A stretch of 64,000 bases of DNA from Minisyncoccota bacterium (lineage in GTDB: Bacteria; Patescibacteriota; Minisyncoccia; JAHISW01; Tagabacteraceae), in the NCBI GenBank assembly GCA_028711505.1, contig JAQTSC010000001.1:56447-120446 (forward strand). Reading direction: 5' to 3'. Each line of letters begins with the position of its first letter. Position 1 is the first letter of the stretch. Below, one piece after another: positions 1 through 64,000 of this stretch. Made by a program: the position numbers and the translations under genes. The notes below the pieces were generated by a model that was not told the origin of the DNA, did not search any database, and was given only the letters and a program-made list of their open reading frames with translations.

Positions 1-1787
1 GTCGGTTCAGTAAGATCTTCTTTTTCCACGCTTTCGTATTTTTCCAAAAGATTTTTTTCGAAAGGTTCGTAAAATTCTTTTACAATCGGCGGATATTCCG
101 TTTTGCCTTCGGCAATATCGTCCAAATCGCTTTCCATCTTGGCGGTAAAATTTATGTCAACAATTTTAGGAAAATGTTCAACCAAAATTCCGTTTACTTT
201 TTCTCCTATTTCCGTGGGCACGAACCTTTTTTGCTCGTCGCGTTCCACGTAGTTTCTTGTTTCAATCGTTGAAATTATTTGGGCGTAAGTTGAAGGCCGG
301 CCGATGCCGTTTTTTTCAAGCTCTTTGACGATAGAAGCGTCGTTAAATCGCGCCGGCGGCTGAGTTTGGTGCTTGTCCGGAATTATTTCTTTTGCCGAGA
401 TTTTGTCAGTTTTTGAAATTTCGGGAAGAATTTTTTCTTCTGCTTTTACCGGATAAACTTTCAAGAATCCGTCAAATTTGAGTATTGAACCTTTTGATTG
501 AAAAAGATAATTTTTCCCGTCTTCGCCGTTTGCTTCTATCTTTATGTTTGTGTCTTCAAAAACGGCGTTTGCCATTTGGCAGGCGATAAACCTCTGCCAT
601 ATTAAACTGTAAAGTTTGTGCTGAGACGGATTAAGGTCGTTTTTTATGGAATCGGGGGAAAGGTGCGGGTGAGTCGGCCTTATAGCTTCGTGAGCTTCCT
701 GCGCGCCTTTTGATTTTGTTTTGAACCGGCGATATTTTTCCACTCCGTATTTTTCTCCGAAACTATTTTTGATGAAGTCGCTTGCCTGAACCAGCGCGCT
801 TTCGGCGATATTTAAAGAATCCGTTCTCATGTAGGTTATGAGGCCGACATGCCCTCCTTCTTTTTTTAAGTCTATTCCTTCATAAAGCTGTTGGGCGAGC
901 ATCATTGTCCTTTTGGCGGAAAATTTCAGCCGTTGCCATGCCGCTTGCTGCAAGGTGCTTGTGGTAAAAGGAGGCCGAGGAGTTCTTTCAACGGATTTTT
1001 TTTCTATGTCCGTTATTTTGAATTCGCGATTTTTAAGCGCGTCTATTATTCCGTCAACTTCGTCTCCGTCCAAAAATCCCGGCTTGGGAACGGCTTTCTC
1101 GTCTATCTTCACCAAAAATCCCTCAAATTCTTCTTTCTGCCCGTCTTCTTTTTTAAAAATCACTGTTATGAGCCAATAGTCCTGCGGTATGAAATCTTTT
1201 ATTTCTTTCTCGCGTTCCACTATAAGGCGCAGGGCAACAGACTGTACGCGTCCGGCAGAAAGCCCGCGCATCAGTTTTTTCCATAAAAACGGCGAAAGCT
1301 TGTATCCCACGAGCCGGTCTAAAATTCTTCTCGCCTGCTGCGCGTTTACAAGATTTATATCCAATGCGCGCGGATTTTTAAGCGCTTCTTCTATCGCCGA
1401 CTTGGTGATTTCATGAAAGGCGATGCGTTCAATCGTTTTTTGCCCGACTGCCGCCGAAGCGGTTTTTTTACTTTTCTTTTTTTGTTCGTTCAGGTTCAGT
1501 GCCTGAATAAGGTGCCAGGCGATGGCTTCTCCTTCGCGGTCTTCATCGGTTGCCAGTATTACTCTTTCCGCTGTTTTCGCGGCTTTCTTCAAGAGGTTGA
1601 CCTGTTTCTCGCTTTTTTTGGGAATTACGTATTTGGGTTTAAAGTCATTTTCAAGGTCTATCCCCAGGTTTCCTTTTGGCAAATCCCTAACATGCCCGTT
1701 TGACGATTCAACGGTAAAGTCTTTTCCCAAAAACCGGGAGATTGTTTTTGCTTTGGTTGGGCTTTCTACTATAACCAGGTTTTTCAT
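1..1787 (-). CDS. topA: DNA topoisomerase I, N-terminal portion (3' end of the gene runs off the window start)
   Basis: Minus-strand translation from ATG at 1787-1785 gives MKNLVIVESPTKAKTISRFLGKDFTVESSNGHVRDLPK..., the canonical TopA Toprim N-terminus, in one long open frame down to position 1. The + strand ORFs listed at 891-1851 are antisense artefacts. Confidence 0.85.
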   Translation of the reverse strand, partial: MKNLVIVESPTKAKTISRFLGKDFTVESSNGHVRDLPKGNLGIDLENDFKPKYVIPKKSEKQVNLLKKAAKTAERVILATDEDREGEAIAWHLIQALNLNEQKKKSKKTASAAVGQKTIERIAFHEITKSAIEEALKNPRALDINLVNAQQARRILDRLVGYKLSPFLWKKLMRGLSAGRVQSVALRLIVEREKEIKDFIPQDYWLITVIFKKEDGQKEEFEGFLVKIDEKAVPKPGFLDGDEVDGIIDALKNREFKITDIEKKSVERTPRPPFTTSTLQQAAWQRLKFSAKRTMMLAQQLYEGIDLKKEGGHVGLITYMRTDSLNIAESALVQASDFIKNSFGEKYGVEKYRRFKTKSKGAQEAHEAIRPTHPHLSPDSIKNDLNPSQHKLYSLIWQRFIACQMANAVFEDTNIKIEANGEDGKNYLFQSKGSILKFDGFLKVYPVKAEEKILPEISKTDKISAKEIIPDKHQTQPPARFNDASIVKELEKNGIGRPSTYAQIISTIETRNYVERDEQKRFVPTEIGEKVNGILVEHFPKIVDINFTAKMESDLDDIAEGKTEYPPIVKEFYEPFEKNLLEKYESVEKEDLTEP

Positions 1788-1788
1788 T

Positions 1789-2853
1789 TTATTTTTTGTA
1801 AATTTTTCCTCCGTTTTCTTTTATAAGCCCTTTTATTTCCATTTGCATTAAGATAGCCATAACTTCTTTTGCTGTCAAATCGGACTCTTTTATTATTTCG
1901 TCGCGAGCTTTCGGTTCCGACAAAAGGAATATTATTTTTTCTTCATCGGATGAAAGGTTTAACCCTCCGTTTTTTTCTTCGGATTTTTCTTCAAGCCCCA
2001 AGGCAAAAATAGCGTCTTTTGCTTCTGTTACGGGCACCGCGCCCATTTTTATCAAAAGATTGGGTCCTTTCGAATTTTCGCTGAAAATGGAACCGGGCAC
2101 GGCCATAACTTCTTTTCCGTATTCCAGAGCAATGTAAGCCGTTATCATCGCCCCGCTTTTTTCCGGCGCGTCTGTAACAAGAATTCCTTTTGAAAGCCCC
2201 GCCACTATTCTGTTTCTTCTTGGAAATGTGTATTTGGCCGCGCGCATTTTTAAAGGATATTCGGAAACAAGACTTCCTCCTTTTTCAAGTATCTCTTTTG
2301 CCAGACCGAAATTCGCTCTCGGGTATATGACGCTGTCGGAAAGCCCGCATCCCAAGACAGCTGTTGTTTTGAGCCCGTTTTCCATGGCGGCTTTATGAGC
2401 GATAGCGTCTATCCCGAGCGCCAAGCCGCTTACTATATTTATATCAAAACCGTTGAACCCGTGTATTATTTTTTCCGTTGCCTGTTGTCCGTATGAAGAA
2501 AATTTTCTGGTGCCGACAACCGCTAGCAAAATTTGTTTTTCGCCGGGCAGATTTCCTTTTAAATAAAGCATCTGAGGTTCGGGGAAAGTTTCCTTTAAAG
2601 AAGAAGGGAATTCGTCTTCAAGAAGAATTTTAACATCTTCTTTTTCAAGAAACTCGAATTCTTTTTCGGGATTGACGCCTTCTCTGAAATCTTTGAGCGA
2701 TTCGGTTTCTCCGGCGGTTTTTATTTTTGAAAATTCCGCTTTCCATGCTTTTTCAAAAGAACCGAAACTTTTTTTGATTTTTTTCAGAGAAACGGCATCT
2801 AGCTGCGGTGATTGATTGAAAGCGTTGGCGAAGATTTTTTCCGTTTCGTTCAT
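1789..2853 (-). CDS. dprA: DNA-processing protein DprA (Smf)
   Basis: 354 aa with the DprA Rossmann-like core (LAVVGTRKFSSYG...GIDAIAHKAA...VLGCGLD...VSEYP...RNRIVAGLS). Its stop lies 2 nt from the topA start codon, the conserved smf-topA arrangement. Confidence 0.85.
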   Translation of the reverse strand: MNETEKIFANAFNQSPQLDAVSLKKIKKSFGSFEKAWKAEFSKIKTAGETESLKDFREGVNPEKEFEFLEKEDVKILLEDEFPSSLKETFPEPQMLYLKGNLPGEKQILLAVVGTRKFSSYGQQATEKIIHGFNGFDINIVSGLALGIDAIAHKAAMENGLKTTAVLGCGLSDSVIYPRANFGLAKEILEKGGSLVSEYPLKMRAAKYTFPRRNRIVAGLSKGILVTDAPEKSGAMITAYIALEYGKEVMAVPGSIFSENSKGPNLLIKMGAVPVTEAKDAIFALGLEEKSEEKNGGLNLSSDEEKIIFLLSEPKARDEIIKESDLTAKEVMAILMQMEIKGLIKENGGKIYKK

Positions 2854-3069
2854 CTGCGTATGCTCTTTATTTTATAGTATGGAAAATCGCTGTCAAAATT
2901 TTTTGATAATTTTGATTTGATTTTTTTGACTGCTCTGCCTTTTTTTGTTTTTTCATTATTAAGGGGGATTTTTTTGAGTTCACCTAATGGGGTCGAAATA
3001 GAAACAGGGGAAGTATAAAATTTTTATTGCAGATGAAAAAATAGAAAAGGAGAGCGAAGTTTTTTAACC

Positions 3070-3099
3070 TTGACAACTCTTAGATAAGCGTGCTATTTT
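3070..3099 (+). promoter_or_regulatory. Candidate sigma70-type promoter (TTGACA, 17-18 nt spacer, TGcTATTTT extended -10-like)
   Basis: TTGACA at 3070-3075; TG plus TATTTT about 18 nt downstream; lies upstream of the 3166 gene. Confidence 0.35.
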
Positions 3100-3165
3100 G
3101 TGGTTAGAAAAAAAGGTCAAAAAGACCATTGAAAATAAACTTTTTGAGGAAGGGAGGTGGTTTGG

Positions 3166-4371
3166 ATGAAGCGTCAGTCGTCTACGTCTTTCGGGATGTG
3201 GCTTTCGCTTGTCGGAGTTTTTGCGGTTTTGGCATGCCTTTCTTTTGCTCAGGGGTGCACTACCCTTTTAACAGAGAAAGGCCGCGAGGAACGTGATTTG
3301 AATCTGAATTATAAAAAGGTGTTTGTCGCGGACGCCGGGATGAAAGCCTATTTCAACTGCCGTAAGGCGGGTGGAAGCAAGGAATTTTGCGAGGTTCGTT
3401 ACGGTGTCTATGATGACGGCGAAGGCGGATTTTTGCCGGACGCTGAAGGTTCATATAAGTCAACTTATTCACCGGTTTCTGGCGGTTCGGTAAATTCGGT
3501 AAACCATGTTTCCAGTCGCGCGGATATTCCCCCGGTAGAAAAACGCCACTATTTAAATATCGGCGGCGATCCAGTAAATCGTTATCGGAAACTTGGTGCG
3601 GATGAGACTTTAAGTTCTCTTCCTTATGACACCGAGGTTGTTTTAGAAGGTCGGAACAGAAATTCTACCGGGTGGATACGAGGCGGAACACCGGCTGTTT
3701 ATGGGCCGGATGGAAAACTACGCTGGATAAAAGCGTGCGGAAATGATGTTTTAAAAATTTTGCGGGATGCGCGGCCTTTGTCCGAACAAACCCCTGTCGT
3801 TGCAACAAAAAGAGAGGATGAAAGCAAAACTGTTTATAATCCTCCGTTCCAGTTTTTGCCGATGCCGAACCTTGGTATGGCATATCTGGATGCGCCGAGA
3901 GGAACGTGGCAAGGCAATTTGTGGGAGATGGTACCGAGAACTTACTTGGGCGCAAGCGCCAATTGGGTTTTTGGTTTGCCTGACACCAACTTCAACACTT
4001 CCGTGAACACTCAGACGGGTGTCGGAGTTAGCGCAACGGGAAGCGGCGCGGGAGCAGGCGGCGGAACAACAACGTCCGCGCCCACAACAACCACAAATAC
4101 CACTTCCAGTTCCAACTCCGGATATTCAAGCTCCAATACCAGTACTTATTATTATCAGTCGCTTCCAGGGCAAACTTCTGTCGTGGCAGGTGGCGGTCCG
4201 GTTGGCGGAGCTCCGGGAAATGCCGGTTCTGGCGCCGGAGCTCCGATTGGAGGCGCTCCTACTGTTATTGTAACAACGCCTTCCTCCGGGGTAGCAATTG
4301 GCGCCGGCGGTGCTGGCGGCGGTTTTGGTGGAACTGGCGTCGGCGGACCTGTTGGCGGCAATGCTCCTTAA
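3166..4371 (+). CDS. Secreted putative lipoprotein with a C-terminal Gly/Ala/Ser/Thr-rich low-complexity tail
   Basis: N-terminal signal peptide ending in the lipobox-like LSFAQGC. RBS GGGAGG sits 8 nt before ATG 3166 (the ORF track starts at an upstream GTG at 3157). The C-terminal ~130 aa are GAGAGGGTTTSAPTTTT... low complexity. The gene is visibly GC-richer than its neighbours. No catalytic motif recognised. Confidence 0.6.
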   Translation: MKRQSSTSFGMWLSLVGVFAVLACLSFAQGCTTLLTEKGREERDLNLNYKKVFVADAGMKAYFNCRKAGGSKEFCEVRYGVYDDGEGGFLPDAEGSYKSTYSPVSGGSVNSVNHVSSRADIPPVEKRHYLNIGGDPVNRYRKLGADETLSSLPYDTEVVLEGRNRNSTGWIRGGTPAVYGPDGKLRWIKACGNDVLKILRDARPLSEQTPVVATKREDESKTVYNPPFQFLPMPNLGMAYLDAPRGTWQGNLWEMVPRTYLGASANWVFGLPDTNFNTSVNTQTGVGVSATGSGAGAGGGTTTSAPTTTTNTTSSSNSGYSSSNTSTYYYQSLPGQTSVVAGGGPVGGAPGNAGSGAGAPIGGAPTVIVTTPSSGVAIGAGGAGGGFGGTGVGGPVGGNAP

Positions 4372-4394
4372 AAAGTTTTTTCAATAAACAATTT

Positions 4395-4442
4395 CGCGAG
4401 GAAAGTCTGGAAAACTTTCCTCGCGCGCATTCTTGAATTTTT
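4395..4442 (+). terminator. Hairpin terminator-like element (GCGAGGAAAGT...ACTTTCCTCGC)
   Basis: 11-bp stem directly after the 4371 stop; weak T-tract. Confidence 0.45.
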
Positions 4443-4504
4443 AAATGCTTTGGCGTTTGAAGGTTCAAACATGCGATATCAAAATTAAATATAAAAAAAC
4501 GAAT

Positions 4505-5962
4505 ATGAAAAAAATAATATTAAAAACAATAGTGCTATCTGTCGTCGCTTTAACAACGGTTGCCATGTTTTCGCCCGGTGCTTTTGCTGCGACTTTTAAC
4601 ACCGACCCTGCCGATTATCAAACCTTAAGAGTCGGCAATGTCACCAAACAGCCCGGGACTACAAGTTCTGGCTGGGGTACTTCTATTACCGCTACTCCCG
4701 GCGACATAATCGCAGTGGCTGTTTATTATCACAATACTTCTTTGGAAACGGCAAAAGACGTGAGGGTAAAAATTACTCCCAAAAATGACGCGGAAGGAAT
4801 AAACCATGTAATTCGCGCGGAGGTATGGTCTGAAAATACCCCGATAGCTTCGGGAAGCGTTAGCATTTCTTTGTCGGAACCTCGCTCTCTTGACTATATC
4901 GAAGGTTCTGCTACTTGGAGGCCGAACCAGACTACTTACGGTTCTTCGGAGTTTCCTTTTGGTCAGGAAAAATATCATATCTTTACTACGAGCGGAATAA
5001 GAATCGGCGATATAGCCCCGGGGTGGTCCAGCCAAGGAAATGTGGTCGTTTCTTTTAAAGTGAATGAAAACGGGGGTTCGGTTTCGGGCTCAAAATTTTT
5101 ATCTGTCGTGTCTTTGTCCCCGGATTCTGTCGGGCTTTATGACGCGACATTGAAAGGTTCTGTCGCTTCAAATGATACCGTTTCTGTTTCAACTTGGTTT
5201 GAATGGGGAACATCAGTCGCGCTTGGCAATAAAACCGGCGTAAAAGCTGTTTCTTTGCCGAATCGCTCTTCTTCTTTTACCGGTTACGTTTCCGGTCTTT
5301 TGCCAAACACTCTTTATTACTATCGCGCAGTCGCGAGTTCGGCTTCTGCCACAAATTATGGGCAGATATTGAGTTTTAAAACCGGATCCGGCGCCGCTAC
5401 CGCTGTTGGGAAAGAAATTTCTGTCGTAAAATCCGTTGAAAACATTACGTCTCCGAACGGAACGCAAGACGAAGTTTCGGCTTTAAGGGGCGATGTTTTA
5501 AGATTTACCTTTACTTTAAAAAATAACGGAAGCGAAACTTTGAAAAACATCGAAGTAAGAGATTTGGTCTCCGAATATCTTAAATTGGTAAGCAATGATA
5601 GCGGAAATACGGATTGCGGAATTCAGAAAAAAGTCGTCTGGAAAATAGGAGAATTGAATGCGGGAGACGAAAAGAAAATTTCTCTTGATACCGTTGTTTG
5701 TTCCGAGGCTCCCTATGATGAATCCATAAAAAATGGCGGGGATACTGCCGTTGTCGAAGCTGACGGAATATTGCGTTCTTCAAACGAAACTTTTGTGAAG
5801 GTTTTTGAAGAAAGAAATTTCGGAGCCATCGGCGCGATTGCCGGACTTGGTTTTTCTTTTTCCAAATGGGCGTTGGTTTTCGGAATGCTGGTTTTGATTC
5901 TGGCGATATTTTATTGCGCGTCCAGGTTTTTAAAGGAAAGAAATTTTCAATCCGTAAAATAA
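4505..5962 (+). CDS. Cell-surface protein: signal peptide, Fn3-like and DUF11-like repeat domains, C-terminal hydrophobic anchor
   Basis: Start taken at the MKKIILKTIVLSVVALTTVAMFSPGAFA signal peptide (ATG 4505). Mid-region TLYYYRAVASSASATNYGQILSFKT is Fn3-like. VRDLVSEYLKLVSNDSGNTDC... resembles the conserved DUF11 repeat. The C-terminus is a hydrophobic anchor followed by positive residues (ALVFGMLVLILAIFYCASRFLKER). Confidence 0.6.
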   Translation: MKKIILKTIVLSVVALTTVAMFSPGAFAATFNTDPADYQTLRVGNVTKQPGTTSSGWGTSITATPGDIIAVAVYYHNTSLETAKDVRVKITPKNDAEGINHVIRAEVWSENTPIASGSVSISLSEPRSLDYIEGSATWRPNQTTYGSSEFPFGQEKYHIFTTSGIRIGDIAPGWSSQGNVVVSFKVNENGGSVSGSKFLSVVSLSPDSVGLYDATLKGSVASNDTVSVSTWFEWGTSVALGNKTGVKAVSLPNRSSSFTGYVSGLLPNTLYYYRAVASSASATNYGQILSFKTGSGAATAVGKEISVVKSVENITSPNGTQDEVSALRGDVLRFTFTLKNNGSETLKNIEVRDLVSEYLKLVSNDSGNTDCGIQKKVVWKIGELNAGDEKKISLDTVVCSEAPYDESIKNGGDTAVVEADGILRSSNETFVKVFEERNFGAIGAIAGLGFSFSKWALVFGMLVLILAIFYCASRFLKERNFQSVK

Positions 5963-5997
5963 TTCAGTTTTAGAAATTGTTTGTCGCGTAATTTTTA

Positions 5998-6036
5998 GCC
6001 CGCCGCCGTTTAAACGGCGGCGGACTTTTGTTTTTG
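5998..6036 (+). terminator. Rho-independent terminator
   Basis: GCCCGCCGCCG-TTTAAA-CGGCGGCGG stem followed by TTTTGTTTTT. Confidence 0.8.
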
Positions 6037-6069
6037 CCAACTTTTGCTTGTTTTGTTATCATAAATTCA

Positions 6070-7335
6070 ATGCTGGATATAAAATTTATTCGTGAGAACC
6101 GAGAGCTTGTAAAAGAGGCTGCAAGAAAAAAACGTATCAATTTCAATGTTGACCGGCTTTTGGAATTGGATGAGGCCCGCCGCAAACTTCTTCAGGAAAC
6201 GGAAACCATGAAAGCGGAGCAAAACATCCGTTCGGAAAGAGTGTCTAAAATTACCGACGAATCGGAAAAACAAAAGCTTATAAGCGAACTTAAAATTTTA
6301 AAAGATAAATTTGCCGCCGGCGAAAAAAATCTAAATGATTTGACGGAAAAATGGCAAAATTTGATGTTTGAAGCTCCGAATATTCCTGATTTGTCCGTTC
6401 CCGAAGGAGAAAGCGATTTGGATAACAAAGAGATAAGAAGGTGGGGAAAAATTCCGTTTTTTGATTTTACTCCCAAAAACCATTTGGAAATTTTAAAGAC
6501 ATTCGACCTTGCCGATTTTGAACGCGGGTCCAAGGTTTCCGGTTTTCGCGGATATTTTTTGAAAAACGAAGGAGCGCTTCTTGATTTCGCGATATGGCAA
6601 TTTGTTTTTGACGAGATGGTTCAAAACGGATTTGTTCCGTTCCTCGCGCCGTCTCTAGTAAAAGAAGAAAGTTTTTTAGGCACGGGCTGGCTTCCGCAGG
6701 GTAAAGATGAAGTTTATCAAACGCAAGATAATCTTTATTTGGCAGGCACGGCAGAAGTGCCGATGATGGGCTATCATGCCGGGGAAATTTTAATAGAAGA
6801 AGAGCTTCCCAAAAAATACGTGGCTCTTTCCCCGTGTTTCAGGCGGGAGGCGGGAAGTTATGGAAAAGATGTCAAAGGGCTTTACCGCGTCCATGAATTC
6901 ATGAAAGTGGAACAGATTGTTTTGTGTAAAGCGGATCACCAGGAATCCGTAAAGTGGCATGAGGAAATAACTCAAAACTCCGAGCGTATTATGCAGAAAC
7001 TCGGAATACCTTACAGAGTGGTGGTAAATTGCGGGGCTGATTTGGGCCTGGGGCAGGTAAAAAAATACGATATAGAAGGGTGGGTGGCTTCGGAGAAAAA
7101 ATACAGAGAAACTCATTCGGCTTCTTATTTTCATGATTTTCAGACAAGAAGGCTGAATATGCGTTATCGTTCAAAAGACGGCAAAATTTATTTCGTTCAC
7201 TCGTTAAACAATACCGTTATAGCCACACCGCGAATTTTGATTTCCATTCTTGAAAACAATCAGCAAAAAGACGGCTCAATTATAATTCCCGAACCGCTGA
7301 GAAAATACATGGGAAAGGACAGGATTTTCAGATAA
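6070..7335 (+). CDS. serS: Seryl-tRNA synthetase
   Basis: MLDIKFIRENRELVKEAARKKRINFNVDRLLELDEARRKLL... coiled-coil N-arm followed by a class II catalytic core (FRREAGSYGKD..., GLYRVHEF...). Start chosen at ATG 6070, the conserved SerS N-terminus. Confidence 0.9.
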   Translation: MLDIKFIRENRELVKEAARKKRINFNVDRLLELDEARRKLLQETETMKAEQNIRSERVSKITDESEKQKLISELKILKDKFAAGEKNLNDLTEKWQNLMFEAPNIPDLSVPEGESDLDNKEIRRWGKIPFFDFTPKNHLEILKTFDLADFERGSKVSGFRGYFLKNEGALLDFAIWQFVFDEMVQNGFVPFLAPSLVKEESFLGTGWLPQGKDEVYQTQDNLYLAGTAEVPMMGYHAGEILIEEELPKKYVALSPCFRREAGSYGKDVKGLYRVHEFMKVEQIVLCKADHQESVKWHEEITQNSERIMQKLGIPYRVVVNCGADLGLGQVKKYDIEGWVASEKKYRETHSASYFHDFQTRRLNMRYRSKDGKIYFVHSLNNTVIATPRILISILENNQQKDGSIIIPEPLRKYMGKDRIFR

Positions 7336-7417
7336 ATTCGGCCTCGTTTGATGAGCGTTTTATAAGACATACTTGATTGTTTATGGCGTACCTTCTCCTT
7401 CGTTTTAATTTTCGTTT

Positions 7418-8233
7418 ATGTCTTCCACACCAGGAATTTTGGCTTCAAGAAAAAGGGCAAAAAGGAAGAAACTTTTTCTTCGTCTTGCCCTTTTGTCGTT
7501 TTCGGCTTTTTCGATAATTTTTGCCGCCGCATTTTTCTTTTTTAGGGCGGAAAAATTTAGGATAACCGAAATAAAAATAAGCGGCCTTGAAAATATTTCA
7601 GAGGAAGAAATAAGAAAGGAGGCGGAATCTTTTCTGTCGGCGAACATACTGAAAGTTTTTCCGGCGAATAATTTCTTCCTCTTTTCGGAGAAAAAAACGC
7701 AGGATAAATTTCTTGCCAAATTTACCCGAGCCGTCTCGGTTTCAGTAGAAAAAGATTATCCTTCGTCGCTCAGTATAAACATAGAAGAAAGGTCTCCTGT
7801 CGCGTTATTTTGCGAGGCAGGGGGCAAAGAATGTTTTTTTGCGGATAACACCGGCTATATTTTTGAAAAAGCGCCGTTTTTTTCAGCCGGAGTCTTTTTG
7901 AAATTTTTCGACGAGAGAACGGCGGAAAATTTATCGGTAGGCAAGACTTTGCTGGAGAGAGAAGAATTTGAAAAGATGATTGGTTTCGCGAGACGAATTT
8001 CAAATTCGGTTTTTCCGATTTGCGAAATACATTTTGTTAAAGACGGCGTCTGTGAATTTTGGGACGAAGACGGAGTGAAAATTATAATTAACGAGAAAGA
8101 CGATTTTAATTTGATTTTTGCCAATTTGGAAACGGCTTTTTCTGAAATTTTTGAAAAAGAAAAAAAGACGGCGAAGGATGCCGAGTATATAGACTTGCGT
8201 TTTGGCAATAAAGTTTTTTTCAAATGGAAATAA
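7418..8233 (+). CDS. ftsQ: Cell division protein FtsQ/DivIB-like (TM anchor, POTRA and beta domains)
   Basis: N-terminal TM helix, then a POTRA-like segment (FRITEIKISGLENISEEEIRKEAESFL) and an FtsQ beta-domain pattern (LSINIEERSPVALFCEAGGKECFFADNTGYIF). Not located in a dcw cluster. Confidence 0.55.
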   Translation: MSSTPGILASRKRAKRKKLFLRLALLSFSAFSIIFAAAFFFFRAEKFRITEIKISGLENISEEEIRKEAESFLSANILKVFPANNFFLFSEKKTQDKFLAKFTRAVSVSVEKDYPSSLSINIEERSPVALFCEAGGKECFFADNTGYIFEKAPFFSAGVFLKFFDERTAENLSVGKTLLEREEFEKMIGFARRISNSVFPICEIHFVKDGVCEFWDEDGVKIIINEKDDFNLIFANLETAFSEIFEKEKKTAKDAEYIDLRFGNKVFFKWK

Positions 8234-9249
8234 AAAAAACAAAAAAAGCGGTTTGGTCTTTAGCGGCTTTGTCCGTCGGTTTTTTAGTCCCCATGGTTTT
8301 TTTCAGCGCCATGGAAAAGCCTGCCGCTGAATTTTTGGCCGGCAGGGTACTTTCGGGATTTTCAAACAATATCGCTGCTTCTCCGGTTTTGACTCCTAAA
8401 GAGCCGTTTCTTTTGGTTTTTGTCGGCGATATAATGCTGGATAGAGGAGTTGAAAATTCGGTTTTCAAAAATGCTTCCGGAGATTTTTCCTTTCTTTTTG
8501 AAAAAGCGGGATTTTTAAAAGAGGCTGATGTCCTTTTTGGCAACCTTGAAGGAAGTGTTTCTGTTTCAGGTTCTGACCAGGGAAGCGAAATTTCTTTCCG
8601 TTTTTCTCCGGCAGTCCTTCTGGCTTTAAAATCCGCGGGTTTTGATGCCGTTTCCGTGGCGAACAATCACGCGGCTGATTGGGGCAAGGAGGCGTTTTCC
8701 GAAAGTGTCAGACTTTTGAAAAATTTTGATATTTTGCCCGTAGGAGGAGGAGAAGATAAAGATGACGCGCAAAGACCGCGAATAGTGGAATATAACGGAA
8801 CCAAAATCGGATTTCTGGGTTTTAGCGATGTCGGGCCGAAATGGCTTGAAGCCGGAGAAAACAAAGAGGGCATTTTGAATGTTTCTGACGATTTTTCTTC
8901 GGTCATAAAAAAGGCTTCCGAGCAAGCCGATGTACTGGTTGTTTCTTTTCATTTTGGCGAGGAATATGAACCGGCGGCAAACGAGAGGCAGAAAATTTTA
9001 TCAAAAACCGCGATTGATTCCGGAGCGAAAATCGTTATCGGTCATCACCCTCACGTGATGCAGGAATTTGAAGATTACAATGGCGGGCTGATAGCTTACA
9101 GCTTGGGAAATTTTATTTTTGACCAGAACTTTTCAGACGAAACAATGAGCGGCGCCGCTCTCGCTGTTTATATTGAAGGGAAAGAGATTACGGCTGTTAA
9201 AAAAATAGGCGTGAATATAGACCAGACCTTTCGTCCGGAGGAGAGATAG
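8224..9249 (+). CDS. CapA/PgsA-family metallophosphoesterase (poly-gamma-glutamate/capsule synthesis family)
   Basis: Signal/TM N-terminus and CapA hallmark segments (FVGDIMLDRG, ANNHAADWG, IGHHPHVMQEFE, YSLGNFIFDQ). Overlaps the ftsQ-like stop by 10 nt. Confidence 0.75.
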   Translation: MEIKKTKKAVWSLAALSVGFLVPMVFFSAMEKPAAEFLAGRVLSGFSNNIAASPVLTPKEPFLLVFVGDIMLDRGVENSVFKNASGDFSFLFEKAGFLKEADVLFGNLEGSVSVSGSDQGSEISFRFSPAVLLALKSAGFDAVSVANNHAADWGKEAFSESVRLLKNFDILPVGGGEDKDDAQRPRIVEYNGTKIGFLGFSDVGPKWLEAGENKEGILNVSDDFSSVIKKASEQADVLVVSFHFGEEYEPAANERQKILSKTAIDSGAKIVIGHHPHVMQEFEDYNGGLIAYSLGNFIFDQNFSDETMSGAALAVYIEGKEITAVKKIGVNIDQTFRPEER

Positions 9250-9257
9250 AACAAAAA

Positions 9258-9305
9258 CTAAGACCGCCCCGGCAAGATGCCGGGGCGGTCTTAGTTTAGA
9301 TTTTT
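9258..9305. terminator. Bidirectional rho-independent terminator between convergent genes
   Basis: Perfect 15-bp stem CTAAGACCGCCCCGG...CCGGGGCGGTCTTAG with T-rich flanks on both strands. Confidence 0.8.
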
Positions 9306-9306
9306 G

Positions 9307-11124
9307 TTAAAACTTATACACGTCTATTGATGTCCCCGCGCGGAAGACCGGAGTTTTTCCCAGTAGCCACGGATAAGTATCTTCAAATTTTTGTTTGAAA
9401 TTTTTTACCGGTACTGCGTGTCCTCCCTGCAGAAATGTGTGCGAAATGGCGAACCAGCTGCCCTCAGAAGGTTCTCCTTTTGCCGACCACCACTGCTCGT
9501 ACCTTTCACCAAAATAATATTTTGGATTTCCTCCGCCGAAATAATCAATTCCTATTTTTTTTATTTGGTTTTTGTCGGCAAAATCCTTGAGCCGTTTTAA
9601 ATCCTGCCCCCAATCGTAATTTGAGTCAACGGCGATTTTATAGCCGTTTTCCGTTCCGCCCCCCAAGATGTTGAAATAAGAAAGATAATAAGGATAAGTT
9701 GCTATCGCGGAAATAATCATCCAAAGAAGCAGTATTAGCAGCAAAGCGCCCCTTTCAACCGGCCTTAAATACTTCATAAAAAATTCTTTTATCTTTTCTT
9801 TAAAACTTCTCGGTTCCGAAAACGGCGGCGATTTTATCCATTTTATGGTTTGTCTCGCGACCAAAAGATAAATGAAGGGGAAGGTCGGAAGCACGTGCCT
9901 TACTCCTATGTTAAGAGGGCTTGATATTGCTTGAAACCAATAAACCGCGATAAATATAAAACTTGCCGTAAGCGCGAAATTTTCTCTAAGCCATGCGCAT
10001 GTTTTTTTGAAACTTTTATTTTTGCTTAAGATGATGTTTTTCAACCCAATTGCCATGGCCAAAAGAGTTAAAATGTGCAGAACAAGGTGTTCTTTAAAAA
10101 GATATAGCAAAGGAAAATATGAAGGCCACCCCGCCGCTGAAACTTCACCCATAAAATAAGTGGTGTTTCCTCCGGATGCTCGCTGAACAACCATAAGAAG
10201 ACCGACAAAATATTGGCCGATAGACCTGAATATCGGATTTCCGCACATCCAGACAGCGGCATCCACAAGCGGCCTTATCCCGAAGGAAGAGAGGTTAAAA
10301 ACGGCGTCACTTACTTGCCGTTCTATCGGATAATTCCAAACGTGAAAAACATAAACCGGCCATATCACAAAAAGTCCGATGATTCCTATCAAAATAGTTT
10401 TCGCGATAACGGACAGCTCTTCTTTCAAGAATTTTTTCCAATAAAAATTGTCTATGTTTTTTAAAAATACCCATGACACTCCGAAGACGGCGTATAGCGG
10501 CGCGAGAAGCACAAGCGAGAATTTTAAAAGCTGGGCAACTCCGAATGCCGCGCCCGCGATAATCAGGCTTTTTTTGTCTCCGCGGAAAAGGAAATTGAGA
10601 TAAGCGCTTATTCCTATGAAAAAACCAAAGGCCGCGCCAAGGTCAGTGGTAACATAGCGCGAGTGCGCCAGAAATGTCGGTGAAAAGCAGAAAAAGAAAA
10701 GGGCAAGAAGCGCCACTCTGTTTCCGTAAAGTCCTTGTATCAATTTGAAAAAAAGCCAGCCGAAAAGAACCGCGAGAATCATTATGGGCAGCCGGGAAAA
10801 AACGATTATGTTGTCGGCATTGTTTCCCGATTCATAAATGAAAATTCTTCCCATGTCCCATTGTCCGTTTATATATTCGCTCCATGCGGCCGCGTTCGTG
10901 GGAAAATTCAAATTTAAAAATAAAAGGGGGATAGCGGAGAGGTCTTTTATCAGGGGCGGATGCTCCGGGTTCAGACGATAATCTTTTTGCGAAAGATACG
11001 AATATCCCGAAGGTATATGCGCAAGCTCGTCCATGGTGGCGGAATCGCCCAGCGCGGAAGTAAAAATAATGCCGAACATCGCGAGAAGCATTAACCCTGC
11101 CGTGAAATTCACTATTTTTTTCAT
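9307..11124 (-). CDS. Polytopic membrane glycosyltransferase, GT39/GT83 (ArnT/PMT-like) family
   Basis: 605 aa with many TM helices. The N-terminal loop motif DELAHIPSGYSYL...HPPL is typical of PMT_2/ArnT-like lipid-linked sugar transferases. Confidence 0.7.
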   Translation of the reverse strand: MKKIVNFTAGLMLLAMFGIIFTSALGDSATMDELAHIPSGYSYLSQKDYRLNPEHPPLIKDLSAIPLLFLNLNFPTNAAAWSEYINGQWDMGRIFIYESGNNADNIIVFSRLPIMILAVLFGWLFFKLIQGLYGNRVALLALFFFCFSPTFLAHSRYVTTDLGAAFGFFIGISAYLNFLFRGDKKSLIIAGAAFGVAQLLKFSLVLLAPLYAVFGVSWVFLKNIDNFYWKKFLKEELSVIAKTILIGIIGLFVIWPVYVFHVWNYPIERQVSDAVFNLSSFGIRPLVDAAVWMCGNPIFRSIGQYFVGLLMVVQRASGGNTTYFMGEVSAAGWPSYFPLLYLFKEHLVLHILTLLAMAIGLKNIILSKNKSFKKTCAWLRENFALTASFIFIAVYWFQAISSPLNIGVRHVLPTFPFIYLLVARQTIKWIKSPPFSEPRSFKEKIKEFFMKYLRPVERGALLLILLLWMIISAIATYPYYLSYFNILGGGTENGYKIAVDSNYDWGQDLKRLKDFADKNQIKKIGIDYFGGGNPKYYFGERYEQWWSAKGEPSEGSWFAISHTFLQGGHAVPVKNFKQKFEDTYPWLLGKTPVFRAGTSIDVYKF

Positions 11125-11148
11125 AATTTTTTTAGATTAATAATGTTT

Positions 11149-12699
11149 TTATTTATATAGCATTTCAAATCCCGGAAAGACGCTTATTCTAACTCCGGGT
11201 TGAATTTGTTTTACTCTGTCGCGCAGCTTGGCGTCCGACTCAAGCGAAACTATAAAACAGGAATTTTTCGTCTCGGAACATTTTATTTTTTCGAGTTCGG
11301 AAGGAAGAAGATAAGTAAAATGTTTTTCCGCTTGTCCTTTTTCGGTAAAAGAACCGGTTAAAAACATTACGGTTTGCGCCGGCATCGGGATATTTTTTAC
11401 TTTTACTCCGTCAACATTAACAATCACGAATTTATCGGTCTGCGGCGGCACTTTGTTCAGGAAATTCGCTATGTCGCTTGCCCTGCCGTTAAAAGCGTAA
11501 TAGGTATTTATATTATCTCCCCATCTGATGAAATATTTCGTGTAGGTTGTTGTCGCTATTGCCGCGAGAAACACAAACAGAAAAAGAATCAACTCTTTTC
11601 TTATCCTTGAAATTTGATTTTCGTATTGGGGATATTTTTCCCGCTGTTTTTTAATCCAGCCGTTTACCGTTTCCGCTGTTTTTTCAAGTCCGATTCCGGC
11701 AAAGAGCATTACCGGCGGAATAAGAATTATGGAACGCAGAGCGTGCGGAATTCCTTCGTTTGAAATTACAACCGGAAGCGCCATCACGATAAGCCACAAG
11801 AACAGAAGAAGATATTTTCTGCGGATGATTGTCCAGAAAAAGCCGATTAAAAAGAGAATTCCTACCGGCCACCATAAAGAAGGAGAACCCGCCAGATTGT
11901 GCCTCCAATTCGCGTCTCCGTAGAAGAAAAGCATGTTCGCGGTTTTTACGGAATTTATCGCCAGATTTTTCAGCGGAGCGTCTGAAGAAAAAACCGAAAG
12001 CTGGGAAGTGCGTCCAAAAAAATCAGACGGATTTTTTAGAAAATACCACCCAAGAGGAATTGCCGCGATGAACGCCCCTAAAAGAAAAACAGCTATAATT
12101 TTTTTCTGCCCGCCTTTCCAAAGTTTTATGAAAGGGAAAATCAAAAGAAGAGGCGCGGCGCGATAGGCGATGTATGAATGGAAACCGAGTCCGAAAGCGA
12201 TACCCGCGAAAGCGCTTAATTTCCAGCTGTTTTTTCTTCCGGCCGCGAGCAGAAGAGCGAAAGCCCAGGTCAAGAAAAAAGGCGCCATTATGGCGCGGAA
12301 TCCTATGCGCGAAAAAAGCAGATGCCAAAAACTCGTGGCGAGGATAAATGAAGAAAATAGCGCGAGGCGTTTATTTCCGGTGAGCTCCTTTGCCAGATAA
12401 TAAAGCCCTAAAACTGTAAGTATTCCGAAAATTGCCGATACTCCGCGCAAAGCCCATGCTTCGTTTCCGAATATTTTTACGGACAGGGCTTGTATATTTA
12501 TAAAAAACCCTTCACGCCCGTTGTTTTCGGGGTAAAACATTTTGTAATCGCCCGATTCGTTCGCTTCAAGAGCGTTGCTTCCGTTCATGGCTTCATCGGA
12601 ATAAAGTCCGGGAGGGATTGATTGGATTTGCCAGAGGCGAAGAAAAGCGGCCGTTAAGATAATAAGCGACAAGAATATAAAAACGCTTTTTTTAGACAT
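11149..12699 (-). CDS. Second polytopic membrane glycosyltransferase, GT39/GT83 (ArnT-like) family
   Basis: 516 aa and multi-TM. The N-terminal LYSDEAMNGSNALEA motif is the DE..xG loop of ArnT/PMT-like enzymes. In tandem with the preceding GT. Confidence 0.7.
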   Translation of the reverse strand: MSKKSVFIFLSLIILTAAFLRLWQIQSIPPGLYSDEAMNGSNALEANESGDYKMFYPENNGREGFFINIQALSVKIFGNEAWALRGVSAIFGILTVLGLYYLAKELTGNKRLALFSSFILATSFWHLLFSRIGFRAIMAPFFLTWAFALLLAAGRKNSWKLSAFAGIAFGLGFHSYIAYRAAPLLLIFPFIKLWKGGQKKIIAVFLLGAFIAAIPLGWYFLKNPSDFFGRTSQLSVFSSDAPLKNLAINSVKTANMLFFYGDANWRHNLAGSPSLWWPVGILFLIGFFWTIIRRKYLLLFLWLIVMALPVVISNEGIPHALRSIILIPPVMLFAGIGLEKTAETVNGWIKKQREKYPQYENQISRIRKELILFLFVFLAAIATTTYTKYFIRWGDNINTYYAFNGRASDIANFLNKVPPQTDKFVIVNVDGVKVKNIPMPAQTVMFLTGSFTEKGQAEKHFTYLLPSELEKIKCSETKNSCFIVSLESDAKLRDRVKQIQPGVRISVFPGFEMLYK

Positions 12700-12743
12700 T
12701 GTTTTTTAGTTTATAAAAGCCTGGTTTAATAAATAATAGAATA

Positions 12744-12778
12744 GCAGAGAAAATAAAAAATTATTTTATTTTCTCTGC
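12744..12778. repeat. Perfect 15-bp inverted repeat with 5-nt loop (GCAGAGAAAATAAAA-aatta-TTTTATTTTCTCTGC)
   Basis: Read directly from the sequence. Sits in the divergent intergenic region between the minus-strand GT gene (start 12699) and the + gene at 12917. Confidence 0.6.
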
Positions 12779-12916
12779 GTTATTTCCGCTTGCTCTTATG
12801 TACTTTATTTTAACCGAAAAAGGCTTTTATCGCCAAAGGAAGTTTTGCACACCTCTTGCCCCATTCCATTCGTTTTGTCTATTTCAGTTTGCCGTTTTTT
12901 TTGATATTATAAATTT

Positions 12917-13318
12917 ATGGTTAATGAACCTCAGTTTGAACAAGGCATTACTCCGGAAACCGAACGGGCAAATTTGCGCGAGCGCGTTTTGTCTTCTCCC
13001 GAACAAGGCAGAGAAATCATAAAAGAATACGCCGAATTGCCGCCGGAAAAAGTTTACGCGCCGGAATACAATCTTTCGCCCGAAGAAATGGAAAAATTGG
13101 AAAGGAGGGTGATTGACGTTAATTTTGAAGAAAAAGAAAAAGTGCTTCAGGAACTTTTTAACATCGCGAGAGAAAAAGGAATTATAAACGCGGCAAAAGC
13201 CGCTTCAAAACTTCCTCCTTCGCTTCTGGATGATTTTCACGACCTTCTTGTGAGGTTTGTTCACGAAGAGCAGAATCAGGCGCAGGATGCCGGAGCTTCT
13301 CCTTCGCAAGCGGCATAA
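12917..13318 (+). CDS. Hypothetical soluble acidic protein
   Basis: 133-aa ORF immediately upstream of, and co-oriented with, the ATPase gene. No recognisable motif. Confidence 0.45.
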   Translation: MVNEPQFEQGITPETERANLRERVLSSPEQGREIIKEYAELPPEKVYAPEYNLSPEEMEKLERRVIDVNFEEKEKVLQELFNIAREKGIINAAKAASKLPPSLLDDFHDLLVRFVHEEQNQAQDAGASPSQAA

Positions 13319-13334
13319 ATAAAATTCAATCAAA

Positions 13335-15779
13335 ATGGAATTTATCGCGTTCCTTTTTAGTCCTTATCCCGTTGCCGGGCTTCTTGCTTTGGCTGCGGTT
13401 TTTCTCATATATCATTTCTTGCGTTCTTCACGTGAAAAAGAGTTTTTCCGCTCTCTGGATTTTACTCTTTTCGAGATTATTTTGCCCCGTCCGGAAAAAG
13501 AAGAAGGCAAGACTTTCAAAGACGCTATCGCCGTGATGGAACAGTTTTATTCGGGCATGTCGGGTTTGAAGTCGCACTTTGCGCTTGAACTGGTTTCTCC
13601 GGCAACGGAAAACGAGACTAATTTTTACGTTTCTATGCCGAAAAGCCATGCGTCTTTTTTCGAAAAGCAATTGCATGCCGTTTTTCCTTCTGCCGAAATA
13701 AGGGAAGAAAAAACCGATTACAATATTTTTAAATACAAATATCCGACCGCGGCGGCGGAAGTCGTTTTCACCCAGCCTTCGGTTCTTCCTCTAAGAACTT
13801 ACGATGAGCTTGTAAACGACCCGTTATCGGTTATCGCCAATGTTTTTTCGGATATCAAAAGAGAAAAAGAAGGCGCCGCTTTCCAGATAGTGATAAATCC
13901 TTTTGCAAAAGGATTAAAAAGCGATGTTGAAAAGTCGCTTAAGCTTTTGCAGGCGGGAGAGCCTATAAAAAAAGCGCTGGAAGGAGGGCGGGGTTTTTTT
14001 GAAGGATTTTTAGATATCATTTTCCATAACGATTCCAAGAAAGGGAATTCCGACCCCGCTTCCATGGCAAGAGGCGCGCTTTCCGCGGCGCAGGAAGCCC
14101 GTTCCGAAGTGATAAAAATTTTAACGAAGAAAATTTCCAAACCGATTATGTCCGCGAATATCCGGCTTGTGGCGTCCGGACAGACAGAGGATCGCGCTCA
14201 AAAAATACTTGAAGAAATGAAAAGCGCTTTTTCCCAGTTCAATGATCCGCGCGCCAATTCGTTTGCGTGCAAAGATGTTTCTGGCTGGGGATTGCGCAAA
14301 TTTTTCTACAATTTTTCTTTCAGGCTTTTTGACAAAAAAAGAGCCCTGGTTTTAAATATCGCCGAGCTCACGGGCATTTTTCATTTTCCGACTACTTTGG
14401 CTTTGGCTCCCAGGATGAAATTCCTTAAAGCGAAAAAAGCCGAACCGCCGATAAACCTGTCCGCGAACGGAATTATTATCGGTAAAAATATTTTTCGCGA
14501 CGAAGAAAAAGAAATAAAAATCGCTCCTGACGACCGCCGCCGGCATTTTTATTCCGTTGGCCAGACCGGCACCGGCAAGTCCGTTCTTATGAAAAACATG
14601 GTTGTTCAGGATATAGAAGAAGGCAGGGGCGTGTGTTTTATAGACCCTCACGGAGACGCGGTTGAAGAAATAATGGGGTTGATTCCCTTTGAAAGGTGGA
14701 ACGATATCGTTTACTTTAATCCGGGTGATGCCACGCGTCCTTTCGGTATGAATATGCTGGAATTTGATTCCAAATATCCGGAGCAAAAAACTTTCATCAT
14801 AAACGAACTTCTTGAAATTTTTAACAAGCTCTATGACATGAAAGCAGCCGGCGGTCCGATGTTTGAGCAGTACTTCAGAAACGCCACTTTGCTTGCCATG
14901 GAAGATAAAGACGGCACTCTGCTTGAAATTTCCCGCGTTCTTTCCGATTCGGAATTCAGGGCAAAAATGCTTTCGCGGACACAGAATCCTTTGCTTAAAA
15001 ATTTCTGGACCGAGACGGCGGAAAAGGCGGGAGGCGATGCCACGCTACAGAACATGGTTCCTTACATTACGAGCAAATTTGACACATTTCTTTCAAATGA
15101 AATAATACGGCCCGTGCTTTGCCAGTCGCGTTCTTCTTTTAATTTTCGCGAAGCGATGGACAGCGGTAAAATTGTTTTGATAAATCTTTCAAAGGGAAGA
15201 ATCGGCGAAACGAACGCTTATCTTTTGGGAATGGTTTTTGTCGGAAAACTTTTTATGGCGGCGATGTCTCGCGCGGACTTGCCGGAAGAAAAACGCAGAG
15301 ATTTCTTTTTATATATAGACGAATTCCAAAACGTAACGACAAATTCCATTTCAATGATTTTATCCGAAGCGAGAAAATATCGCTTGTGCCTGAATATCAC
15401 GCATCAATTTATCGGTCAGCTTACGGAAGACATCAAGAAAGCTGTCTTTGGAAATGTGGGTTCGTTTGCTGTCTTTAGAATAGGGAAAGACGATGCCGAA
15501 TACCTCGCAAAACATTTTGAGCCGGTTTTTAACGCCGAGGATTTGATGAATATCGGAAACTATAACGCTTACGTAAAACTTTTAATAAACGGGGAGACAT
15601 CGCGTCCGTTTAACATAGAAACTTACGCTCCGGCAAAAAGCGAAGAAGCCGTACGCGAAAAAACCAAAGAAGTTTCGGCAATAAAATACGGCCGGCCTTT
15701 GCGCGAAGTGGAGTCGGAGATAAATAAGAGGTATTTGCGGTTATCCGGCAGTGGAGAGGCGGAAGGCGAGATGGAATAA
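13335..15779 (+). CDS. Membrane-anchored P-loop ATPase of the type IV coupling protein (TraD/TraG/VirD4) / FtsK-HerA superfamily
   Basis: N-terminal TM helices. Walker A in HFYSVGQTGTGKSVLM, Walker B in FFLYIDEFQNVTT, and a T4CP-like C-terminal block (NITHQFIGQLTEDIKKAVFGNVGSFAVFRIG). 814 aa. Confidence 0.55.
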   Translation: MEFIAFLFSPYPVAGLLALAAVFLIYHFLRSSREKEFFRSLDFTLFEIILPRPEKEEGKTFKDAIAVMEQFYSGMSGLKSHFALELVSPATENETNFYVSMPKSHASFFEKQLHAVFPSAEIREEKTDYNIFKYKYPTAAAEVVFTQPSVLPLRTYDELVNDPLSVIANVFSDIKREKEGAAFQIVINPFAKGLKSDVEKSLKLLQAGEPIKKALEGGRGFFEGFLDIIFHNDSKKGNSDPASMARGALSAAQEARSEVIKILTKKISKPIMSANIRLVASGQTEDRAQKILEEMKSAFSQFNDPRANSFACKDVSGWGLRKFFYNFSFRLFDKKRALVLNIAELTGIFHFPTTLALAPRMKFLKAKKAEPPINLSANGIIIGKNIFRDEEKEIKIAPDDRRRHFYSVGQTGTGKSVLMKNMVVQDIEEGRGVCFIDPHGDAVEEIMGLIPFERWNDIVYFNPGDATRPFGMNMLEFDSKYPEQKTFIINELLEIFNKLYDMKAAGGPMFEQYFRNATLLAMEDKDGTLLEISRVLSDSEFRAKMLSRTQNPLLKNFWTETAEKAGGDATLQNMVPYITSKFDTFLSNEIIRPVLCQSRSSFNFREAMDSGKIVLINLSKGRIGETNAYLLGMVFVGKLFMAAMSRADLPEEKRRDFFLYIDEFQNVTTNSISMILSEARKYRLCLNITHQFIGQLTEDIKKAVFGNVGSFAVFRIGKDDAEYLAKHFEPVFNAEDLMNIGNYNAYVKLLINGETSRPFNIETYAPAKSEEAVREKTKEVSAIKYGRPLREVESEINKRYLRLSGSGEAEGEME

Positions 15780-15819
15780 TAATTTGTTCTAACTTTTTAA
15801 TTTTGATAAAATCTTAAAA

Positions 15820-16314
15820 ATGAGCATTTTCGGTAAAATAAAAAGTCATAAGATTTTTTGGGGAGTTGTCATTGCCCTGCTTTTTATTGTGGTTTTGGAT
15901 TTGACCGCCCGGTGGTACGAAATGTATCAAGACCAGAAAAAAGTTGAAAATCTGGCAAAATCTCTGGAAGAAATGGACAGGTTGGTTTTAGAGGCGCGCG
16001 CCGCGGATAAGATTGGAGGCAAAACCCCGCAGGAAACATTGGATTTATTTATTAATGCGGTTGAAAAAGGCGATTATGAGTTGGCTAGTAAATATTTTGT
16101 GTTGGAAGAAAAAGAAAATACTAAGAAAGAATTATTGATTTTAGATGAAAAGAACAAGACAGAATGGTATTTGGCTATTTTGAAAAACGCAAAATCCGAC
16201 GGAGAAATAAAAGACGGGTCTTTTAGAATGAGATCAAAATTAGAAAATCCTCCTGACTATTTAATTAATTTTTCTCAATATCCATCTGGTAATTGGAAAA
16301 TAGAAAAGATTTAA
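15820..16314 (+). CDS. Small membrane-anchored (signal-anchor) hypothetical protein
   Basis: 164 aa with a single N-terminal TM segment (IFWGVVIALLFIVVLDL) and a charged extracytoplasmic domain. Confidence 0.5.
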   Translation: MSIFGKIKSHKIFWGVVIALLFIVVLDLTARWYEMYQDQKKVENLAKSLEEMDRLVLEARAADKIGGKTPQETLDLFINAVEKGDYELASKYFVLEEKENTKKELLILDEKNKTEWYLAILKNAKSDGEIKDGSFRMRSKLENPPDYLINFSQYPSGNWKIEKI

Positions 16315-16321
16315 TCAAAAT

Positions 16322-19300
16322 ATGAAAAAGGCCATTTTGCTTTTTATCATTTTCAGCCCTTTGCTTTTCAGCCGGGCTGTTTTTGCGTATAACGACACAA
16401 ATACGCACCCCGCTTTAACCGACGAAACAATAGATTTTTATAATTCAATTTCAGAAAATAAGCTCACGGACGAAGAAAAAGAATGGATTATTTCCGGCGC
16501 GGAAGGCGAAGATACCCCTCCCAGATGGACAAATCATTTTTACGACCCTGTCTATGACGAAGGTTTTACCGGTGAGCGCGGTCCTTCAAACATTATAAAC
16601 GAACTCTCGGGAAAATATTCGGACGTCTGGCTTTCGGTGGAAGACGCTGTTTCCGCAAAGATCTGGTCGCAAAATCAGGAACTTCAGGCAAAATATAGGC
16701 TTTATAAAGGCAATAAAACCTGGGAAAAAGCGATTTACGAATATGTAAAAAATAATAATAAACAGGAAGCATTTTATTCATTAGGTTTTGTTTTGCATCT
16801 TTTGCAGGACATGGCAGTGCCTGATCACACAAGAAACGACAGTCATCCGCCAACCGACGGCAGTCCTTATGAAAATTATTGCGTCGGGTTTAATAGAAAT
16901 AATTTCAGCATCCAAGATAAAATAAAGGGGAATCAGCCTGCTTCTTTAACTTCTCTGGATAATTATTTTGATTATTTAGCCAATTACTCAAACAAATATT
17001 TTTTTAGTAAAGATACGATAAATGACGAGAAATACGAGAACCCAAAAATTATAAAAGTTGAAGGTGATTATGGTTATGGTCCTGATAATAGAGGGAATGA
17101 ATTTAAGATAGTGGGTGCTACTAGAGAAATTAAAAATGGTGAATTGAAAATTTCGTATTTTTTAAGAACCCAGGAGGAAAAAGTTTTTGAATCTTATTGG
17201 TCTCGCCTGTCCACTGAAGCCGTTCTGTCCGGAGCAGGAGTTATAGAATTATTTTTTAGCGAAGCCGAAAAAGCGAAAAATAATCAGAACCTGCTTGAAG
17301 AACCTCCTCAAGAGAAATCAGCCATCGTGAGTATTTTTATGGGCGATTTTTCTTTTGCCGGAGAATATTTCCGCATGGGAAAACTGGCCAATGGCGCAAA
17401 AGATTGGTTTTCAAATACGTTTAACAATTTTGCCAGCGCTCTTATGTCTCCGTTTTATGGAAAAAACAACTTGAATTCCGGTCTTGCTAATGTTGTTTTC
17501 TCCGAATCAAGTGAAGCCGAACCGCCAGCCCAATCCGCTTACGATGATGAAATTGAACAGCCGCAGATATTGCCTCAAATACTTCCGCAAGAAACAATTC
17601 AAGCTTTTGAAACACAGACGCAAGAAACATCCGCTGAAATTGAAGTTTTAGAAGAAATTTTGCCTGAAGCCGTAATAACAGAAGTTATACCGGAACCCGA
17701 GCAGATACCGGATTTTTTAAAAACCATTCCTATCCCGCCTATTGCTATGGGCGGTGGCGGCAGTCCTTCAGTCGGGTCAACAGTCTTGCCGCAAACAAAC
17801 TCAACGCAGAATTCTTCAAACCAGCCAGAATCCTCATCTTTTGTTTCAGCCCCGCCAGAGCCTCCGGCAGACACTACTCCGCCGGACATTTCATTTGAAA
17901 TTGCCGAGTGCGCCGATTCGTTTTCGGAAGAAGGATGTGTTATTGCTCCGCAGATTATTCACTTATCCTGGCAAAGCGTTGCCGGTGATATTGAAGAATT
18001 TGAACTTACAATAAACGGTACCGCGCAAGCGCTGGCTACAACTTCTACTTCAACCGAGTTCAGCGCGATTCAAGACAACGCAGCTCATTCTTTTTCAATT
18101 CGCGCGAAAGATTCGTCGGACAATTATTCGGACCCGCAATCCATTGACATTGAAATTTTTTCCGCGCCAATAGTAATAAACGAAATTGCATGGGGAGGCA
18201 CTTCGGGCAGGCCGAACGATGAGTGGGTTGAACTTTACAATAAATCTTCAAGCGCGATAAATCTCGCGAATTGGACCTTGTCATCAGCCGACAGCGAACC
18301 GTACATAATTTTATCGGGAAAAATCTCTCAAAAAGGTTATTGTCTTCTTGAACGCACCGATGATAATACTATCAGTGATATAGCGGCTGATTTGATTTAT
18401 ACGGGAGCGTTAAACAATACCGGGGATGATCATCTGACTTTGTATTTCGCTTCAACCACAATAGACCAAACTCCTTTGGGGAATTGGCCTGCCGGAACAT
18501 CGGCAGGTTTTTCAATGGAAAGATACGATTCAAAAACCAGCGGGGATAATCCTTCTAATTGGCTCACAAACGATACTCCGATAGCGAATGGTTTGGCTTC
18601 GGGCCCGGAATTTTACAAAATTGCCGGAACTCCAAAGCAAAGAAATAGCGCCAATTATCTTGTAAACAAGAATCAGAATATTTTTTCCGACATTGTCTTA
18701 AAAAAATCAGAAAGCCCGTACTTCATCGACGGCACCGTCATAAATGTTTCCGCTTCGGCTACTCTTACGATAGAACCCGGCGTTGTCATCAAATTTCATA
18801 ATGACGCCGGCCTAAAAATTGACGGAAAAATTTTAGCGCAAGGGACGGAAAATGACAAAATTGTTTTTACTTCAATAATGGATGACGAATACGGCGGAGA
18901 TACAAACGGAGCCGATGCGACAACAACTTTGCCTTATCCGGGAAGCTGGTTTGGCGTCGTAGTAAGCGAAACAGCTCCGGCTGGTTCAATTTTTGATTAT
19001 GCTATTTTAAGATACGCAGGAAAATATTATACCGGACAAACGCAGGAACGCGCCTTGCTTGCGTCAAAAGGTTCGGTTATTACGGTTTCAAACTCTATTT
19101 TTGAATATTCAAAAGTTTACGGGCTTAAGCTTGCCGGTTCAAATTCGCTTGTGAAAAATAATATATTCAGGAATAACAATACAGCTGGCATCACTTCGCC
19201 TAAGGCCGCGCTCTACGCAGGTTCGTGCTTGCCGACCATATCCGGAAATTTGTTTGAAAAAAATAATGCGGGAATTTATCTGGCTGACGCGCCGGGAATA

Positions 19301-20116
19301 GTGAGCGGCAATACTTTTACGAATAATGCCGGTGATGCGATTTTATCCTTCGCTTCCGTGGGAGAATTCACGAATAACACGGCTTCCGGAAATTTAAGAA
19401 ACAGCGTCAGCATTTTTGGAAACATTACCGAACCCGGAGAAAATCTTTTTTTGAAGGCCGACAATCTTGCTTATTATTTTATGCCGGGAGAAAATATTCA
19501 GGTTTCAACTTCTTCGTCTTTGACCATTGAAAAGGGAGCCGTTGTAAAAAGCGATGGAAAACCGCTTTGGGTTTATGGAAATCTTGTTATTGCGGGAGAA
19601 AATTCCGGAGATGTTATTTTCACTTCGTTTTATGACGATACCGCGGCTGGCGATTCAAACGCGGATATGGCACTAAGTTCAGCCGCTCCGGGGCAATTTG
19701 CCGGAATTGAAATTAAGACGGGCGCTTTTCTTCGGGCCAAGGGCTTTGAAATGCGATATTCCGGACACGGGAATTTTGAGGGCGGTAATTCCGCCGGTAT
19801 GGAAATTTTGGGCGGAGTAGCCGATATTTCAAACGCGGTTTTTAGCCAGAATTACGCTCATGGAATTTTTGCCCAAAATTCACCCTCGCTTAAAATTTCA
19901 AACACCAGCTTTAAAAATCACACTATAACCTCGCCATACGGAGTGAAAGCCGCTTTGGCTGTTTATAGCACCATCGCTACGTTTTCAAACATTACTTTTG
20001 AAAATAACTTGATTGGTGTGATAGGGAATTCCGAATCGGTTTTTACAATAGACCCATTGGATTCTATAATTTGGACGAATAATACGGAAAATATGTTGCC
20101 CGTGGATTTATTTTGA
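16322..20116 (+). CDS. Giant secreted multidomain protein: zinc-dependent phospholipase C / P1-nuclease-like N-domain, Pro/Gln-rich linker, Ig/Fn3-like module, lamin-tail domain (LTD), C-terminal right-handed beta-helix repeats
   Basis: Signal peptide MKKAILLFIIFSPLLFSRAVFA. NHFYDP and HLLQDMAVPDH motifs resemble Zn-PLC (alpha-toxin has DHFWDP). PQILPQILPQ linker. LTD signature INEIAWGGTSGRPNDEWVELYN...LANWTL. Multiple NN(I/T)F..N..G(I/A) parallel beta-helix repeats over roughly aa 770-1264. Confidence 0.65.
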   Translation: MKKAILLFIIFSPLLFSRAVFAYNDTNTHPALTDETIDFYNSISENKLTDEEKEWIISGAEGEDTPPRWTNHFYDPVYDEGFTGERGPSNIINELSGKYSDVWLSVEDAVSAKIWSQNQELQAKYRLYKGNKTWEKAIYEYVKNNNKQEAFYSLGFVLHLLQDMAVPDHTRNDSHPPTDGSPYENYCVGFNRNNFSIQDKIKGNQPASLTSLDNYFDYLANYSNKYFFSKDTINDEKYENPKIIKVEGDYGYGPDNRGNEFKIVGATREIKNGELKISYFLRTQEEKVFESYWSRLSTEAVLSGAGVIELFFSEAEKAKNNQNLLEEPPQEKSAIVSIFMGDFSFAGEYFRMGKLANGAKDWFSNTFNNFASALMSPFYGKNNLNSGLANVVFSESSEAEPPAQSAYDDEIEQPQILPQILPQETIQAFETQTQETSAEIEVLEEILPEAVITEVIPEPEQIPDFLKTIPIPPIAMGGGGSPSVGSTVLPQTNSTQNSSNQPESSSFVSAPPEPPADTTPPDISFEIAECADSFSEEGCVIAPQIIHLSWQSVAGDIEEFELTINGTAQALATTSTSTEFSAIQDNAAHSFSIRAKDSSDNYSDPQSIDIEIFSAPIVINEIAWGGTSGRPNDEWVELYNKSSSAINLANWTLSSADSEPYIILSGKISQKGYCLLERTDDNTISDIAADLIYTGALNNTGDDHLTLYFASTTIDQTPLGNWPAGTSAGFSMERYDSKTSGDNPSNWLTNDTPIANGLASGPEFYKIAGTPKQRNSANYLVNKNQNIFSDIVLKKSESPYFIDGTVINVSASATLTIEPGVVIKFHNDAGLKIDGKILAQGTENDKIVFTSIMDDEYGGDTNGADATTTLPYPGSWFGVVVSETAPAGSIFDYAILRYAGKYYTGQTQERALLASKGSVITVSNSIFEYSKVYGLKLAGSNSLVKNNIFRNNNTAGITSPKAALYAGSCLPTISGNLFEKNNAGIYLADAPGIVSGNTFTNNAGDAILSFASVGEFTNNTASGNLRNSVSIFGNITEPGENLFLKADNLAYYFMPGENIQVSTSSSLTIEKGAVVKSDGKPLWVYGNLVIAGENSGDVIFTSFYDDTAAGDSNADMALSSAAPGQFAGIEIKTGAFLRAKGFEMRYSGHGNFEGGNSAGMEILGGVADISNAVFSQNYAHGIFAQNSPSLKISNTSFKNHTITSPYGVKAALAVYSTIATFSNITFENNLIGVIGNSESVFTIDPLDSIIWTNNTENMLPVDLF

Positions 20117-20265
20117 CGGGCAAGAAATCATTTTCCGCTCGTGTTCCTCTCGTACATTTTGCTTTTTTTCTTCAATAAGGCTTTTTTACGGCGCTGGACA
20201 TTTTGTTTCGGCTTGCTAATATTTTTGCAGATTGACAATTTCAATTCAAAAGGAGAGGAGGGGTT

Positions 20266-20595
20266 ATGAAGATTTCGGAATATGCGGATTTTCAGGAAGC
20301 GGTTCTTTCTTTTCAGCCGTTGGACAAAGAATTTATAAGTGTTCGCCATGAACTCGATCCTACGGAAGAAATAAGACCGCATTATCATCCTAAAGCCACG
20401 GAGTGGATTATTGTTTGCGAAGGCACTTTTGATGTTCAAATCGGGGACGAAGCGCTTACCTTTTATAGCGTTTCGCCCGGCGAGTTTTTGGTGATAGAAA
20501 TTCCAAAAAAAGAGCCGCATACTTTTTACGCGCAAAAAAAGACGAAATATCATGTATATCGGGAAAGGAAGGACAGAATAATTTACTGCAAATAA
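20266..20595 (+). CDS. Cupin-domain protein 1
   Basis: 109 aa with strong RBS AGGAGAGGAGGGG. Two-His cupin motif HYHPKATEWIIVCEGTFDV...PGEFLVIEIPKKEPHTFY. Confidence 0.7.
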   Translation: MKISEYADFQEAVLSFQPLDKEFISVRHELDPTEEIRPHYHPKATEWIIVCEGTFDVQIGDEALTFYSVSPGEFLVIEIPKKEPHTFYAQKKTKYHVYRERKDRIIYCK

Positions 20596-20615
20596 AAAAC
20601 AAGGAGGATCTTTGG

Positions 20616-20978
20616 GTGATAAAAACGGTTATAGGCGTCAAAAAATTGCCATTAACTTCCAATGTATGCAAGCAGGCTGTAAGAGAGGTCATTAATCTTA
20701 ACCGGGCAAGCGTTGCCCATGTGGAAGTGCAGCCGGGAGATGCATCTCTTTTGCACAGACATAAAATCTTTACTCAGCTCTATTACATTTTGGAAGGCAG
20801 GGGCAGGATGTATGTTGGCGGACGCGGTGATTTTCCGGTGGCTAAAGACACTTTGATTTGGATAGCTCCGGGAAGGCCGCACAAATTGGAAAATACGGGC
20901 AGAAAGATTTTAAGCCATTTGGTCATCTCTATTCCCCCATTCAGTCAAACCGATGTGGAGGTAATTGATGAGCAATAA
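20616..20978 (+). CDS. Cupin-domain protein 2
   Basis: GTG start with RBS AAGGAGG 8 nt upstream. HRHKIFTQLYYILEGRGRMYV...IWIAPGRPHKLENTG cupin barrel. Confidence 0.65.
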   Translation: MIKTVIGVKKLPLTSNVCKQAVREVINLNRASVAHVEVQPGDASLLHRHKIFTQLYYILEGRGRMYVGGRGDFPVAKDTLIWIAPGRPHKLENTGRKILSHLVISIPPFSQTDVEVIDEQ

Positions 20979-21345
20979 ATCGTACGTCGGAAAAAGAAAA
21001 AAGGGAGGTTTTTCTGTTGCCAAAGACGGCGCTTTTATTTCTGAATTTGAATGGCCTGGCAATTCTAAGATTCGGAAAACAAGCACCACCTGCGGTCGTC
21101 TCAATCCAGGGCAAAAAGCAAAGCTTCATCGCCATGAGGTTTCCGAAGAAATGTGTTATGTGCTATCAGGTCATGGCGAGATAAAGGTGGGTGAGATTGT
21201 AGAAAAAATAGGAAAAGGTGATGTTGTCTGCATACCCGCCCGCGCTGCTCACTCGCTTAAAAACATCAGTCAAAAGAAACTTTTGAAAGTTTTAGCTTTT
21301 TATTCTCCCATGTGTACGGACGGCAGCACTACTTTTCTTGAATAG
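20965..21345 (+). CDS. Cupin-domain protein 3
   Basis: Overlaps cupin 2 by 14 nt, with RBS GGAGG. HRHEVSEEMCYVLSGHGEIKVG...VCIPARAAHSLKN cupin barrel. Confidence 0.7.
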   Translation: MMSNKSYVGKRKKGGFSVAKDGAFISEFEWPGNSKIRKTSTTCGRLNPGQKAKLHRHEVSEEMCYVLSGHGEIKVGEIVEKIGKGDVVCIPARAAHSLKNISQKKLLKVLAFYSPMCTDGSTTFLE

Positions 21346-21363
21346 CTGAACTGTTTTAGGGTA

Positions 21364-21391
21364 TTGACAGATTTTTATGGGTAAGTATAAT
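21364..21391 (+). promoter_or_regulatory. Sigma70-type promoter (TTGACA - 16 nt - TATAAT)
   Basis: Consensus -35 and -10 hexamers read directly at 21364-21369 and 21386-21391. Confidence 0.55.
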
Positions 21392-21631
21392 AATTTTAGA
21401 ATCTTAAAAAAGAAGGGAGGTGAAAAACATACTGTAAAGCGTAAGCGGCTGCAGGTCCCCGGCGGTGTTTAAATAACACTTTTCACCCATCCGGGCTGGT
21501 GTTGCCGAACCCATTTTTTGGGAGGACATTTATTATGTGTCGTTACCAAGGGCCCTTAGACTATGGCTAGCGTTTTGATTCTAGCGTCTCTTCTTTTTAT
21601 GTTTTTGTGATGATGCGAGTACTCTCGCGGC
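21392..21631 (+). ncRNA. Candidate structured leader / small RNA of unassigned family between the consensus promoter and a strong terminator
   Basis: GC-rich stems in an AT-rich background (CCCGGCGGTG...CACCCATCCGGG; GCGAGTACTCTCGC). Two tiny ORFs with GGGAGG RBSs (the clearer one is MCRYQGPLDYG). Ends at the terminator at 21632-21670, about 55 nt before the FecR-domain gene start. No match to SRP, RNase P or tmRNA motifs that I could recognise. Confidence 0.25.
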
Positions 21632-21670
21632 GGGGTGTCCGGATTTTTCCTGGGCACCCCCTTTTTTTAT
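21632..21670 (+). terminator. Rho-independent terminator (GGGGTGTCC...GGGCACCCC + T7)
   Basis: 9-bp GC stem followed by CTTTTTTTATTT. Confidence 0.75.
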
Positions 21671-21725
21671 TTGTTTTGGGTTTTTAAAAAGCGTAAAATT
21701 CAGAATATAGAAACAAAAGATAAAA

Positions 21726-23123
21726 ATGAAGCATAAATTTATTTTTGGTTTTATCGCGTTTATTTTAATTTCCGCCGCTGGGGGCGCGGCTGTGCTTGTT
21801 AATCATTACAAAAAAGCAAGAATCGGGGCTTCGGAGGACGGCGGCGTCGCGCAAAATATTCAAGTTTCAAAACCATGGGTGGAAGTGTTAAAGCCGAACG
21901 TTTACGCGTCTGTTGAAAGCGGCGAAAAAAAATCTTTGCAGACCGGAGATGAAATTGATTCCGGCTATACCGTAGAGACCGACACATGGGGTTTGGCGAA
22001 CATTTATTTTCCGGATGGCTCGGTGGCGCGCCTTGATTCCGGAACGCAGATTTTTTTGGAAGAAGGCGAATACAGCGATTCAGACCAAAGTCTGAAAGTA
22101 AAAATATCTTTAAGCGCCGGCAGGGTGTGGTCTAAAATAATAGAACTTGCCACACCCGATTCGCTTTGGGAAGTGAAAACAACGAATGCGGTTGCCACTG
22201 TGCGCGGCACCGCTTTCGGTTTTGAACACATAGACGGAAAATCCAGCGTCGTCGGTTCTGAAAATCAGGTGGAGCTGGCGCCGATTGACCCGGACACGAA
22301 AGAAATTTTAACCGACAAAAAAGTAATTATTTCGCCGAATAAAATAGTTGAATTGAAAAGGCAGGATTTGGGAGAAATTAAATCAGGCAAAATCGCCATC
22401 GCGGATAAAGTGAAAGAAGCAGGGCCTGAAGTTTTGGAAAAGGAATGGGTAAAACGCGCCGCGGCGTCCGATGTCGTTTTAAACGAAAAAATTAAAGAAA
22501 TAAAACAAAGGGTGGAAGAAAACAGAGGCGAGGATATAAATAAGGAAGAATTGAAAAAAGAAATCAAGCAGGAAATTCGCAATGAAATCAAAAAAGACGC
22601 GATAAAACCTTTTATTCAGGAAATAGAAAAGAGGAGGATTGAGAAAGAAGAGTCAAAGCAAAAGTCAAAAGATAATATTTTGGAAAATAAAAATATTCAG
22701 AGCGAAGAGAAAAAAATTTTAAAACCTCAAACCGAAGGCGGGCAAGCGGGAACGGGCGCTGGAAACCAGGGAACAAAAGAATCTTTAAAGCCGATTAAAT
22801 TATTGGTAAGACCCGCGGATTTTTCCGGTGAAATAAAAGAAGGAGAGAGAATAACTTTTCAGGCGGTGCTTATCATGGCCGACAATTCGGAAAAAATCGT
22901 TACCGAAGGCGTAAAGTGGCAAGTTCTTGGGCAAATGGGAAAAATGGAGCGGCCCGGGGTTTTTTATGCCGAGCTTGATTCGACGATTTCCGAGTTTGGG
23001 GAAGCGTCAGGCGCGGTAATAGCGGTTTGGGAAAGCGAAGACGGAACTGTAAATTTTTTGGCAAAAACGAAAATTTTTAAAGTGAGAGCCCGCGTTGAAG
23101 AAACAACTGACACCCGCGGATAA
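21726..23123 (+). CDS. Membrane-anchored FecR-domain protein with Lys/Glu-rich coiled-coil and C-terminal Ig-like region
   Basis: N-terminal TM helix. FecR-like beta segment (DSGYTVETDTWGLANIYFPDGSVARLDSGTQIF...VATVRGTAFGF). KEIKQEIRNEIKKD charged repeats. Confidence 0.55.
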   Translation: MKHKFIFGFIAFILISAAGGAAVLVNHYKKARIGASEDGGVAQNIQVSKPWVEVLKPNVYASVESGEKKSLQTGDEIDSGYTVETDTWGLANIYFPDGSVARLDSGTQIFLEEGEYSDSDQSLKVKISLSAGRVWSKIIELATPDSLWEVKTTNAVATVRGTAFGFEHIDGKSSVVGSENQVELAPIDPDTKEILTDKKVIISPNKIVELKRQDLGEIKSGKIAIADKVKEAGPEVLEKEWVKRAAASDVVLNEKIKEIKQRVEENRGEDINKEELKKEIKQEIRNEIKKDAIKPFIQEIEKRRIEKEESKQKSKDNILENKNIQSEEKKILKPQTEGGQAGTGAGNQGTKESLKPIKLLVRPADFSGEIKEGERITFQAVLIMADNSEKIVTEGVKWQVLGQMGKMERPGVFYAELDSTISEFGEASGAVIAVWESEDGTVNFLAKTKIFKVRARVEETTDTRG

Positions 23124-23124
23124 T

Positions 23125-24882
23125 ATGAAATCTAAAATATACTATTTTATTATTGCCTCGCTTGCCGGCGTTTTGGTTTGTTTTTCTTTTTATTTCGGGA
23201 TTTTTTCCGGACTTGAAGTTTTTTTTGAAGATTTGTTTTTCGCGCCGAAGCCGGTGAGCGGAGATTTTGTGATTGTTTCGATTGACGACGAGTCTTTGTC
23301 GCGTATCGGTCAGTGGCCGTGGCCGCGCGAGGTTTTTGCAAAAGCTCTTCTGGAGATGGAAAAAAATACCCCGCTTGCCGCAGGGATGGACATTGTTTTT
23401 TCGGAACTTTCTTCAAATGGAGCTGAAGACGACGAAAAGCTGGCGTCTGCTTTGGGAAAAATTTCTTATCCCGTTGTCTTGGCAAGCGAAGCGCAAAATA
23501 TTTTTTTAAGCCAGGACGGGACAATTACGGCTTCGGAATTTATAAAACCGCTGGATAGTTTTACAAATGAAAAAAACGTAAGTTTGGGGCATGTGAATTT
23601 GATTTTAGACAGAGATAATGTGGCGAGAAAAATCCCTTTTTTGATTTCTGAAAAAAGTCCCGAAGGAATCGAATCCCAGATGCCGTTTGCTTATGAAATT
23701 GTTAAAAAAACCGGGAAAAATATCAGCAGTGAGCGGACGCTTGAAGGCGTAAACCGCATTGTTTATTCATCTTTGCCCGGAACGATAAAAAGAATTCCTT
23801 TTTGGCGTGTTTTGGAAGGGCAGGTTTCGGGCGAATTGAAAGACAAAATTGTTTTCATTGGCGCGACGGCGCCGGATCTTCATGACGATAAACCTGTTCC
23901 GAATGCCAGGGGAAAAACGATGGCGGGTGTTGAAATACAAGCAAATGTCGCGAACATGCTTATTTTCGGTTATCGTTTGGTTCCGCTTGGCAAGTTCTAT
24001 TCCTTTTTGTGGATTTTTATCAGCGCGCTGTTTCCGGTTATTTTTATTTTGTTGTTCAGGCGTTTTCTTTCCGCGCTGTCCGGTGTTTTGATTTTGGGAA
24101 TTTTATATATTATTTTTTGCGCGGTCCTTTTTGACCTTGGAGTAAGCGCCAGCGTTTTGCACATAAGTTTGTCGTGGCTTCTTTCTTCCGCGGGACTTTT
24201 CGGATTCAGACATTTTTCCGGAGAAAAAGACAAACTTCAGCTTAAGCGGATTTTTTCCAAATATGTTTCCGCCGGAGTTTTGGAAGAAATTTTAAGCAAT
24301 CCGAAAAAGGTCGCGCTTGGCGGAGAAGAAAAAGAAATTACGGTTTTGTTTTCCGACATAAGGGGATTTACTTCCATTTCGGAAAAAACTCCGCCGAAAG
24401 AACTTGTTAGAATTTTAAATAAATATTTTTCGGCGATGACGGAAGAAATTTTGAAACAGGGCGGAGTTTTGGATAAATATATAGGCGATGCGATAATGGC
24501 TTTTTGGGGAGCTCCTTTGGAAGAGCCGGACCAGGCGGATAACGCTTTGAGAGCGTCAAAAAACATGATGAAAAGGCTGAAAATTCTAAATGAGGAGTTT
24601 AAGGCCGCCGGAGACCCGGAAATAAACATAGGAATAGGGCTTTGTTCGGGCATGGCGGTGGTGGGAAACGTAGGTTCGGAAGAAAGGTTTGATTATACGG
24701 CGATAGGTGATACGGTGAACGCGGCTTCGCGGCTTGAAGGGCTTACGAAAGAATATCAAGTAAAAATAATTTTGAGCGAAAGCGTGAAAGCTAAGGCAAA
24801 AAACGATTATGATTTTAAATACCTCGGAGCGGCGGCGGTAAAAGGGAAAGACGAGCCGATAAAAATTTACACCGTCATTTAA
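23125..24882 (+). CDS. CHASE2 sensor-domain class III adenylate/guanylate cyclase
   Basis: ATG 23125 sits 1 nt after the upstream stop. Periplasmic CHASE2-like domain (VIVSIDDESLSRIGQWPWPR), TM block, then cyclase core (ITVLFSDIRGFTSISE...KYIGDAIMAFWGAP...GIGLCSGMAVVGNVGS). Confidence 0.8.
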   Translation: MKSKIYYFIIASLAGVLVCFSFYFGIFSGLEVFFEDLFFAPKPVSGDFVIVSIDDESLSRIGQWPWPREVFAKALLEMEKNTPLAAGMDIVFSELSSNGAEDDEKLASALGKISYPVVLASEAQNIFLSQDGTITASEFIKPLDSFTNEKNVSLGHVNLILDRDNVARKIPFLISEKSPEGIESQMPFAYEIVKKTGKNISSERTLEGVNRIVYSSLPGTIKRIPFWRVLEGQVSGELKDKIVFIGATAPDLHDDKPVPNARGKTMAGVEIQANVANMLIFGYRLVPLGKFYSFLWIFISALFPVIFILLFRRFLSALSGVLILGILYIIFCAVLFDLGVSASVLHISLSWLLSSAGLFGFRHFSGEKDKLQLKRIFSKYVSAGVLEEILSNPKKVALGGEEKEITVLFSDIRGFTSISEKTPPKELVRILNKYFSAMTEEILKQGGVLDKYIGDAIMAFWGAPLEEPDQADNALRASKNMMKRLKILNEEFKAAGDPEINIGIGLCSGMAVVGNVGSEERFDYTAIGDTVNAASRLEGLTKEYQVKIILSESVKAKAKNDYDFKYLGAAAVKGKDEPIKIYTVI

Positions 24883-24946
24883 ATATCCACATTTTTCGCC
24901 GCCTCCGCTGTCTTATGTTTTTAAAATCGGATATAATCATTTTATT

Positions 24947-25561
24947 ATGACTACAACAAAAAGGGATTATTTATATGCGATTATCGCCGGCGTCGCCGCG
25001 GCTTTTTTTATTTTTCCGTCTCTTAAAAATATCAAAATAGGGGGCGGGACAGCGATGTATTTTTTGCCGGTTGTTCTGCCTGTCTTGTGGATTATCGGTT
25101 TGGCTTTCGGTAAATTGATAAGCCGGTTTGTTTCGTTCGGCTATCAGTTCGCGAAATTCGTCATTGTCGGTTTTTTGAATACCGCGATTGATTTTGGCGT
25201 GTTAAATTTTTTGAGTGCCATAACCGGGCTCACCGGCGGGTTTCTTCTCGGAGGCGTAAACGTTCCCGGATTTATTCTTGCCGCCACAAACAGTTATTTC
25301 TGGAATAAGTTTTGGGTTTTCAGCCATAAGCGGTTGCCGGGAGAAAAAATCGATTACAGCGATTTTGCCAGTTTTGTGTTCGTTGTTTTGTTCGGAGTTA
25401 TTGTAAACGGAGGCATAGTAATTTTGATGACGACTTACATTTCTCCGCTTTTTAATCTTTCTCCGGAAAGATGGCTGAATATCGCGAAAGTTATTGCCAC
25501 AGCCTTCTCTCTTATTTGGAATTTTATCGGCTTTAAGTTGATAGTATTCGGCAAAAAATAG
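24947..25561 (+). CDS. GtrA-family membrane protein (polysaccharide/glycolipid flippase-associated)
   Basis: 204 aa, 4 TM helices. GtrA-like FVIVGFLNTAIDFGVLNFL and C-terminal FSLIWNFIGFKLIVFGK. Confidence 0.65.
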   Translation: MTTTKRDYLYAIIAGVAAAFFIFPSLKNIKIGGGTAMYFLPVVLPVLWIIGLAFGKLISRFVSFGYQFAKFVIVGFLNTAIDFGVLNFLSAITGLTGGFLLGGVNVPGFILAATNSYFWNKFWVFSHKRLPGEKIDYSDFASFVFVVLFGVIVNGGIVILMTTYISPLFNLSPERWLNIAKVIATAFSLIWNFIGFKLIVFGKK

Positions 25562-25685
25562 AGTTGACAAAGTAAGAAGTTTGTCGGGAAGATAGACGAA
25601 AGCATAATGAAGAGAAACTTTTAAAGCTTGAAGGTCGTTTCAATAGATGAAGGAACGTCGCTATAAAATAAGGCGACGCTCACAA

Positions 25686-25716
25686 AAACCCCGCGAATAG
25701 GCGGGGTTTTTGTGTT
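25686..25716 (+). terminator. Rho-independent terminator (AAAACCCCGC...GCGGGGTTTT)
   Basis: 10-bp stem plus TTTTTGTGTTGTTTT downstream of the GtrA-like gene. Confidence 0.75.
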
Positions 25717-25723
25717 GTTTTGA

Positions 25724-25776
25724 GTAAAAAAAGAGCCCAGCACCTTTATTGGCAAAAGCCTAAAAGGTGCTGGGCG
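25724..25776 (-). terminator. Minus-strand terminator (CCCAGCACCTTT...AAAGGTGCTGGG + T-run on minus)
   Basis: 12-bp stem. The T-tract (CTCTTTTTTT) is present only on the minus strand. Immediately 3' of the 21-aa ORF. Confidence 0.6.
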
Positions 25777-25778
25777 AG

Positions 25779-25844
25779 TCAGCAGCCGCATTCGCTGCCG
25801 CAGTTCATGGCCAAAGTTCCATGGATTATCAGCCTGTCTCTCAT
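25779..25844 (-). CDS. Candidate 21-aa Cys-rich micro-protein (MRDRLIIHGTLAMNCGSECGC)
   Basis: RBS AAGGAGG 9 nt upstream of ATG. Candidate promoter on minus (TTGTTT - 16 nt - TATAAT). Own terminator directly downstream. Below the ORF-track size cutoff. Confidence 0.3.
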   Translation of the reverse strand: MRDRLIIHGTLAMNCGSECGC

Positions 25845-25959
25845 GTTTGTAAGCCTCCTTTCTTAGGATAGAGCAACTCTGTTTGTATTATATTACAAAA
25901 TTTTGTTAAAACAAGCGGCGGGCTTTTTTTGTTGCCGTTTTTAATTTAATATAAAAACA

Positions 25960-27021
25960 ATGACCCAAGCGCTTTATCGTAAATACAGACCGAAAAAATT
26001 CAGCGAAGTTCAAGGGCAGGAACATATCGTAAAAGTTCTTGAAGCGTCGGTAAAATCGGGACGCATTTCTCACGCCTATCTTTTCTCCGGCCCGCGCGGC
26101 ACCGGCAAAACCAGTGTGGCGCGAATTCTTGCTTCGGAAATCGGATGCCACGAGTATGACCTTTTTGAAATGGACGCGGCGTCATCGCGCGGCATAGACG
26201 AAATTCGCAGCCTTCGCGAAGGCGTGCATGTTATGCCGCTGAAAGGAAAATGCAAAGTATATATAGTGGACGAAGTTCACATGCTTACAAAAGAAGCGTT
26301 TAACGCGCTTCTAAAAACACTTGAAGAACCGCCGGCTCACGCTATTTTTATGCTTGCCACGACCGAGCCCGAAAAACTTCCCGACACAATTGTTTCCCGC
26401 TGCCAGCATTTTTCGTTTAAAAAAATACCGGAAGATATTTTAGCCGAGTCCGTTTTAAAAGTCGCCAAAAAAGAAGGGTTTGAGATGGACGAGGAATCCG
26501 CAGGGCTTGTGGCGCTTTTTTCGGACGGTTCTTTCCGCGACAGCCAGGTGATGCTTGATCAGCTTTTAAGTATTGCCGATAAAAACAAAGATAAGAAAAT
26601 AAGCGGCCGGGAAGCGCGGGAGATACTCTCGGCTCCTTCAAAAGACCTTATCCGCGATTTTGTTTTGGCGGTTTTGGATGCCGATACCGATAAAGGTTTT
26701 TCGGTTCTGCAAAAAATCGTTGAAAAGGGAATGGCGGTGCAGCTTTTTTTGAAATTTGTTTTAAGGGATATCCGCGCCATCTTGATGCTCAAGCTTTCTC
26801 CAAAAAGCGAAGAGCTTCTTCTGAAAATTTTGGGCAAAGATGAAATGGAATTTTTGAAATCTAAAAAAGACACTTTAAGCGTGAAAGATCTGGGCTTTAC
26901 CTTATTCCTGCTTTTGGACGCTTATGACAAAACCAACCGCGCTTATTTGCCCCAGCTTCCTCTTGAATTGACTCTTGCAAAAATTCAGCTAAGGAAGCAG
27001 GGAGGGGTTGACGCTCGTTAA
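25960..27021 (+). CDS. dnaX: DNA polymerase III subunit gamma/tau, short form
   Basis: YRPKKFSEVQGQEHIVKVLE...AYLFSGPRGTGKTSVARILA clamp-loader AAA+ motifs with sensor motifs. 353 aa, ending after domain III. Confidence 0.85.
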   Translation: MTQALYRKYRPKKFSEVQGQEHIVKVLEASVKSGRISHAYLFSGPRGTGKTSVARILASEIGCHEYDLFEMDAASSRGIDEIRSLREGVHVMPLKGKCKVYIVDEVHMLTKEAFNALLKTLEEPPAHAIFMLATTEPEKLPDTIVSRCQHFSFKKIPEDILAESVLKVAKKEGFEMDEESAGLVALFSDGSFRDSQVMLDQLLSIADKNKDKKISGREAREILSAPSKDLIRDFVLAVLDADTDKGFSVLQKIVEKGMAVQLFLKFVLRDIRAILMLKLSPKSEELLLKILGKDEMEFLKSKKDTLSVKDLGFTLFLLLDAYDKTNRAYLPQLPLELTLAKIQLRKQGGVDAR

Positions 27022-27046
27022 TTTTTGTATAGAAACCGATTTTTTC

Positions 27047-27076
27047 TTGCTGTTTTTGCCGAAGGGGCGTTATAAT
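27047..27076 (+). promoter_or_regulatory. Candidate promoter (TTGCTG - 18 nt - TATAAT)
   Basis: Consensus -10 TATAAT at 27071-27076 with a -35-like hexamer 18 nt upstream. Precedes two small ORFs. Confidence 0.4.
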
Positions 27077-27129
27077 TTTGGCAAGATTTTTCTTTGACAA
27101 AACTATTTTTGAAAGGAGATGTTGCTATT

Positions 27130-27324
27130 ATGATGATTGGTTTTTGTCAGAAAAAGAATCGAAATATTCCGGACAGAAAAGTTGAACATTATTGTTTTCC
27201 CTCGGGTTGTATCCAGCTTGTCATGAAGGCGACAAATCCTAAAGAACGAATAATCAAAAGGAATTTGCGGGACAATGGTAAGAATGGAAACGGGAATAGG
27301 AATGGCAAAAACGGATGCAGATGA
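27130..27324 (+). CDS. Candidate 64-aa small protein with Cys pairs and Asn/Gly-rich C-terminus (...GKNGNGNRNGKNGCR)
   Basis: RBS AGGAG 11 nt upstream of ATG 27130 (the ORF track extends it to a TTG at 27094). Within the promoter-terminator unit at 27047-27587. Confidence 0.25.
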   Translation: MMIGFCQKKNRNIPDRKVEHYCFPSGCIQLVMKATNPKERIIKRNLRDNGKNGNGNRNGKNGCR

Positions 27325-27355
27325 TTTTATTTTTGCGAGAAAGGAGGGGTAGAAA

Positions 27356-27514
27356 ATGGCGGAAGGAATTCCTTGCGTTTGTGTCGGTTGTCTGATGGCT
27401 GAAAAAGATGATTGCGACGAAGGAAAATTTGGCCTTTCTTTTAAAAACTGTACTAACGGCAAAGTGATTGAATGTGATCTGCGCATTCCCTTGCCGGAAG
27501 AAAAAGGAGCTTAG
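27356..27514 (+). CDS. Candidate 52-aa Cys-rich small protein (MAEGIPCVCVGCLMAEKDDCDEG...NCTNGKVIECD...)
   Basis: Strong RBS AAAGGAGGGG 7 nt upstream of ATG 27356; 7 Cys in 52 aa; terminator follows at 27541-27587. Confidence 0.35.
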   Translation: MAEGIPCVCVGCLMAEKDDCDEGKFGLSFKNCTNGKVIECDLRIPLPEEKGA

Positions 27515-27540
27515 CTAGTTTAGATGAAAAACAAAAAACA

Positions 27541-27587
27541 AAAGTCTTTCACGGCGTTCTTGCCATGAAAGACTTTTTCGTTTTTAA
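27541..27587 (+). terminator. Rho-independent terminator (AAAGTCTTTCACGG...CCATGAAAGACTTT + TTCGTTTTT)
   Basis: 14-bp stem and T-tract read directly. Confidence 0.7.
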
Positions 27588-27636
27588 TTAGAAGGAAGGG
27601 GAAAAATAATAATAAAAACTAATTTGACCCTAAACC

Positions 27637-27707
27637 TGCGGGGTCGTCTAGCGGTAGGACATCGCCCTTTGGAGGCGAGTACCTTGGTTCGAATCCAAGC
27701 CCCGCAG
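27637..27707 (+). tRNA. tRNA-Gln (anticodon TTG), CCA not encoded
   Basis: Manual cloverleaf. Acceptor TGCGGGG/CCCCGCA, D-arm GTCT..GGAC, anticodon stem TCGCC/GGCGA with loop CTTTGGA (U33, TTG, G37), T-arm CTTGG-TTCGAAT-CCAAG, discriminator G. Confidence 0.8.
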
Positions 27708-27734
27708 GTTTGCGGTCAAATTGTCGCGGGATCG

Positions 27735-27754
27735 CCTGCCTGCCGGCAGGCAGG
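27735..27754. repeat. Perfect 20-nt GC-rich palindrome CCTGCCTGCCGGCAGGCAGG
   Basis: Read directly. Sits between the tRNA-Gln and its truncated duplicate. Related copies lie at 46663-46683 and 46770-46790 inside uvrA. Confidence 0.7.
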
Positions 27755-27807
27755 TCTAGCGGTAGGACATCGCCCTTTGGAGGCGAGTATCTTGGTTCGA
27801 ATCCAAG
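27754..27807 (+). pseudogene. Truncated tRNA-Gln duplicate (D-arm to T-arm only, no acceptor stem)
   Basis: 54 nt identical, apart from one C>T, to the 27646-27699 core of the tRNA-Gln. The 5' flank (GGCAGGCAG) and 3' flank (TTCGATT) cannot pair. An 8-bp hairpin TTCGATTT...AAATCGAA follows. Confidence 0.55.
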
Positions 27808-27846
27808 TTCGATTTCTTTTCTGTAAATCGAATTGGCAAATAAAAC

Positions 27847-28341
27847 ATGAAAAATAATATCATTTTTAGAAAAGCAGAAATAAAAGATTTAAAAGACATC
27901 CTCAAATTAAATTTTGAATTATTCAAGAAAGAGCATAAAAAATTTGATAAGAGTTTGAATTTGGAATGGACATACAAAAATGGAAGAAAATATTTTAAGG
28001 ATCGCGTTACTAAAAAAGATGGTTTTGTGGAAGTTGTAAAAAACAATGATAAAACAGTCGGCTATCTGTGCGGCGGTATTTCAGAATTCTTGCCCTATCG
28101 AAAAAGGGCCAGATATGCAGAATTGGAAAATATGTTTATAGCAAAAGAATTCAGAGGAAAGAATTTGGGCGCCAAATTAACAAAAGATTTTATAAATTGG
28201 TGCAAGAAAAGTAAAATTGATTATATCTCCGTAAGAGCTTCTAGCCTAAATAAACCGGCATTGGGATTTTATAGAATTTTAGGGTTCAAAGACTACGATA
28301 CTATTTTAGAAATGAGATTGCTGAAAAGAAAAATTAAATAA
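27847..28341 (+). CDS. GNAT-family N-acetyltransferase
   Basis: 164 aa with an acetyl-CoA-binding motif region (IAKEFRGKNLGAKLTKDFINWCK...) typical of GNAT folds. Confidence 0.75.
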   Translation: MKNNIIFRKAEIKDLKDILKLNFELFKKEHKKFDKSLNLEWTYKNGRKYFKDRVTKKDGFVEVVKNNDKTVGYLCGGISEFLPYRKRARYAELENMFIAKEFRGKNLGAKLTKDFINWCKKSKIDYISVRASSLNKPALGFYRILGFKDYDTILEMRLLKRKIK

Positions 28342-28520
28342 ATGACCTATCGTGGGTTCGAACCGAATTTGAAAAATTAAAGCGAGTATTTTCAATGATT
28401 TCTCAGAAAAAGTTCAAATAGGCTCTCTCCGCCAATTAGGAATTTTAGGGGGCTGTAGTCAGAAACTTTTGTCGGGCGCAAAGGCTTATATAGGAAAAGA
28501 GAAATCTCAAAACTTATGCC

Positions 28521-30374
28521 ATGAGTCAATCAAACGCCAATAACTTCGCGGAAAAGTTTTCAAAAAATACCATAATCAAGCTCTTCGCATGCGTCGGGCT
28601 TGCCGTTTTTTGGGTGGTGTTTCTTTGGAATTTTTGGGATAGGGAAGTATATGCTTTGGGCATCAACGCCCTTGTTTTTTTTGCGTTATTCCTCGGATTT
28701 TTTATTTGGGTCCTTTTTGAAAAAGGCAGATGCTTGAAGAAGGATACTCTTTGGATTGTCCCGTTATCGTTGATGATTGTCAGCTTTTTTTTGTATGATA
28801 ATCCGTTTGTGAAAGTTGTGACATTGCTTGTCGGCCCTGTTTCTTTTTTCGTTTTTTATAACTATTCCTTTTTGAAAGACAGGAGGGAAAAATCGTGGAA
28901 TTTATCTTTCGCGCTGAGTTTGTTTATTGGACGCCTAGTGGCAATTTTCGGCAATATCGGCAAGTCGGCTATTTTGTATTTAGAGTTTATAATCCCGGCA
29001 AACGAGAAATATAAAAAGATTATTGCCAGAATACTTATAGGGTTTGTTTTTTTTGTGATCATCTCGCTTGCCGTTTTGATCCCCTTGCTGTCTTCGGCAG
29101 ATGCGGTTTTTGCTCACTCCGTCAAAGCGGTTTATGATTGGGCAACAAAAATCATATCGCTACCGTTTGCGAAAAAGCTGTTTTTTGCAGCCATTCTTTC
29201 CGTAATTTTTTTAGCAGCGGTGATTACATGGGAAAAGGAATTTGATTATAACAAAAAAGAAAAAGAAACTTTTCCAATAGATTCCATTATTGCCGGTATT
29301 GTGCTTGGAGGCATCCTGATAGTGTATTTGCTTTTTTTGTGGATACAAATCGGTCATTTATGGGTCGGTTCATTGCCGTTTGATTTTAAAACTACTGAAA
29401 ATTTGGTAAAAAGCGGTTTTTGGCAGCTGTTGGTTTTGACGTTTCTTAATATTTTTATTTACTTTTTCATCTATAAAAAGACTTCATTGTTTGTGCAGAA
29501 AATTTTACTTGCATTTACCGCGGCTTCATTATTGCTTCTTGTTTCAGCGGGATACCGCATGGGTCTATATGTGATTTTTTACGGATTTAGTTATGAGAAA
29601 TTTTTTGCCTCATATACGGTATTATTTTGCGCGTTGCTTTTTTTCTGGCTATTATTGAGATTAGTTGTTGATAAAAAAACAGATATTCTTAAAACGGCGG
29701 TTGTTCTGTTTATTTGGATGTACGGGGTGATGACGGTTTTCCCCGTAGAACAGTTTATTTTTCGTTCAAACATAGCGCTCTCGCATCGTGAAGATTCGCG
29801 CATTAAACTCTCGGAACTTTCCATGCTTTCGCCGGATGTGCTGGGATTGGTAAAAAGATATGAAGCGGCGGGTGTTTTGAAAAAAGAAACGTTTGATTGG
29901 ACGCCTTGGATAGAAAGCCAGGAGAAAAAAGTTGCTGATAAAAAGTGGTACGAGCGCAATGCGATGAACCTGCTTTATCTGGCAAATAAAACTGAAACAG
30001 AAAATAATTTGGTCGGCGGCGACAAAGACGTTTACGGCTGTATCGGTTCTGCCGGCTACTCGTGGTGTGAAGCAAAACAAAAATGTATCAGAAGTTGGGA
30101 AGAATATTGTACGATAACAACGCCAAAGAAAGTTGTTTTCGCTTGCGACGGCTCAAAAACAATCACTGCCACGTTTTATATTGGCGACGATAAATTTGTT
30201 GATTTGGAATTAAGCGATGGCAAAAAACTTTCCGTGCCGCGTGCCATATCCGCTTCCGGCGCGCGATACACTAAAGCCGACGAGACTTTTGTTTTTTGGA
30301 ACAAAGGAGATACGGCGTTCATAACCGAGGGCGCGGATAGCGTTGAAACTTATTCAAACTGCAATCTTCAATAA
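28521..30374 (+). CDS. Polytopic integral membrane protein with a C-terminal MliC-like (C-type lysozyme inhibitor) domain
   Basis: About 12 predicted TM helices over aa 1-400. The C-terminal 90 aa (CDGSKTITATFYIGDDKFVDLELSDGKKLSVPRAISASGARYTKADETFVFWNKGDTAFI...SNCN) match the MliC fold pattern (C...SGARY...FW.KGD...C). Confidence 0.55.
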   Translation: MSQSNANNFAEKFSKNTIIKLFACVGLAVFWVVFLWNFWDREVYALGINALVFFALFLGFFIWVLFEKGRCLKKDTLWIVPLSLMIVSFFLYDNPFVKVVTLLVGPVSFFVFYNYSFLKDRREKSWNLSFALSLFIGRLVAIFGNIGKSAILYLEFIIPANEKYKKIIARILIGFVFFVIISLAVLIPLLSSADAVFAHSVKAVYDWATKIISLPFAKKLFFAAILSVIFLAAVITWEKEFDYNKKEKETFPIDSIIAGIVLGGILIVYLLFLWIQIGHLWVGSLPFDFKTTENLVKSGFWQLLVLTFLNIFIYFFIYKKTSLFVQKILLAFTAASLLLLVSAGYRMGLYVIFYGFSYEKFFASYTVLFCALLFFWLLLRLVVDKKTDILKTAVVLFIWMYGVMTVFPVEQFIFRSNIALSHREDSRIKLSELSMLSPDVLGLVKRYEAAGVLKKETFDWTPWIESQEKKVADKKWYERNAMNLLYLANKTETENNLVGGDKDVYGCIGSAGYSWCEAKQKCIRSWEEYCTITTPKKVVFACDGSKTITATFYIGDDKFVDLELSDGKKLSVPRAISASGARYTKADETFVFWNKGDTAFITEGADSVETYSNCNLQ

Positions 30375-30390
30375 GATAAAAAAATGCGTT

Positions 30391-31842
30391 TTATTTTAAC
30401 ACGCTCCACATATTAGGATCCGCGCTGCCGTCAAACTTGAACACGGCGACTCCGCGGACTCCGAGTTTGCGCGCGAGCGCGACTTTTTCTGCGATGGCTT
30501 GAGTATCGCTCCACGATAAAAAGTTGAAAGGCTGACTGGTATTTACCTGTGAGCCTGTGTTTTGCGCGACGGAAGAAGACGCGATTTCCTGCTGTGTCTG
30601 GGTTAATTCGTTTCCGGCGGGAGCAATCGCTTCAAGAACTTTTGGATCGTATGTAAATCCGAGTTCATTGGCGCTGGTGCGAGTTGGCGTAATGCCGAGC
30701 TGGCTGGCAATATCAGTGGCGTAGCGCGGATTAAACGGCCAAAGCAATTTATATTGATAACTGCCGTCGGTTTTGGGCGTTATCGTGTATTCGTAGCCGT
30801 ACGTGGGAATGCCTATTATTATTTTATTTTTTGAAATTTTTTGGCTTGCGAGATTAACCAAAGTTTCCACCCATGCCGGGTCCGCAACCGGCGCGTATGG
30901 TGCTTTGCGGGCTGAATTCAAAAGTACATCTATTGTCCCTTGGTCGTAAGCCATTATTTCCACGCGGTCGCAGTATTTGTTTATTGCCGCGTAATCGTTG
31001 GCATAATCCATTGCGTCATCGGGGATAGTCGCGCCCGGGCTGTAGCGGTGGCTAAGCGGCATACGGGCTTCAATAGTGCAATAAACCCATTTGTTGCCCA
31101 TTCGCTGATATAATCCCTTGAGGAAAGTTGAAAAATAATCTATTGTTTCGTGTTTTTTCGCTTCAAAATCTATATCAATGCCGTCAAAACCGTTTTGTTT
31201 GACCGTGTTCGCTATTTCGTCTTCAAGAGCGATGCGGCTTGTGGTGTTGCTTAATATTTTGTGTATCGCGTTGCCGTCTCCCCACATTACCGTTGGCACG
31301 ACTCTAGTTTTATTTTTCTTTGCCTCGGCAACAAAGCTGGTCCAGGGTTCTTGTCCGAGTTTCGCGGTGTCGGCCAAAGTGCCGTTGCTTTTTACCGTGT
31401 AGCCAAAAGGCATTACGCTTGTGAGTTGCGTGATGTGCTCAAGAGTTTCGCGAGTGCCCGTGGCTGAACGCCAATATGGCACCCAGCCTGAAAATTCAAA
31501 TGTTGGACTTTTTGTGGTTGCGGTGCTTGAGGAGCCTGAGAGAGCGGCACGGGTTTTTGGCCCGTAAACTCCATAACCCGAGGCTTTTGTTCCCGAGCAA
31601 ATAATATTTTGTTCGCATTGGAATTTTTTAAGCGCGGCTTCCGTAAGAGAACCGAAGTATCCGGTATTTTTTCCCGAAGCAAGATATCCTTTTTCAATAA
31701 GTTTATTTTGCAAAGCGCGCACGTCTTCGCCCGAGAGTCCGAAAGAAAGTGAGCGTTCAGCCGCCATGGCGCCAAGGGGCAAGATGAAAAATATCCCAAA
31801 AAACAAAAATAGGGTTAAAGCAAGTTTTTTTCTCATAAACAT
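30391..31842 (-). CDS. Secreted glycoside hydrolase family 18 (chitinase/peptidoglycan hydrolase-like) with N-terminal peptidoglycan-binding domain
   Basis: Signal peptide. PG_binding_1-like segment (LSFGLSGEDVRALQNKLIEKGYLASGKNTGYFGSLTEAALKKFQ). GH18 catalytic DxxDxDxE motif in GFDGIDIDFE. Confidence 0.75.
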   Translation of the reverse strand: MFMRKKLALTLFLFFGIFFILPLGAMAAERSLSFGLSGEDVRALQNKLIEKGYLASGKNTGYFGSLTEAALKKFQCEQNIICSGTKASGYGVYGPKTRAALSGSSSTATTKSPTFEFSGWVPYWRSATGTRETLEHITQLTSVMPFGYTVKSNGTLADTAKLGQEPWTSFVAEAKKNKTRVVPTVMWGDGNAIHKILSNTTSRIALEDEIANTVKQNGFDGIDIDFEAKKHETIDYFSTFLKGLYQRMGNKWVYCTIEARMPLSHRYSPGATIPDDAMDYANDYAAINKYCDRVEIMAYDQGTIDVLLNSARKAPYAPVADPAWVETLVNLASQKISKNKIIIGIPTYGYEYTITPKTDGSYQYKLLWPFNPRYATDIASQLGITPTRTSANELGFTYDPKVLEAIAPAGNELTQTQQEIASSSVAQNTGSQVNTSQPFNFLSWSDTQAIAEKVALARKLGVRGVAVFKFDGSADPNMWSVLK

Positions 31843-31978
31843 ATATTAACAGACGCGAAAGGATTTCAGAAGTTCCAAAACGGAATAAGTTTTCGGCGCG
31901 AAATTTTTGTTTGCGTATTTTTTTAGGAAGAGCGATAATAACTGAACCTTTATCCGTTTAAAAAATATTTTACGATTT

Positions 31979-33124
31979 ATGCCTCGCAGTAAAACAACCG
32001 GAGAAAAATCGCTTGCGCTTCACAAAAAAAATGTCGGAAAATTTTGCGTTGCCAGTAAAGTGCCTCTTGATAATGCCGATGATTTGAGCGTCGTTTACAC
32101 TCCCGGAGTGGGAACAGTAAGCTCTTTTTTGTCGAAAAATAAAAACAAGGCGCGCGAATACACGATGAAAGGGAATAGTGTTGCCGTAGTTTCCGACGGC
32201 TCGGCCGTGCTCGGTCTCGGAAATATCGGTCCTGAAGCAGCTTTGCCTGTAATGGAAGGCAAATGTCTTATTTTTAAAAAATTTGCCGACATAGATGCCG
32301 TGCCCATAGTGCTTTCCACTCAAAACACGGAAGAAATTATCAGCGCGGTAAAAGCCATCTCTCCGACATTCGGCGGCATAAACCTTGAAGATATTTCCGC
32401 CCCTCGATGTTTTGAGATAGAGGAGCGGCTTAAAACGGAGCTTGATATTCCTGTGATGCATGATGATCAGCATGGCACGGCGATTGTTATTTTAGCAGGT
32501 CTTATAAACGCCTTAAAAGTTGTTAAAAAGAAAATTTCGGATGTAAAAATTGTAGTAAGCGGCGCGGGAGCGGCCGGGGTGGCGGCGGTTAAAATGATTT
32601 TAGGAGAAGGCGCTAAAAATATTTTGGTTTTGGACAGCAAAGGAATTATTCATAAAAATAGGGAAGGGTTAAATGGGGAAAAAATAAAAATTGCGGAAAC
32701 TACGAACAGCAATAATTGTTCCGGAAATCTTTCCGACGCGCTAGAAGGAGCGGATGTTTTTATCGGCGTTTCCGCAGCCGGAATTTTGACGCAAGAAATG
32801 GTTCGTAAAATGGCGAAAAATCCGGTGATTTTCGCCTTGGCGAATCCTGTCCCTGAGATCATGCCCGATTTGGCGCTTAAAGCGGGGGCAAAAATAGTCG
32901 CCACCGGAAGAAGCGATTTTCCCAACCAGCTGAATAACGCTTTGGTCTTTCCCGGAGTTTTCCGCGGAGCGATTGATAATAAAATTTCTAAAATTACGGA
33001 TGAGATGAAAAGAAAAGCCGCCCGCGCTTTGGCGAAGCTGGTTTCAAAGCCGAATTCAAAACTTCTTGTGCCGAAAGTTTTTGACAAAAGAGTGGTTAAG
33101 ACTGTTTCCCGAGCTATCAGATAA
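31979..33124 (+). CDS. NAD(P)-dependent malic enzyme (short ~380-aa form)
   Basis: LSVVYTPGVGTVS..., NLEDISAPRCFEIEERL, VVSGAGAAGVAAVK Rossmann motif and FALANPVPEI; typical of compact bacterial malic enzymes. Confidence 0.85.
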   Translation: MPRSKTTGEKSLALHKKNVGKFCVASKVPLDNADDLSVVYTPGVGTVSSFLSKNKNKAREYTMKGNSVAVVSDGSAVLGLGNIGPEAALPVMEGKCLIFKKFADIDAVPIVLSTQNTEEIISAVKAISPTFGGINLEDISAPRCFEIEERLKTELDIPVMHDDQHGTAIVILAGLINALKVVKKKISDVKIVVSGAGAAGVAAVKMILGEGAKNILVLDSKGIIHKNREGLNGEKIKIAETTNSNNCSGNLSDALEGADVFIGVSAAGILTQEMVRKMAKNPVIFALANPVPEIMPDLALKAGAKIVATGRSDFPNQLNNALVFPGVFRGAIDNKISKITDEMKRKAARALAKLVSKPNSKLLVPKVFDKRVVKTVSRAIR

Positions 33125-33147
33125 ACAGCGAAATTTTTAGAAAAAGA

Positions 33148-33183
33148 AATCCCCCGATTTCGTAAAACGAAATCGGGGGATTG
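33148..33183. terminator. Bidirectional hairpin terminator between convergent genes (AAATCCCCCGATTTCG...CGAAATCGGGGGATT)
   Basis: 15/16-bp stem read directly; T-rich on the minus side. Confidence 0.65.
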
Positions 33184-33186
33184 GCT

Positions 33187-33708
33187 TTATGCGTGGGAGT
33201 GCGATGAAATAGAAACTACTTTGCCGGGGATTTTTTTACTGTCTTTTCCCTCCTCTGTGCGGTTGAACAATAATTTTTGCAGAATTTCGTTATGTAAATC
33301 TTCTTCAACAAAAAACAAGGGATATTCCATCGGGCGGGTTTGGATGAACATGCTCTTTGCCAGCGATAAAGCTGTTACGCAATAACCGACCGTGATGGTG
33401 TTTTCCTCTATGTCCGCGATTTCTTGGACGGAAAGAAGAACTGTTTCGCGTTTTTCTCCCAGTTCGATTTTAAGGAAGGCTGCCAGTTCAATTGATTCTT
33501 CTTCCGATTCGTGTTTGTCTTTCTCTCTGCTTCTGAAAGAAAGTTCACACCTTCGTATTCCGGACCATAATATGTTCAGGTTTTCGTCGCTAAGCCCCAA
33601 TGCCTCTCTATATTCTTTTGAATGGTTTAAAATTATGTCCCGATTTTCTTGCAGTCTTTTCTTCATTCTGCAAACCATCTTTTGAATATCGTCTTTATAT
33701 CCGGGCAT
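33187..33708 (-). CDS. Hypothetical acidic cytoplasmic protein, C-terminus ...ISSHSHA
   Basis: 173-aa ORF with no recognisable family motif. Bounded by terminator hairpins on both sides. Confidence 0.5.
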   Translation of the reverse strand: MPGYKDDIQKMVCRMKKRLQENRDIILNHSKEYREALGLSDENLNILWSGIRRCELSFRSREKDKHESEEESIELAAFLKIELGEKRETVLLSVQEIADIEENTITVGYCVTALSLAKSMFIQTRPMEYPLFFVEEDLHNEILQKLLFNRTEEGKDSKKIPGKVVSISSHSHA

Positions 33709-33797
33709 AACCCCTCCTTATTCAAGATTCAAGTTTCAAATTTCTGTTCTTTTTCTTTTTAACTTTTCTTCCGTCAGAAGTCAATTTTTTGTTTTAG

Positions 33798-33849
33798 GCG
33801 GCAAAATAAAAACCCTTCCTTCGGTCTATGTATCCGAAGAAAGGGTTTT
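33798..33849 (-). terminator. Minus-strand hairpin plus T-tract located in the 5' region upstream of the 33708 gene (attenuator-like or sRNA terminator)
   Basis: AAACCCTTCCTTCGG-tctatgta-TCCGAAGAAAGGGTTTT stem (one mismatch). The T-run (GGGTTTTTATTTTG) is on the minus strand only. Confidence 0.4.
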
Positions 33850-33983
33850 CGGGAAAAAAAAGAGCATGAACATTATTAAATTAGCATTTTTGCCAGCTTT
33901 GTCAACAAGGTAAAATTCAATTTTATTCACAGCCTCTTGTTGTGGATTTTATTTCATTTTTGGGGCATAATAGAGATATTCAT

Positions 33984-34361
33984 ATGTTTATGCCACTTTT
34001 TTCTCAATCTCAGACTTCTTTCTCTTATTGGCTGCCCAGAGTGCTCACCATGCTATTCGTGATTTTTATGGGTTTTGTGGCTAACGCGGAAATAGACAGC
34101 AAATATGAATATCCGGATGTGCTTACCGCTTCGGCTCTTCATTATATTCCTACTGCCATAGTCGCTATTGCCGGCGCCATTGCCTGGAGAAAAGAGAAGC
34201 TGGGGGCATTCGCGATGGTTTTTCTCGGGCTGCTCTATATTGCTTTGGGCTGGGGTTCTCAATCAATCTGGGCTTTTTTGGCGGTGTCCGGACCTTTATT
34301 TTTAATAGGAGCGATTTTTTTGCGGAACGATTTGGAAAATAAAAAGAAGTTAATTTCGTAA
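33984..34361 (+). CDS. Small integral membrane protein (about 4 TM helices), hypothetical
   Basis: Start uncertain: the ORF opens at 33942, and internal ATGs at 33984 and 33990 precede the hydrophobic core. Four hydrophobic segments. Confidence 0.45.
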   Translation: MFMPLFSQSQTSFSYWLPRVLTMLFVIFMGFVANAEIDSKYEYPDVLTASALHYIPTAIVAIAGAIAWRKEKLGAFAMVFLGLLYIALGWGSQSIWAFLAVSGPLFLIGAIFLRNDLENKKKLIS

Positions 34362-34442
34362 ATTTTTAAGCAACTTTAAAATAGTGTTTTTTATCTCGCT
34401 AAAGCCGCGGGATATTTTTATTTTCACGATTTTTGGTACAAT

Positions 34443-34649
34443 ATGGGCATGGATGATAAAAAACATTTTATATGCCCTGTCTGTGGCGTGCTTTCGGACG
34501 AGCCCGGTGTTTGTAAAACCGGCGGCTGCGAGAGGGAAAATATGCCTTTGAAAGAATGCCGTTGCGGAAACGGAGAAGAGCATAAAAAAGCCGTTGCTAA
34601 AGGCGGATGCGATTGCGGCGATTCAGGCTGTTGTTCTTGCTGCGGATAA
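34443..34649 (+). CDS. 68-aa Cys-rich small protein: zinc-ribbon-like N-half (CPVCG...CKTGGC) and poly-Cys C-terminus (GGCDCGDSGCCSCCG)
   Basis: 15 Cys in 68 aa. Its stop lies 11 nt before the start of the downstream nuclease gene. Confidence 0.5.
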   Translation: MGMDDKKHFICPVCGVLSDEPGVCKTGGCERENMPLKECRCGNGEEHKKAVAKGGCDCGDSGCCSCCG

Positions 34650-34660
34650 AATTTGACGAG

Positions 34661-35359
34661 ATGCCGATCAAAATAAGCAGAAGCAAAATAGATTTATTTT
34701 TGGAATGTCCGAAGTGTTTTTATTTGGACAAAGTTTTAGGCGTGCCGAGACCTCCCGGTTTTCCTTTCACTTTAAATTCCGCGGTTGATAACCTTTTGAA
34801 AAAAGAATTTGATATCCATCGTGCCAAGGGCGAACCGCATCCGCTTATGAAAACTTACGGCATAGATGCCGTTCCTTTTAAACACGAAAAGATAGAAGAG
34901 TGGCGCGACGCGAGAACTCGCGGAATAAGATTTTTGCACGAGCCGACGGATATTTTAGTCGGAGGCGGAATAGACGACATGTGGGTTAATTCAAAAGGCG
35001 AACTCCATGTGGTTGATTATAAAGCCACGGCGAAAGCCGGTAGGGTGAATTTGGATGCCGAGTGGCAGATAGGTTACAAAAGGCAGGTGGAAGTGTATCA
35101 ATGGCTGTTTAGAAAGAACGGATTCAAAGTAAGCGACGTCGCTTATTTCGTATATGTGAACGGCAAACGCGACGCGGCGGCTTTTGACGCCCGTTTGGAA
35201 TTTGACATTGACATAATTCCATACAAGGGCAATGATGATTGGATAGAAAAAGTGCTGTTTGAAATTAGAAAAACATTGGATGGAGATGATGTTCCGAAAG
35301 AGTCTAAAAATTGCGAGTATTGCGCTTATCGCAACGCCGTTAATGAGGCGGAAATGTAG
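34661..35359 (+). CDS. PD-(D/E)XK nuclease, Cas4/RecB-like, with four-Cys (Fe-S type) arrangement
   Basis: N-terminal FLECPKCFY, core ...GGIDDMWVNSKGELHVVDYKATAKAG (D...E.K motif pattern) and C-terminal CEYCAYRN. Start chosen at MPIKISRSK (ATG 34661), as the ORF-track N-extension overlaps the upstream gene. Confidence 0.6.
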   Translation: MPIKISRSKIDLFLECPKCFYLDKVLGVPRPPGFPFTLNSAVDNLLKKEFDIHRAKGEPHPLMKTYGIDAVPFKHEKIEEWRDARTRGIRFLHEPTDILVGGGIDDMWVNSKGELHVVDYKATAKAGRVNLDAEWQIGYKRQVEVYQWLFRKNGFKVSDVAYFVYVNGKRDAAAFDARLEFDIDIIPYKGNDDWIEKVLFEIRKTLDGDDVPKESKNCEYCAYRNAVNEAEM

Positions 35360-35369
35360 GAGGTAAAAG

Positions 35370-35612
35370 ATGAGAAAGGAAAAGAAGGGGGAGGGGAAAA
35401 GGCCTGATGAAGTTGGAGAGATACTGCTGGAAGACGGGGAAAAAAGGATATTGCGGTTTTCTGCCGAATCAGCCGATTTTATCAGAAAACTGGCGGCAGA
35501 AAGGAAAGTTGACTCGATCTATCTTTTGACAAAACTTGGCAGATTCGTGGACAAGGAGGGGTACAAAGGAGAATATGTCATGGGCGCGACGATTAAAATA
35601 TGCCTTTTATAA
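35370..35612 (+). CDS. 80-aa hypothetical protein
   Basis: RBS GGAGG upstream; charged N-terminus (MRKEKKGEGKRPDE...); terminator-like hairpin downstream. Confidence 0.45.
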   Translation: MRKEKKGEGKRPDEVGEILLEDGEKRILRFSAESADFIRKLAAERKVDSIYLLTKLGRFVDKEGYKGEYVMGATIKICLL

Positions 35613-35632
35613 AAATATAAATTTTGACGGCG

Positions 35633-35670
35633 CCAAAGGTCCTGCTTAAAAGCCGGGCCTTTTCTTTTTT
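35633..35670 (+). terminator. Terminator-like hairpin plus T-tract (…GGTCCTGCTTAAAAGCCGGGCCTTTTCTTTTTT)
   Basis: Imperfect GC stem followed by a T-rich run. Confidence 0.45.
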
Positions 35671-35735
35671 GTCCTTTTTTTGATTATAAAAAGTTTGGCG
35701 CAGGGATTGGTCTGTGCTATGTTTTTTGTATTAAG

Positions 35736-36896
35736 ATGATTGAATTTAAAATACTTAAAAAATCCAAGAAATCGCGCGCCCGGCTGGGAATTTTAAAAAC
35801 TCCGCACGGAGAAATAGAAACTCCGGCGCTTGTGACGGTTGCCACGCAGGCGAGCGTAAAAACTTTGACGAGCGAAGAAGCCGAAAGGGCCGGCAGCCAG
35901 CTTTTGATTGCCAATACTTTTCATCTGCATTTGAAACCGGGAGAAAAAATCATAAAATCTTCCGGCGGAATTCACGAATTTATGAATTGGCAAAAGCCGC
36001 TTATGACAGATTCGGGGGGATTTCAGGTTTTTAGTCTGGGGTTTGGCAGAGATTTGGGAGTGGGAAAAATACTTAAATATTTCAGCGGGGAAGAAAAGAA
36101 AGATATTGTTTTAAAAAACAGACAGCCGTCGTCGGTAAAAATAACGGATGACGGCGTAAAGTTTCGTTCGCCGATAGACGGCAAAGAATTTTTTTTGGGA
36201 CCGAAAGAATCAATAAAAATACAGGAACAAATCGGGGCCGATATTATTTTCGCCTTTGATGAATGCACGCCGCCGCTGTCAAATTTTGAATACGCTAAAA
36301 AATCGCTGGAGCGGACGCATAAATGGGCGGAAGTCTGCTTGTCTAACCACAAAACCAGACAGGCGCTTTTTGGCATTATCCAGGGATCTCATTTTAAGGA
36401 ACTCAGGGAAAAGGGCTCTAAATTTATAAATTCTTTAGGTTTTGACGGATATGGGATTGGCGGCGATTTGGGAAAAAGCAAAAGCGACATGAAAACGATT
36501 TTAGACTGGATCGTGCCTAACCTTGACGCTCAGAGACCCCGGCATCTTTTGGGTATCGGTCATCTGGAAGATATGATACCGAACATAAAATCTGGCATGG
36601 ATACGTTTGACTGCATTACCCCGACTCATTATGCGAGGCACGGAACGGCATTTACGTCGTCGGGCCGTTTGGATATGAGACAGAAAAAATTTTTGAATAC
36701 GTCAGCCGGCGGAAAAAAACCGCTTGACCCGAAATGCGGCTGCGAGGTTTGCCAAAATTACACCCGCTCTTACATTTCTCATCTTTTGCGCGCGAAAGAA
36801 ATCACCGCCTTGCGCCTCTTAACTTTCCATAATCTGTATTTTTTCAATAACTATGTCGCGGAAATAAGAGAAAAAATAAAAGCGGGAAAATTGTGA
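35736..36896 (+). CDS. tgt: Queuine tRNA-ribosyltransferase
   Basis: LIANTFHL, DSGGFQVFSL and LGIGHLEDM motifs with the zinc site CGCEVCQNYTRSYISHL. Confidence 0.9.
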   Translation: MIEFKILKKSKKSRARLGILKTPHGEIETPALVTVATQASVKTLTSEEAERAGSQLLIANTFHLHLKPGEKIIKSSGGIHEFMNWQKPLMTDSGGFQVFSLGFGRDLGVGKILKYFSGEEKKDIVLKNRQPSSVKITDDGVKFRSPIDGKEFFLGPKESIKIQEQIGADIIFAFDECTPPLSNFEYAKKSLERTHKWAEVCLSNHKTRQALFGIIQGSHFKELREKGSKFINSLGFDGYGIGGDLGKSKSDMKTILDWIVPNLDAQRPRHLLGIGHLEDMIPNIKSGMDTFDCITPTHYARHGTAFTSSGRLDMRQKKFLNTSAGGKKPLDPKCGCEVCQNYTRSYISHLLRAKEITALRLLTFHNLYFFNNYVAEIREKIKAGKL

Positions 36897-36993
36897 AAAG
36901 AAAAAGATATTTTTTAAACGAAGTTTATAGTATAGTATGTGATATAATGAATTTTAACGTTCGGTTTTTTATCGGGTTTAAAACATTATTATT

Positions 36994-37251
36994 ATGAAGC
37001 AGAGAAAATTTACGGGTATTCTGGGCATTTGGATAATAGTGCTGGCCTTTTTGGGGCTTTCTTCCACTCTCCACGCGGCGCTTTTGACCATAACCGGTTT
37101 GGCGATAGCGCTTTTGTCTTTTAAGCCGCGCGGTATGGTAAAATCAGACAAGGAGCTGATTGAAGATGTTGAAAAGGCGCATGAAGAATTTAAAAAATTC
37201 AACGCAAAAAATGCCGATGAAGACGAAAATGAAACAGAACAGGAAAAATAA
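36994..37251 (+). CDS. Small membrane protein, hypothetical (two TM helices then an acidic tail)
   Basis: 85 aa. Extended -10 TGTGATATAAT upstream. Confidence 0.4.
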   Translation: MKQRKFTGILGIWIIVLAFLGLSSTLHAALLTITGLAIALLSFKPRGMVKSDKELIEDVEKAHEEFKKFNAKNADEDENETEQEK

Positions 37252-37263
37252 AATTTATATTCT

Positions 37264-38427
37264 ATGAATTTTATCCGTTCAAGATGGGCGCTTATTTCCA
37301 TAGCGGCGATTTTTGGCATTTCGGCATACGCCGCGAATTTTTTATTTTCCAAAAAAGACGGTTACGTCGGGGCGGAGCCGGTTGTTTTTTCGCAGAACAC
37401 GGAAGCTTCCGTTGAAGCGGCGGCGGAAGAATTGCCAAAAATTACTCATATCAAGACCCCGGCGTCTGTTAAGGCGATCTACATGACAAGCTGGGTTGCC
37501 GGCACGACGGATTGGCGCGAAAGTCTGGTGGAGTTGATAGATTCAACGGAATTGAATTCCATTGTGATAGACGTCAAAGATTATTCTGGACATCTTTCGT
37601 TTGAGCCGACCGACCCTGTTTTGAAAGAAATCGGTTCCGCGGAAAAACGCATTCCCGATGTCAAAGAATTTATAAACGAGCTTCATCAAAAAAATATTTA
37701 TGTTATTGCCCGCATAAGCGTTTTTCAGGACCCTTTTATGGTAAAGGCAAGACCGGATTTGGCGGTGAAAAAAAATAACGGTTCGGTGTGGAAAGATTAT
37801 AAAGGAATAACGTGGATAGACCCGGCTTCAAAGGAATACTGGGATTACATAATAAGAATTTCAAAAGAGTGTGAAAAATCCGGATTTGATGAACTGAATT
37901 TTGATTACATACGTTTTCCTTCCGACGGCAACATGAAAGATATCTCGTATGATTTTTGGGATGAAAAAACTCCGAAAGCCGAGGTGATGAAAAATTTTTA
38001 TAAATACTTGTCTGGCGGGCTTAAAGAAATAGACATTACGCTTTCAGCGGATCTTTTTGGAATGACAACTTGGAACGAAGATGATTTGAACATAGGCCAA
38101 GTTTTGGGAGACGCGGGACAATATTTTGATTACGTGGCGCCTATGGTTTATCCGTCGCATTATCCCGCGACGTTTCAGGGATATAAAAATCCGGCCGCGC
38201 ATCCTTATGAAATCGTGTATTCGGCCATGGTTCGCGGTTCGGAAAAACTTCTAGCCGCGAGTACGACCCCGTCAAAACTCCGGCCATGGCTGCAAGACTT
38301 TGATTTGGGGGCGGATTATGGAATAACCGAAGTGCGGGCACAAAAAAAGGCGGTTTACGATGCGGGCCTTACAAGCTGGATGCTGTGGGCTCCGTCAAAC
38401 AAATACACGGAGGGAGCGTTAGATTGA
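37264..38427 (+). CDS. Secreted putative glycoside hydrolase (TIM-barrel, DUF4015/GHL-like family)
   Basis: Signal anchor, then KAIYMTSWVAGTTDWRESLVELIDSTELNSIVIDVKDYSGHLSF...NIYVIARISVFQDPF, reminiscent of the YngK/DUF4015 family. Family assignment is from memory of the motif pattern only. Confidence 0.45.
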   Translation: MNFIRSRWALISIAAIFGISAYAANFLFSKKDGYVGAEPVVFSQNTEASVEAAAEELPKITHIKTPASVKAIYMTSWVAGTTDWRESLVELIDSTELNSIVIDVKDYSGHLSFEPTDPVLKEIGSAEKRIPDVKEFINELHQKNIYVIARISVFQDPFMVKARPDLAVKKNNGSVWKDYKGITWIDPASKEYWDYIIRISKECEKSGFDELNFDYIRFPSDGNMKDISYDFWDEKTPKAEVMKNFYKYLSGGLKEIDITLSADLFGMTTWNEDDLNIGQVLGDAGQYFDYVAPMVYPSHYPATFQGYKNPAAHPYEIVYSAMVRGSEKLLAASTTPSKLRPWLQDFDLGADYGITEVRAQKKAVYDAGLTSWMLWAPSNKYTEGALD

Positions 38428-38504
38428 TATCTGTCAGTTGAATGTTTATCGGTTATCCACAAGCGTTTTGAGCCAAAATTTTTAAAGCGAGGTATAATTT
38501 AATT

Positions 38505-38879
38505 ATGGATGACATCTCTAAGCAGGGTCCGGAAATGGTTTATCCGGAAGCAAATAAGCCGGACAGAAAGAAAAAAATATTGATAATTTCCGCTATAATT
38601 GTCGGGATTATTATTTTGTCTGTTTTGGGATATCTTGCATGGAAAAAATGGGGCGTCCAGCCTGTAATTGAACCAATGACTTTAACCGAAAGGCAGGCTA
38701 AAGAGCTTGATGATTTAAGAGCGGCGGCCGGCGGCAAAGAACTTACCCAGGAAGAACTTATGGCTCAATCCAACGAACTGGAGCAAGCAAGAGCTGATAA
38801 AGAAGACGGAAGTTTTTCCGGAGAAGATATAAATAAACAAGCAGCGGAAATTGACGCTTTGCGGGAAAAATATAAATAA
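38505..38879 (+). CDS. Membrane-anchored coiled-coil hypothetical protein
   Basis: 124 aa with one TM helix (ILIISAIIVGIIILSVLGYLAW) and a charged C-terminal domain. Confidence 0.45.
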   Translation: MDDISKQGPEMVYPEANKPDRKKKILIISAIIVGIIILSVLGYLAWKKWGVQPVIEPMTLTERQAKELDDLRAAAGGKELTQEELMAQSNELEQARADKEDGSFSGEDINKQAAEIDALREKYK

Positions 38880-38915
38880 AAATTAAAAAATTTTAAAAAA
38901 ATAAAAAATATTATT

Positions 38916-39686
38916 ATGCAAACCCTTAAGCAATCTTTTCTTTCAATAGTTATTTCTCTGGTTCTTCTCGCCGGAGTCAATTTGGTTTTTGGCTGGACAG
39001 CTCCGTCGGATGAAGGATTTACGATTTCAAATAATGTTCCCACCGGAAACGTGGCAACGCCGATAAATATCGGTTCGACTTCGCAATACAAAACCGGAGC
39101 GTTCGGAGTGGGCGGACTTTTAAGGGCTTATGGCCTGCTGCAAGTCTCCGGCGGGATGAAAATTGACGGTTTTCTTTCCTGCGCTTCTTTGAGCACGGAT
39201 TCAAGCGGTAATGTCACGTGCACCGGCGGCTGTACTCCAAATTGCACTGGCAAAGTATGCGGCAGTGACGGTTGCGGAGGTTCTTGCGGAACTTGTACAT
39301 CGCCGGCTACTTGCGATGGAAGCGGCCAATGCGTAACGCCTACTTATACGTATAGCTGTACTTCCACTACTTGCGGAACTTGTTCTGAAGCTTGCGGAGG
39401 AACACAAACTTGCACGGGCAGTTGCCAAAGAAATGACGGAGTTATTGTTTCTTCCAGCTATTGTCCCGGTGGCACATGCACGTATTCTCAAAGTTGTGGT
39501 GGAGGATGCACATGGCAACAATACACGCTTAGTTGTGTTGAAATAACAACATGGGATTATTGTCAATATATTGGGGCTATAATTGGTCAATCATGTGGTA
39601 CTTCTGGACAAACTTGTTTACGGACTTCCAATTATTGTTCTTATGAACCAGTTACTTATTACGCGGATCGTTTAAGGTGCCAATAA
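38916..39686 (+). CDS. Secreted Cys/Gly/Thr-rich repeat protein
   Basis: Signal peptide. 40 Cys in 256 aa arranged as CGxCT / CTGxC repeats (GGCTPNCTGKVCGSDGCGGSCGTCTSPATCDGSGQC...). Confidence 0.55.
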   Translation: MQTLKQSFLSIVISLVLLAGVNLVFGWTAPSDEGFTISNNVPTGNVATPINIGSTSQYKTGAFGVGGLLRAYGLLQVSGGMKIDGFLSCASLSTDSSGNVTCTGGCTPNCTGKVCGSDGCGGSCGTCTSPATCDGSGQCVTPTYTYSCTSTTCGTCSEACGGTQTCTGSCQRNDGVIVSSSYCPGGTCTYSQSCGGGCTWQQYTLSCVEITTWDYCQYIGAIIGQSCGTSGQTCLRTSNYCSYEPVTYYADRLRCQ

Positions 39687-39707
39687 AATAGACTAAAGAT
39701 TATAAAA

Positions 39708-39740
39708 AATCCGTCCCGCTTTGGCGAGGGCGGATTTTTT
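39708..39740 (+). terminator. Rho-independent terminator
   Basis: ATCCGTCCCGC...GCGAGGGCGGAT stem plus TTTTTTGTT. Confidence 0.6.
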
Positions 39741-39825
39741 GTTGCCGGAGATTTAAACTTCCAATTTTTACGGCATTGGCGTAAAATTTGGATATTAGAA
39801 ATTAATTTTTTGCTTTATTTATATT

Positions 39826-40800
39826 ATGAAAATCGCGATAAACGGGTTTGGCAGAATAGGAAGAATTTTTCTCCGCCAAGCCGTCAAAGAAAAAGATATG
39901 GAAATAGTCGCCATAAACGATTTGGCTGATAAGGACAATCTTATTTATCTCGCGGAGCGTGATTCCGTTTACGGAAAATTCAAGTTTCCGGATACCGAAA
40001 TCAAATTTTTAAGCGAAAAAGACCCGTCAAAGCTTCCGTGGAAAGAACTCAGCGTGGATGTTGTTGTTGAAGCAAGCGGAGTTTTTACTTCGTATGAAAA
40101 GGCAAAGCCTCATCTGGACGCGGGCGCGAAACGGGTCGTGCTTACAGCTCCCGCTTCAAAAGATGACGAAAATACGGCGACTTTTACTCCCAATATCGGA
40201 GAAAAAAACGCCGAAAAATGCGTCATTACTTCAAACGCTTCCTGCACCACGAATTGCGTCGCTCCCGTGGCGGCGATAATGGCGGAAAATCCCGGGATTG
40301 AAAAAGCCATATTGAATACGGTGCACGCCTACACGGCAACGCAGAGCATTGTTGACGGCCCGGCGAAAAAAGATTTTACAAGAGGCAGGGCCGGAGCGAT
40401 AAACGTCGGACCATCCCATACCGGCGCGGCGGCGGCGACGGGAAAAGTTTTGCCCGAATTGGATGGAAAGTTTGACGGGGTGGCGGTGCGGGTGCCCGTT
40501 CCGTGCGGCTCGCTTGTGGATTTTACTTTTTTGGCAAAGAAAAAAACTTCGGTTGAAGAAATAAATAATATTTTTCGCGAAGCGGCGAAAAAACCGGAGT
40601 GGCAGGGAATTTTAAAGATTTCCGAAGAACCTCTTGTCTCCACGGACATCATTGCCGAGCCGTACGCCTCAATCGTTGATTTGTCGTTTACGCGCGTGGT
40701 TGACGGAGACTTGGTGAAAATTTTTTCCTGGTATGACAACGAGTGGGGGTATTGCTCAATGCTTATAAAGCACATTAAAACATTGGAAAAACTTTTATGA
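39826..40800 (+). CDS. gap: Glyceraldehyde-3-phosphate dehydrogenase, type I
   Basis: MKIAINGFGRIGR; active-site ASCTTNCVAPV. Confidence 0.9.
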   Translation: MKIAINGFGRIGRIFLRQAVKEKDMEIVAINDLADKDNLIYLAERDSVYGKFKFPDTEIKFLSEKDPSKLPWKELSVDVVVEASGVFTSYEKAKPHLDAGAKRVVLTAPASKDDENTATFTPNIGEKNAEKCVITSNASCTTNCVAPVAAIMAENPGIEKAILNTVHAYTATQSIVDGPAKKDFTRGRAGAINVGPSHTGAAAATGKVLPELDGKFDGVAVRVPVPCGSLVDFTFLAKKKTSVEEINNIFREAAKKPEWQGILKISEEPLVSTDIIAEPYASIVDLSFTRVVDGDLVKIFSWYDNEWGYCSMLIKHIKTLEKLL

Positions 40801-41240
40801 AAATTTTTATCTCTTCCGACCATGCCGGTTTTGAATTGAAAGAAAAATTGAAAATTTTTCTGGCGGAGCTCGGGCATGAGGTAAAAGATTTCGGAGCGTT
40901 TTCTTTTGATGAAAACGACGACTATCCGGATTTTATAAATCCTCTTGCCGAAGAAATTTCAAGAAGCCCGGAAGAAGCGAAAGGAATAATTCTTGGAGGT
41001 TCGGGGCAGGGAGAAGCGATTTGCGCCAACCGTTTCAAAAATGTCCGCGCCGCGGTTTTGCATCATTTTTCAGAAGATATAATAAAATTATCGCGCCGGC
41101 ATAACGATGCCAATGTTTTATCTTTGGCGGCGCGTTTTTTAAACGAAGATGAAGCGAAAAAAGCGGTGAAATTGTGGCTGGAAACGGATTTCAGCGGCGA
41201 AGAACGGCACTCAAGACGGATTAAAAAAATAGATGAGTAA
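40797..41240 (+). CDS. rpiB: Ribose-5-phosphate isomerase B (RpiB/LacAB family)
   Basis: MKIFISSDHAGFELKEKLKIFL...ILGGSGQGEAICANR...; ATGA overlap with gap. Confidence 0.85.
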   Translation: MKIFISSDHAGFELKEKLKIFLAELGHEVKDFGAFSFDENDDYPDFINPLAEEISRSPEEAKGIILGGSGQGEAICANRFKNVRAAVLHHFSEDIIKLSRRHNDANVLSLAARFLNEDEAKKAVKLWLETDFSGEERHSRRIKKIDE

Positions 41241-42663
41241 TTACAAACCAAAAATAGGGCTGGAGATTCACGCTGAATTAAAGACGCGGACAAAAATGTT
41301 TTGTAATTCAGCGAATAATCCGGATGAAAAACATCCGAATATTAATGTTTGTCCGGTTTGCATGGGATACCCCGGAACTTTGCCGGTGATAAACAAAGAG
41401 GCGGTAAAAAGCGTTTTGAAGGCAGGTTTGGCTCTTGGGGGCAGACTGGCCGACTATTCGCGTTTTGACCGTAAAAATTATTTCTACCCCGATTTGCCTA
41501 AGGGCTATCAGATAAGCCAATACAAGCATCCGCTTGTTGAAGGCGGGGCTTTAAGCGGCGTCAGGATAACCCGTATTCACCTTGAAGAAGACACCGGTCG
41601 TTTGGTGCATGAAAAAGACAGCACCTTGGTGGATTTTAATCGCGCCGGAGTGCCGCTTATGGAGCTTGTCACGGAGCCCGATATCGTTTCCGCGGAACAA
41701 GCCAGAAATTTTGCGGAGGAATTGCGTCTGGTCTTGAGATATCTGGGAATTTCCGACGCGGACATGGAAAAAGGACACATGAGGATAGAAGGGAATATAA
41801 GCGTTTCAAAGGAAAGCGACACTGAATGGGGGACGAAGGTGGAAATTAAAAATATAAATTCCTTTAAGGCGATTGAGGCGGCGCTTAAATATGAAATTGA
41901 AAGGCAGAAAAAGGTTATTGAAAAAGGAGAAAAAATAAGGCAGGAAACGCGGGGTTGGGATGACGCGAAACAAAAGACTTTTTCTCAAAGAAGCAAAGAA
42001 GAAGCGCACGATTACAGATATTTTCCCGAACCGGATTTGCCGCCGTTGAAAATAAGCGAGGTTCCGGAATTTCAAAATCTTCAGGCGGAGATTCCCGAAA
42101 TGCCGTGGCAAAAAAGGGAGAGGTTTAAAAAAGAATACGGGATTAAAGACGATGTCATAAATATTTTGGCAAACGACAAAAAAGCCGCGGATTTTTTTGA
42201 AAGCGTTGTTTCGGAAATAAAATCCGATACGGACACGAAATTTGCCGCGGAACTGGCGTCAAGTTACATTATTTCCGATATGTTCGGAATTATGAAAGAA
42301 AAGATGCTGGATTTTGAGGAAGTCCTTGTTAAGCCTGATAATTTGGCGGACCTTTTGGTAATGATTATGAAAAATAAAATTTCCTCGCGCGTGGCTAAAG
42401 ATGTTTTGAGGGAAATGATTGAAACGGGCGCGGACTCGCTGGCTGTTGTTTCTGAAAAAGGTCTTGAGCAGACAAGCGATGAAGGAGAAATAGAAATGTT
42501 GGTAAAAAAAGCGATTGAAGCCAACCCTAAAGCGGCGGAAGATTTCAAAAAAGGAAAAGAAAATGCCGGGCAATTCATACTGGGAGCGGTTATGAAAGAA
42601 AGCAAAGGCAAAACGAATCCGCAGAAAACCCGTGAAATTTTGGAACGTCTTTTAAAAAAATAA
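41233..42663 (+). CDS. gatB: Asp/Glu-tRNA(Asn/Gln) amidotransferase subunit B
   Basis: KIGLEIHAEL, CPVCMGYPGTLPV, HLEEDTG... GatB signatures. Overlaps rpiB by 8 nt. Confidence 0.9.
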   Translation: MSNYKPKIGLEIHAELKTRTKMFCNSANNPDEKHPNINVCPVCMGYPGTLPVINKEAVKSVLKAGLALGGRLADYSRFDRKNYFYPDLPKGYQISQYKHPLVEGGALSGVRITRIHLEEDTGRLVHEKDSTLVDFNRAGVPLMELVTEPDIVSAEQARNFAEELRLVLRYLGISDADMEKGHMRIEGNISVSKESDTEWGTKVEIKNINSFKAIEAALKYEIERQKKVIEKGEKIRQETRGWDDAKQKTFSQRSKEEAHDYRYFPEPDLPPLKISEVPEFQNLQAEIPEMPWQKRERFKKEYGIKDDVINILANDKKAADFFESVVSEIKSDTDTKFAAELASSYIISDMFGIMKEKMLDFEEVLVKPDNLADLLVMIMKNKISSRVAKDVLREMIETGADSLAVVSEKGLEQTSDEGEIEMLVKKAIEANPKAAEDFKKGKENAGQFILGAVMKESKGKTNPQKTREILERLLKK

Positions 42664-42829
42664 TGCCATGATAAAATATAAATATGGGCATGTGTTCTTA
42701 AAAAGAGGACAACCCTTCGTCGCGGAGGCGACTCAACTAACAAAGACAAAGGCGCTACTCCAGGACGAAGGCCCCTAGACCTAGGCTGAGCTGTAAATGG
42801 CTCTCGCTTGGGTCTTTTTTTCTTAATTT

Positions 42830-43921
42830 ATGGATTTCAAAGACAGTCCGGATTTTCCCAATTTATTTCTTCTCCACTTTAAAAAGAAGCGGCATCTTTA
42901 TGTTTCTTCGGTTTTTTCTGTCTCTGTTTTGCTCGTTTTTTTTGTTCTTTTTTTTATTTCCGTTTCGGCTGATTTTCCAGTAAGAAAAATAATTACCATC
43001 GAAGAAGGGAAGACATTGAAAGAAGTTGCCGCGGATTTTGAAAAACAAAAACTTATCCGTTCATCTTTCGCTTTTGAAACAATCGGATGGATTATGAAAA
43101 CGGAAAAGCAGATAAAAGCCGGAGAATACTTTTTTGAGGAAAAAATGCCAGCGATAAATTTAATGAAAGCGATTTCGGGAAACGATTATCTTAAATTCGC
43201 GAGAATTACGATACCGGAAGGATTTACTTTGCGCGACATCTCATCTCTTTGCGAGAATAAAAAAATTTGGAGCGATGGCGATTTGTGGAAAGAAACCGGA
43301 ACCCCGGGCATAGAATGCGTAAATCATGGCTGTTTGAAACCGGACCCGGAATTTTTATCGTCTTTCCCCCTGCTTTCTTCAAAGCCCGGATACGCAAGCC
43401 TTGAAGGATTTCTTTTTCCTGACACTTATTATGTGCCTCTTTCCGTGACGCCGGAATCCATGGTTAAAATCATGCTTGAAAATACCGAAAAGAAGATTAC
43501 GCCGGAGTTGCGCGAAAAAATTGAAAAAAGCGGGCATAGTTTTTACGAAATTTTAACCATGGCGTCGCTTTTGGAAAAAGAGGCGGCAAAAAAAGAAGAC
43601 AAGGAAATTATTTCCGGAATTTTATGGAAACGGATTGAGGCGGGTATGCCGCTTCAGGTTGACGCCACTTTTCTTTATATGATAGGCAAGCCCAGCAAAG
43701 AACTCACCTTGAGAGATTTGAAAATGGATTCGCCGTACAATACTTATGTTTACAAAGGACTTCCGTCCGGCCCGATTTGCAATCCGGGATTGGATTCCAT
43801 AGAAGCCGCGCTCTCGCCGAAAGATTCGCCGTATTGGTATTATCTTTCGGACAGAAATTACAAGGTCTACTATAGCCAAACTTTTAACGAACATGTGGAA
43901 AAGAAAGGGATCTATTTATAA
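42830..43921 (+). CDS. mltG: Endolytic murein transglycosylase MltG (YceG-like)
   Basis: N-terminal TM and YceG motifs (GYASLEGFLFPDTYY, LQVDATFLYMIGK, YNTYVYKGLPSGPICNPG). Confidence 0.8.
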   Translation: MDFKDSPDFPNLFLLHFKKKRHLYVSSVFSVSVLLVFFVLFFISVSADFPVRKIITIEEGKTLKEVAADFEKQKLIRSSFAFETIGWIMKTEKQIKAGEYFFEEKMPAINLMKAISGNDYLKFARITIPEGFTLRDISSLCENKKIWSDGDLWKETGTPGIECVNHGCLKPDPEFLSSFPLLSSKPGYASLEGFLFPDTYYVPLSVTPESMVKIMLENTEKKITPELREKIEKSGHSFYEILTMASLLEKEAAKKEDKEIISGILWKRIEAGMPLQVDATFLYMIGKPSKELTLRDLKMDSPYNTYVYKGLPSGPICNPGLDSIEAALSPKDSPYWYYLSDRNYKVYYSQTFNEHVEKKGIYL

Positions 43922-44037
43922 TTGGGATTGCTGAAAATATAAAAGTTGATTTCTGGTCCGGAGCGTAATACATTATAGATAACTAAATAAAGATATACAC
44001 CCCCTATATGAAGAAAGCGGGGTGGTTTGGCGTATTT

Positions 44038-45855
44038 ATGTTTAAGCTCAAAGCAAAATTCAAGCCGGCAGGCGATCAGCCCGAAGCCATAAAAAAACTG
44101 ATAAAGGGCGTAGACAAAGGTTTTAGATACCAGACTCTTTTGGGTGTTACCGGAAGCGGGAAAACTTTTACCGTGGCGAACGTGATAGAAAAAATAAATA
44201 AACCGACGCTTGTTATCGCTCCAAATAAAACCCTTGCCGCCCAGCTTTATCGCGAGTATAAAGATTTTTTTCCTGAAAACAAAGTCTGCTATTTCGTCTC
44301 TTATTACGACTATTACCAGCCTGAAGCGTATTTGCCGGTTTCCGATACTTATATACAAAAAGAGGCGATGATAAACGATGAGATAGACCGATTGCGGCAC
44401 GAAGCGACCTCGGCGCTTCTTTCCAGAAAAGACGTTATTATTGTGGCGTCGGTTTCCTGCATTTATAATTTAGGCGTTCCCGGAAAGTATCTTGAAACGA
44501 GCATAAAGATTGAAAAAGGAAAACCGATTACCCGCGGCGATCTCATTCGCCAGTTTATAAGAATTTATTTTGAGAGAAACAATATTGCCGTATTAAAAAG
44601 AGGTCAATTCAGGGTGCGCGGAGATGTTTTTGAATTTATGCCGGCATCGGAAGATGTAATTTATAGAATTATTTTGGATGGACAAAAAACCGGTAAAATT
44701 GCCAAAGTTGACCCGATAACAAGAAAAGAAATTGGGGAGCTTGAAGAGCTCGCAATTTTTCCATCAAAACATTTTATTACTCCTGTTCCGGAAAGAGAGC
44801 GCGCGGTATCGGATATAAAAAAGGAATTGAGAGAGCGGCTGGCGTATTTTAAAAAGAATAATCTTTATTTGGAAATAGAGCGTCTTGAAAAGCGCACGCG
44901 CGAAGATTTGGAAATGATAAGACGCGTTGGTTATTGTCATGGAATTGAAAATTATTCGCGGCATTTGAGCGGAAAACTGGCGGGCGAAGCGCCTGATACT
45001 TTGCTTGCGTATTTTGGCCAGCCTGATGAATTTCTAACGGTTATAGATGAATCGCATTTGGCGGTGCCGCAGATTCGGGGAATGTTTGAAGGCGACAGAA
45101 GCAGGAAACAGATTTTAGCGGAGCATGGCTGGCGCTTGCCGTCTGCCTTGGATAACAGACCTCTTAATTTTAAAGAATTTCAGGCGAGAATAGGCCAGGT
45201 CATTTTTACTTCGGCAACTCCGGCTGAATTTGAGGCGAAAAATTCGGAGCAAGTTATTGAGCAGATTATTCGGCCAACAGGGCTTATTGATCCGGAAATT
45301 TATGTGCGTCCGGTTTATAACGAAAAAACGAATTACAGCCAAATAGATGACGTTGTTAAAGAAATTGAAAAGACCGCGGCAAAAAAAGGACGAGTTATGG
45401 TCACGACATTGACCAAAAAAATGTCCGAAGAGCTTTCGGATTATTTTGCTAAAAAGAAAATAAAATCGCGATATATGCACAGCGACATAAAAACTCTTGA
45501 GCGCGCCGATATTTTGATGGATTTTAGAAAAGGAGAGTTTGACGTGCTTGTCGGGATAAATCTTTTACGCGAGGGTTTGGATTTGCCCGAAGTGGAGCTT
45601 GTGGCGATTTTGGATGCCGACAGCATGGGATTTTTGAGAAATCAGACCTCGCTTATTCAGACCATTGGCAGGGCGGCTAGAAATTCCAAAGCGCGGGTGA
45701 TTCTTTACGCCGACAGAATGACAGATGCGCTAAAAGCTGCGGTTTCCGAAACCGAAAGAAGACGCAAAATTCAGATAGCGTATAACAAAAAGCATAAAAT
45801 TACGCCAAAAACGATTATTAAAGACGTGCAGAGGTTTATTGATGTGGGTTCTTAA
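44038..45855 (+). CDS. uvrB: Excinuclease ABC subunit B
   Basis: FKLKAKFKPAGDQPEAI..., GVTGSGKTFT Walker A, helicase motifs. Start set at ATG 44038, the conserved N-terminus. Confidence 0.9.
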   Translation: MFKLKAKFKPAGDQPEAIKKLIKGVDKGFRYQTLLGVTGSGKTFTVANVIEKINKPTLVIAPNKTLAAQLYREYKDFFPENKVCYFVSYYDYYQPEAYLPVSDTYIQKEAMINDEIDRLRHEATSALLSRKDVIIVASVSCIYNLGVPGKYLETSIKIEKGKPITRGDLIRQFIRIYFERNNIAVLKRGQFRVRGDVFEFMPASEDVIYRIILDGQKTGKIAKVDPITRKEIGELEELAIFPSKHFITPVPERERAVSDIKKELRERLAYFKKNNLYLEIERLEKRTREDLEMIRRVGYCHGIENYSRHLSGKLAGEAPDTLLAYFGQPDEFLTVIDESHLAVPQIRGMFEGDRSRKQILAEHGWRLPSALDNRPLNFKEFQARIGQVIFTSATPAEFEAKNSEQVIEQIIRPTGLIDPEIYVRPVYNEKTNYSQIDDVVKEIEKTAAKKGRVMVTTLTKKMSEELSDYFAKKKIKSRYMHSDIKTLERADILMDFRKGEFDVLVGINLLREGLDLPEVELVAILDADSMGFLRNQTSLIQTIGRAARNSKARVILYADRMTDALKAAVSETERRRKIQIAYNKKHKITPKTIIKDVQRFIDVGS

Positions 45856-46015
45856 ACCTCGGGCTATATATATTTCGCGATACGCTCGCTTCGCTTCCAG
45901 CGGCTCGCTCGCTCGTCTTCGGCGAAAAAAATTTTTTGTTTTATAAATTTTAACAAAAAATACCAATCTTTTTTCGCCTTCGAATGATCTTGAAACATAT
46001 ATAGCTCGAGGTTTT
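45855..46015. repeat. About 160-bp nested imperfect palindrome (MITE-like long hairpin) in the uvrB-uvrA spacer
   Basis: Outer arms AAACCTCGGGCTATATATATTTC / GAAACATATATAGCTCGAGGTTT (2 mismatches). Inner arms GGCGAAAAAA / TTTTTTCGCC and TTTTTTGTT / AACAAAAAA around a TTATAAATTTT apex. Confidence 0.55.
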
Positions 46016-46026
46016 TAAAATAAAAC

Positions 46027-48558
46027 ATGAACGATAAAATAAAAATTCATGGGGCGCGGGTGCATAACCTCAAAAATATAGATTTGGAAATACCCAAAAA
46101 TAAATTGGTGGTTTTTACCGGTGTCTCGGGAAGCGGGAAATCGTCTTTAGCTTTTGACACTATTTTTGTGGAGGGCCAGCGAAGATATATTGAATCCCTT
46201 TCTCCTTACGCGCGGCTTTTCTTGGGTCAGGCAGACAGGCCTGATGTGGACGACATAGAAGGTCTTTCTCCTGCGATTGCCATAAATCAAAAAGCTCACG
46301 GTCATAATCCTCGTTCAATAGTGGCTACTCTTACGGAAATTTATGATTATCTTCGCGTGCTTTACGCCAGAATCGGCAAAGTTTATTGTCCGGTTTGCGG
46401 CGGCCCGATAGAAAAATTATCCAGCCAAGAAATTGTTGATGAAATAATCGAAAAAGCGAACAAAGATAAATCAGGATTTATTACGATTCTCGCGCCGGTT
46501 GTGCGCGGAAGAAAAGGCGAATATTACCAAATGCTTTATGATTTTTTGGAAAAAGGATTTAGCGAAGCGAGAATTGACGGAAAAATTTATTCTCTCCATG
46601 AAAAAGTTGAGCTGTCGCGATACAAAAACCATGATATAGAAATTATTGTTGATAAGATAATGCCTGCTTTGCCGGCAGGCGGGCCGTCTGACGCTAGTCG
46701 TTTGAACGAGGCAGTTGAAGATGCTTTGGGTTTTGCTAAGGGTTTGATTATTGCCGCCTTTACTTCGGGCCTGCCTGCCGGCAAGGCAGGCGAGAAACTT
46801 TATTCCGCAAACTGGAGCTGTCCGAAAGACGGGTTTTCTTATGAAGAAATAGAGCCGCGACTTTTTTCGTTCAATAGTCCTCACGGTGCGTGCGATGCTT
46901 GCGATGGGCTTGGCAAGAAAGATTTTTTCTCGGATGAAGTTTGTCCGAAGTGCGGCGGAAAACGTTTAAAACCGGAGGCTCTTTCAATAAGAATACATGG
47001 AAAAAACATCAGCGAAGCCATAGGAATGACAATTGACGAAGCTTATGATTTTTTCGTTAATCTTGAAAGCAAATTGAATAAAAAAGAATTAACTATTTCA
47101 AAAGAGCCCCTAAAAGAAATTGTTTCCAGGCTAGGCTTTTTGATGGAAGTAGGTCTTGATTATATCACTTTAGACAGACGGGCATCATCGCTTTCGGGCG
47201 GCGAAGCGCAAAGAATACGTTTGGCTTCGCAAATCGGCTCAAAACTTTCCGGAACTTTATATGTTTTGGACGAGCCGACTATCGGGCTTCATGAACGCGA
47301 TAACGAGCGGCTTATAAAAATGCTTAAAGAACTGAAAAATGCCGGAAATACGGTTATTGTTGTTGAACATGACGAACGCACAATAAAAGAGTCGGATTAT
47401 TTGGTTGATTTAGGGCCGGGGCCCGGCGTGCATGGCGGCGAAGTTGTTGTTCACGGAGAAACGCAAAAACTTTTAAAATCAAAAACGGCAAAGGAAGAAT
47501 CTTCCACCGTGCGGTTTTTAGCCGGTGAGGATGGAATAGAAATCGGAAAACGTCGTCCAATAATTCATCAAAAAATAAGCGTAATTGGTGCCGATGCGAA
47601 CAATCTAAAAAATATAAACGTTGATGTTCCTCTTAACAAGTTTGTCGTGCTTACAGGTGTTTCCGGAAGCGGAAAATCAACATTGCTTTATGACGTTTTG
47701 TATAAAAATATTCAATATAATTTGCGCCGCCGCGATAAAAAGTTTGAAGGAGTAAACAAAATTTTAGGGCTGGAATATCTGACGAAAATAATTGAAATAA
47801 ACCAATCTCCGATAGGAAGAACTCCGCGTTCCAATTCGGCAACCTACACCGGAATGTGGGGCTATATACGAGAAATTTTCGCTCAAATGCCCGAGGCGCG
47901 CGAGAGAGGATATAAAGCGGGCAGATTTTCTTTTAATAAACCAGGGGGTCGGTGCGAAGCCTGCGAAGGTGCCGGATTTAATCTTGTTGAAATGCATTTT
48001 CTTCCGACTATTTCCGTTCAGTGCAATGTGTGTCATGGCAAAAGATTTAATCGCGAAACCTTGGAAGTGAAGTATAAAGGAAAAAATATTGCCGATGTTT
48101 TGGATATGACGGTCGAAGAAGCCGAGAAATTTTTCAGCGAGTTCTATCACATAAGCGATAAACTAAAAGTGATGAAAGAGGTGGGGCTTGGGTATATAAA
48201 ACTTGGACAACCGGCAACGACTCTTTCTGGCGGCGAAGCGCAGAGAGTAAAACTTTCAGCCGAGCTTTCGCGGCCGATGACCAGAAACGCGATCTATCTT
48301 TTAGATGAACCGTCAACCGGGTTGCACTACGATGACATCAAAATGCTCATTTCTGTTTTGCAGAAAATTGTTGATAAAGGGAATACAGTTGTTGTGATTG
48401 AGCATAATATGCACATAATAAAAACAGCGGACTACGTGATTGATTTGGGGCCCGAGGGAGGCGAAAAAGGAGGCAAGGTGGTGGCTAAAGGCACTCCTGA
48501 AGAAGTGGCGCGAAACGATAAATCGCACACGGGGAAGTATCTGAAGAAGTATTTATAA
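46027..48558 (+). CDS. uvrA: Excinuclease ABC subunit A
   Basis: Two ABC ATPase modules ([14 protein letters not shown]; [13 protein letters not shown]) and zinc fingers (CPVCGG; CDACDGLG; CEACEGAG...CNVCHGKR). 843 aa. Confidence 0.9.
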
Positions 48559-48574
48559 AGCACTAATTTTATGT

Positions 48575-48603
48575 TTGACAAATAGCTAAAAATAAGGTAA
48601 TCT
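48575..48603 (+). promoter_or_regulatory. Candidate promoter (TTGACA - 17 nt - TAATCT)
   Basis: Read directly upstream of the 48675 gene. Confidence 0.45.
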
Positions 48604-48674
48604 TCTGTCAAATTTGTTGTTTGAAAATTGCGAAATGTACACGAAAACAGAATAAAAGGAAAGGAGGTTGGGAT

Positions 48675-49241
48675 ATGGAGCGTTATTATGGAAAGATTGC
48701 GTTAGCGTTTATTATTGCCCTTGTCGGGATTATGGGTTTTTTGCTTTCTCATTCCCGGGGCCCTTTTGGTCTTCCCAAAGAGCCGGTTATGATTGTTGAC
48801 CGTTATGTTGCGACATGGGGTGGATCGGTGAATACAAGAATGACTGTCACGCGGCAAGATGGGAAAATAGACTCTTATAAAGTTTTCCCGTCAAGTGAAT
48901 GGTTGGCTTGCAGAATTGATTACATTCCGTTCGGTTCTTACGGTATTTTGGTTGAAGACGCGGAAGGGAGATTGTGGTTTAAGCCGGCCCAAAGAACTTT
49001 TAATGTGAAAAGCTGGATTTTCGCGGTTGAAGTCGTCTACGATTGTGGAGGTGCTGTAAAAGTCAAGCTGAAAGATGGTTCAAAGATTTGGGCTTACAAT
49101 AATTTTCTCGGTAATTCCTACGTCGGCTATAGACTCAAGGAAGGGGCTGTGGGTGCTGTAGAGATAGAGGCAGATGGAGTTGGTTGGTTTGTCTCGAACG
49201 AAGCTCTTGAGTGGAATTTATGGACCTCTCGGCTTTCCTAG
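48675..49241 (+). CDS. Membrane-anchored hypothetical protein
   Basis: Start at MERYYGK (RBS AAAGGAGG 8 nt upstream), one TM helix, then a beta-rich extracytoplasmic domain. Lies between uvrA and uvrC. Confidence 0.5.
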   Translation: MERYYGKIALAFIIALVGIMGFLLSHSRGPFGLPKEPVMIVDRYVATWGGSVNTRMTVTRQDGKIDSYKVFPSSEWLACRIDYIPFGSYGILVEDAEGRLWFKPAQRTFNVKSWIFAVEVVYDCGGAVKVKLKDGSKIWAYNNFLGNSYVGYRLKEGAVGAVEIEADGVGWFVSNEALEWNLWTSRLS

Positions 49242-49259
49242 CCCTCTAATGAGTCTGAT

Positions 49260-49305
49260 GGGTCGGGTCGGATATTTTTTTCCGAGCCCGGCCCTTTGTT
49301 TTTAA
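49260..49305 (+). terminator. Terminator-like GC hairpin plus T-tract
   Basis: GGGTCGGGTCGG...CCGAGCCCGGCCC followed by TTTGTTTTT. Confidence 0.5.
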
Positions 49306-49343
49306 AATTTAAATATTTTTAAATATTAAGGTAATCTAAACTT

Positions 49344-50516
49344 ATGAAAGTTTTGAATACCAAAACCAAAGATTTTTTGAAAAAACTTCCGAACGCGGCG
49401 GGTGTTTATATTTTCCGCGACAAAGCCAAAAAAATTATTTATATTGGCCGCGCGGCTTCTTTACGAAGTCGGGTCTCATCGTATTTTAGAAAAAACAGCT
49501 TGGAATACGTCCGCCCCGCGGAACTTTTTTCTTCAGAAATAGTGTTTGTTTCTTTTACAAAAACCCCAACGCTTCTTGAAGCGGCGATTTTGGAAAATAA
49601 TCTGATAAAGAAACACAGGCCGAAATATAATATAAAAGATAAAGACGACAGGTCCTTTGTTTATGTGTTTTTTGATATGAAAACCGATTATCCGAAACCG
49701 ATTATAATAAGAGGCAGGGAACTTGAAAAACATTCGCCAAAAGGGGTTGTTATTGGTCCTTTCCGAAGCCAGGCCTTTCTTAAAAAAATTTTACTTTCGG
49801 CGCGGAGAATTTTTCCGTATTCAACGTGTCGGCCGAATTCAGGCAAGCCGTGTTTTCATTATCAGATAGGGCTTTGCCTAGGCGTGTGCGTGGGAGAAAT
49901 TTTGCCGAAAGAATACAAGAGAAACATCCGTGGCCTTATCAGATTTTTAAAATCAGGAGTGCTTTCCAAAAAAGAATCAGGGAGAAAATTTGACGATACG
50001 ACATTAATTCCCGAAGAATTTATTTTCAGCTCTAAAAAATCTGGCGTTTCCCGAATAGAAGGTTATGACATCTCGCATCTTTCAGGCAAAGGCGCATACG
50101 GCGCAATGATCGTTTTTCAGAACGGAGTTTCCAAAAATTCCCATTATCGTTTATTTAAAATAAGGAATAAGGAGAAGGGGAGCGATATAGATGCATTAAA
50201 AGAAGTTTTGGAGCGTAGAATTAAACATAGAGAGTGGCAATATCCGGATTTGATTGTCGTTGACGGAGGTGTCGCGCAAGTTCATTTGGCTGCAAGAGTT
50301 TTACGCTTAGTCGGATTAAAAATTCCAGTCGTCGGTCTAAGCAAGGCCGGGCTTCACTCGGCATCGGCCTCAAGACAGGACAAACTTGTTTTTTCGGCAG
50401 CCATAAAAAAGCCGGTTCGCGAGATGATTATTTCGCAGAAAAAACTTTTACAGCAAGTCCGCAACGAAGCGCACAGATTCTCACTTAGGGCACAAAAAAA
50501 ATCGAGGAGAATATGA
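49344..50516 (+). CDS. uvrC: Excinuclease ABC subunit C, minimal form (GIY-YIG + Cys-rich + RNase H-like endonuclease domains; no UvrBC-interaction or HhH domains)
   Basis: GIY-YIG (GVYIFRDKAKKIIYIGRAASLRSRV), UvrC Cys region (CFHYQIGLCLGVC), and C-terminal EGYDISHLSG...DLIVVDGGVAQV...VVGLSKAG endonuclease domain. Only 390 aa. Confidence 0.7.
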   Translation: MKVLNTKTKDFLKKLPNAAGVYIFRDKAKKIIYIGRAASLRSRVSSYFRKNSLEYVRPAELFSSEIVFVSFTKTPTLLEAAILENNLIKKHRPKYNIKDKDDRSFVYVFFDMKTDYPKPIIIRGRELEKHSPKGVVIGPFRSQAFLKKILLSARRIFPYSTCRPNSGKPCFHYQIGLCLGVCVGEILPKEYKRNIRGLIRFLKSGVLSKKESGRKFDDTTLIPEEFIFSSKKSGVSRIEGYDISHLSGKGAYGAMIVFQNGVSKNSHYRLFKIRNKEKGSDIDALKEVLERRIKHREWQYPDLIVVDGGVAQVHLAARVLRLVGLKIPVVGLSKAGLHSASASRQDKLVFSAAIKKPVREMIISQKKLLQQVRNEAHRFSLRAQKKSRRI

Positions 50517-51568
50517 AAAAAATAGTTAAAAAATTAAAAGTTTTTGTCGCAATGTCTGGCGGAGTTGATTCGTCGGTTTCGGCGGCGTTGCTGAAAAAAC
50601 AAGGCTATGATGTTTACGGGGTTTTTATAAAAGGATGGTATCCGCAGGGGATTCCGTGTGATTGGCGAAATGACAGACGGGATGCTATGCGTGTGGCGGC
50701 GAAGTTGGATATTCCTTTTTATACTTTTGATTTTGAAAAAGAATATAAAAAATGGGTGATAGATTATATGATTCGCGAATATAAGGCCGGCAGGACGCCA
50801 AATCCGGATATCATGTGCAATAAACACGTGAAGTTTGACGCGTTTTTGAAAAAAGCGTTAAAAATGGGAGCGGACATGATCGCTACGGGTCATTATGTAA
50901 AAATTCAAAATTCTAAATTAAAAATTTCTAAAGATAAAAATAAAGATCAAAGTTATTTTTTGTGGACGTTAAAACAGGAGCAGTTAAAACATTGCCTTTT
51001 TCCGGTTGGCGGTTATGAAAAAACAGAAGTGCGAAAAGTGGCGGAAAAGTTTAGTTTGCCTGTGGCAAAAAAACCGGATAGCCAGGGGCTTTGTTTTGTC
51101 GGTGAATTCAAGCTTGAAGATTTTCTTAAAAAATACATCAAGCCAAAACCCGGAAAAATTATTGATGAAAAAGGAAAAGTTTTAGGCGAGCATAAAGGAA
51201 TTCATTATTACACAATAGGGCAGAGGCAGGGCCTGAATCTAGCGGCAGGAATTCCATATTATATTGTAGAAAAAGATGTAAAGAAAAATATTTTGGTGGT
51301 AGCTTCCGGAAAAAACGAAAAAGATTTTTATAGGAAAGAAGTTAAAATTTCTGATGTAAATTGGATTTTGGAAAAACAACCCAGCGTTTCTAAAAAATAT
51401 TTAGCAAGAATTCGATATCGCCAACCCCTTCAAAAATGCCGGATTATAAAAATTTCAGGTTCTAAAATTAAAGTTTCGTTTGTTCAACCCCAGCGCGCCG
51501 TAGCTCCCGGCCAATCGCTTGTTTTATATGATAAAAACGAGCTTTTGGGAGGTGGAATAATTGTTTAA
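50513..51568 (+). CDS. mnmA: tRNA-specific 2-thiouridylase
   Basis: PP-loop VAMSGGVDSSVSA with catalytic Cys context (DIMCNKHVKFD, QGLCFVG). ATGA overlap with uvrC. Confidence 0.9.
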   Translation: MKKIVKKLKVFVAMSGGVDSSVSAALLKKQGYDVYGVFIKGWYPQGIPCDWRNDRRDAMRVAAKLDIPFYTFDFEKEYKKWVIDYMIREYKAGRTPNPDIMCNKHVKFDAFLKKALKMGADMIATGHYVKIQNSKLKISKDKNKDQSYFLWTLKQEQLKHCLFPVGGYEKTEVRKVAEKFSLPVAKKPDSQGLCFVGEFKLEDFLKKYIKPKPGKIIDEKGKVLGEHKGIHYYTIGQRQGLNLAAGIPYYIVEKDVKKNILVVASGKNEKDFYRKEVKISDVNWILEKQPSVSKKYLARIRYRQPLQKCRIIKISGSKIKVSFVQPQRAVAPGQSLVLYDKNELLGGGIIV

Positions 51569-51587
51569 ATTCTGATAGCATAAAATA

Positions 51588-53204
51588 ATGAATTCCGAAG
51601 AAATCCGGGAAAAATTTCTGGAATTTTTTGAAAAGAACGGGCACAAAATTATTCCATCGTCTTCGCTTATCCCGACCGATCCGTCGGTTCTTTTGACTAC
51701 TGCCGGAATGCAGCAATTTAAGCCCTATTATCTTGGAGAAAAATCCCCTTATGGCGATAAGGTTTGTTCTGTTCAGAAATGTTTTAGAACTTCTGACATA
51801 GATGAAGTCGGCGATGAGAGGCACCTGACTTTTTTTGAGATGCTTGGCAATTTTTCGTTTAATAACGCTTGCTCCAAAAAAGAAGCGATTGAATTAGCGT
51901 ATGAATTTATAACGAAAGAGATGGAGTTGGAAATTGATTATGTTTCGGTTTTTGGAGGCGAGGGAAATTTGACAGCGGACAAAAAATCGGAGGAAATTTG
52001 GAAACAGGTAGATTCCAGTTTGGAAGTTAAAAAATTTGGGAAAGAAGATAATTTTTGGGGTCCGACAGGAGATGAAGGCCCGTGCGGTCCGACAACGGAA
52101 ATTTATGTAAACGGAATTGAAATTTGGAACATCGTTTTTAATGAATATTACAAAAACAAAGATGGAAAATACGAGCGTTTAGAAACCCTCGGGGTTGATA
52201 CAGGAATGGGTCTGGAGCGGCTGGCGATGGTATCACAGAATAAAAATAATGTTTTTGAAAATGACTTGTTTGAGCCGATAATGCAGGCGGTTTCAAATAA
52301 TAGAATTATCGCTGACCATTTGCGGGGAGCGGTATTTTTGCTTGCCGATGGAATTACGCCATCAAATTTGGGACGAGGTTATATTTTGCGGCGTTTGATA
52401 AGACGGGTGATGGCAAAAGGTTTTGGCGATAAAATGGAAAATATCGCGGACATTGTGATAGAAAATTACGGAAATTTTTATCCGGAGCTGGAACAGAATA
52501 AAAATAATGTTTTTGAAGAATTTAAAAAAGAAAAGGAAGCTTTTGAAAAAACTTTGGAAAAAGGAATGAAAGAATTGCAGAAAATGGGGCAAAAAATCTC
52601 TGGAGAACAAGCGTTTTTATTATTTTCCACTTATGGATTTCCGTTAGAACTTATAAAAGAATCGGTTAAGGAGGTTGATGAGGCGAGTTTCCAAAAAGAA
52701 TTTGAAAAGCACCAGGAACTTTCACGCACCGCGTCCGCGGGAATGTTTAAGTCGGGCTTAGCCGGTCATTCGGAACAGGAAATAAAATATCATACCGCTT
52801 CGCACCTTTTGCTCGCGGCTTTAAGAAAAGTTTTGGGCGAAAGCGTTTCGCAAAAGGGTTCAAACATTACACCGGAAAGACTGCGTCTGGATTTTTCCTG
52901 GTCTGAAAAATTAACGGATGAACAAAAAACGCAAGTTGAAAAACTTGTTAATGAAAAAATAGCTGAAAACCTGTCCGTGTTGCGCGAGGAAATGACTTTG
53001 GATGAAGCGAAAAACAGCGGAGCTCTTGGGGTTTTTGAACATAAATACGGCGAAAAAGTAAGCGTTTATTCAATTTCCGATTTCAGCAAAGAAATATGCG
53101 GAGGACCGCACGTGGAAAACACCTGCGTGTTGGGAAAATTTAAAATTATAAAAGAGGAAGCGGTGTCTGCCGGAGTAAGGAGAATAAAAGCGATTTTGGA
53201 ATAA
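51588..53204 (+). CDS. alaS: Alanyl-tRNA synthetase, compact 538-aa form lacking the C-Ala domain
   Basis: AlaRS catalytic N-terminus (FLEFFEKNGHKIIPSSSLIP...TTAGMQQFKPYYLG), editing HxxxH (HTASHLLLAALRKVLG) and CxxxH (CGGPHVENT). Ends shortly after the editing core. Confidence 0.85.
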   Translation: MNSEEIREKFLEFFEKNGHKIIPSSSLIPTDPSVLLTTAGMQQFKPYYLGEKSPYGDKVCSVQKCFRTSDIDEVGDERHLTFFEMLGNFSFNNACSKKEAIELAYEFITKEMELEIDYVSVFGGEGNLTADKKSEEIWKQVDSSLEVKKFGKEDNFWGPTGDEGPCGPTTEIYVNGIEIWNIVFNEYYKNKDGKYERLETLGVDTGMGLERLAMVSQNKNNVFENDLFEPIMQAVSNNRIIADHLRGAVFLLADGITPSNLGRGYILRRLIRRVMAKGFGDKMENIADIVIENYGNFYPELEQNKNNVFEEFKKEKEAFEKTLEKGMKELQKMGQKISGEQAFLLFSTYGFPLELIKESVKEVDEASFQKEFEKHQELSRTASAGMFKSGLAGHSEQEIKYHTASHLLLAALRKVLGESVSQKGSNITPERLRLDFSWSEKLTDEQKTQVEKLVNEKIAENLSVLREEMTLDEAKNSGALGVFEHKYGEKVSVYSISDFSKEICGGPHVENTCVLGKFKIIKEEAVSAGVRRIKAILE

Positions 53205-53236
53205 CTCAATTTGTGATAAAATATACTTAATAAAAA

Positions 53237-54391
53237 ATGTCTGGCAACGGCACACCTATCGCTGTTTTTGACATAGCAAGCGCTTCTGTGGGCGGGCTGT
53301 TATTCCGCGTGAAAAAAGATTGCGGAGTTGAAATTTTAACCAGCGTCCGCCTGCCCGTGAATTTTTCAAAAGACGAGAAAAGGACGCGGCTTTGGCAAAA
53401 TCTAAAAGACGGAGTCAAGGCGGTCTCAGAACAGCTGAAAAAATCGCCGTTTCCCAAACCGGAAGCGGCTTTATGCGTTTTTTCATCGCCATGGTACGCA
53501 GGGCAGACAAAAATAATAAAAGTAAAAAGAGAAATACCGTTTAAAATAGACGAAAAATTGCTTGAAAGTCTGACGAAAGACGAGATGGGTATTTTTGAAA
53601 AAAGCTGGGCTGACACCAAAGACGGCAATGCTCAGTTTCTTGAACATACGCCAACGAAAGCGGTTTTAAACGGTTATGATATAAAAGATATTTTTGGAAA
53701 AACGGCCAAAGCCGCGGAGCTGCATTTATATTTAAGCATTATACCCGGCGAACTTGAAAATAAAATAAAAAAAGAAATCCTAAACGACCTAAAACCGGAC
53801 TCGATTAAACTTCATAGTTTTGCATTCGCTTTTTTCAAAGTGATGGAGAATCTTATTGATATGGAAAAAGGCGCGATGTTTGTGGATATCACCGGAGATA
53901 TTACGGACGTGATTGTTTTTCGCGAACATTCAATAGAAGAAATTTGTTCTTTTCCGAAAGGCGAAAAATTTTTCGCGAGAAGAATAGCCAGCGCTCTGAA
54001 TTTGGACGAGACTGACGCTTCCAACCGTTTAATACAGTACCAGCGAGGAGAATTAGACCAGTATTACGGACAAAAGATAAAACTTGTTTTGGAATCTGCC
54101 GCTGAGGAATGGGGTAAAAGTATGGAAAGTCTTTTTGAGGAAATGTCCAAAGACAGGCTTTTACCGCAGAATCTTTATTTTTGCGGTCAGGCAGTTTCTT
54201 TTCCCGAGATAACAGCACAATTTTCTAAGAGAAATTTCGCCAGGTTCACAAATTTGGGCATGCCTTTTGAAACGCAATATCTGCTTCCAGAATCTCTTAA
54301 GTATCATTTTGATTTTCCTCAGGGGTTTTCCGGCAATAAAGATATTTTTCTTTTACTTGAAGCTCTTTTTGCTTCAACATTTGTTTTTTGA
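53237..54391 (+). CDS. Actin-like ATPase of the FtsA/PilM family (tentative)
   Basis: N-terminal phosphate-1-like IAVFDIASASVGG and a second phosphate motif AMFVDITGDITDVIVF, resembling the FtsA/PilM DIGGGTTD segment. No ftsZ is adjacent. Confidence 0.4.
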   Translation: MSGNGTPIAVFDIASASVGGLLFRVKKDCGVEILTSVRLPVNFSKDEKRTRLWQNLKDGVKAVSEQLKKSPFPKPEAALCVFSSPWYAGQTKIIKVKREIPFKIDEKLLESLTKDEMGIFEKSWADTKDGNAQFLEHTPTKAVLNGYDIKDIFGKTAKAAELHLYLSIIPGELENKIKKEILNDLKPDSIKLHSFAFAFFKVMENLIDMEKGAMFVDITGDITDVIVFREHSIEEICSFPKGEKFFARRIASALNLDETDASNRLIQYQRGELDQYYGQKIKLVLESAAEEWGKSMESLFEEMSKDRLLPQNLYFCGQAVSFPEITAQFSKRNFARFTNLGMPFETQYLLPESLKYHFDFPQGFSGNKDIFLLLEALFASTFVF

Positions 54392-54409
54392 ATGTTAGAA
54401 TAAAAAAAC

Positions 54410-55717
54410 ATGATCAAACAAACCATACAAGATATCATCATAAAAAAACCCGGCGAATCAAAGAGGGAAAGTTCTGAAAAAGCATGGCTGGAAACTCAAA
54501 AAATAAAACAGCGTTCGGACTCGTCAGAAAAAGTCCTGAGCGAAAAAAAAGATAGCGCCAAAAACGGACCCGGCTGTTTGAAAAGAATTTCTAAAGGGAA
54601 GATAGCCTTTGGTCTGGCCGTTTTTTTTCTTGCGGTTATTTTGGGCGCCAAAATGATTGATGCGTTTTCAAGAGCCGTTGTTTTGATAACTTTGCGGGCA
54701 GAAAAAATCAATCTGGAAACAATAGTAAAAGCCGGTCCGGGGGAAAATTATGATTTTGCCGCGGAAAAGATGGAATTTTCTTTGGAAAAAAGCAAATCAG
54801 CCCGGGCTACCGGAGCGGAAGACGTTAACCAATACGCTTCCGGAAAAATAAAGATTTTTAATGAATTCAGCTCAACCTCTCAATTGTTGGTGGCAAATAC
54901 ACGTTTTGAAACTTCAGCGGGAAAGGTTTTCCGTATTCATTCTTCGGTTGTTGTTCCCGGCGCCACCGGTAAAAACGAAGATTTGATTCCAGGTTCCATA
55001 GAAGCGATAATTTACGCCGACAAGCCTGGAGAAGAATACAACATAGGTCTTTCCGATTTTACGATTCCGGGTTTCAAAGACAGTCCCCGTTACGAAAAAT
55101 TTTATGCGAGGTCCGTTTCACCTGTTGAAGGAGGTTTTATCGGCAAGAAAGCCGTAATCGCGGAGGAAGATTATGAACGCATTACCGCAGAGCTGGAAAA
55201 TGAAATAACCAGTGAGATTATGGAAAAAGCGGTTCATCAGATTCCCGAAGGATATATTTTTTACAAAAACGCTTCCAATGTCTCTTTCGTCAAGAAAGAA
55301 TCTTCGGAACCGGCCGAAAATGGAGGAACTACTTTTGTTTTATCCGAAATCGGGACAATCTCGGCATTTTTAATGCCCGCGGATTCTTTTTCGCGTTTTC
55401 TCGCTGTAAAATATCTGGGCGAGGAATTCCGGGAAAAAGTTAAAGTCGCGAATTTGGGAAGTCTTGATTTTGAAAAAATAGATGGTGATTTTGAAAATGG
55501 GACTATTACATTTAAAATAAAGGGTGAAGCCAATTTTGAATGGATTGTTGACGAGGGCAAACTGAAAGAGGCCCTTACGGCTTCTCCCAAAAACATGAGC
55601 GATGTTTTTGGTCAAACTCCGGCGATAAAGAAAGCGTCCATTGTTTTCAAGCCGTCTTGGTGGCATTTTTTCCCAGACAATCCGTCAAAGATAGAATTAC
55701 GGTTTTCCGAACAATAG
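54410..55717 (+). CDS. Membrane-anchored hypothetical protein with large extracytoplasmic domain
   Basis: 435 aa. Single TM helix (IAFGLAVFFLAVILGAKMI) after a 60-aa cytoplasmic Lys/Ser-rich N-terminus. Directly follows the actin-like ATPase gene. Confidence 0.5.
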   Translation: MIKQTIQDIIIKKPGESKRESSEKAWLETQKIKQRSDSSEKVLSEKKDSAKNGPGCLKRISKGKIAFGLAVFFLAVILGAKMIDAFSRAVVLITLRAEKINLETIVKAGPGENYDFAAEKMEFSLEKSKSARATGAEDVNQYASGKIKIFNEFSSTSQLLVANTRFETSAGKVFRIHSSVVVPGATGKNEDLIPGSIEAIIYADKPGEEYNIGLSDFTIPGFKDSPRYEKFYARSVSPVEGGFIGKKAVIAEEDYERITAELENEITSEIMEKAVHQIPEGYIFYKNASNVSFVKKESSEPAENGGTTFVLSEIGTISAFLMPADSFSRFLAVKYLGEEFREKVKVANLGSLDFEKIDGDFENGTITFKIKGEANFEWIVDEGKLKEALTASPKNMSDVFGQTPAIKKASIVFKPSWWHFFPDNPSKIELRFSEQ

Positions 55718-55742
55718 AGGCTGTGTTACCGGCTTTACCTAT

Positions 55743-55772
55743 TTGACAGAATCATCGTTTTTTTGCTAGTAT
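55743..55772 (+). promoter_or_regulatory. Promoter (TTGACA - 18 nt - TAGTAT) for the infA-rpmJ-rpsM... operon
   Basis: Read directly. Followed by a 5'UTR hairpin CAAAGGCAG-tgatgg-CTGTCTTTG just before the infA start. Confidence 0.55.
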
Positions 55773-55858
55773 CTTTTTTATAAGACATTTGTTTTATCGG
55801 TTTAATACCCGATCGATGAGCCAATCAAAGGCAGTGATGGCTGTCTTTGGTGCTAATA

Positions 55859-56074
55859 ATGCAAAAAGAAGCAATTAAAACAGTTGATGGAACGGTCACT
55901 GAGGCGTTGCCAAACGCCACTTTTCGAGTTCAACTGGATAACAGCGAGGAAGTAATTTTGGCTCATCTGTCCGGCAAGATGAGGATGTACAGGATAAAAG
56001 TTCTTGTTGGAGACAAAGTAAAATTAGAAATGAGCCCTTATGGCGAAAGAGGAAGAATAGTAAAGAGATTTTAA
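55859..56074 (+). CDS. infA: Translation initiation factor IF-1
   Basis: [71 protein letters not shown]: full S1-like IF-1. Confidence 0.9.
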
Positions 56075-56079
56075 CGAGC

Positions 56080-56193
56080 ATGAAAGTAAGGTCTTCAGTA
56101 AAAAAAATATGTAAAGACTGTAAATCGATCAAAAGAAGAGGTCGAATTTTTGTCATCTGCAAAAACCCGAAACACAAGCAAAGACAAGGTTAA
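56080..56193 (+). CDS. rpmJ: 50S ribosomal protein L36
   Basis: [37 protein letters not shown] (37 aa, zinc-ribbon CxxC...C...H). Not in the ORF track because it is under 60 aa. Confidence 0.85.
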
Positions 56194-56205
56194 ATTTATA
56201 AAATT

Positions 56206-56589
56206 ATGCGTATTTCCGGAACAAATATACCAGATAACAAACGGCTTGACGTGGCTTTGTCGTATTTGTTCGGTATTGGCAAAAGTTCCGCCCAGAAAAT
56301 TTTGAAGGAAGCGGGCGTTCTTCCAACCGCAAAAGCGAAAGATCTTTCCGCCGAAGAGTCGAATAAAATTAGAGAACTTTCTGAAAAAACAAAGATAGAA
56401 GCCGAATTAAGAAGAGAAATTTCCGCGAATATAAAACGCCTTAAGGATATAAAATGTTATCGGGGATCCAGACACGCCCGCAACCTTCCTGTTCGCGGAC
56501 AAAACACGAAAACTAATTCCAGAACAGTGAGACCTTATCGCGGAAGAAAGACGATGACAAGTGGGAGAAGAAAACTTGAAAAGAAATAA
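56206..56589 (+). CDS. rpsM: 30S ribosomal protein S13
   Basis: [33 protein letters not shown]... Confidence 0.9.
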
Positions 56590-56635
56590 TTCGACTTGTC
56601 TGCCGATGGGCGGGAAAATTCACTATAAATAAAAA

Positions 56636-57070
56636 ATGGGAAAAAAACGCATTATAAAAGAAAAAGGAGGGGGCGCCAGCGCTGAAATGAGAGCGAGGGC
56701 TTATAGCAAAATACCGAAGAAAAAAATCGAGGCGGGTTCTGTTTACATTGAAGCGACATACAATAATACCCGCATAACTTTTACGGATACGCAGGGCAAT
56801 GTCCTCATATGGGCTTCGGCCGGAGGTCTTGGGTTCAAAGGGGCGAAAAAATCAACCCCTTTCGCGGCTTCCAAGGTGGCTGAACTTATTTCCGATAAGG
56901 CAAAAATGATAGGCGTTAAAGAAGTCAACATAGAAATAAAAGGAGTCGGACCGGGCAGAGAATCGGCGTTAAGAACCATTGGCAATCAAGGAATCGAGAT
57001 AAATTCCATAAAAGACACCACCCCGATTCCGCATAACGGCCCTTCGCCGAAAAAACCGAGAAGGGTATAA
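56636..57070 (+). CDS. rpsK: 30S ribosomal protein S11
   Basis: ...[43 protein letters not shown]... Confidence 0.9.
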
Positions 57071-57074
57071 AAAT

Positions 57075-57695
57075 ATGGCTGATACAAAATGCAAAACTTG
57101 CAGAAGAACAGGACAAAAACTCTTTTCAAAAGAAGAGAAATGTTTTGGCGCGAAATGTCCGATGATAAAAAAACCGTATGCTCCAGGCAAAAAGACAAAA
57201 AGGCCGAAATCTCTTTCGGAATACGGAATACAGCTTCGTGAAAAGCAGAAATTGAAATTTTTCTACGGATTAAGAGAGAGGCAGTTCGCAAACTACGTGA
57301 AAGAAGCGATAAGCAGAGGAGGGTCGGGCATTTCCGATCGTCTCGCGTCAACGCTGGAATCCCGTTTGGATAACGTCGTTTTTAGGGCGGGTTTCGCAAA
57401 ATCAAGAAGCATCGCGCGGCAGATTGTCGGACACGGACATATTTGCGTAAATGGCAGAAAAATCACAATACCGTCTTTCCAGATAAAAAAGGGAGATAAA
57501 ATTTCTTTAAGGCCGCAGAGCGCCGGCAAAGCGATATTCAAAGATTTGGATGTCTGGTTGAAAAAATACAATCCTCCCGCATGGCTCAAAGTGGATAAAG
57601 ATAAAAAAGAATCCGAAATGGCAAAGCCGATATCGGGAATTGACGCCGAAACCGGAGCCAATATGAACTCAATAATAGAATTTTATTCGAGGTAA
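57075..57695 (+). CDS. rpsD: 30S ribosomal protein S4
   Basis: Zn-ribbon CKTCRR...C..KC, ...REKQKLKFFYGLRERQFANYVKEA..., and S4 domain ...LESRLDNVVFRAGFA... Confidence 0.9.
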   Translation: MADTKCKTCRRTGQKLFSKEEKCFGAKCPMIKKPYAPGKKTKRPKSLSEYGIQLREKQKLKFFYGLRERQFANYVKEAISRGGSGISDRLASTLESRLDNVVFRAGFAKSRSIARQIVGHGHICVNGRKITIPSFQIKKGDKISLRPQSAGKAIFKDLDVWLKKYNPPAWLKVDKDKKESEMAKPISGIDAETGANMNSIIEFYSR

Positions 57696-57726
57696 TAATA
57701 ATTTTATTGGTAATTTTTAAATAAAT

Positions 57727-58761
57727 ATGCAAGATTTTGAAATTGCGTTGCCCTTAAGTCCCAAGATAATTTTGGAAGAAGGGAAAAAGGGAATTTATGA
57801 AATAGACGGACTTTATGCCGGATATGGACACACTCTCGGAAATTCTTTAAGAAGAATCATTCTTTCGTCTATTCCCGGAGCCGCCATAACTACGGTTAAA
57901 ATAGAAGGAGTAAGCCACGAATTTTCGACAATCTCTGGCATAAAAGAAGACGTGATCGTTTTGTTGCTTAATCTGAAACAGGTTCGTTTTAATATGGATT
58001 CAGGAGCGCCGCTTAAAGCGACATTAAATATAAAAGGTCAGAAAGTTGTTACTGCCGGGGATTTTGAAACGCCGGCGGGATTGGAAGTTCTTAACAAAGA
58101 CAGGGTGATAGCGACTTTGACGGATAAAAATTCCCATCTTTCCCTTGAAGTGGATGTTGAAAAAGGCTTGGGCTATGTCCCTAGGGAAGTTTTGAAGAAA
58201 GATAAAATCGAAACAGGCATGATTATTCTTGACGCGGTTTTTACTCCGGTAAGAAGAGTAAATTATGAAGTGGAAAACATGCGTGTTGGCGACAGGACGG
58301 ACTATAACCGTTTAAGGTTCATAATAGAAACCGACGGAAGCATAACCCCGCGGTTCGCTCTTGAAAACTCAATAAAAATTCTCTTGAAACAGCTCAGCGC
58401 TATTGTCGGTTTTTCCGAAGAGGATACGAACAAAATGATGGAAGAGGTCAAATCAAAACAGCCGGGAGCCGAATTGAAAAAATCGAAAAAAGACAATCAG
58501 GAAAAAACCGGCGAAGATTCTTTTGAGGGAGAAGAATTGTCTTCCGAAGACGATTCTCAGGCAGATTTCTTAAAGACAAGAATAGAAGATTTAGGGCTTT
58601 CAAACCGGACGCTGAATTCTTTGTCGAAAGCGAGCATCAGGACGGCTGGAGGGCTTGCCAGAAAAAAAGCCGATGATTTGAAGGAAATAGAAGGTCTTGG
58701 AGAAAAAGGCATAAATGAAATAAGAAGAGCCTTGGGTAATTTAGGCTTGATATTAAAATAA
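57727..58761 (+). CDS. rpoA: DNA-directed RNA polymerase subunit alpha
   Basis: N-terminal dimerisation domain (GHTLGNSLRRIILSSIPGAAIT) and C-terminal alpha-CTD (DFLKTRIEDLGLSNRTLNSL). Confidence 0.9.
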   Translation: MQDFEIALPLSPKIILEEGKKGIYEIDGLYAGYGHTLGNSLRRIILSSIPGAAITTVKIEGVSHEFSTISGIKEDVIVLLLNLKQVRFNMDSGAPLKATLNIKGQKVVTAGDFETPAGLEVLNKDRVIATLTDKNSHLSLEVDVEKGLGYVPREVLKKDKIETGMIILDAVFTPVRRVNYEVENMRVGDRTDYNRLRFIIETDGSITPRFALENSIKILLKQLSAIVGFSEEDTNKMMEEVKSKQPGAELKKSKKDNQEKTGEDSFEGEELSSEDDSQADFLKTRIEDLGLSNRTLNSLSKASIRTAGGLARKKADDLKEIEGLGEKGINEIRRALGNLGLILK

Positions 58762-58762
58762 T

Positions 58763-59110
58763 ATGCGCAAGCAAAAAAAGGGCAGAAAATTAGGGAGAGT
58801 CAGCAAACAAAGAAAAGCGCTCATGAAATCGCTTTTCAATAATTTGACGCGCGACGGAAAAATAAAGACGACGGAAGCCAAAGCGAAAGAGATGAGGCCG
58901 AAATTTGAAAAAATTATTTCAAGGGCGAAAAAAGACACCGTGGCGAACAGAAGAATTATAGCCACGTATCTTACCCAGTCCATGACTAAGAAAATGTTTG
59001 AAGATGTCGCTAAAAAATACGCCGATAGAAACGGCGGATATACCAGAATAACGAAGTTGGGGGCGCGGCGCGGAGATGCCGGAAAAATGGCTGTTATAGA
59101 GCTGGTTTAA
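58763..59110 (+). CDS. rplQ: 50S ribosomal protein L17
   Basis: ...RKLGRVSKQRKALMKSLFNNLTRDGKIKTTEAKAKEMRP... Confidence 0.9.
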   Translation: MRKQKKGRKLGRVSKQRKALMKSLFNNLTRDGKIKTTEAKAKEMRPKFEKIISRAKKDTVANRRIIATYLTQSMTKKMFEDVAKKYADRNGGYTRITKLGARRGDAGKMAVIELV

Positions 59111-59123
59111 TTAATATAATTCT

Positions 59124-59489
59124 ATGTCAGAAATTAAAAACAAAAAACCAAAAATAGTGGAGATAGATGCCGAAAATAAGTCATTTGGAAGAGTGGCGTC
59201 TCTTGTCGCATCCACGTTAAGGGGAAAAACTTCGGCGTCTTTTGAACCGAATCGCGTTCCCGACACAAAAGTAAAAATTTTAAATCTGGCAAAAATCAAT
59301 TTCACGGGCAAAAAATTTCAAGATATAACATATCAAAGATATTCCGGTTATCCCGGCAATTTGAAAATTCTGCGCCTTAAAGACCTATTCGCCAAAAATC
59401 CGGAGAATGTTTTTAGAAAAACCGTGGAAAGAATGTTGCCCAAAAACAGATTAAGGAAAGTGGCGCTTAAAAATCTGATTTTTAAATAA
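59124..59489 (+). CDS. rplM: 50S ribosomal protein L13
   Basis: ...FGRVASLVASTLRGK...FTGKKFQDITYQRYSGYPGNLKI...MLPKNRL... Confidence 0.85.
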   Translation: MSEIKNKKPKIVEIDAENKSFGRVASLVASTLRGKTSASFEPNRVPDTKVKILNLAKINFTGKKFQDITYQRYSGYPGNLKILRLKDLFAKNPENVFRKTVERMLPKNRLRKVALKNLIFK

Positions 59490-59491
59490 TC

Positions 59492-59929
59492 ATGACAAAA
59501 ACAACAACACCCGCGAAACCCGCGAAAAACGACGAAATTTATTTTGAAGCCGTAGGCAGAAGAAAAACTGCCGTTGCGCGCGTGCGTCTTTTCGGCAAGG
59601 CAAAAAAGAAAAGCGGGGTTTTGGTTAACGATAAAGAATTGGGAATTTATTTTCCGATTTTTGAACATCAGGAAAACGCGATATCGCCGCTTAAAAAAAC
59701 GAAGACAAAAGACGAATTTTTTGTAAGCGTAAAAATTTCCGGCGGCGGAATAAACGCGCAGTCAGATGCCATGCGGCTTGGCGTAAGCAGAGCTCTTCTT
59801 AAATATGACAAAGAGCTGAGGCAGCTTTTAAAAGATGAAGGATTTTTGAGGAGAGACAGCAGGGCGAAAGAACGCCGAAAATTCGGCTTAAAAAAGGCCA
59901 GAAAAGCTCCACAGTGGTCAAAGAGATAA
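59492..59929 (+). CDS. rpsI: 30S ribosomal protein S9
   Basis: ...GRRKTAVARVRLFGK...RRDSRAKERRKFGLKKARKAPQWSKR. Confidence 0.9.
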   Translation: MTKTTTPAKPAKNDEIYFEAVGRRKTAVARVRLFGKAKKKSGVLVNDKELGIYFPIFEHQENAISPLKKTKTKDEFFVSVKISGGGINAQSDAMRLGVSRALLKYDKELRQLLKDEGFLRRDSRAKERRKFGLKKARKAPQWSKR

Positions 59930-59942
59930 ACTTTTTAAAAAT

Positions 59943-60464
59943 ATGCCTGATGAAATCATAAATGACGAAATCAGCGTAGAAAAAGAAGACGAATTTCCCA
60001 AAGATAAATTAAAAAAACTCAAAGAGGAACTGAAAAAGTGCGAGAAAGAAAAAGAAGAATATCTGTTGGGGTGGCAAAGATCAAAAGCTGACTTCATAAA
60101 TGCCAGAAAAGACGAGGAAAAAAGACGTGAAGAATTCGTAAAATTCGCTAATTCGCTCATAATTTACGACATTATACCTGTTTTAGACAGTTTGGAGCTG
60201 GCTTTTTCGTGTTTCCCCGCAAAAGAACAAAACAAACACGGCGATGGGATACGTCTGATAAAACTACAAATAGAAAATGTTTTAAAAAAATACGGCCTTA
60301 AAGAAATTAAATCTCTTGGAGAAACATTTAATCCGGAATTTCATGAATCCGTCGGAGAAATCGAATCGGATAAGGAAAGCGGGGCAGTAGCGGAAGAAAT
60401 TCAAAAAGGATATATTTTAAACGGGAAAATTTTGAGGCCGGCAAAAGTAAAATTGGCAAAATAA
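59943..60464 (+). CDS. grpE: Nucleotide exchange factor GrpE
   Basis: ...LLGWQRSKADFINARKDEEKRREEFVKFANSLIIYDIIPVLDSLELA... Begins 13 nt after the rpsI stop. Confidence 0.85.
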   Translation: MPDEIINDEISVEKEDEFPKDKLKKLKEELKKCEKEKEEYLLGWQRSKADFINARKDEEKRREEFVKFANSLIIYDIIPVLDSLELAFSCFPAKEQNKHGDGIRLIKLQIENVLKKYGLKEIKSLGETFNPEFHESVGEIESDKESGAVAEEIQKGYILNGKILRPAKVKLAK

Positions 60465-60487
60465 AAATAGCGGAGGCGCCGGAACAC

Positions 60488-60516
60488 TTGAAATGCGAAA
60501 ATTTAGAAGATAAAAT
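60488..60516 (+). promoter_or_regulatory. Candidate promoter (TTGAAA - 17 nt - TAAAAT) upstream of dnaK
   Basis: Read directly. No CIRCE (TTAGCACTC-N9-GAGTGCTAA) element found nearby. Confidence 0.45.
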
Positions 60517-60545
60517 TTTTCATATAAAATAAGTTATAAAAAAAT

Positions 60546-62462
60546 ATGGCGAAAATATTAGGGATAGATTTAGGAACAACCAACTCGGCGATGGCCGTTG
60601 TGGACGGAGGGGAGCCGAGAATCATAGAAAATGACGAAGGAGGAAGAACTACGCCTTCTGTTGTTGCCATGACTAAATCCGGCGAACGCGTAGTCGGCCT
60701 TTTGGCAAAAAGGCAGGCGATAACCAATCCTAAAAATACGATTTTTTCCGCGAAACGGCTTGTCGGCCGCAAATTTACGGATAAAGAAATACAAGAAGAC
60801 AGAAACCTCTTGCCTTATGAATTGCGCGAATCTGGCGAGGGCGGGGCTGAAGTCAAAATGGGAGAAAAATGGCATGGTCCGGCGGAAATTTCGGCCATGA
60901 TTCTTCAAAAACTCAAAAAAGACGCGGAGGCAAAGATCGGAGAAAAAATAGAAGAAGCCATCATCACGGTCCCCGCGTATTTTAACGACAGCCAAAGAAA
61001 GGCCACAAAAGACGCCGGAGAAATAGCCGGGTTTAAAGTGCGCAGGATTTTGAATGAACCTACGGCGGCGGCGCTGGCGTACGGATTCAACAAAAGAAAA
61101 AACGAACAAATAGTAGTTTATGATTTTGGAGGAGGAACTTTCGACGTTTCCGTTCTTGAAGTCGGAGACGACGTTGTGGAAGTAAAATCCACGGATGGCG
61201 ATACGCATCTTGGCGGCGATGATTTTGACCAAAAAATAATAGATTGGATAATATCGGAATTTAAAAAAACAAGCGGAATAGATATTTCCAAAGATCAATT
61301 GGCACTCCAGCGGCTTAAGGAAGCGGCGGAAAAAGCCAAACACGAGCTTTCAACAACAATTGAATCGGAAATAAACATACCTTTCATAACGTCAAATGAA
61401 AGCGGCCCGCAGCATCTTCTCCTTAAATTATCGCGCGCGAAGCTTGAGGAAATTGTCGGCAAGTATATTGACGGCTCTATTGAAATAACAAAGAAAGCCA
61501 TTGCCGCGGCAGGTTTTTCCGTTTCGGACATAGACGAAGTGGTTCTGGTAGGCGGACAAACCCGAATGCCCGCCATACAAAACGCGGTAAAAAATCTTTT
61601 CGGCAAAGAGCCGAATAAATCAATCAATCCGGACGAAGTCGTGGCGCTTGGAGCGGCTTTGCAGGCGGGAATACTTCAAGGAGATGTGCGCGATGTGCTT
61701 CTTCTTGACGTTACGCCTCTTTCTCTTGGCATTGAGACGCTCGGCGGCGTAATGACTAAGATAATAGACAGAAACACAACCATACCGGTTTCGCGTTCAC
61801 AGGTTTTTTCCACCGCTCAAGACAATCAGAGTTCAGTTGAAATACATGTTTTGCAGGGAGAAAGGGAAATGTCCAATGATAACAGGACGCTAGGAAGATT
61901 TATTTTAGACGGCATTCCGCCGTCTCCCAGGGGCATGCCCCAGGTGGAAGTCACTTTTGATATTGATGCCAACGGTATTTTAAGCGTAAAAGCGAAAGAC
62001 AAAGCGACCGCAAAAGAACAGACAATAAGGATTGAAGCGTCTTCCGATTTGAGCAAAGAACAGGTGGAAAAAATGCGGCAAGAAGCGCAGGCTCATGCCG
62101 AAGACGACAGAAAGAAAAAAGAAATTATCGAAGCCAAGAACACGGCTGACGCATTGGTCTACGCTTCCGAGAAATCTTTAAAAGAGGCAGGAGATAAAAT
62201 TTCAGAATCAATTAAAAAATCCGTGGGAGATAAAATAGAAGCGCTTAAAAAAGCGAAAGAAGGAGATAACATTCAGGAAATAAAAAATAAGACATCGGAA
62301 TTGTCTTCTGAAATTCAAAAAATAGGAGCGGAACTATACAAACAACCGGGATCTCATGAAACGCAGGATGGAAAAGATAATCAAGAAAAAAATGACAAAG
62401 ACAACGATTCTGGCAATATCCATGACGCGGATTTCGGGCCGGCTGACGACAAAAAATCATAA
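60546..62462 (+). CDS. dnaK: Chaperone DnaK (Hsp70)
   Basis: [22 protein letters not shown]..., [21 protein letters not shown]; full Hsp70. Confidence 0.95.
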
Positions 62463-62464
62463 TT

Positions 62465-63532
62465 ATGAATAAAGATTACTACGACATATTGGGCGTTTCC
62501 AAAAACGCTCCCAAAGATGAAATTAAAAAAGCCTACCGTAAATTAGCGCATAAATACCACCCTGACAAAGATGGAGGAAACGAACAAAAATTTAAAGAAT
62601 TAAACGAAGCATATTACATCTTGGGGGATGAAAAAAGAAGGTCCGAATACGACCGTTATGGCAGAGTTTTTTCCGGAAACGGAGCCGGCGGCGGTCCGCA
62701 AGGATTTGATTTCAACGGTTTTGATTTTTCCGGTCTTTCCGATTTTTCTGATATATTTTCCGACTTGTTCGGTTTTTCCTACGGCGGTTCAGAAAGCGGG
62801 GCGAGAAAGCGGCGGGGCAGAGATATCTCCATAGACCTTGAAATAACATTCGAAGAATCGGTTTTCGGGGTTTTAAGAAAAGTGCTTCTTTCTAGAACAG
62901 CCGTATGCGATGAATGCAAAGGCAAGGGAAGCGCGCCGGATGCTACTTTTAAAACATGCGATATTTGTTCCGGAACCGGAAAAATACGCGAAACAAAAAA
63001 ATCTATTTTCGGGACTTTTACCTCGCAGAAAACTTGTTCCGAATGCCGAGGCTCCGGTAAAATCGCTTCAAAAAAATGTAAAGTTTGCAGGGGGGAGGGC
63101 GTTTTGAAAAAATCAGATGAAATTTCAATAAAAATTCCTTCGGGAATTTACGACGGAGAAATGATAAAAATGCCGGCAAGCGGCGAAGCCGTTCCCACGG
63201 GCGTTTCCGGAGATTTATATGTTAAAATACATGTAAGACCGCATCAAATTTTTAGAAGAGAAGGGGATAATCTGATTATGCATCTGAACATCCCTCTTTC
63301 CGAAGCGTTGCTTGGCGGCGAAAGAAAAATAAGCACGCTTGAAGACCAGGTAAAAGTAAAAATTCCGGAAGGGGTGAATTACGGCGACGTTTTACGATTG
63401 AAGGGCAAAGGGGTACCGCATAAAAACGGCGGCAGGGGAGATCTCCTCGTAAAAATCATAATAAAAATGCCCAAAAATCTTTCGAGGAAAAGCAAGAAAT
63501 TGATTGAGGAACTCAAAGAAGAAGGAATATAA
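62465..63532 (+). CDS. dnaJ: Chaperone DnaJ
   Basis: J-domain ([32 protein letters not shown]), G/F region, and four CxxCxGxG zinc repeats. Confidence 0.9.
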
Positions 63533-63544
63533 AATAAACCGGCA

Positions 63545-64000
63545 TGATATTTAATATCGTAGGCGTGGAAACTGCGTCAAGGATACTTTCACATCCGACT
63601 TGGGATATTTTAGCTATTTCCTTTTTCCTCGCGGTCGGATTTTTTTACGGTCTTTCCGCGGGAAAAAGAAAGCTTTTCGCCATTCTTTTTGCCATCTATG
63701 CCGCGATTCTGATATATTCTAATTTTTTATACATTGATTTCCTCCCGGATAAAGGGAAAATTATCAATCTTTTTCTTTTAAGAACAGGTTTTTTCTCCTT
63801 TCTTGTGGCGGTATTTGGAATTATTTTCAGTAAAACGGTTTTTTCGGGAGTCGAAAAAGTAGACAAATGGTGGCATGCTTTCGTTTTGAGCTTTCTTGAG
63901 ACTGGACTTCTGATGAGCGCTATTTTTCAGATATTTCCGGCAAAAGGATTCGTGGAATTTTCCTCGATAACGGAAAATCTTTTTGCCTCGGACGAAGCGT
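63545..64000 (+). CDS. Integral membrane protein, hypothetical (5' part; continues beyond window end)
   Basis: Open frame from ATG 63545 to the window end with several hydrophobic segments. Confidence 0.45.

Follow-up and report, generated by a model that had tools for sequence, protein, structure and literature searches.

Two in-frame 21-nt inserts in a uvrA gene and the palindrome family to which they belong

The uvrA gene of a Candidatus Pacebacteria MAG contains two short in-frame segments which are insertions of a GC-rich palindrome family and lie in surface loops of the encoded protein, each of which they lengthen by seven amino acids. They were found in a stretch of 64,000 nucleotides, referred to here in its entirety as the window. 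The preferred explanation, to which a probability of roughly 0.8 is assigned, is that both segments are insertions of the frame-neutral 21-nt variant (P21) of a 20-nt palindromic micro-element (P20; P stands for either form). In the proposed scheme, the element, which can form an 8-bp hairpin, would enter DNA without target duplication and would prefer sites resembling single strands, i.e., loop-stem junctions of hairpins, the D, anticodon and variable loops of tRNA genes, and the centre of other copies. Outside these preferred sites, insertion might occur nearly anywhere. Selection would then clear harmful copies: P20, which shifts the reading frame, would be purged from genes, and P21, which adds seven codons, would persist where a protein tolerates a short flexible loop, mostly in two cysteine-free frames. 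In the UvrA of the window, the two copies would occupy such loops and be read as PALPAGG and LPAGKAG.

The two inserts in uvrA

The host gene (46027..48558, + strand) encodes 843 aa. The product of this ORF is 100% identical to a protein named 'excinuclease ABC subunit UvrA [Candidatus Pacebacteria bacterium]', for which PF17760 and PF00005 are on record, and residues 3-843 match solved UvrA structures (E = 2e-295). Full-length similarity, two ABC ATPase modules and the UvrA interaction domain identify it as a UvrA, from which about 85 residues corresponding to one internal domain of the solved UvrAs are missing. Insert 2 (46770..46790, + strand) is an exact P21, CCTGCCTGCCGGCAAGGCAGG, which equals P20 plus a single extra central A and encodes (G)LPAGKAG at residues 248-255. 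Insert 1 (46663..46683, CCTGCTTTGCCGGCAGGCGGG) has the opposite orientation (- strand) and represents the reverse complement of P21 with two substitutions, a synonymous GCC to GCT exchange and an Arg to Gly change; it encodes PALPAGG at residues 213-219. Both are in frame, and the letters at the two positions read as the initial annotation had claimed. Their kinship with a palindrome adjacent to a tRNA gene, also claimed there, was confirmed, the latter being the perfect 20-nt CCTGCCTGCCGGCAGGCAGG at 27735-27754.

That both segments are short insertions had been proposed on the basis of a manual alignment, and comparison with relatives bears this out. A DNA alignment with the closest relative shows two 21-nt gaps. 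Neither segment is present in the closest UvrA relatives (P0002 to P0012, 71-77% identity), and the nearest of these are 829 aa in length, i.e., 14 shorter than the 843 aa of the window protein. Excision of exactly the two 21-mers yields ...IMPSD... (joined between M and P) and ...TS-G-EK..., to be compared with LIPTD/VQPKD and VTGEK/VSGEE in the relatives, whose sequence is thereby restored; this is the outcome of the ortholog comparison suggested at the outset. Solved UvrAs likewise have gaps at both positions. The nearest available relative is devoid of all three window copies of the palindrome, and its uvrA (L123) and dnaX-tRNA-Gln locus (L167) share one sample. A single composite insertion comprising both copies and the 86 nt between them was rejected, since the UvrAs of all relatives have orthologous sequence for the 29 aa in between. 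In the predicted structure, insert 1 is situated in the loop between strand 201-211 and helix 223-236 (pLDDT <50 at 217-220) and insert 2 in the loop between strands 240-246 and 256-260 (pLDDT <50 at 249-251). These two loops have the lowest confidence within the N-terminal half of the model.

The history of the two sites extends beyond the window's clade. Decayed P-like sequence is found at site 1 in more distant UvrAs, namely P0013/P0016/P0019 and the P0054/57/62/75 clade, and possibly at site 2 in one of these clades. Consequently, either site 1 is a hot spot that has been hit repeatedly, or an old insertion there has been lost precisely more than once, and the two inserts may not both be recent independent events. 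It is conceivable, but considered unlikely, that an early UvrA of the Paceibacteria acquired P21 at site 1 and perhaps at site 2, that the insert was lost precisely many times via hairpin-mediated slippage, and that the young appearance of the window copies stems from gene conversion with other P copies. P0013 and P0016 exhibit CCTGCCCGTTCCGCAGGCGGG and CCTGCCCATTCCGCAGGCGGG in the same codon and orientation and with the same AGG to GGG change, the P0054/57/62/75 clade exhibits ...TCGCCAGCCGGCGGA at site 1 and GACGGCAAGGCGCC at site 2, and the presence of the inserts is patchy among close UvrA relatives; palindromes are, in addition, prone to deletion. However, both inserts are absent in 11/11 other members of the window's clade (P0002 to P0012), so that an old origin would need many independent exact losses. 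The window copies are, moreover, 0 and 2 substitutions away from the consensus vs at least six in the other clades, and the common Arg to Gly change could reflect convergent selection on the peptide. Between near-identical genomes, neither a gain nor a loss of a copy was observed.

Distribution of the palindrome and its insertion sites

The consensus form of the family, P20, is a perfect 20-nt palindrome with an 8-bp stem and a CCGG loop (-8.0 kcal/mol as DNA, -13.9 as RNA). Its GC content is 80% in a window of 42% GC, and it contains zero stop codons in all six reading frames. With up to five mismatches allowed, matches in the 64-kb window are confined to three loci (27735, 46663 and 46770), a density of about 3 copies per 64 kb which is low and unusual for REP-like families. 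The motif TGCCGGCA was counted 6 times vs 1.05 expected, and a degenerate 21-mer matched twice vs 0.00 in 100 shuffles.

At 27735..27754 (unstranded), P20 interrupts a truncated second copy of tRNA-Gln (27724..27807, + strand), which is located directly downstream of an intact tRNA-Gln (UUG; 27636..27708, + strand; called by ARAGORN, Rfam 61.6 bits). The interrupted copy consists of a 5' acceptor-like sequence, TCGCGGGATCG (27724-27734), followed by P20 and by a segment reaching from the D arm through the T arm (27755-27807); the 3' acceptor strand is absent. Rfam recognizes a tRNA at 27753-27807 (model positions 9-63, 40.3 bits), and ARAGORN made no call on this copy with or without P. In three relatives, dnaX is followed by a single tRNA-Gln, and both the pseudo-copy and P are absent there. 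The palindrome itself matched no family in the Rfam search, in which only the tRNA and the partial tRNA were found. A function of P at 27735 as a terminator was considered and rejected, because no T run follows the palindrome. Other GC palindromes in the window, for example at 6000-6023, are ordinary terminators.

Exact P20 or P21 with unrelated flanks was identified in at least 120 species genomes. A further 42 stretches of viral contigs and at least 120 stretches from metagenomes carry it too, at a chance expectation of about 0.5 occurrences in 596 Gb. Records carrying the identical 20-mer bear about eleven phylum-level names (Patescibacteria, Bacteroidota, Omnitrophota, Planctomycetota, Verrucomicrobia, Elusimicrobia, Thermodesulfovibrionales, Thermodesulfobacteriota, Bdellovibrionales, Chloroflexi and Pseudomonadota), to which viral contigs are to be added. 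Among the carriers are a WWE3 genome that is curated and complete and seven Bacteroidota in culture; cultured carriers include Winogradskyella echinorum KCTC 22026, Flagellimonas yonaguniensis 334s03, Longitalea luteola, Aquiflexum lacus and Agriterribacter humi. The motif family suspected in the initial annotation is real, with copies in coding and non-coding DNA both in the window and in hundreds of other genomes. A full-text literature search for the palindrome (CCTGCCGGCAGG, CTGCCGGCAGGCAGG) and for the peptides LPAGRQ and LPAGKAG returned nothing relevant, and a keyword search on elements of this kind returned analogues only. As it is letter-identical in about eleven named groups and in viral contigs, the palindrome resembles in its behaviour a mobile element of very small size that has apparently not been described before. 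A more far-reaching proposal, to which we give slightly less than even odds, is that P20/P21 constitutes an undescribed pan-bacterial micro-element, letter-perfect over about a dozen phyla and their viruses. It would insert without target duplication at hairpin loop-stem junctions, among them the loops of tRNA genes and the centre of P itself, and would give rise to 7-aa loops in housekeeping proteins. If true, this would imply an unrecognised and very widespread activity inserting single-strand DNA, or else a vector that crosses phyla, either of them specific for this exact sequence. The occurrence of an identical 20-nt sequence in very distant bacteria and in viral contigs leads to the conclusion that its writer must be shared or transferable across phyla.

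A rival reading is that the similarity arose by chance or as an artefact of assembly or adapters, and the fact that most source records are MAGs calls for general caution. The probability of this explanation is nevertheless negligible: the shuffles gave an expectation of 0.00 matches, the two uvrA copies are both in frame and one of them is decayed, the same 20-mer occurs in isolates, a single-cell genome, long-read assemblies and curated complete genomes, and the flanks continue across the insert, as seen for the two halves of tRNA genes, and are not chimeric. No adapter is known to have the sequence of the palindrome.

P copies are over-represented where loop and stem of existing hairpins meet, in tRNA genes and within other copies. 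An inverted repeat of at least 6 bp spans the site in 10.3% of P sites vs 3.3% of controls (p = 5.5e-5), and P abuts a stem arm in 13 of the 17 sites spanned in this way vs 37% of controls (p = 0.0016). A tRNA-like match across the junction was found at 7/283 sites vs 6/2603 controls (odds ratio 11, p = 8e-5), and P is nested within P in L021, L048 and L152. A viral tRNA-fMet has P in its variable loop (L154). Recognisable hairpins hold just 10-20% of P sites, neither uvrA site being among them. Target duplication is absent: D loops of tRNAs are split cleanly, as in GGATA-P-GAGC, and paralogous filled and empty hairpins in L150 again differ without a duplicated target. The base adjoining the element is A in 41%, G in 28%, C in 23% and T in 9% of cases. 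Beyond this A-rich, T-poor preference, no GTAG or CGTC tag or other flank motif was detected, GTAG and CGTC occurring within 8 nt of the element in 6/298 and 8/298 flanks, respectively. A search of 1.36 Mb for a longer parent element bounded by half-palindromes found none and yielded only degenerate and nested copies and a 21-nt tandem array.

Copies in coding sequence

The two forms of the palindrome have different fates in genes. In contigs of <50% GC, P20 lies in long ORFs at 11/75 sites (15%) vs 56% of random positions, and P21 at 58/104 sites (56%) vs 64% of random positions (Fisher p = 1e-7). Among 62 coding P21 copies, 37 are read as xLPAGKAG and 12 as PALPAGR, and the remaining 13 are distributed over four cysteine-containing frames; the two copies in uvrA use the same two frames that predominate. 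In-frame hosts confirmed by Pfam are FtsK, GatB, MurB, S6, an ATP-dependent ligase, an RfbB-like enzyme and TrmD. This filter on reading frames argues that the inserts are probably translated. Intron-like removal of coding copies at the RNA level was rejected, because the 20-nt form is purged from ORFs and the 21-nt form is not.

As both uvrA copies belong to one palindromic family, they are predicted to pair with each other. A possible long-range helix of 24 bp would consist of a 5' arm at 46662..46685 and a 3' arm at 46768..46791 (both + strand), and the minimum-energy fold of 46655-46800 reaches -74.8 kcal/mol as RNA (z = -6.2) and -36.4 as DNA (z = -4.9). The copies might thus have been retained for a function, either as an mRNA helix of 24 bp or two hairpins tuning translation or stability, or as loops that modify the UvrB-contacting part of the protein. 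Apart from the strength of the predicted helix, the identity of the host genes is in line with this possibility: an excess of REP inserts in genes of replication and repair was reported (PMC3733652), and the survey revealed P copies also in LigA (3), DnaX (2), UvrC, FtsK and a DNA ligase. Functional retention nonetheless appears improbable, as the nearest relatives manage without both inserts, the copy at site 1 has mostly lost its own hairpin (RNA -7.8 kcal/mol, z = -0.55), no part of the model is less ordered than the inserted loops, and large multidomain proteins simply have more tolerant linkers. Most likely, both uvrA inserts are neutral passengers. For streamlined CPR genomes, insertions of this kind represent a concrete route to surface loops in essential proteins and to disrupted tRNA copies. 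For annotation, they serve as a warning that LPAGRQ, LPAGKAG and PALPAGR peptides and split tRNA genes are scars of the element and not features of the respective families.

Related repeats and the source of the insertions

In-frame REPs in uvrA and Rickettsia RPEs are already known; the sequence described here, its identity across phyla, and the targeting of hairpins and tRNA genes are new. The nearest precedent is provided by intragenic REPs that add 7 aa to UvrA. REPs are stem-loops of about 21 nt which are mostly extragenic and sometimes in frame inside genes, replication and repair genes being often affected, and in some families other small palindromes serve as insertion sites (Di Nocera et al. 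2013, PMC3733652). Double REP inserts were described in uvrA of Opitutus terrae and Thioalkalivibrio, and a single intragenic unit encodes 7 aa, e.g., GARASRP in O. terrae UvrA (PMC3733652). Like the GTAG/CGTC REPs, P is a short GC-rich stem-loop (20-21 nt, 8-bp stem, 4-nt loop, three copies in 64 kb). Unlike them, it carries no unpaired GTAG or CGTC tag, has a low copy number and targets tRNA genes. GTAG REPs are associated with a RAYT (Y1 transposase) gene that the repeats flank, a REPtron; for P, such a link was not supported in the window and about 290 loci. In contrast to every REP family of that study (PMC3733652), where confinement to a species or genus is typical, an identical P sequence occurs in many phyla and in viral contigs. 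The GC clusters in mitochondria of yeast and other fungi (e.g., GC42) are GC-rich hairpins in an AT-rich genome, sporadic, without a transposase of their own and with merging or nesting palindromes; they measure 30-50 nt, lie mostly between genes and have AG or ACT direct repeats on either side that resemble target duplications (PMC4478555). P is similar in being a GC-rich hairpin of sporadic occurrence that is missing from the orthologous sites of relatives, but it lacks flanking AG/ACT repeats and duplication and is bacterial and viral. It also differs from a MITE, since an internal segment between terminal inverted repeats is absent, as is target-site duplication at tRNA splits and at filled/empty pairs.

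RPEs are selfish palindromic repeats of a reduced genome which are found in frame in housekeeping genes, where they are translated and tolerated in surface-exposed segments, and also in RNA genes. RPE-1 measures about 100-150 bp and adds tens of residues, and RPEs are restricted to Rickettsia and relatives. The initial annotation had likened the uvrA segments to RPEs, and this comparison holds for what the element does, i.e., in-frame insertion into protein genes, here as two 7-codon inserts whose translation is judged from the frame filter. It does not extend to membership: at 20-21 nt, P is 5-7 times shorter than RPE-1, it is untagged, whereas short RPEs carry a CGTC tag (PMC3733652), it is not limited to one lineage, and its host is a Candidatus Pacebacteria MAG and not a member of the Rickettsiales, so that length and host set it apart. 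REPs, RPEs and mitochondrial GC clusters are usually private to a lineage, and their mode of spread is largely unsolved. P offers several natural experiments in this respect, namely filled and empty sites, the contrasting fates of the 20-nt and 21-nt forms in coding DNA, and its tRNA-loop and hairpin-junction targets. Its insertion rules, and eventually the enzyme, are thus directly testable, including in the cultured Bacteroidota carriers.

A preference for stem-loop DNA is shared with several larger elements: IS1397 and ISKpn1 enter REP loops, class C group II introns follow terminator stem-loops, and IS200/IS605 elements transpose as single strands, with a single-stranded hairpin as intermediate and no target duplication. 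These are kilobase-long and bring their own enzyme, whereas P encodes nothing and such an enzyme was not found nearby. In an all-against-all comparison of 2161 ORFs from 120 loci, no protein family recurred beside P in more than five loci, and only host genes, and no transposase, were found between paired P copies. No IS200/RAYT-like ORF was detected in the window, and the four detected in about 290 loci are flanked by unrelated palindromes. We infer that the element is probably actively mobile via a single-stranded hairpin intermediate and would be inserted by a putative trans-acting enzyme or by a repair pathway. Exact identity across phyla counts against the mobile-element scheme to the extent that it is hard to square with ordinary lineage-bound transposons.

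Alternatively, no dedicated transposase would be involved, and host repair would copy P into breaks or stalled forks by template switching or by capture of filler DNA from another P hairpin. Within this reading, the breaks would arise mostly at hairpin loops (e.g., through structure-specific nucleases) or at cut sites of homing endonucleases. The absence of both target duplication and an associated gene would be accounted for, as would insertion exactly at loop-stem junctions and the short local duplications observed alongside P-bearing tRNA fragments. In five loci, vs about 0.2 expected, a tRNA gene has furthermore been invaded by the ORF of a small GIY-YIG nuclease, with P lying 19-58 nt upstream of this ORF. 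This reading does not, however, account for the use of one exact 20-mer, and not of any local hairpin, as filler in a dozen phyla, other palindromes in the same loci were not amplified, and P is not near most GIY-YIG ORFs of the loci. Repair without a dedicated enzyme is regarded as possible but rather unlikely. A GIY-YIG nuclease as general partner of P was rejected, the association being real for the subset of five loci only. Such ORFs, which lie within 500 nt of 8/308 P sites vs 1.3% of control positions, are treated as a source of disposable tRNA fragments and not as the insertion enzyme.

The uvrA insertions and the copy beside tRNA-Gln

The uvrA gene of the window is an 843-aa ORF (46027-48558) whose product has a 100% identical counterpart, named UvrA, in a Candidatus Pacebacteria MAG. 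It carries two in-frame copies of a GC-rich element, termed P, which exists as a perfect 20-nt palindrome (P20) and as a 21-nt variant (P21). Insert 2 (site 2, 46770-46790, CCTGCCTGCCGGCAAGGCAGG) is P20 with one additional central A, i.e., P21, and insert 1 (site 1, 46663-46683, CCTGCTTTGCCGGCAGGCGGG) differs by two substitutions from the reverse complement of P21. A perfect P20 (27735-27754, CCTGCCTGCCGGCAGGCAGG) is located 26 nt downstream of tRNA-Gln; no further copies were found in the 64-kb window at up to five mismatches. The initial annotation had placed both uvrA copies at these coordinates and in frame, with which the window sequence agrees exactly, and had considered that the motif might be a chance similarity. 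Chance is excluded by the expected counts in the window (six occurrences of the core octamer against 1.05 expected, two matches to the 21-mer pattern against 0.00) and by exact copies in many other genomes. Just past an ORF ending at 5962, a perfect 24-nt palindrome at 6000-6023 (CCGCCGCCGTTTAAACGGCGGCGG) with a T-rich run behind it is no member of the P family and represents an ordinary intrinsic terminator.

Both uvrA segments, initially proposed to be short insertions in UvrA linkers, are indeed insertions: in each case, a repeated palindrome has entered as a clean block of 21 nt. Among the best 120 homologs, which were aligned for this comparison, they are absent from the 11 closest UvrAs (P0002 to P0012, 71-77% identity), and gaps are present at both positions in solved UvrA structures, too. 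The UvrA of the closest relative comprises 829 aa, which equals 843 minus 14, and its gene shows two 21-nt gaps in the DNA alignment. Exact removal of 46663-46683 joins IM to PSD, where relatives exhibit LIPTD or VQPKD, and exact removal of 46770-46790 yields TS-G-EK, where relatives exhibit VTGEK or VSGEE. In an AlphaFold2 model of the window UvrA (mean pLDDT 81.5), insert 1 is located in the loop joining strand 201-211 to helix 223-236 and insert 2 in the turn joining strands 240-246 and 256-260; within the N-terminal half, pLDDT falls below 50 only at 217-220 and 249-251, the inserts themselves. Separately, around residues 298-329 the window protein is missing about 85 residues of the solved UvrAs (their chain residues 334-420), as are CPR UvrA relatives of about 830-850 aa. 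This segment probably corresponds to the “insertion domain”, which has a role in DNA binding.

The P20 copy is situated in the D stem of a truncated second tRNA-Gln (27724-27807), which retains a 5' acceptor-like segment and the D to T arms and lacks the 3' acceptor strand; its D-to-T-arm part matches the intact gene in 54 of 55 nt. An inverted repeat of 9 nt (AATTTGACC ... GGTCAAATT) flanks the intact gene and lengthens its acceptor stem. The dnaX-tRNA-Gln locus of the nearest relative, from the same sample as its uvrA, contains one tRNA-Gln and neither a second copy nor the palindrome, and two further relatives share this layout. Together with the uvrA comparison, this indicates that all three window copies are absent at orthologous positions in the nearest genomes available.

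More distant UvrA homologs carry related sequence at the same site 1 codon and in the same orientation as the window, namely P0013 (CCTGCCCGTTCCGCAGGCGGG, encoding PARSAGG) and P0016 (CCTGCCCATTCCGCAGGCGGG, encoding PAHSAGG), and the P0054/57/62/75 clade exhibits ...TCGCCAGCCGGCGGA at site 1 and GACGGCAAGGCGCC at site 2. These matches may mean that the two loops receive inserts time and again, or that old inserts were lost precisely on many occasions. For the window, recurrent gain is tentatively favoured, as its copies differ from the consensus at just 0 and 2 positions and both inserts are missing from the eleven other members of its clade that were sampled. Presence and absence of the inserts is patchy even between close relatives in a neighbour-joining tree of UvrA. 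Near-exact P copies also exist in L122, a 22.5-kb locus around the uvrA of P0016: one inside uvrC in the LPAGRQ frame (L122:13225-13244, one mismatch) and one inside an unannotated 557-aa gene (L122:2468-2487, two mismatches). Site 2 is a general hot spot, which in other lineages, including P0013 and P0016 (L121:~1020-1070, L122:~10720-10760), is occupied by different GC-rich inserts such as GEPRPKGRDG (with the palindrome GGGCGAGCCTCGCCC within), GKPFDKAQGK and ADGPRMSASSQRGSA. Several micro-element families thus seem to seed loops in CPR proteins.

P20 is predicted to fold into an 8-bp stem with a CCGG loop (-8.0 kcal/mol as DNA, -13.9 as RNA). P21 reaches -11.8 kcal/mol as RNA and the decayed site 1 copy just -7.8 (z = -0.55). 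For the 146-nt region holding both uvrA copies, the calculation gave -74.8 kcal/mol (z = -6.2), with a 24-bp helix pairing 46662-46685 with 46768-46791. The two copies are able to pair because all P copies are mutually complementary, and the predicted helix is a consequence of family membership.

Distribution of the family and its reading frames

The P family, embedded in unrelated flanks, spans many phyla and viral contigs. A scan of one genome per species (596 Gb) for exact P20 or P20 with one central base matched at least 120 stretches, as compared to ~0.5 occurrences expected by chance. Among the matches listed, flanks were mutually unrelated, and record titles named many Patescibacteria classes, Bacteroidota (including seven cultured strains), Omnitrophota (including a single-cell genome), Planctomycetota, Verrucomicrobia, Elusimicrobia, Thermodesulfovibrionales, Thermodesulfobacteriota, Bdellovibrionales, Chloroflexi and Pseudomonadota. 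Its presence in several phyla is secure, though some MAG labels are possibly imprecise. IMG/VR contained 42 stretches with P, six copies being located on one 29.5-kb viral contig, and exact P21 alone was found in at least 120 stretches of metagenome contigs. The identical extra A was shared by 12 of the 13 21-mers among the genome-scan matches listed; P21 is therefore a propagating sub-family and not a collection of random one-base errors.

In coding sequence, P passes through a reading-frame filter. No stop codon exists in any of its six frames, since both of its only T residues precede GC. On contigs below 50% GC, 11 of 75 P20 sites were located in long open frames, with 50 or more codons to either side, as against 56% of random positions, while P21 was found there at 58 of 104 sites as against 64% (Fisher p = 1e-7). 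The simplest reading is that insertion is roughly indiscriminate and frame-shifting copies are subsequently lost. The depletion of the 20-nt form in coding DNA also argues that P is translated and not cut from mRNA. The rare P20 copies in coding DNA come with a single additional base in the flank and are read as xLPAGRQx. The 62 coding P21 copies are mostly read as xLPAGKAG (37/62) or PALPAGR (12/62), with only 13/62 distributed over the four cysteine-containing frames, and the two copies in uvrA are in precisely the two preferred frames. Hosts confirmed by Pfam comprise FtsK, GatB, MurB, ribosomal protein S6, ATP-dependent DNA ligase, an RfbB-like dehydratase and TrmD. An NAD-dependent DNA ligase (LigA, L177:6731-8905) carries three family inserts and a DnaX (L228:197-1996) two (PACRQGR, PALPAGR); replication and repair genes recur among the hosts.

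Target sites

P inserts without target duplication, and its copies are enriched in three settings: the loop-stem junctions of hairpins, the loops of tRNAs, and other P copies. tRNA genes are split cleanly, for example between GGATA and GAGC or TAGA and GC. Two pairs of paralogous hairpins on one viral contig reveal empty and filled sites: CCATCCTTGCGGTTTTTG adjoins CAAGGGTGGG in the first empty hairpin and P separates CCATCCTCGCGGTTTTTG from CGAGGGTGGG in the filled one, and in the second pair GCCCCGTAG adjoins GGGC when empty and CCCGTAG is followed by P and GGGGC when filled. In both filled hairpins, P marks the junction of loop and 3' arm. Of 165 non-redundant sites, 10.3% had their insertion point spanned by a perfect inverted repeat of at least 6 bp, as compared to 3.3% of control positions (p = 5.5e-5). 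P directly abutted a stem arm in 13 of 17 hairpin sites versus 37% of controls (p = 0.0016), and in 9/9 sites with stems of at least 7 bp. P is nested within P between CCG and G in loci L021 and L048, and other palindromes are nested within P.

A tRNA-like match crossed the junction in 7/283 sites versus 6/2603 controls (odds ratio 11, p = 8e-5), and manual inspection added at least six shorter tRNA fragments with P. Insertion is usually at the D loop, on its 3' edge; the anticodon stem-loop and the variable loop are hit in some cases. With very few exceptions, tRNAs with P are truncated duplicates adjoining an intact gene for the same tRNA, as in the window (Gln), L034 (Val), L094 (Ser), L004 (Leu), L043 and L118; this bias would be the outcome expected from purifying selection on single-copy tRNAs. 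A viral initiator-like tRNA-fMet (L154:2239-2330) is full length with P in its variable loop, scores above the Rfam tRNA threshold (50.2 bits) and may have acquired P as an additional arm. L126 has this variable-loop insertion as well, followed by a T-arm deletion.

Bases adjoining the element are skewed towards A (41% of flanks) and away from T (9%). P often occurs within short tandem repeats, commonly heptamers (AATTACG, TCTAAAA, AAGGTCA, GGTGAGA; L113:1780-1860, L134:8370-8440, L125:10560-10680 and L127:1640-1700 among many loci), where the same 7-14 nt stand on either side; their lengths are too variable for a classical target duplication. Viral contigs also contain a head-to-tail array of at least ten P-like 21-nt units (CCATGCCTACCGGCAGGCAGG, L164:3915-4124) and, at L150:500-10950 (60% GC), a dense hairpin repeat family (GGGTGCCCCATCCTTG...CAAGGGTGGGTC) whose apical loop is plain or holds the palindrome TCCGCCGCGGCGGA or P, so that palindromes are stacked in the tips of palindromes. 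A 42-nt perfect palindrome, the 21-mer followed by its reverse complement, is found at L141:632-673, on the same contig as the 21-nt array, and at L163:2003-2044 on a related contig.

Known elements and possible mechanism

Palindromic repeats in frame in uvrA are an already known phenomenon. The closest precedent are intragenic REPs, short stem-loop repeats also found in frame within genes, often those of replication or repair; a unit on its own codes for 7 aa, the uvrA genes of Opitutus terrae and Thioalkalivibrio have double inserts, and some families are located within other small palindromes (Di Nocera et al., 2013, PMC3733652). P resembles REPs in its mode of action and its replication and repair hosts, but its flanks carry neither of the defining GTAG and CGTC tags, no REPtron (a transposase gene flanked by REPs) was seen in the window or the P loci, and P is low-copy and not lineage-bound. 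The initial comparison to the Rickettsia palindromic elements (RPEs) is apt for in-frame, translated, selfish behaviour; RPEs are, however, far longer and confined to one lineage. The overall interpretation of the initial annotation is supported, and the family it suggested searching for, in coding and intergenic DNA, extends far outside the window genome. Mitochondrial GC clusters share with P the GC hairpin in AT-rich DNA and the nesting, but exhibit flanking direct repeats. A MITE identity was rejected, as P has neither target duplication nor internal segment. A full-text corpus of 8 million papers yielded neither the sequence of P nor its peptides; the features not found described are an exact 20-mer common to phyla and viral contigs, the targeting of hairpin junctions and tRNA loops, and a 21-nt sub-family adapted to coding DNA.

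No protein family recurred near P in 120 compared loci, no transposase was found between paired copies, and 1.36 Mb contained no longer element bounded by P half-sites; the few IS200-like ORFs that these loci contain have palindromes other than P on their flanks. We propose that P moves as, or into, single-stranded DNA, donor and target both being folded hairpins, and that a putative trans-acting activity would join it bluntly. Selection would then spare 21-mers where a protein loop tolerates them, and 20-mers where they lie outside genes or in tRNA fragments that can be dispensed with; the uvrA copies would be neutral passengers. The main mechanistic rival is that repair captures P at hairpin-loop breaks or endonuclease cuts, a hint of which is given by five loci with P at 19-58 nt upstream from the small ORF of a GIY-YIG nuclease. 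These ORFs of about 80-90 aa (L043:2090-2490, L118:3660-4070, L161:470-800, also L067 and L251) each have a displaced 5' tRNA fragment on one side and the intact tRNA on the other, an arrangement that looks like a tRNA-gene-invading selfish element. Most GIY-YIG ORFs, however, have no P nearby, and they are therefore read mainly as a source of dispensable tRNA fragments. In the relative L169, a GIY-YIG ORF directly follows tRNA-Gln, and on the viral contig L161 a group I intron (L161:1182-1416, Rfam 86 bits) is located ~650 nt downstream of the P-bearing tRNA fragment and GIY-YIG ORF.
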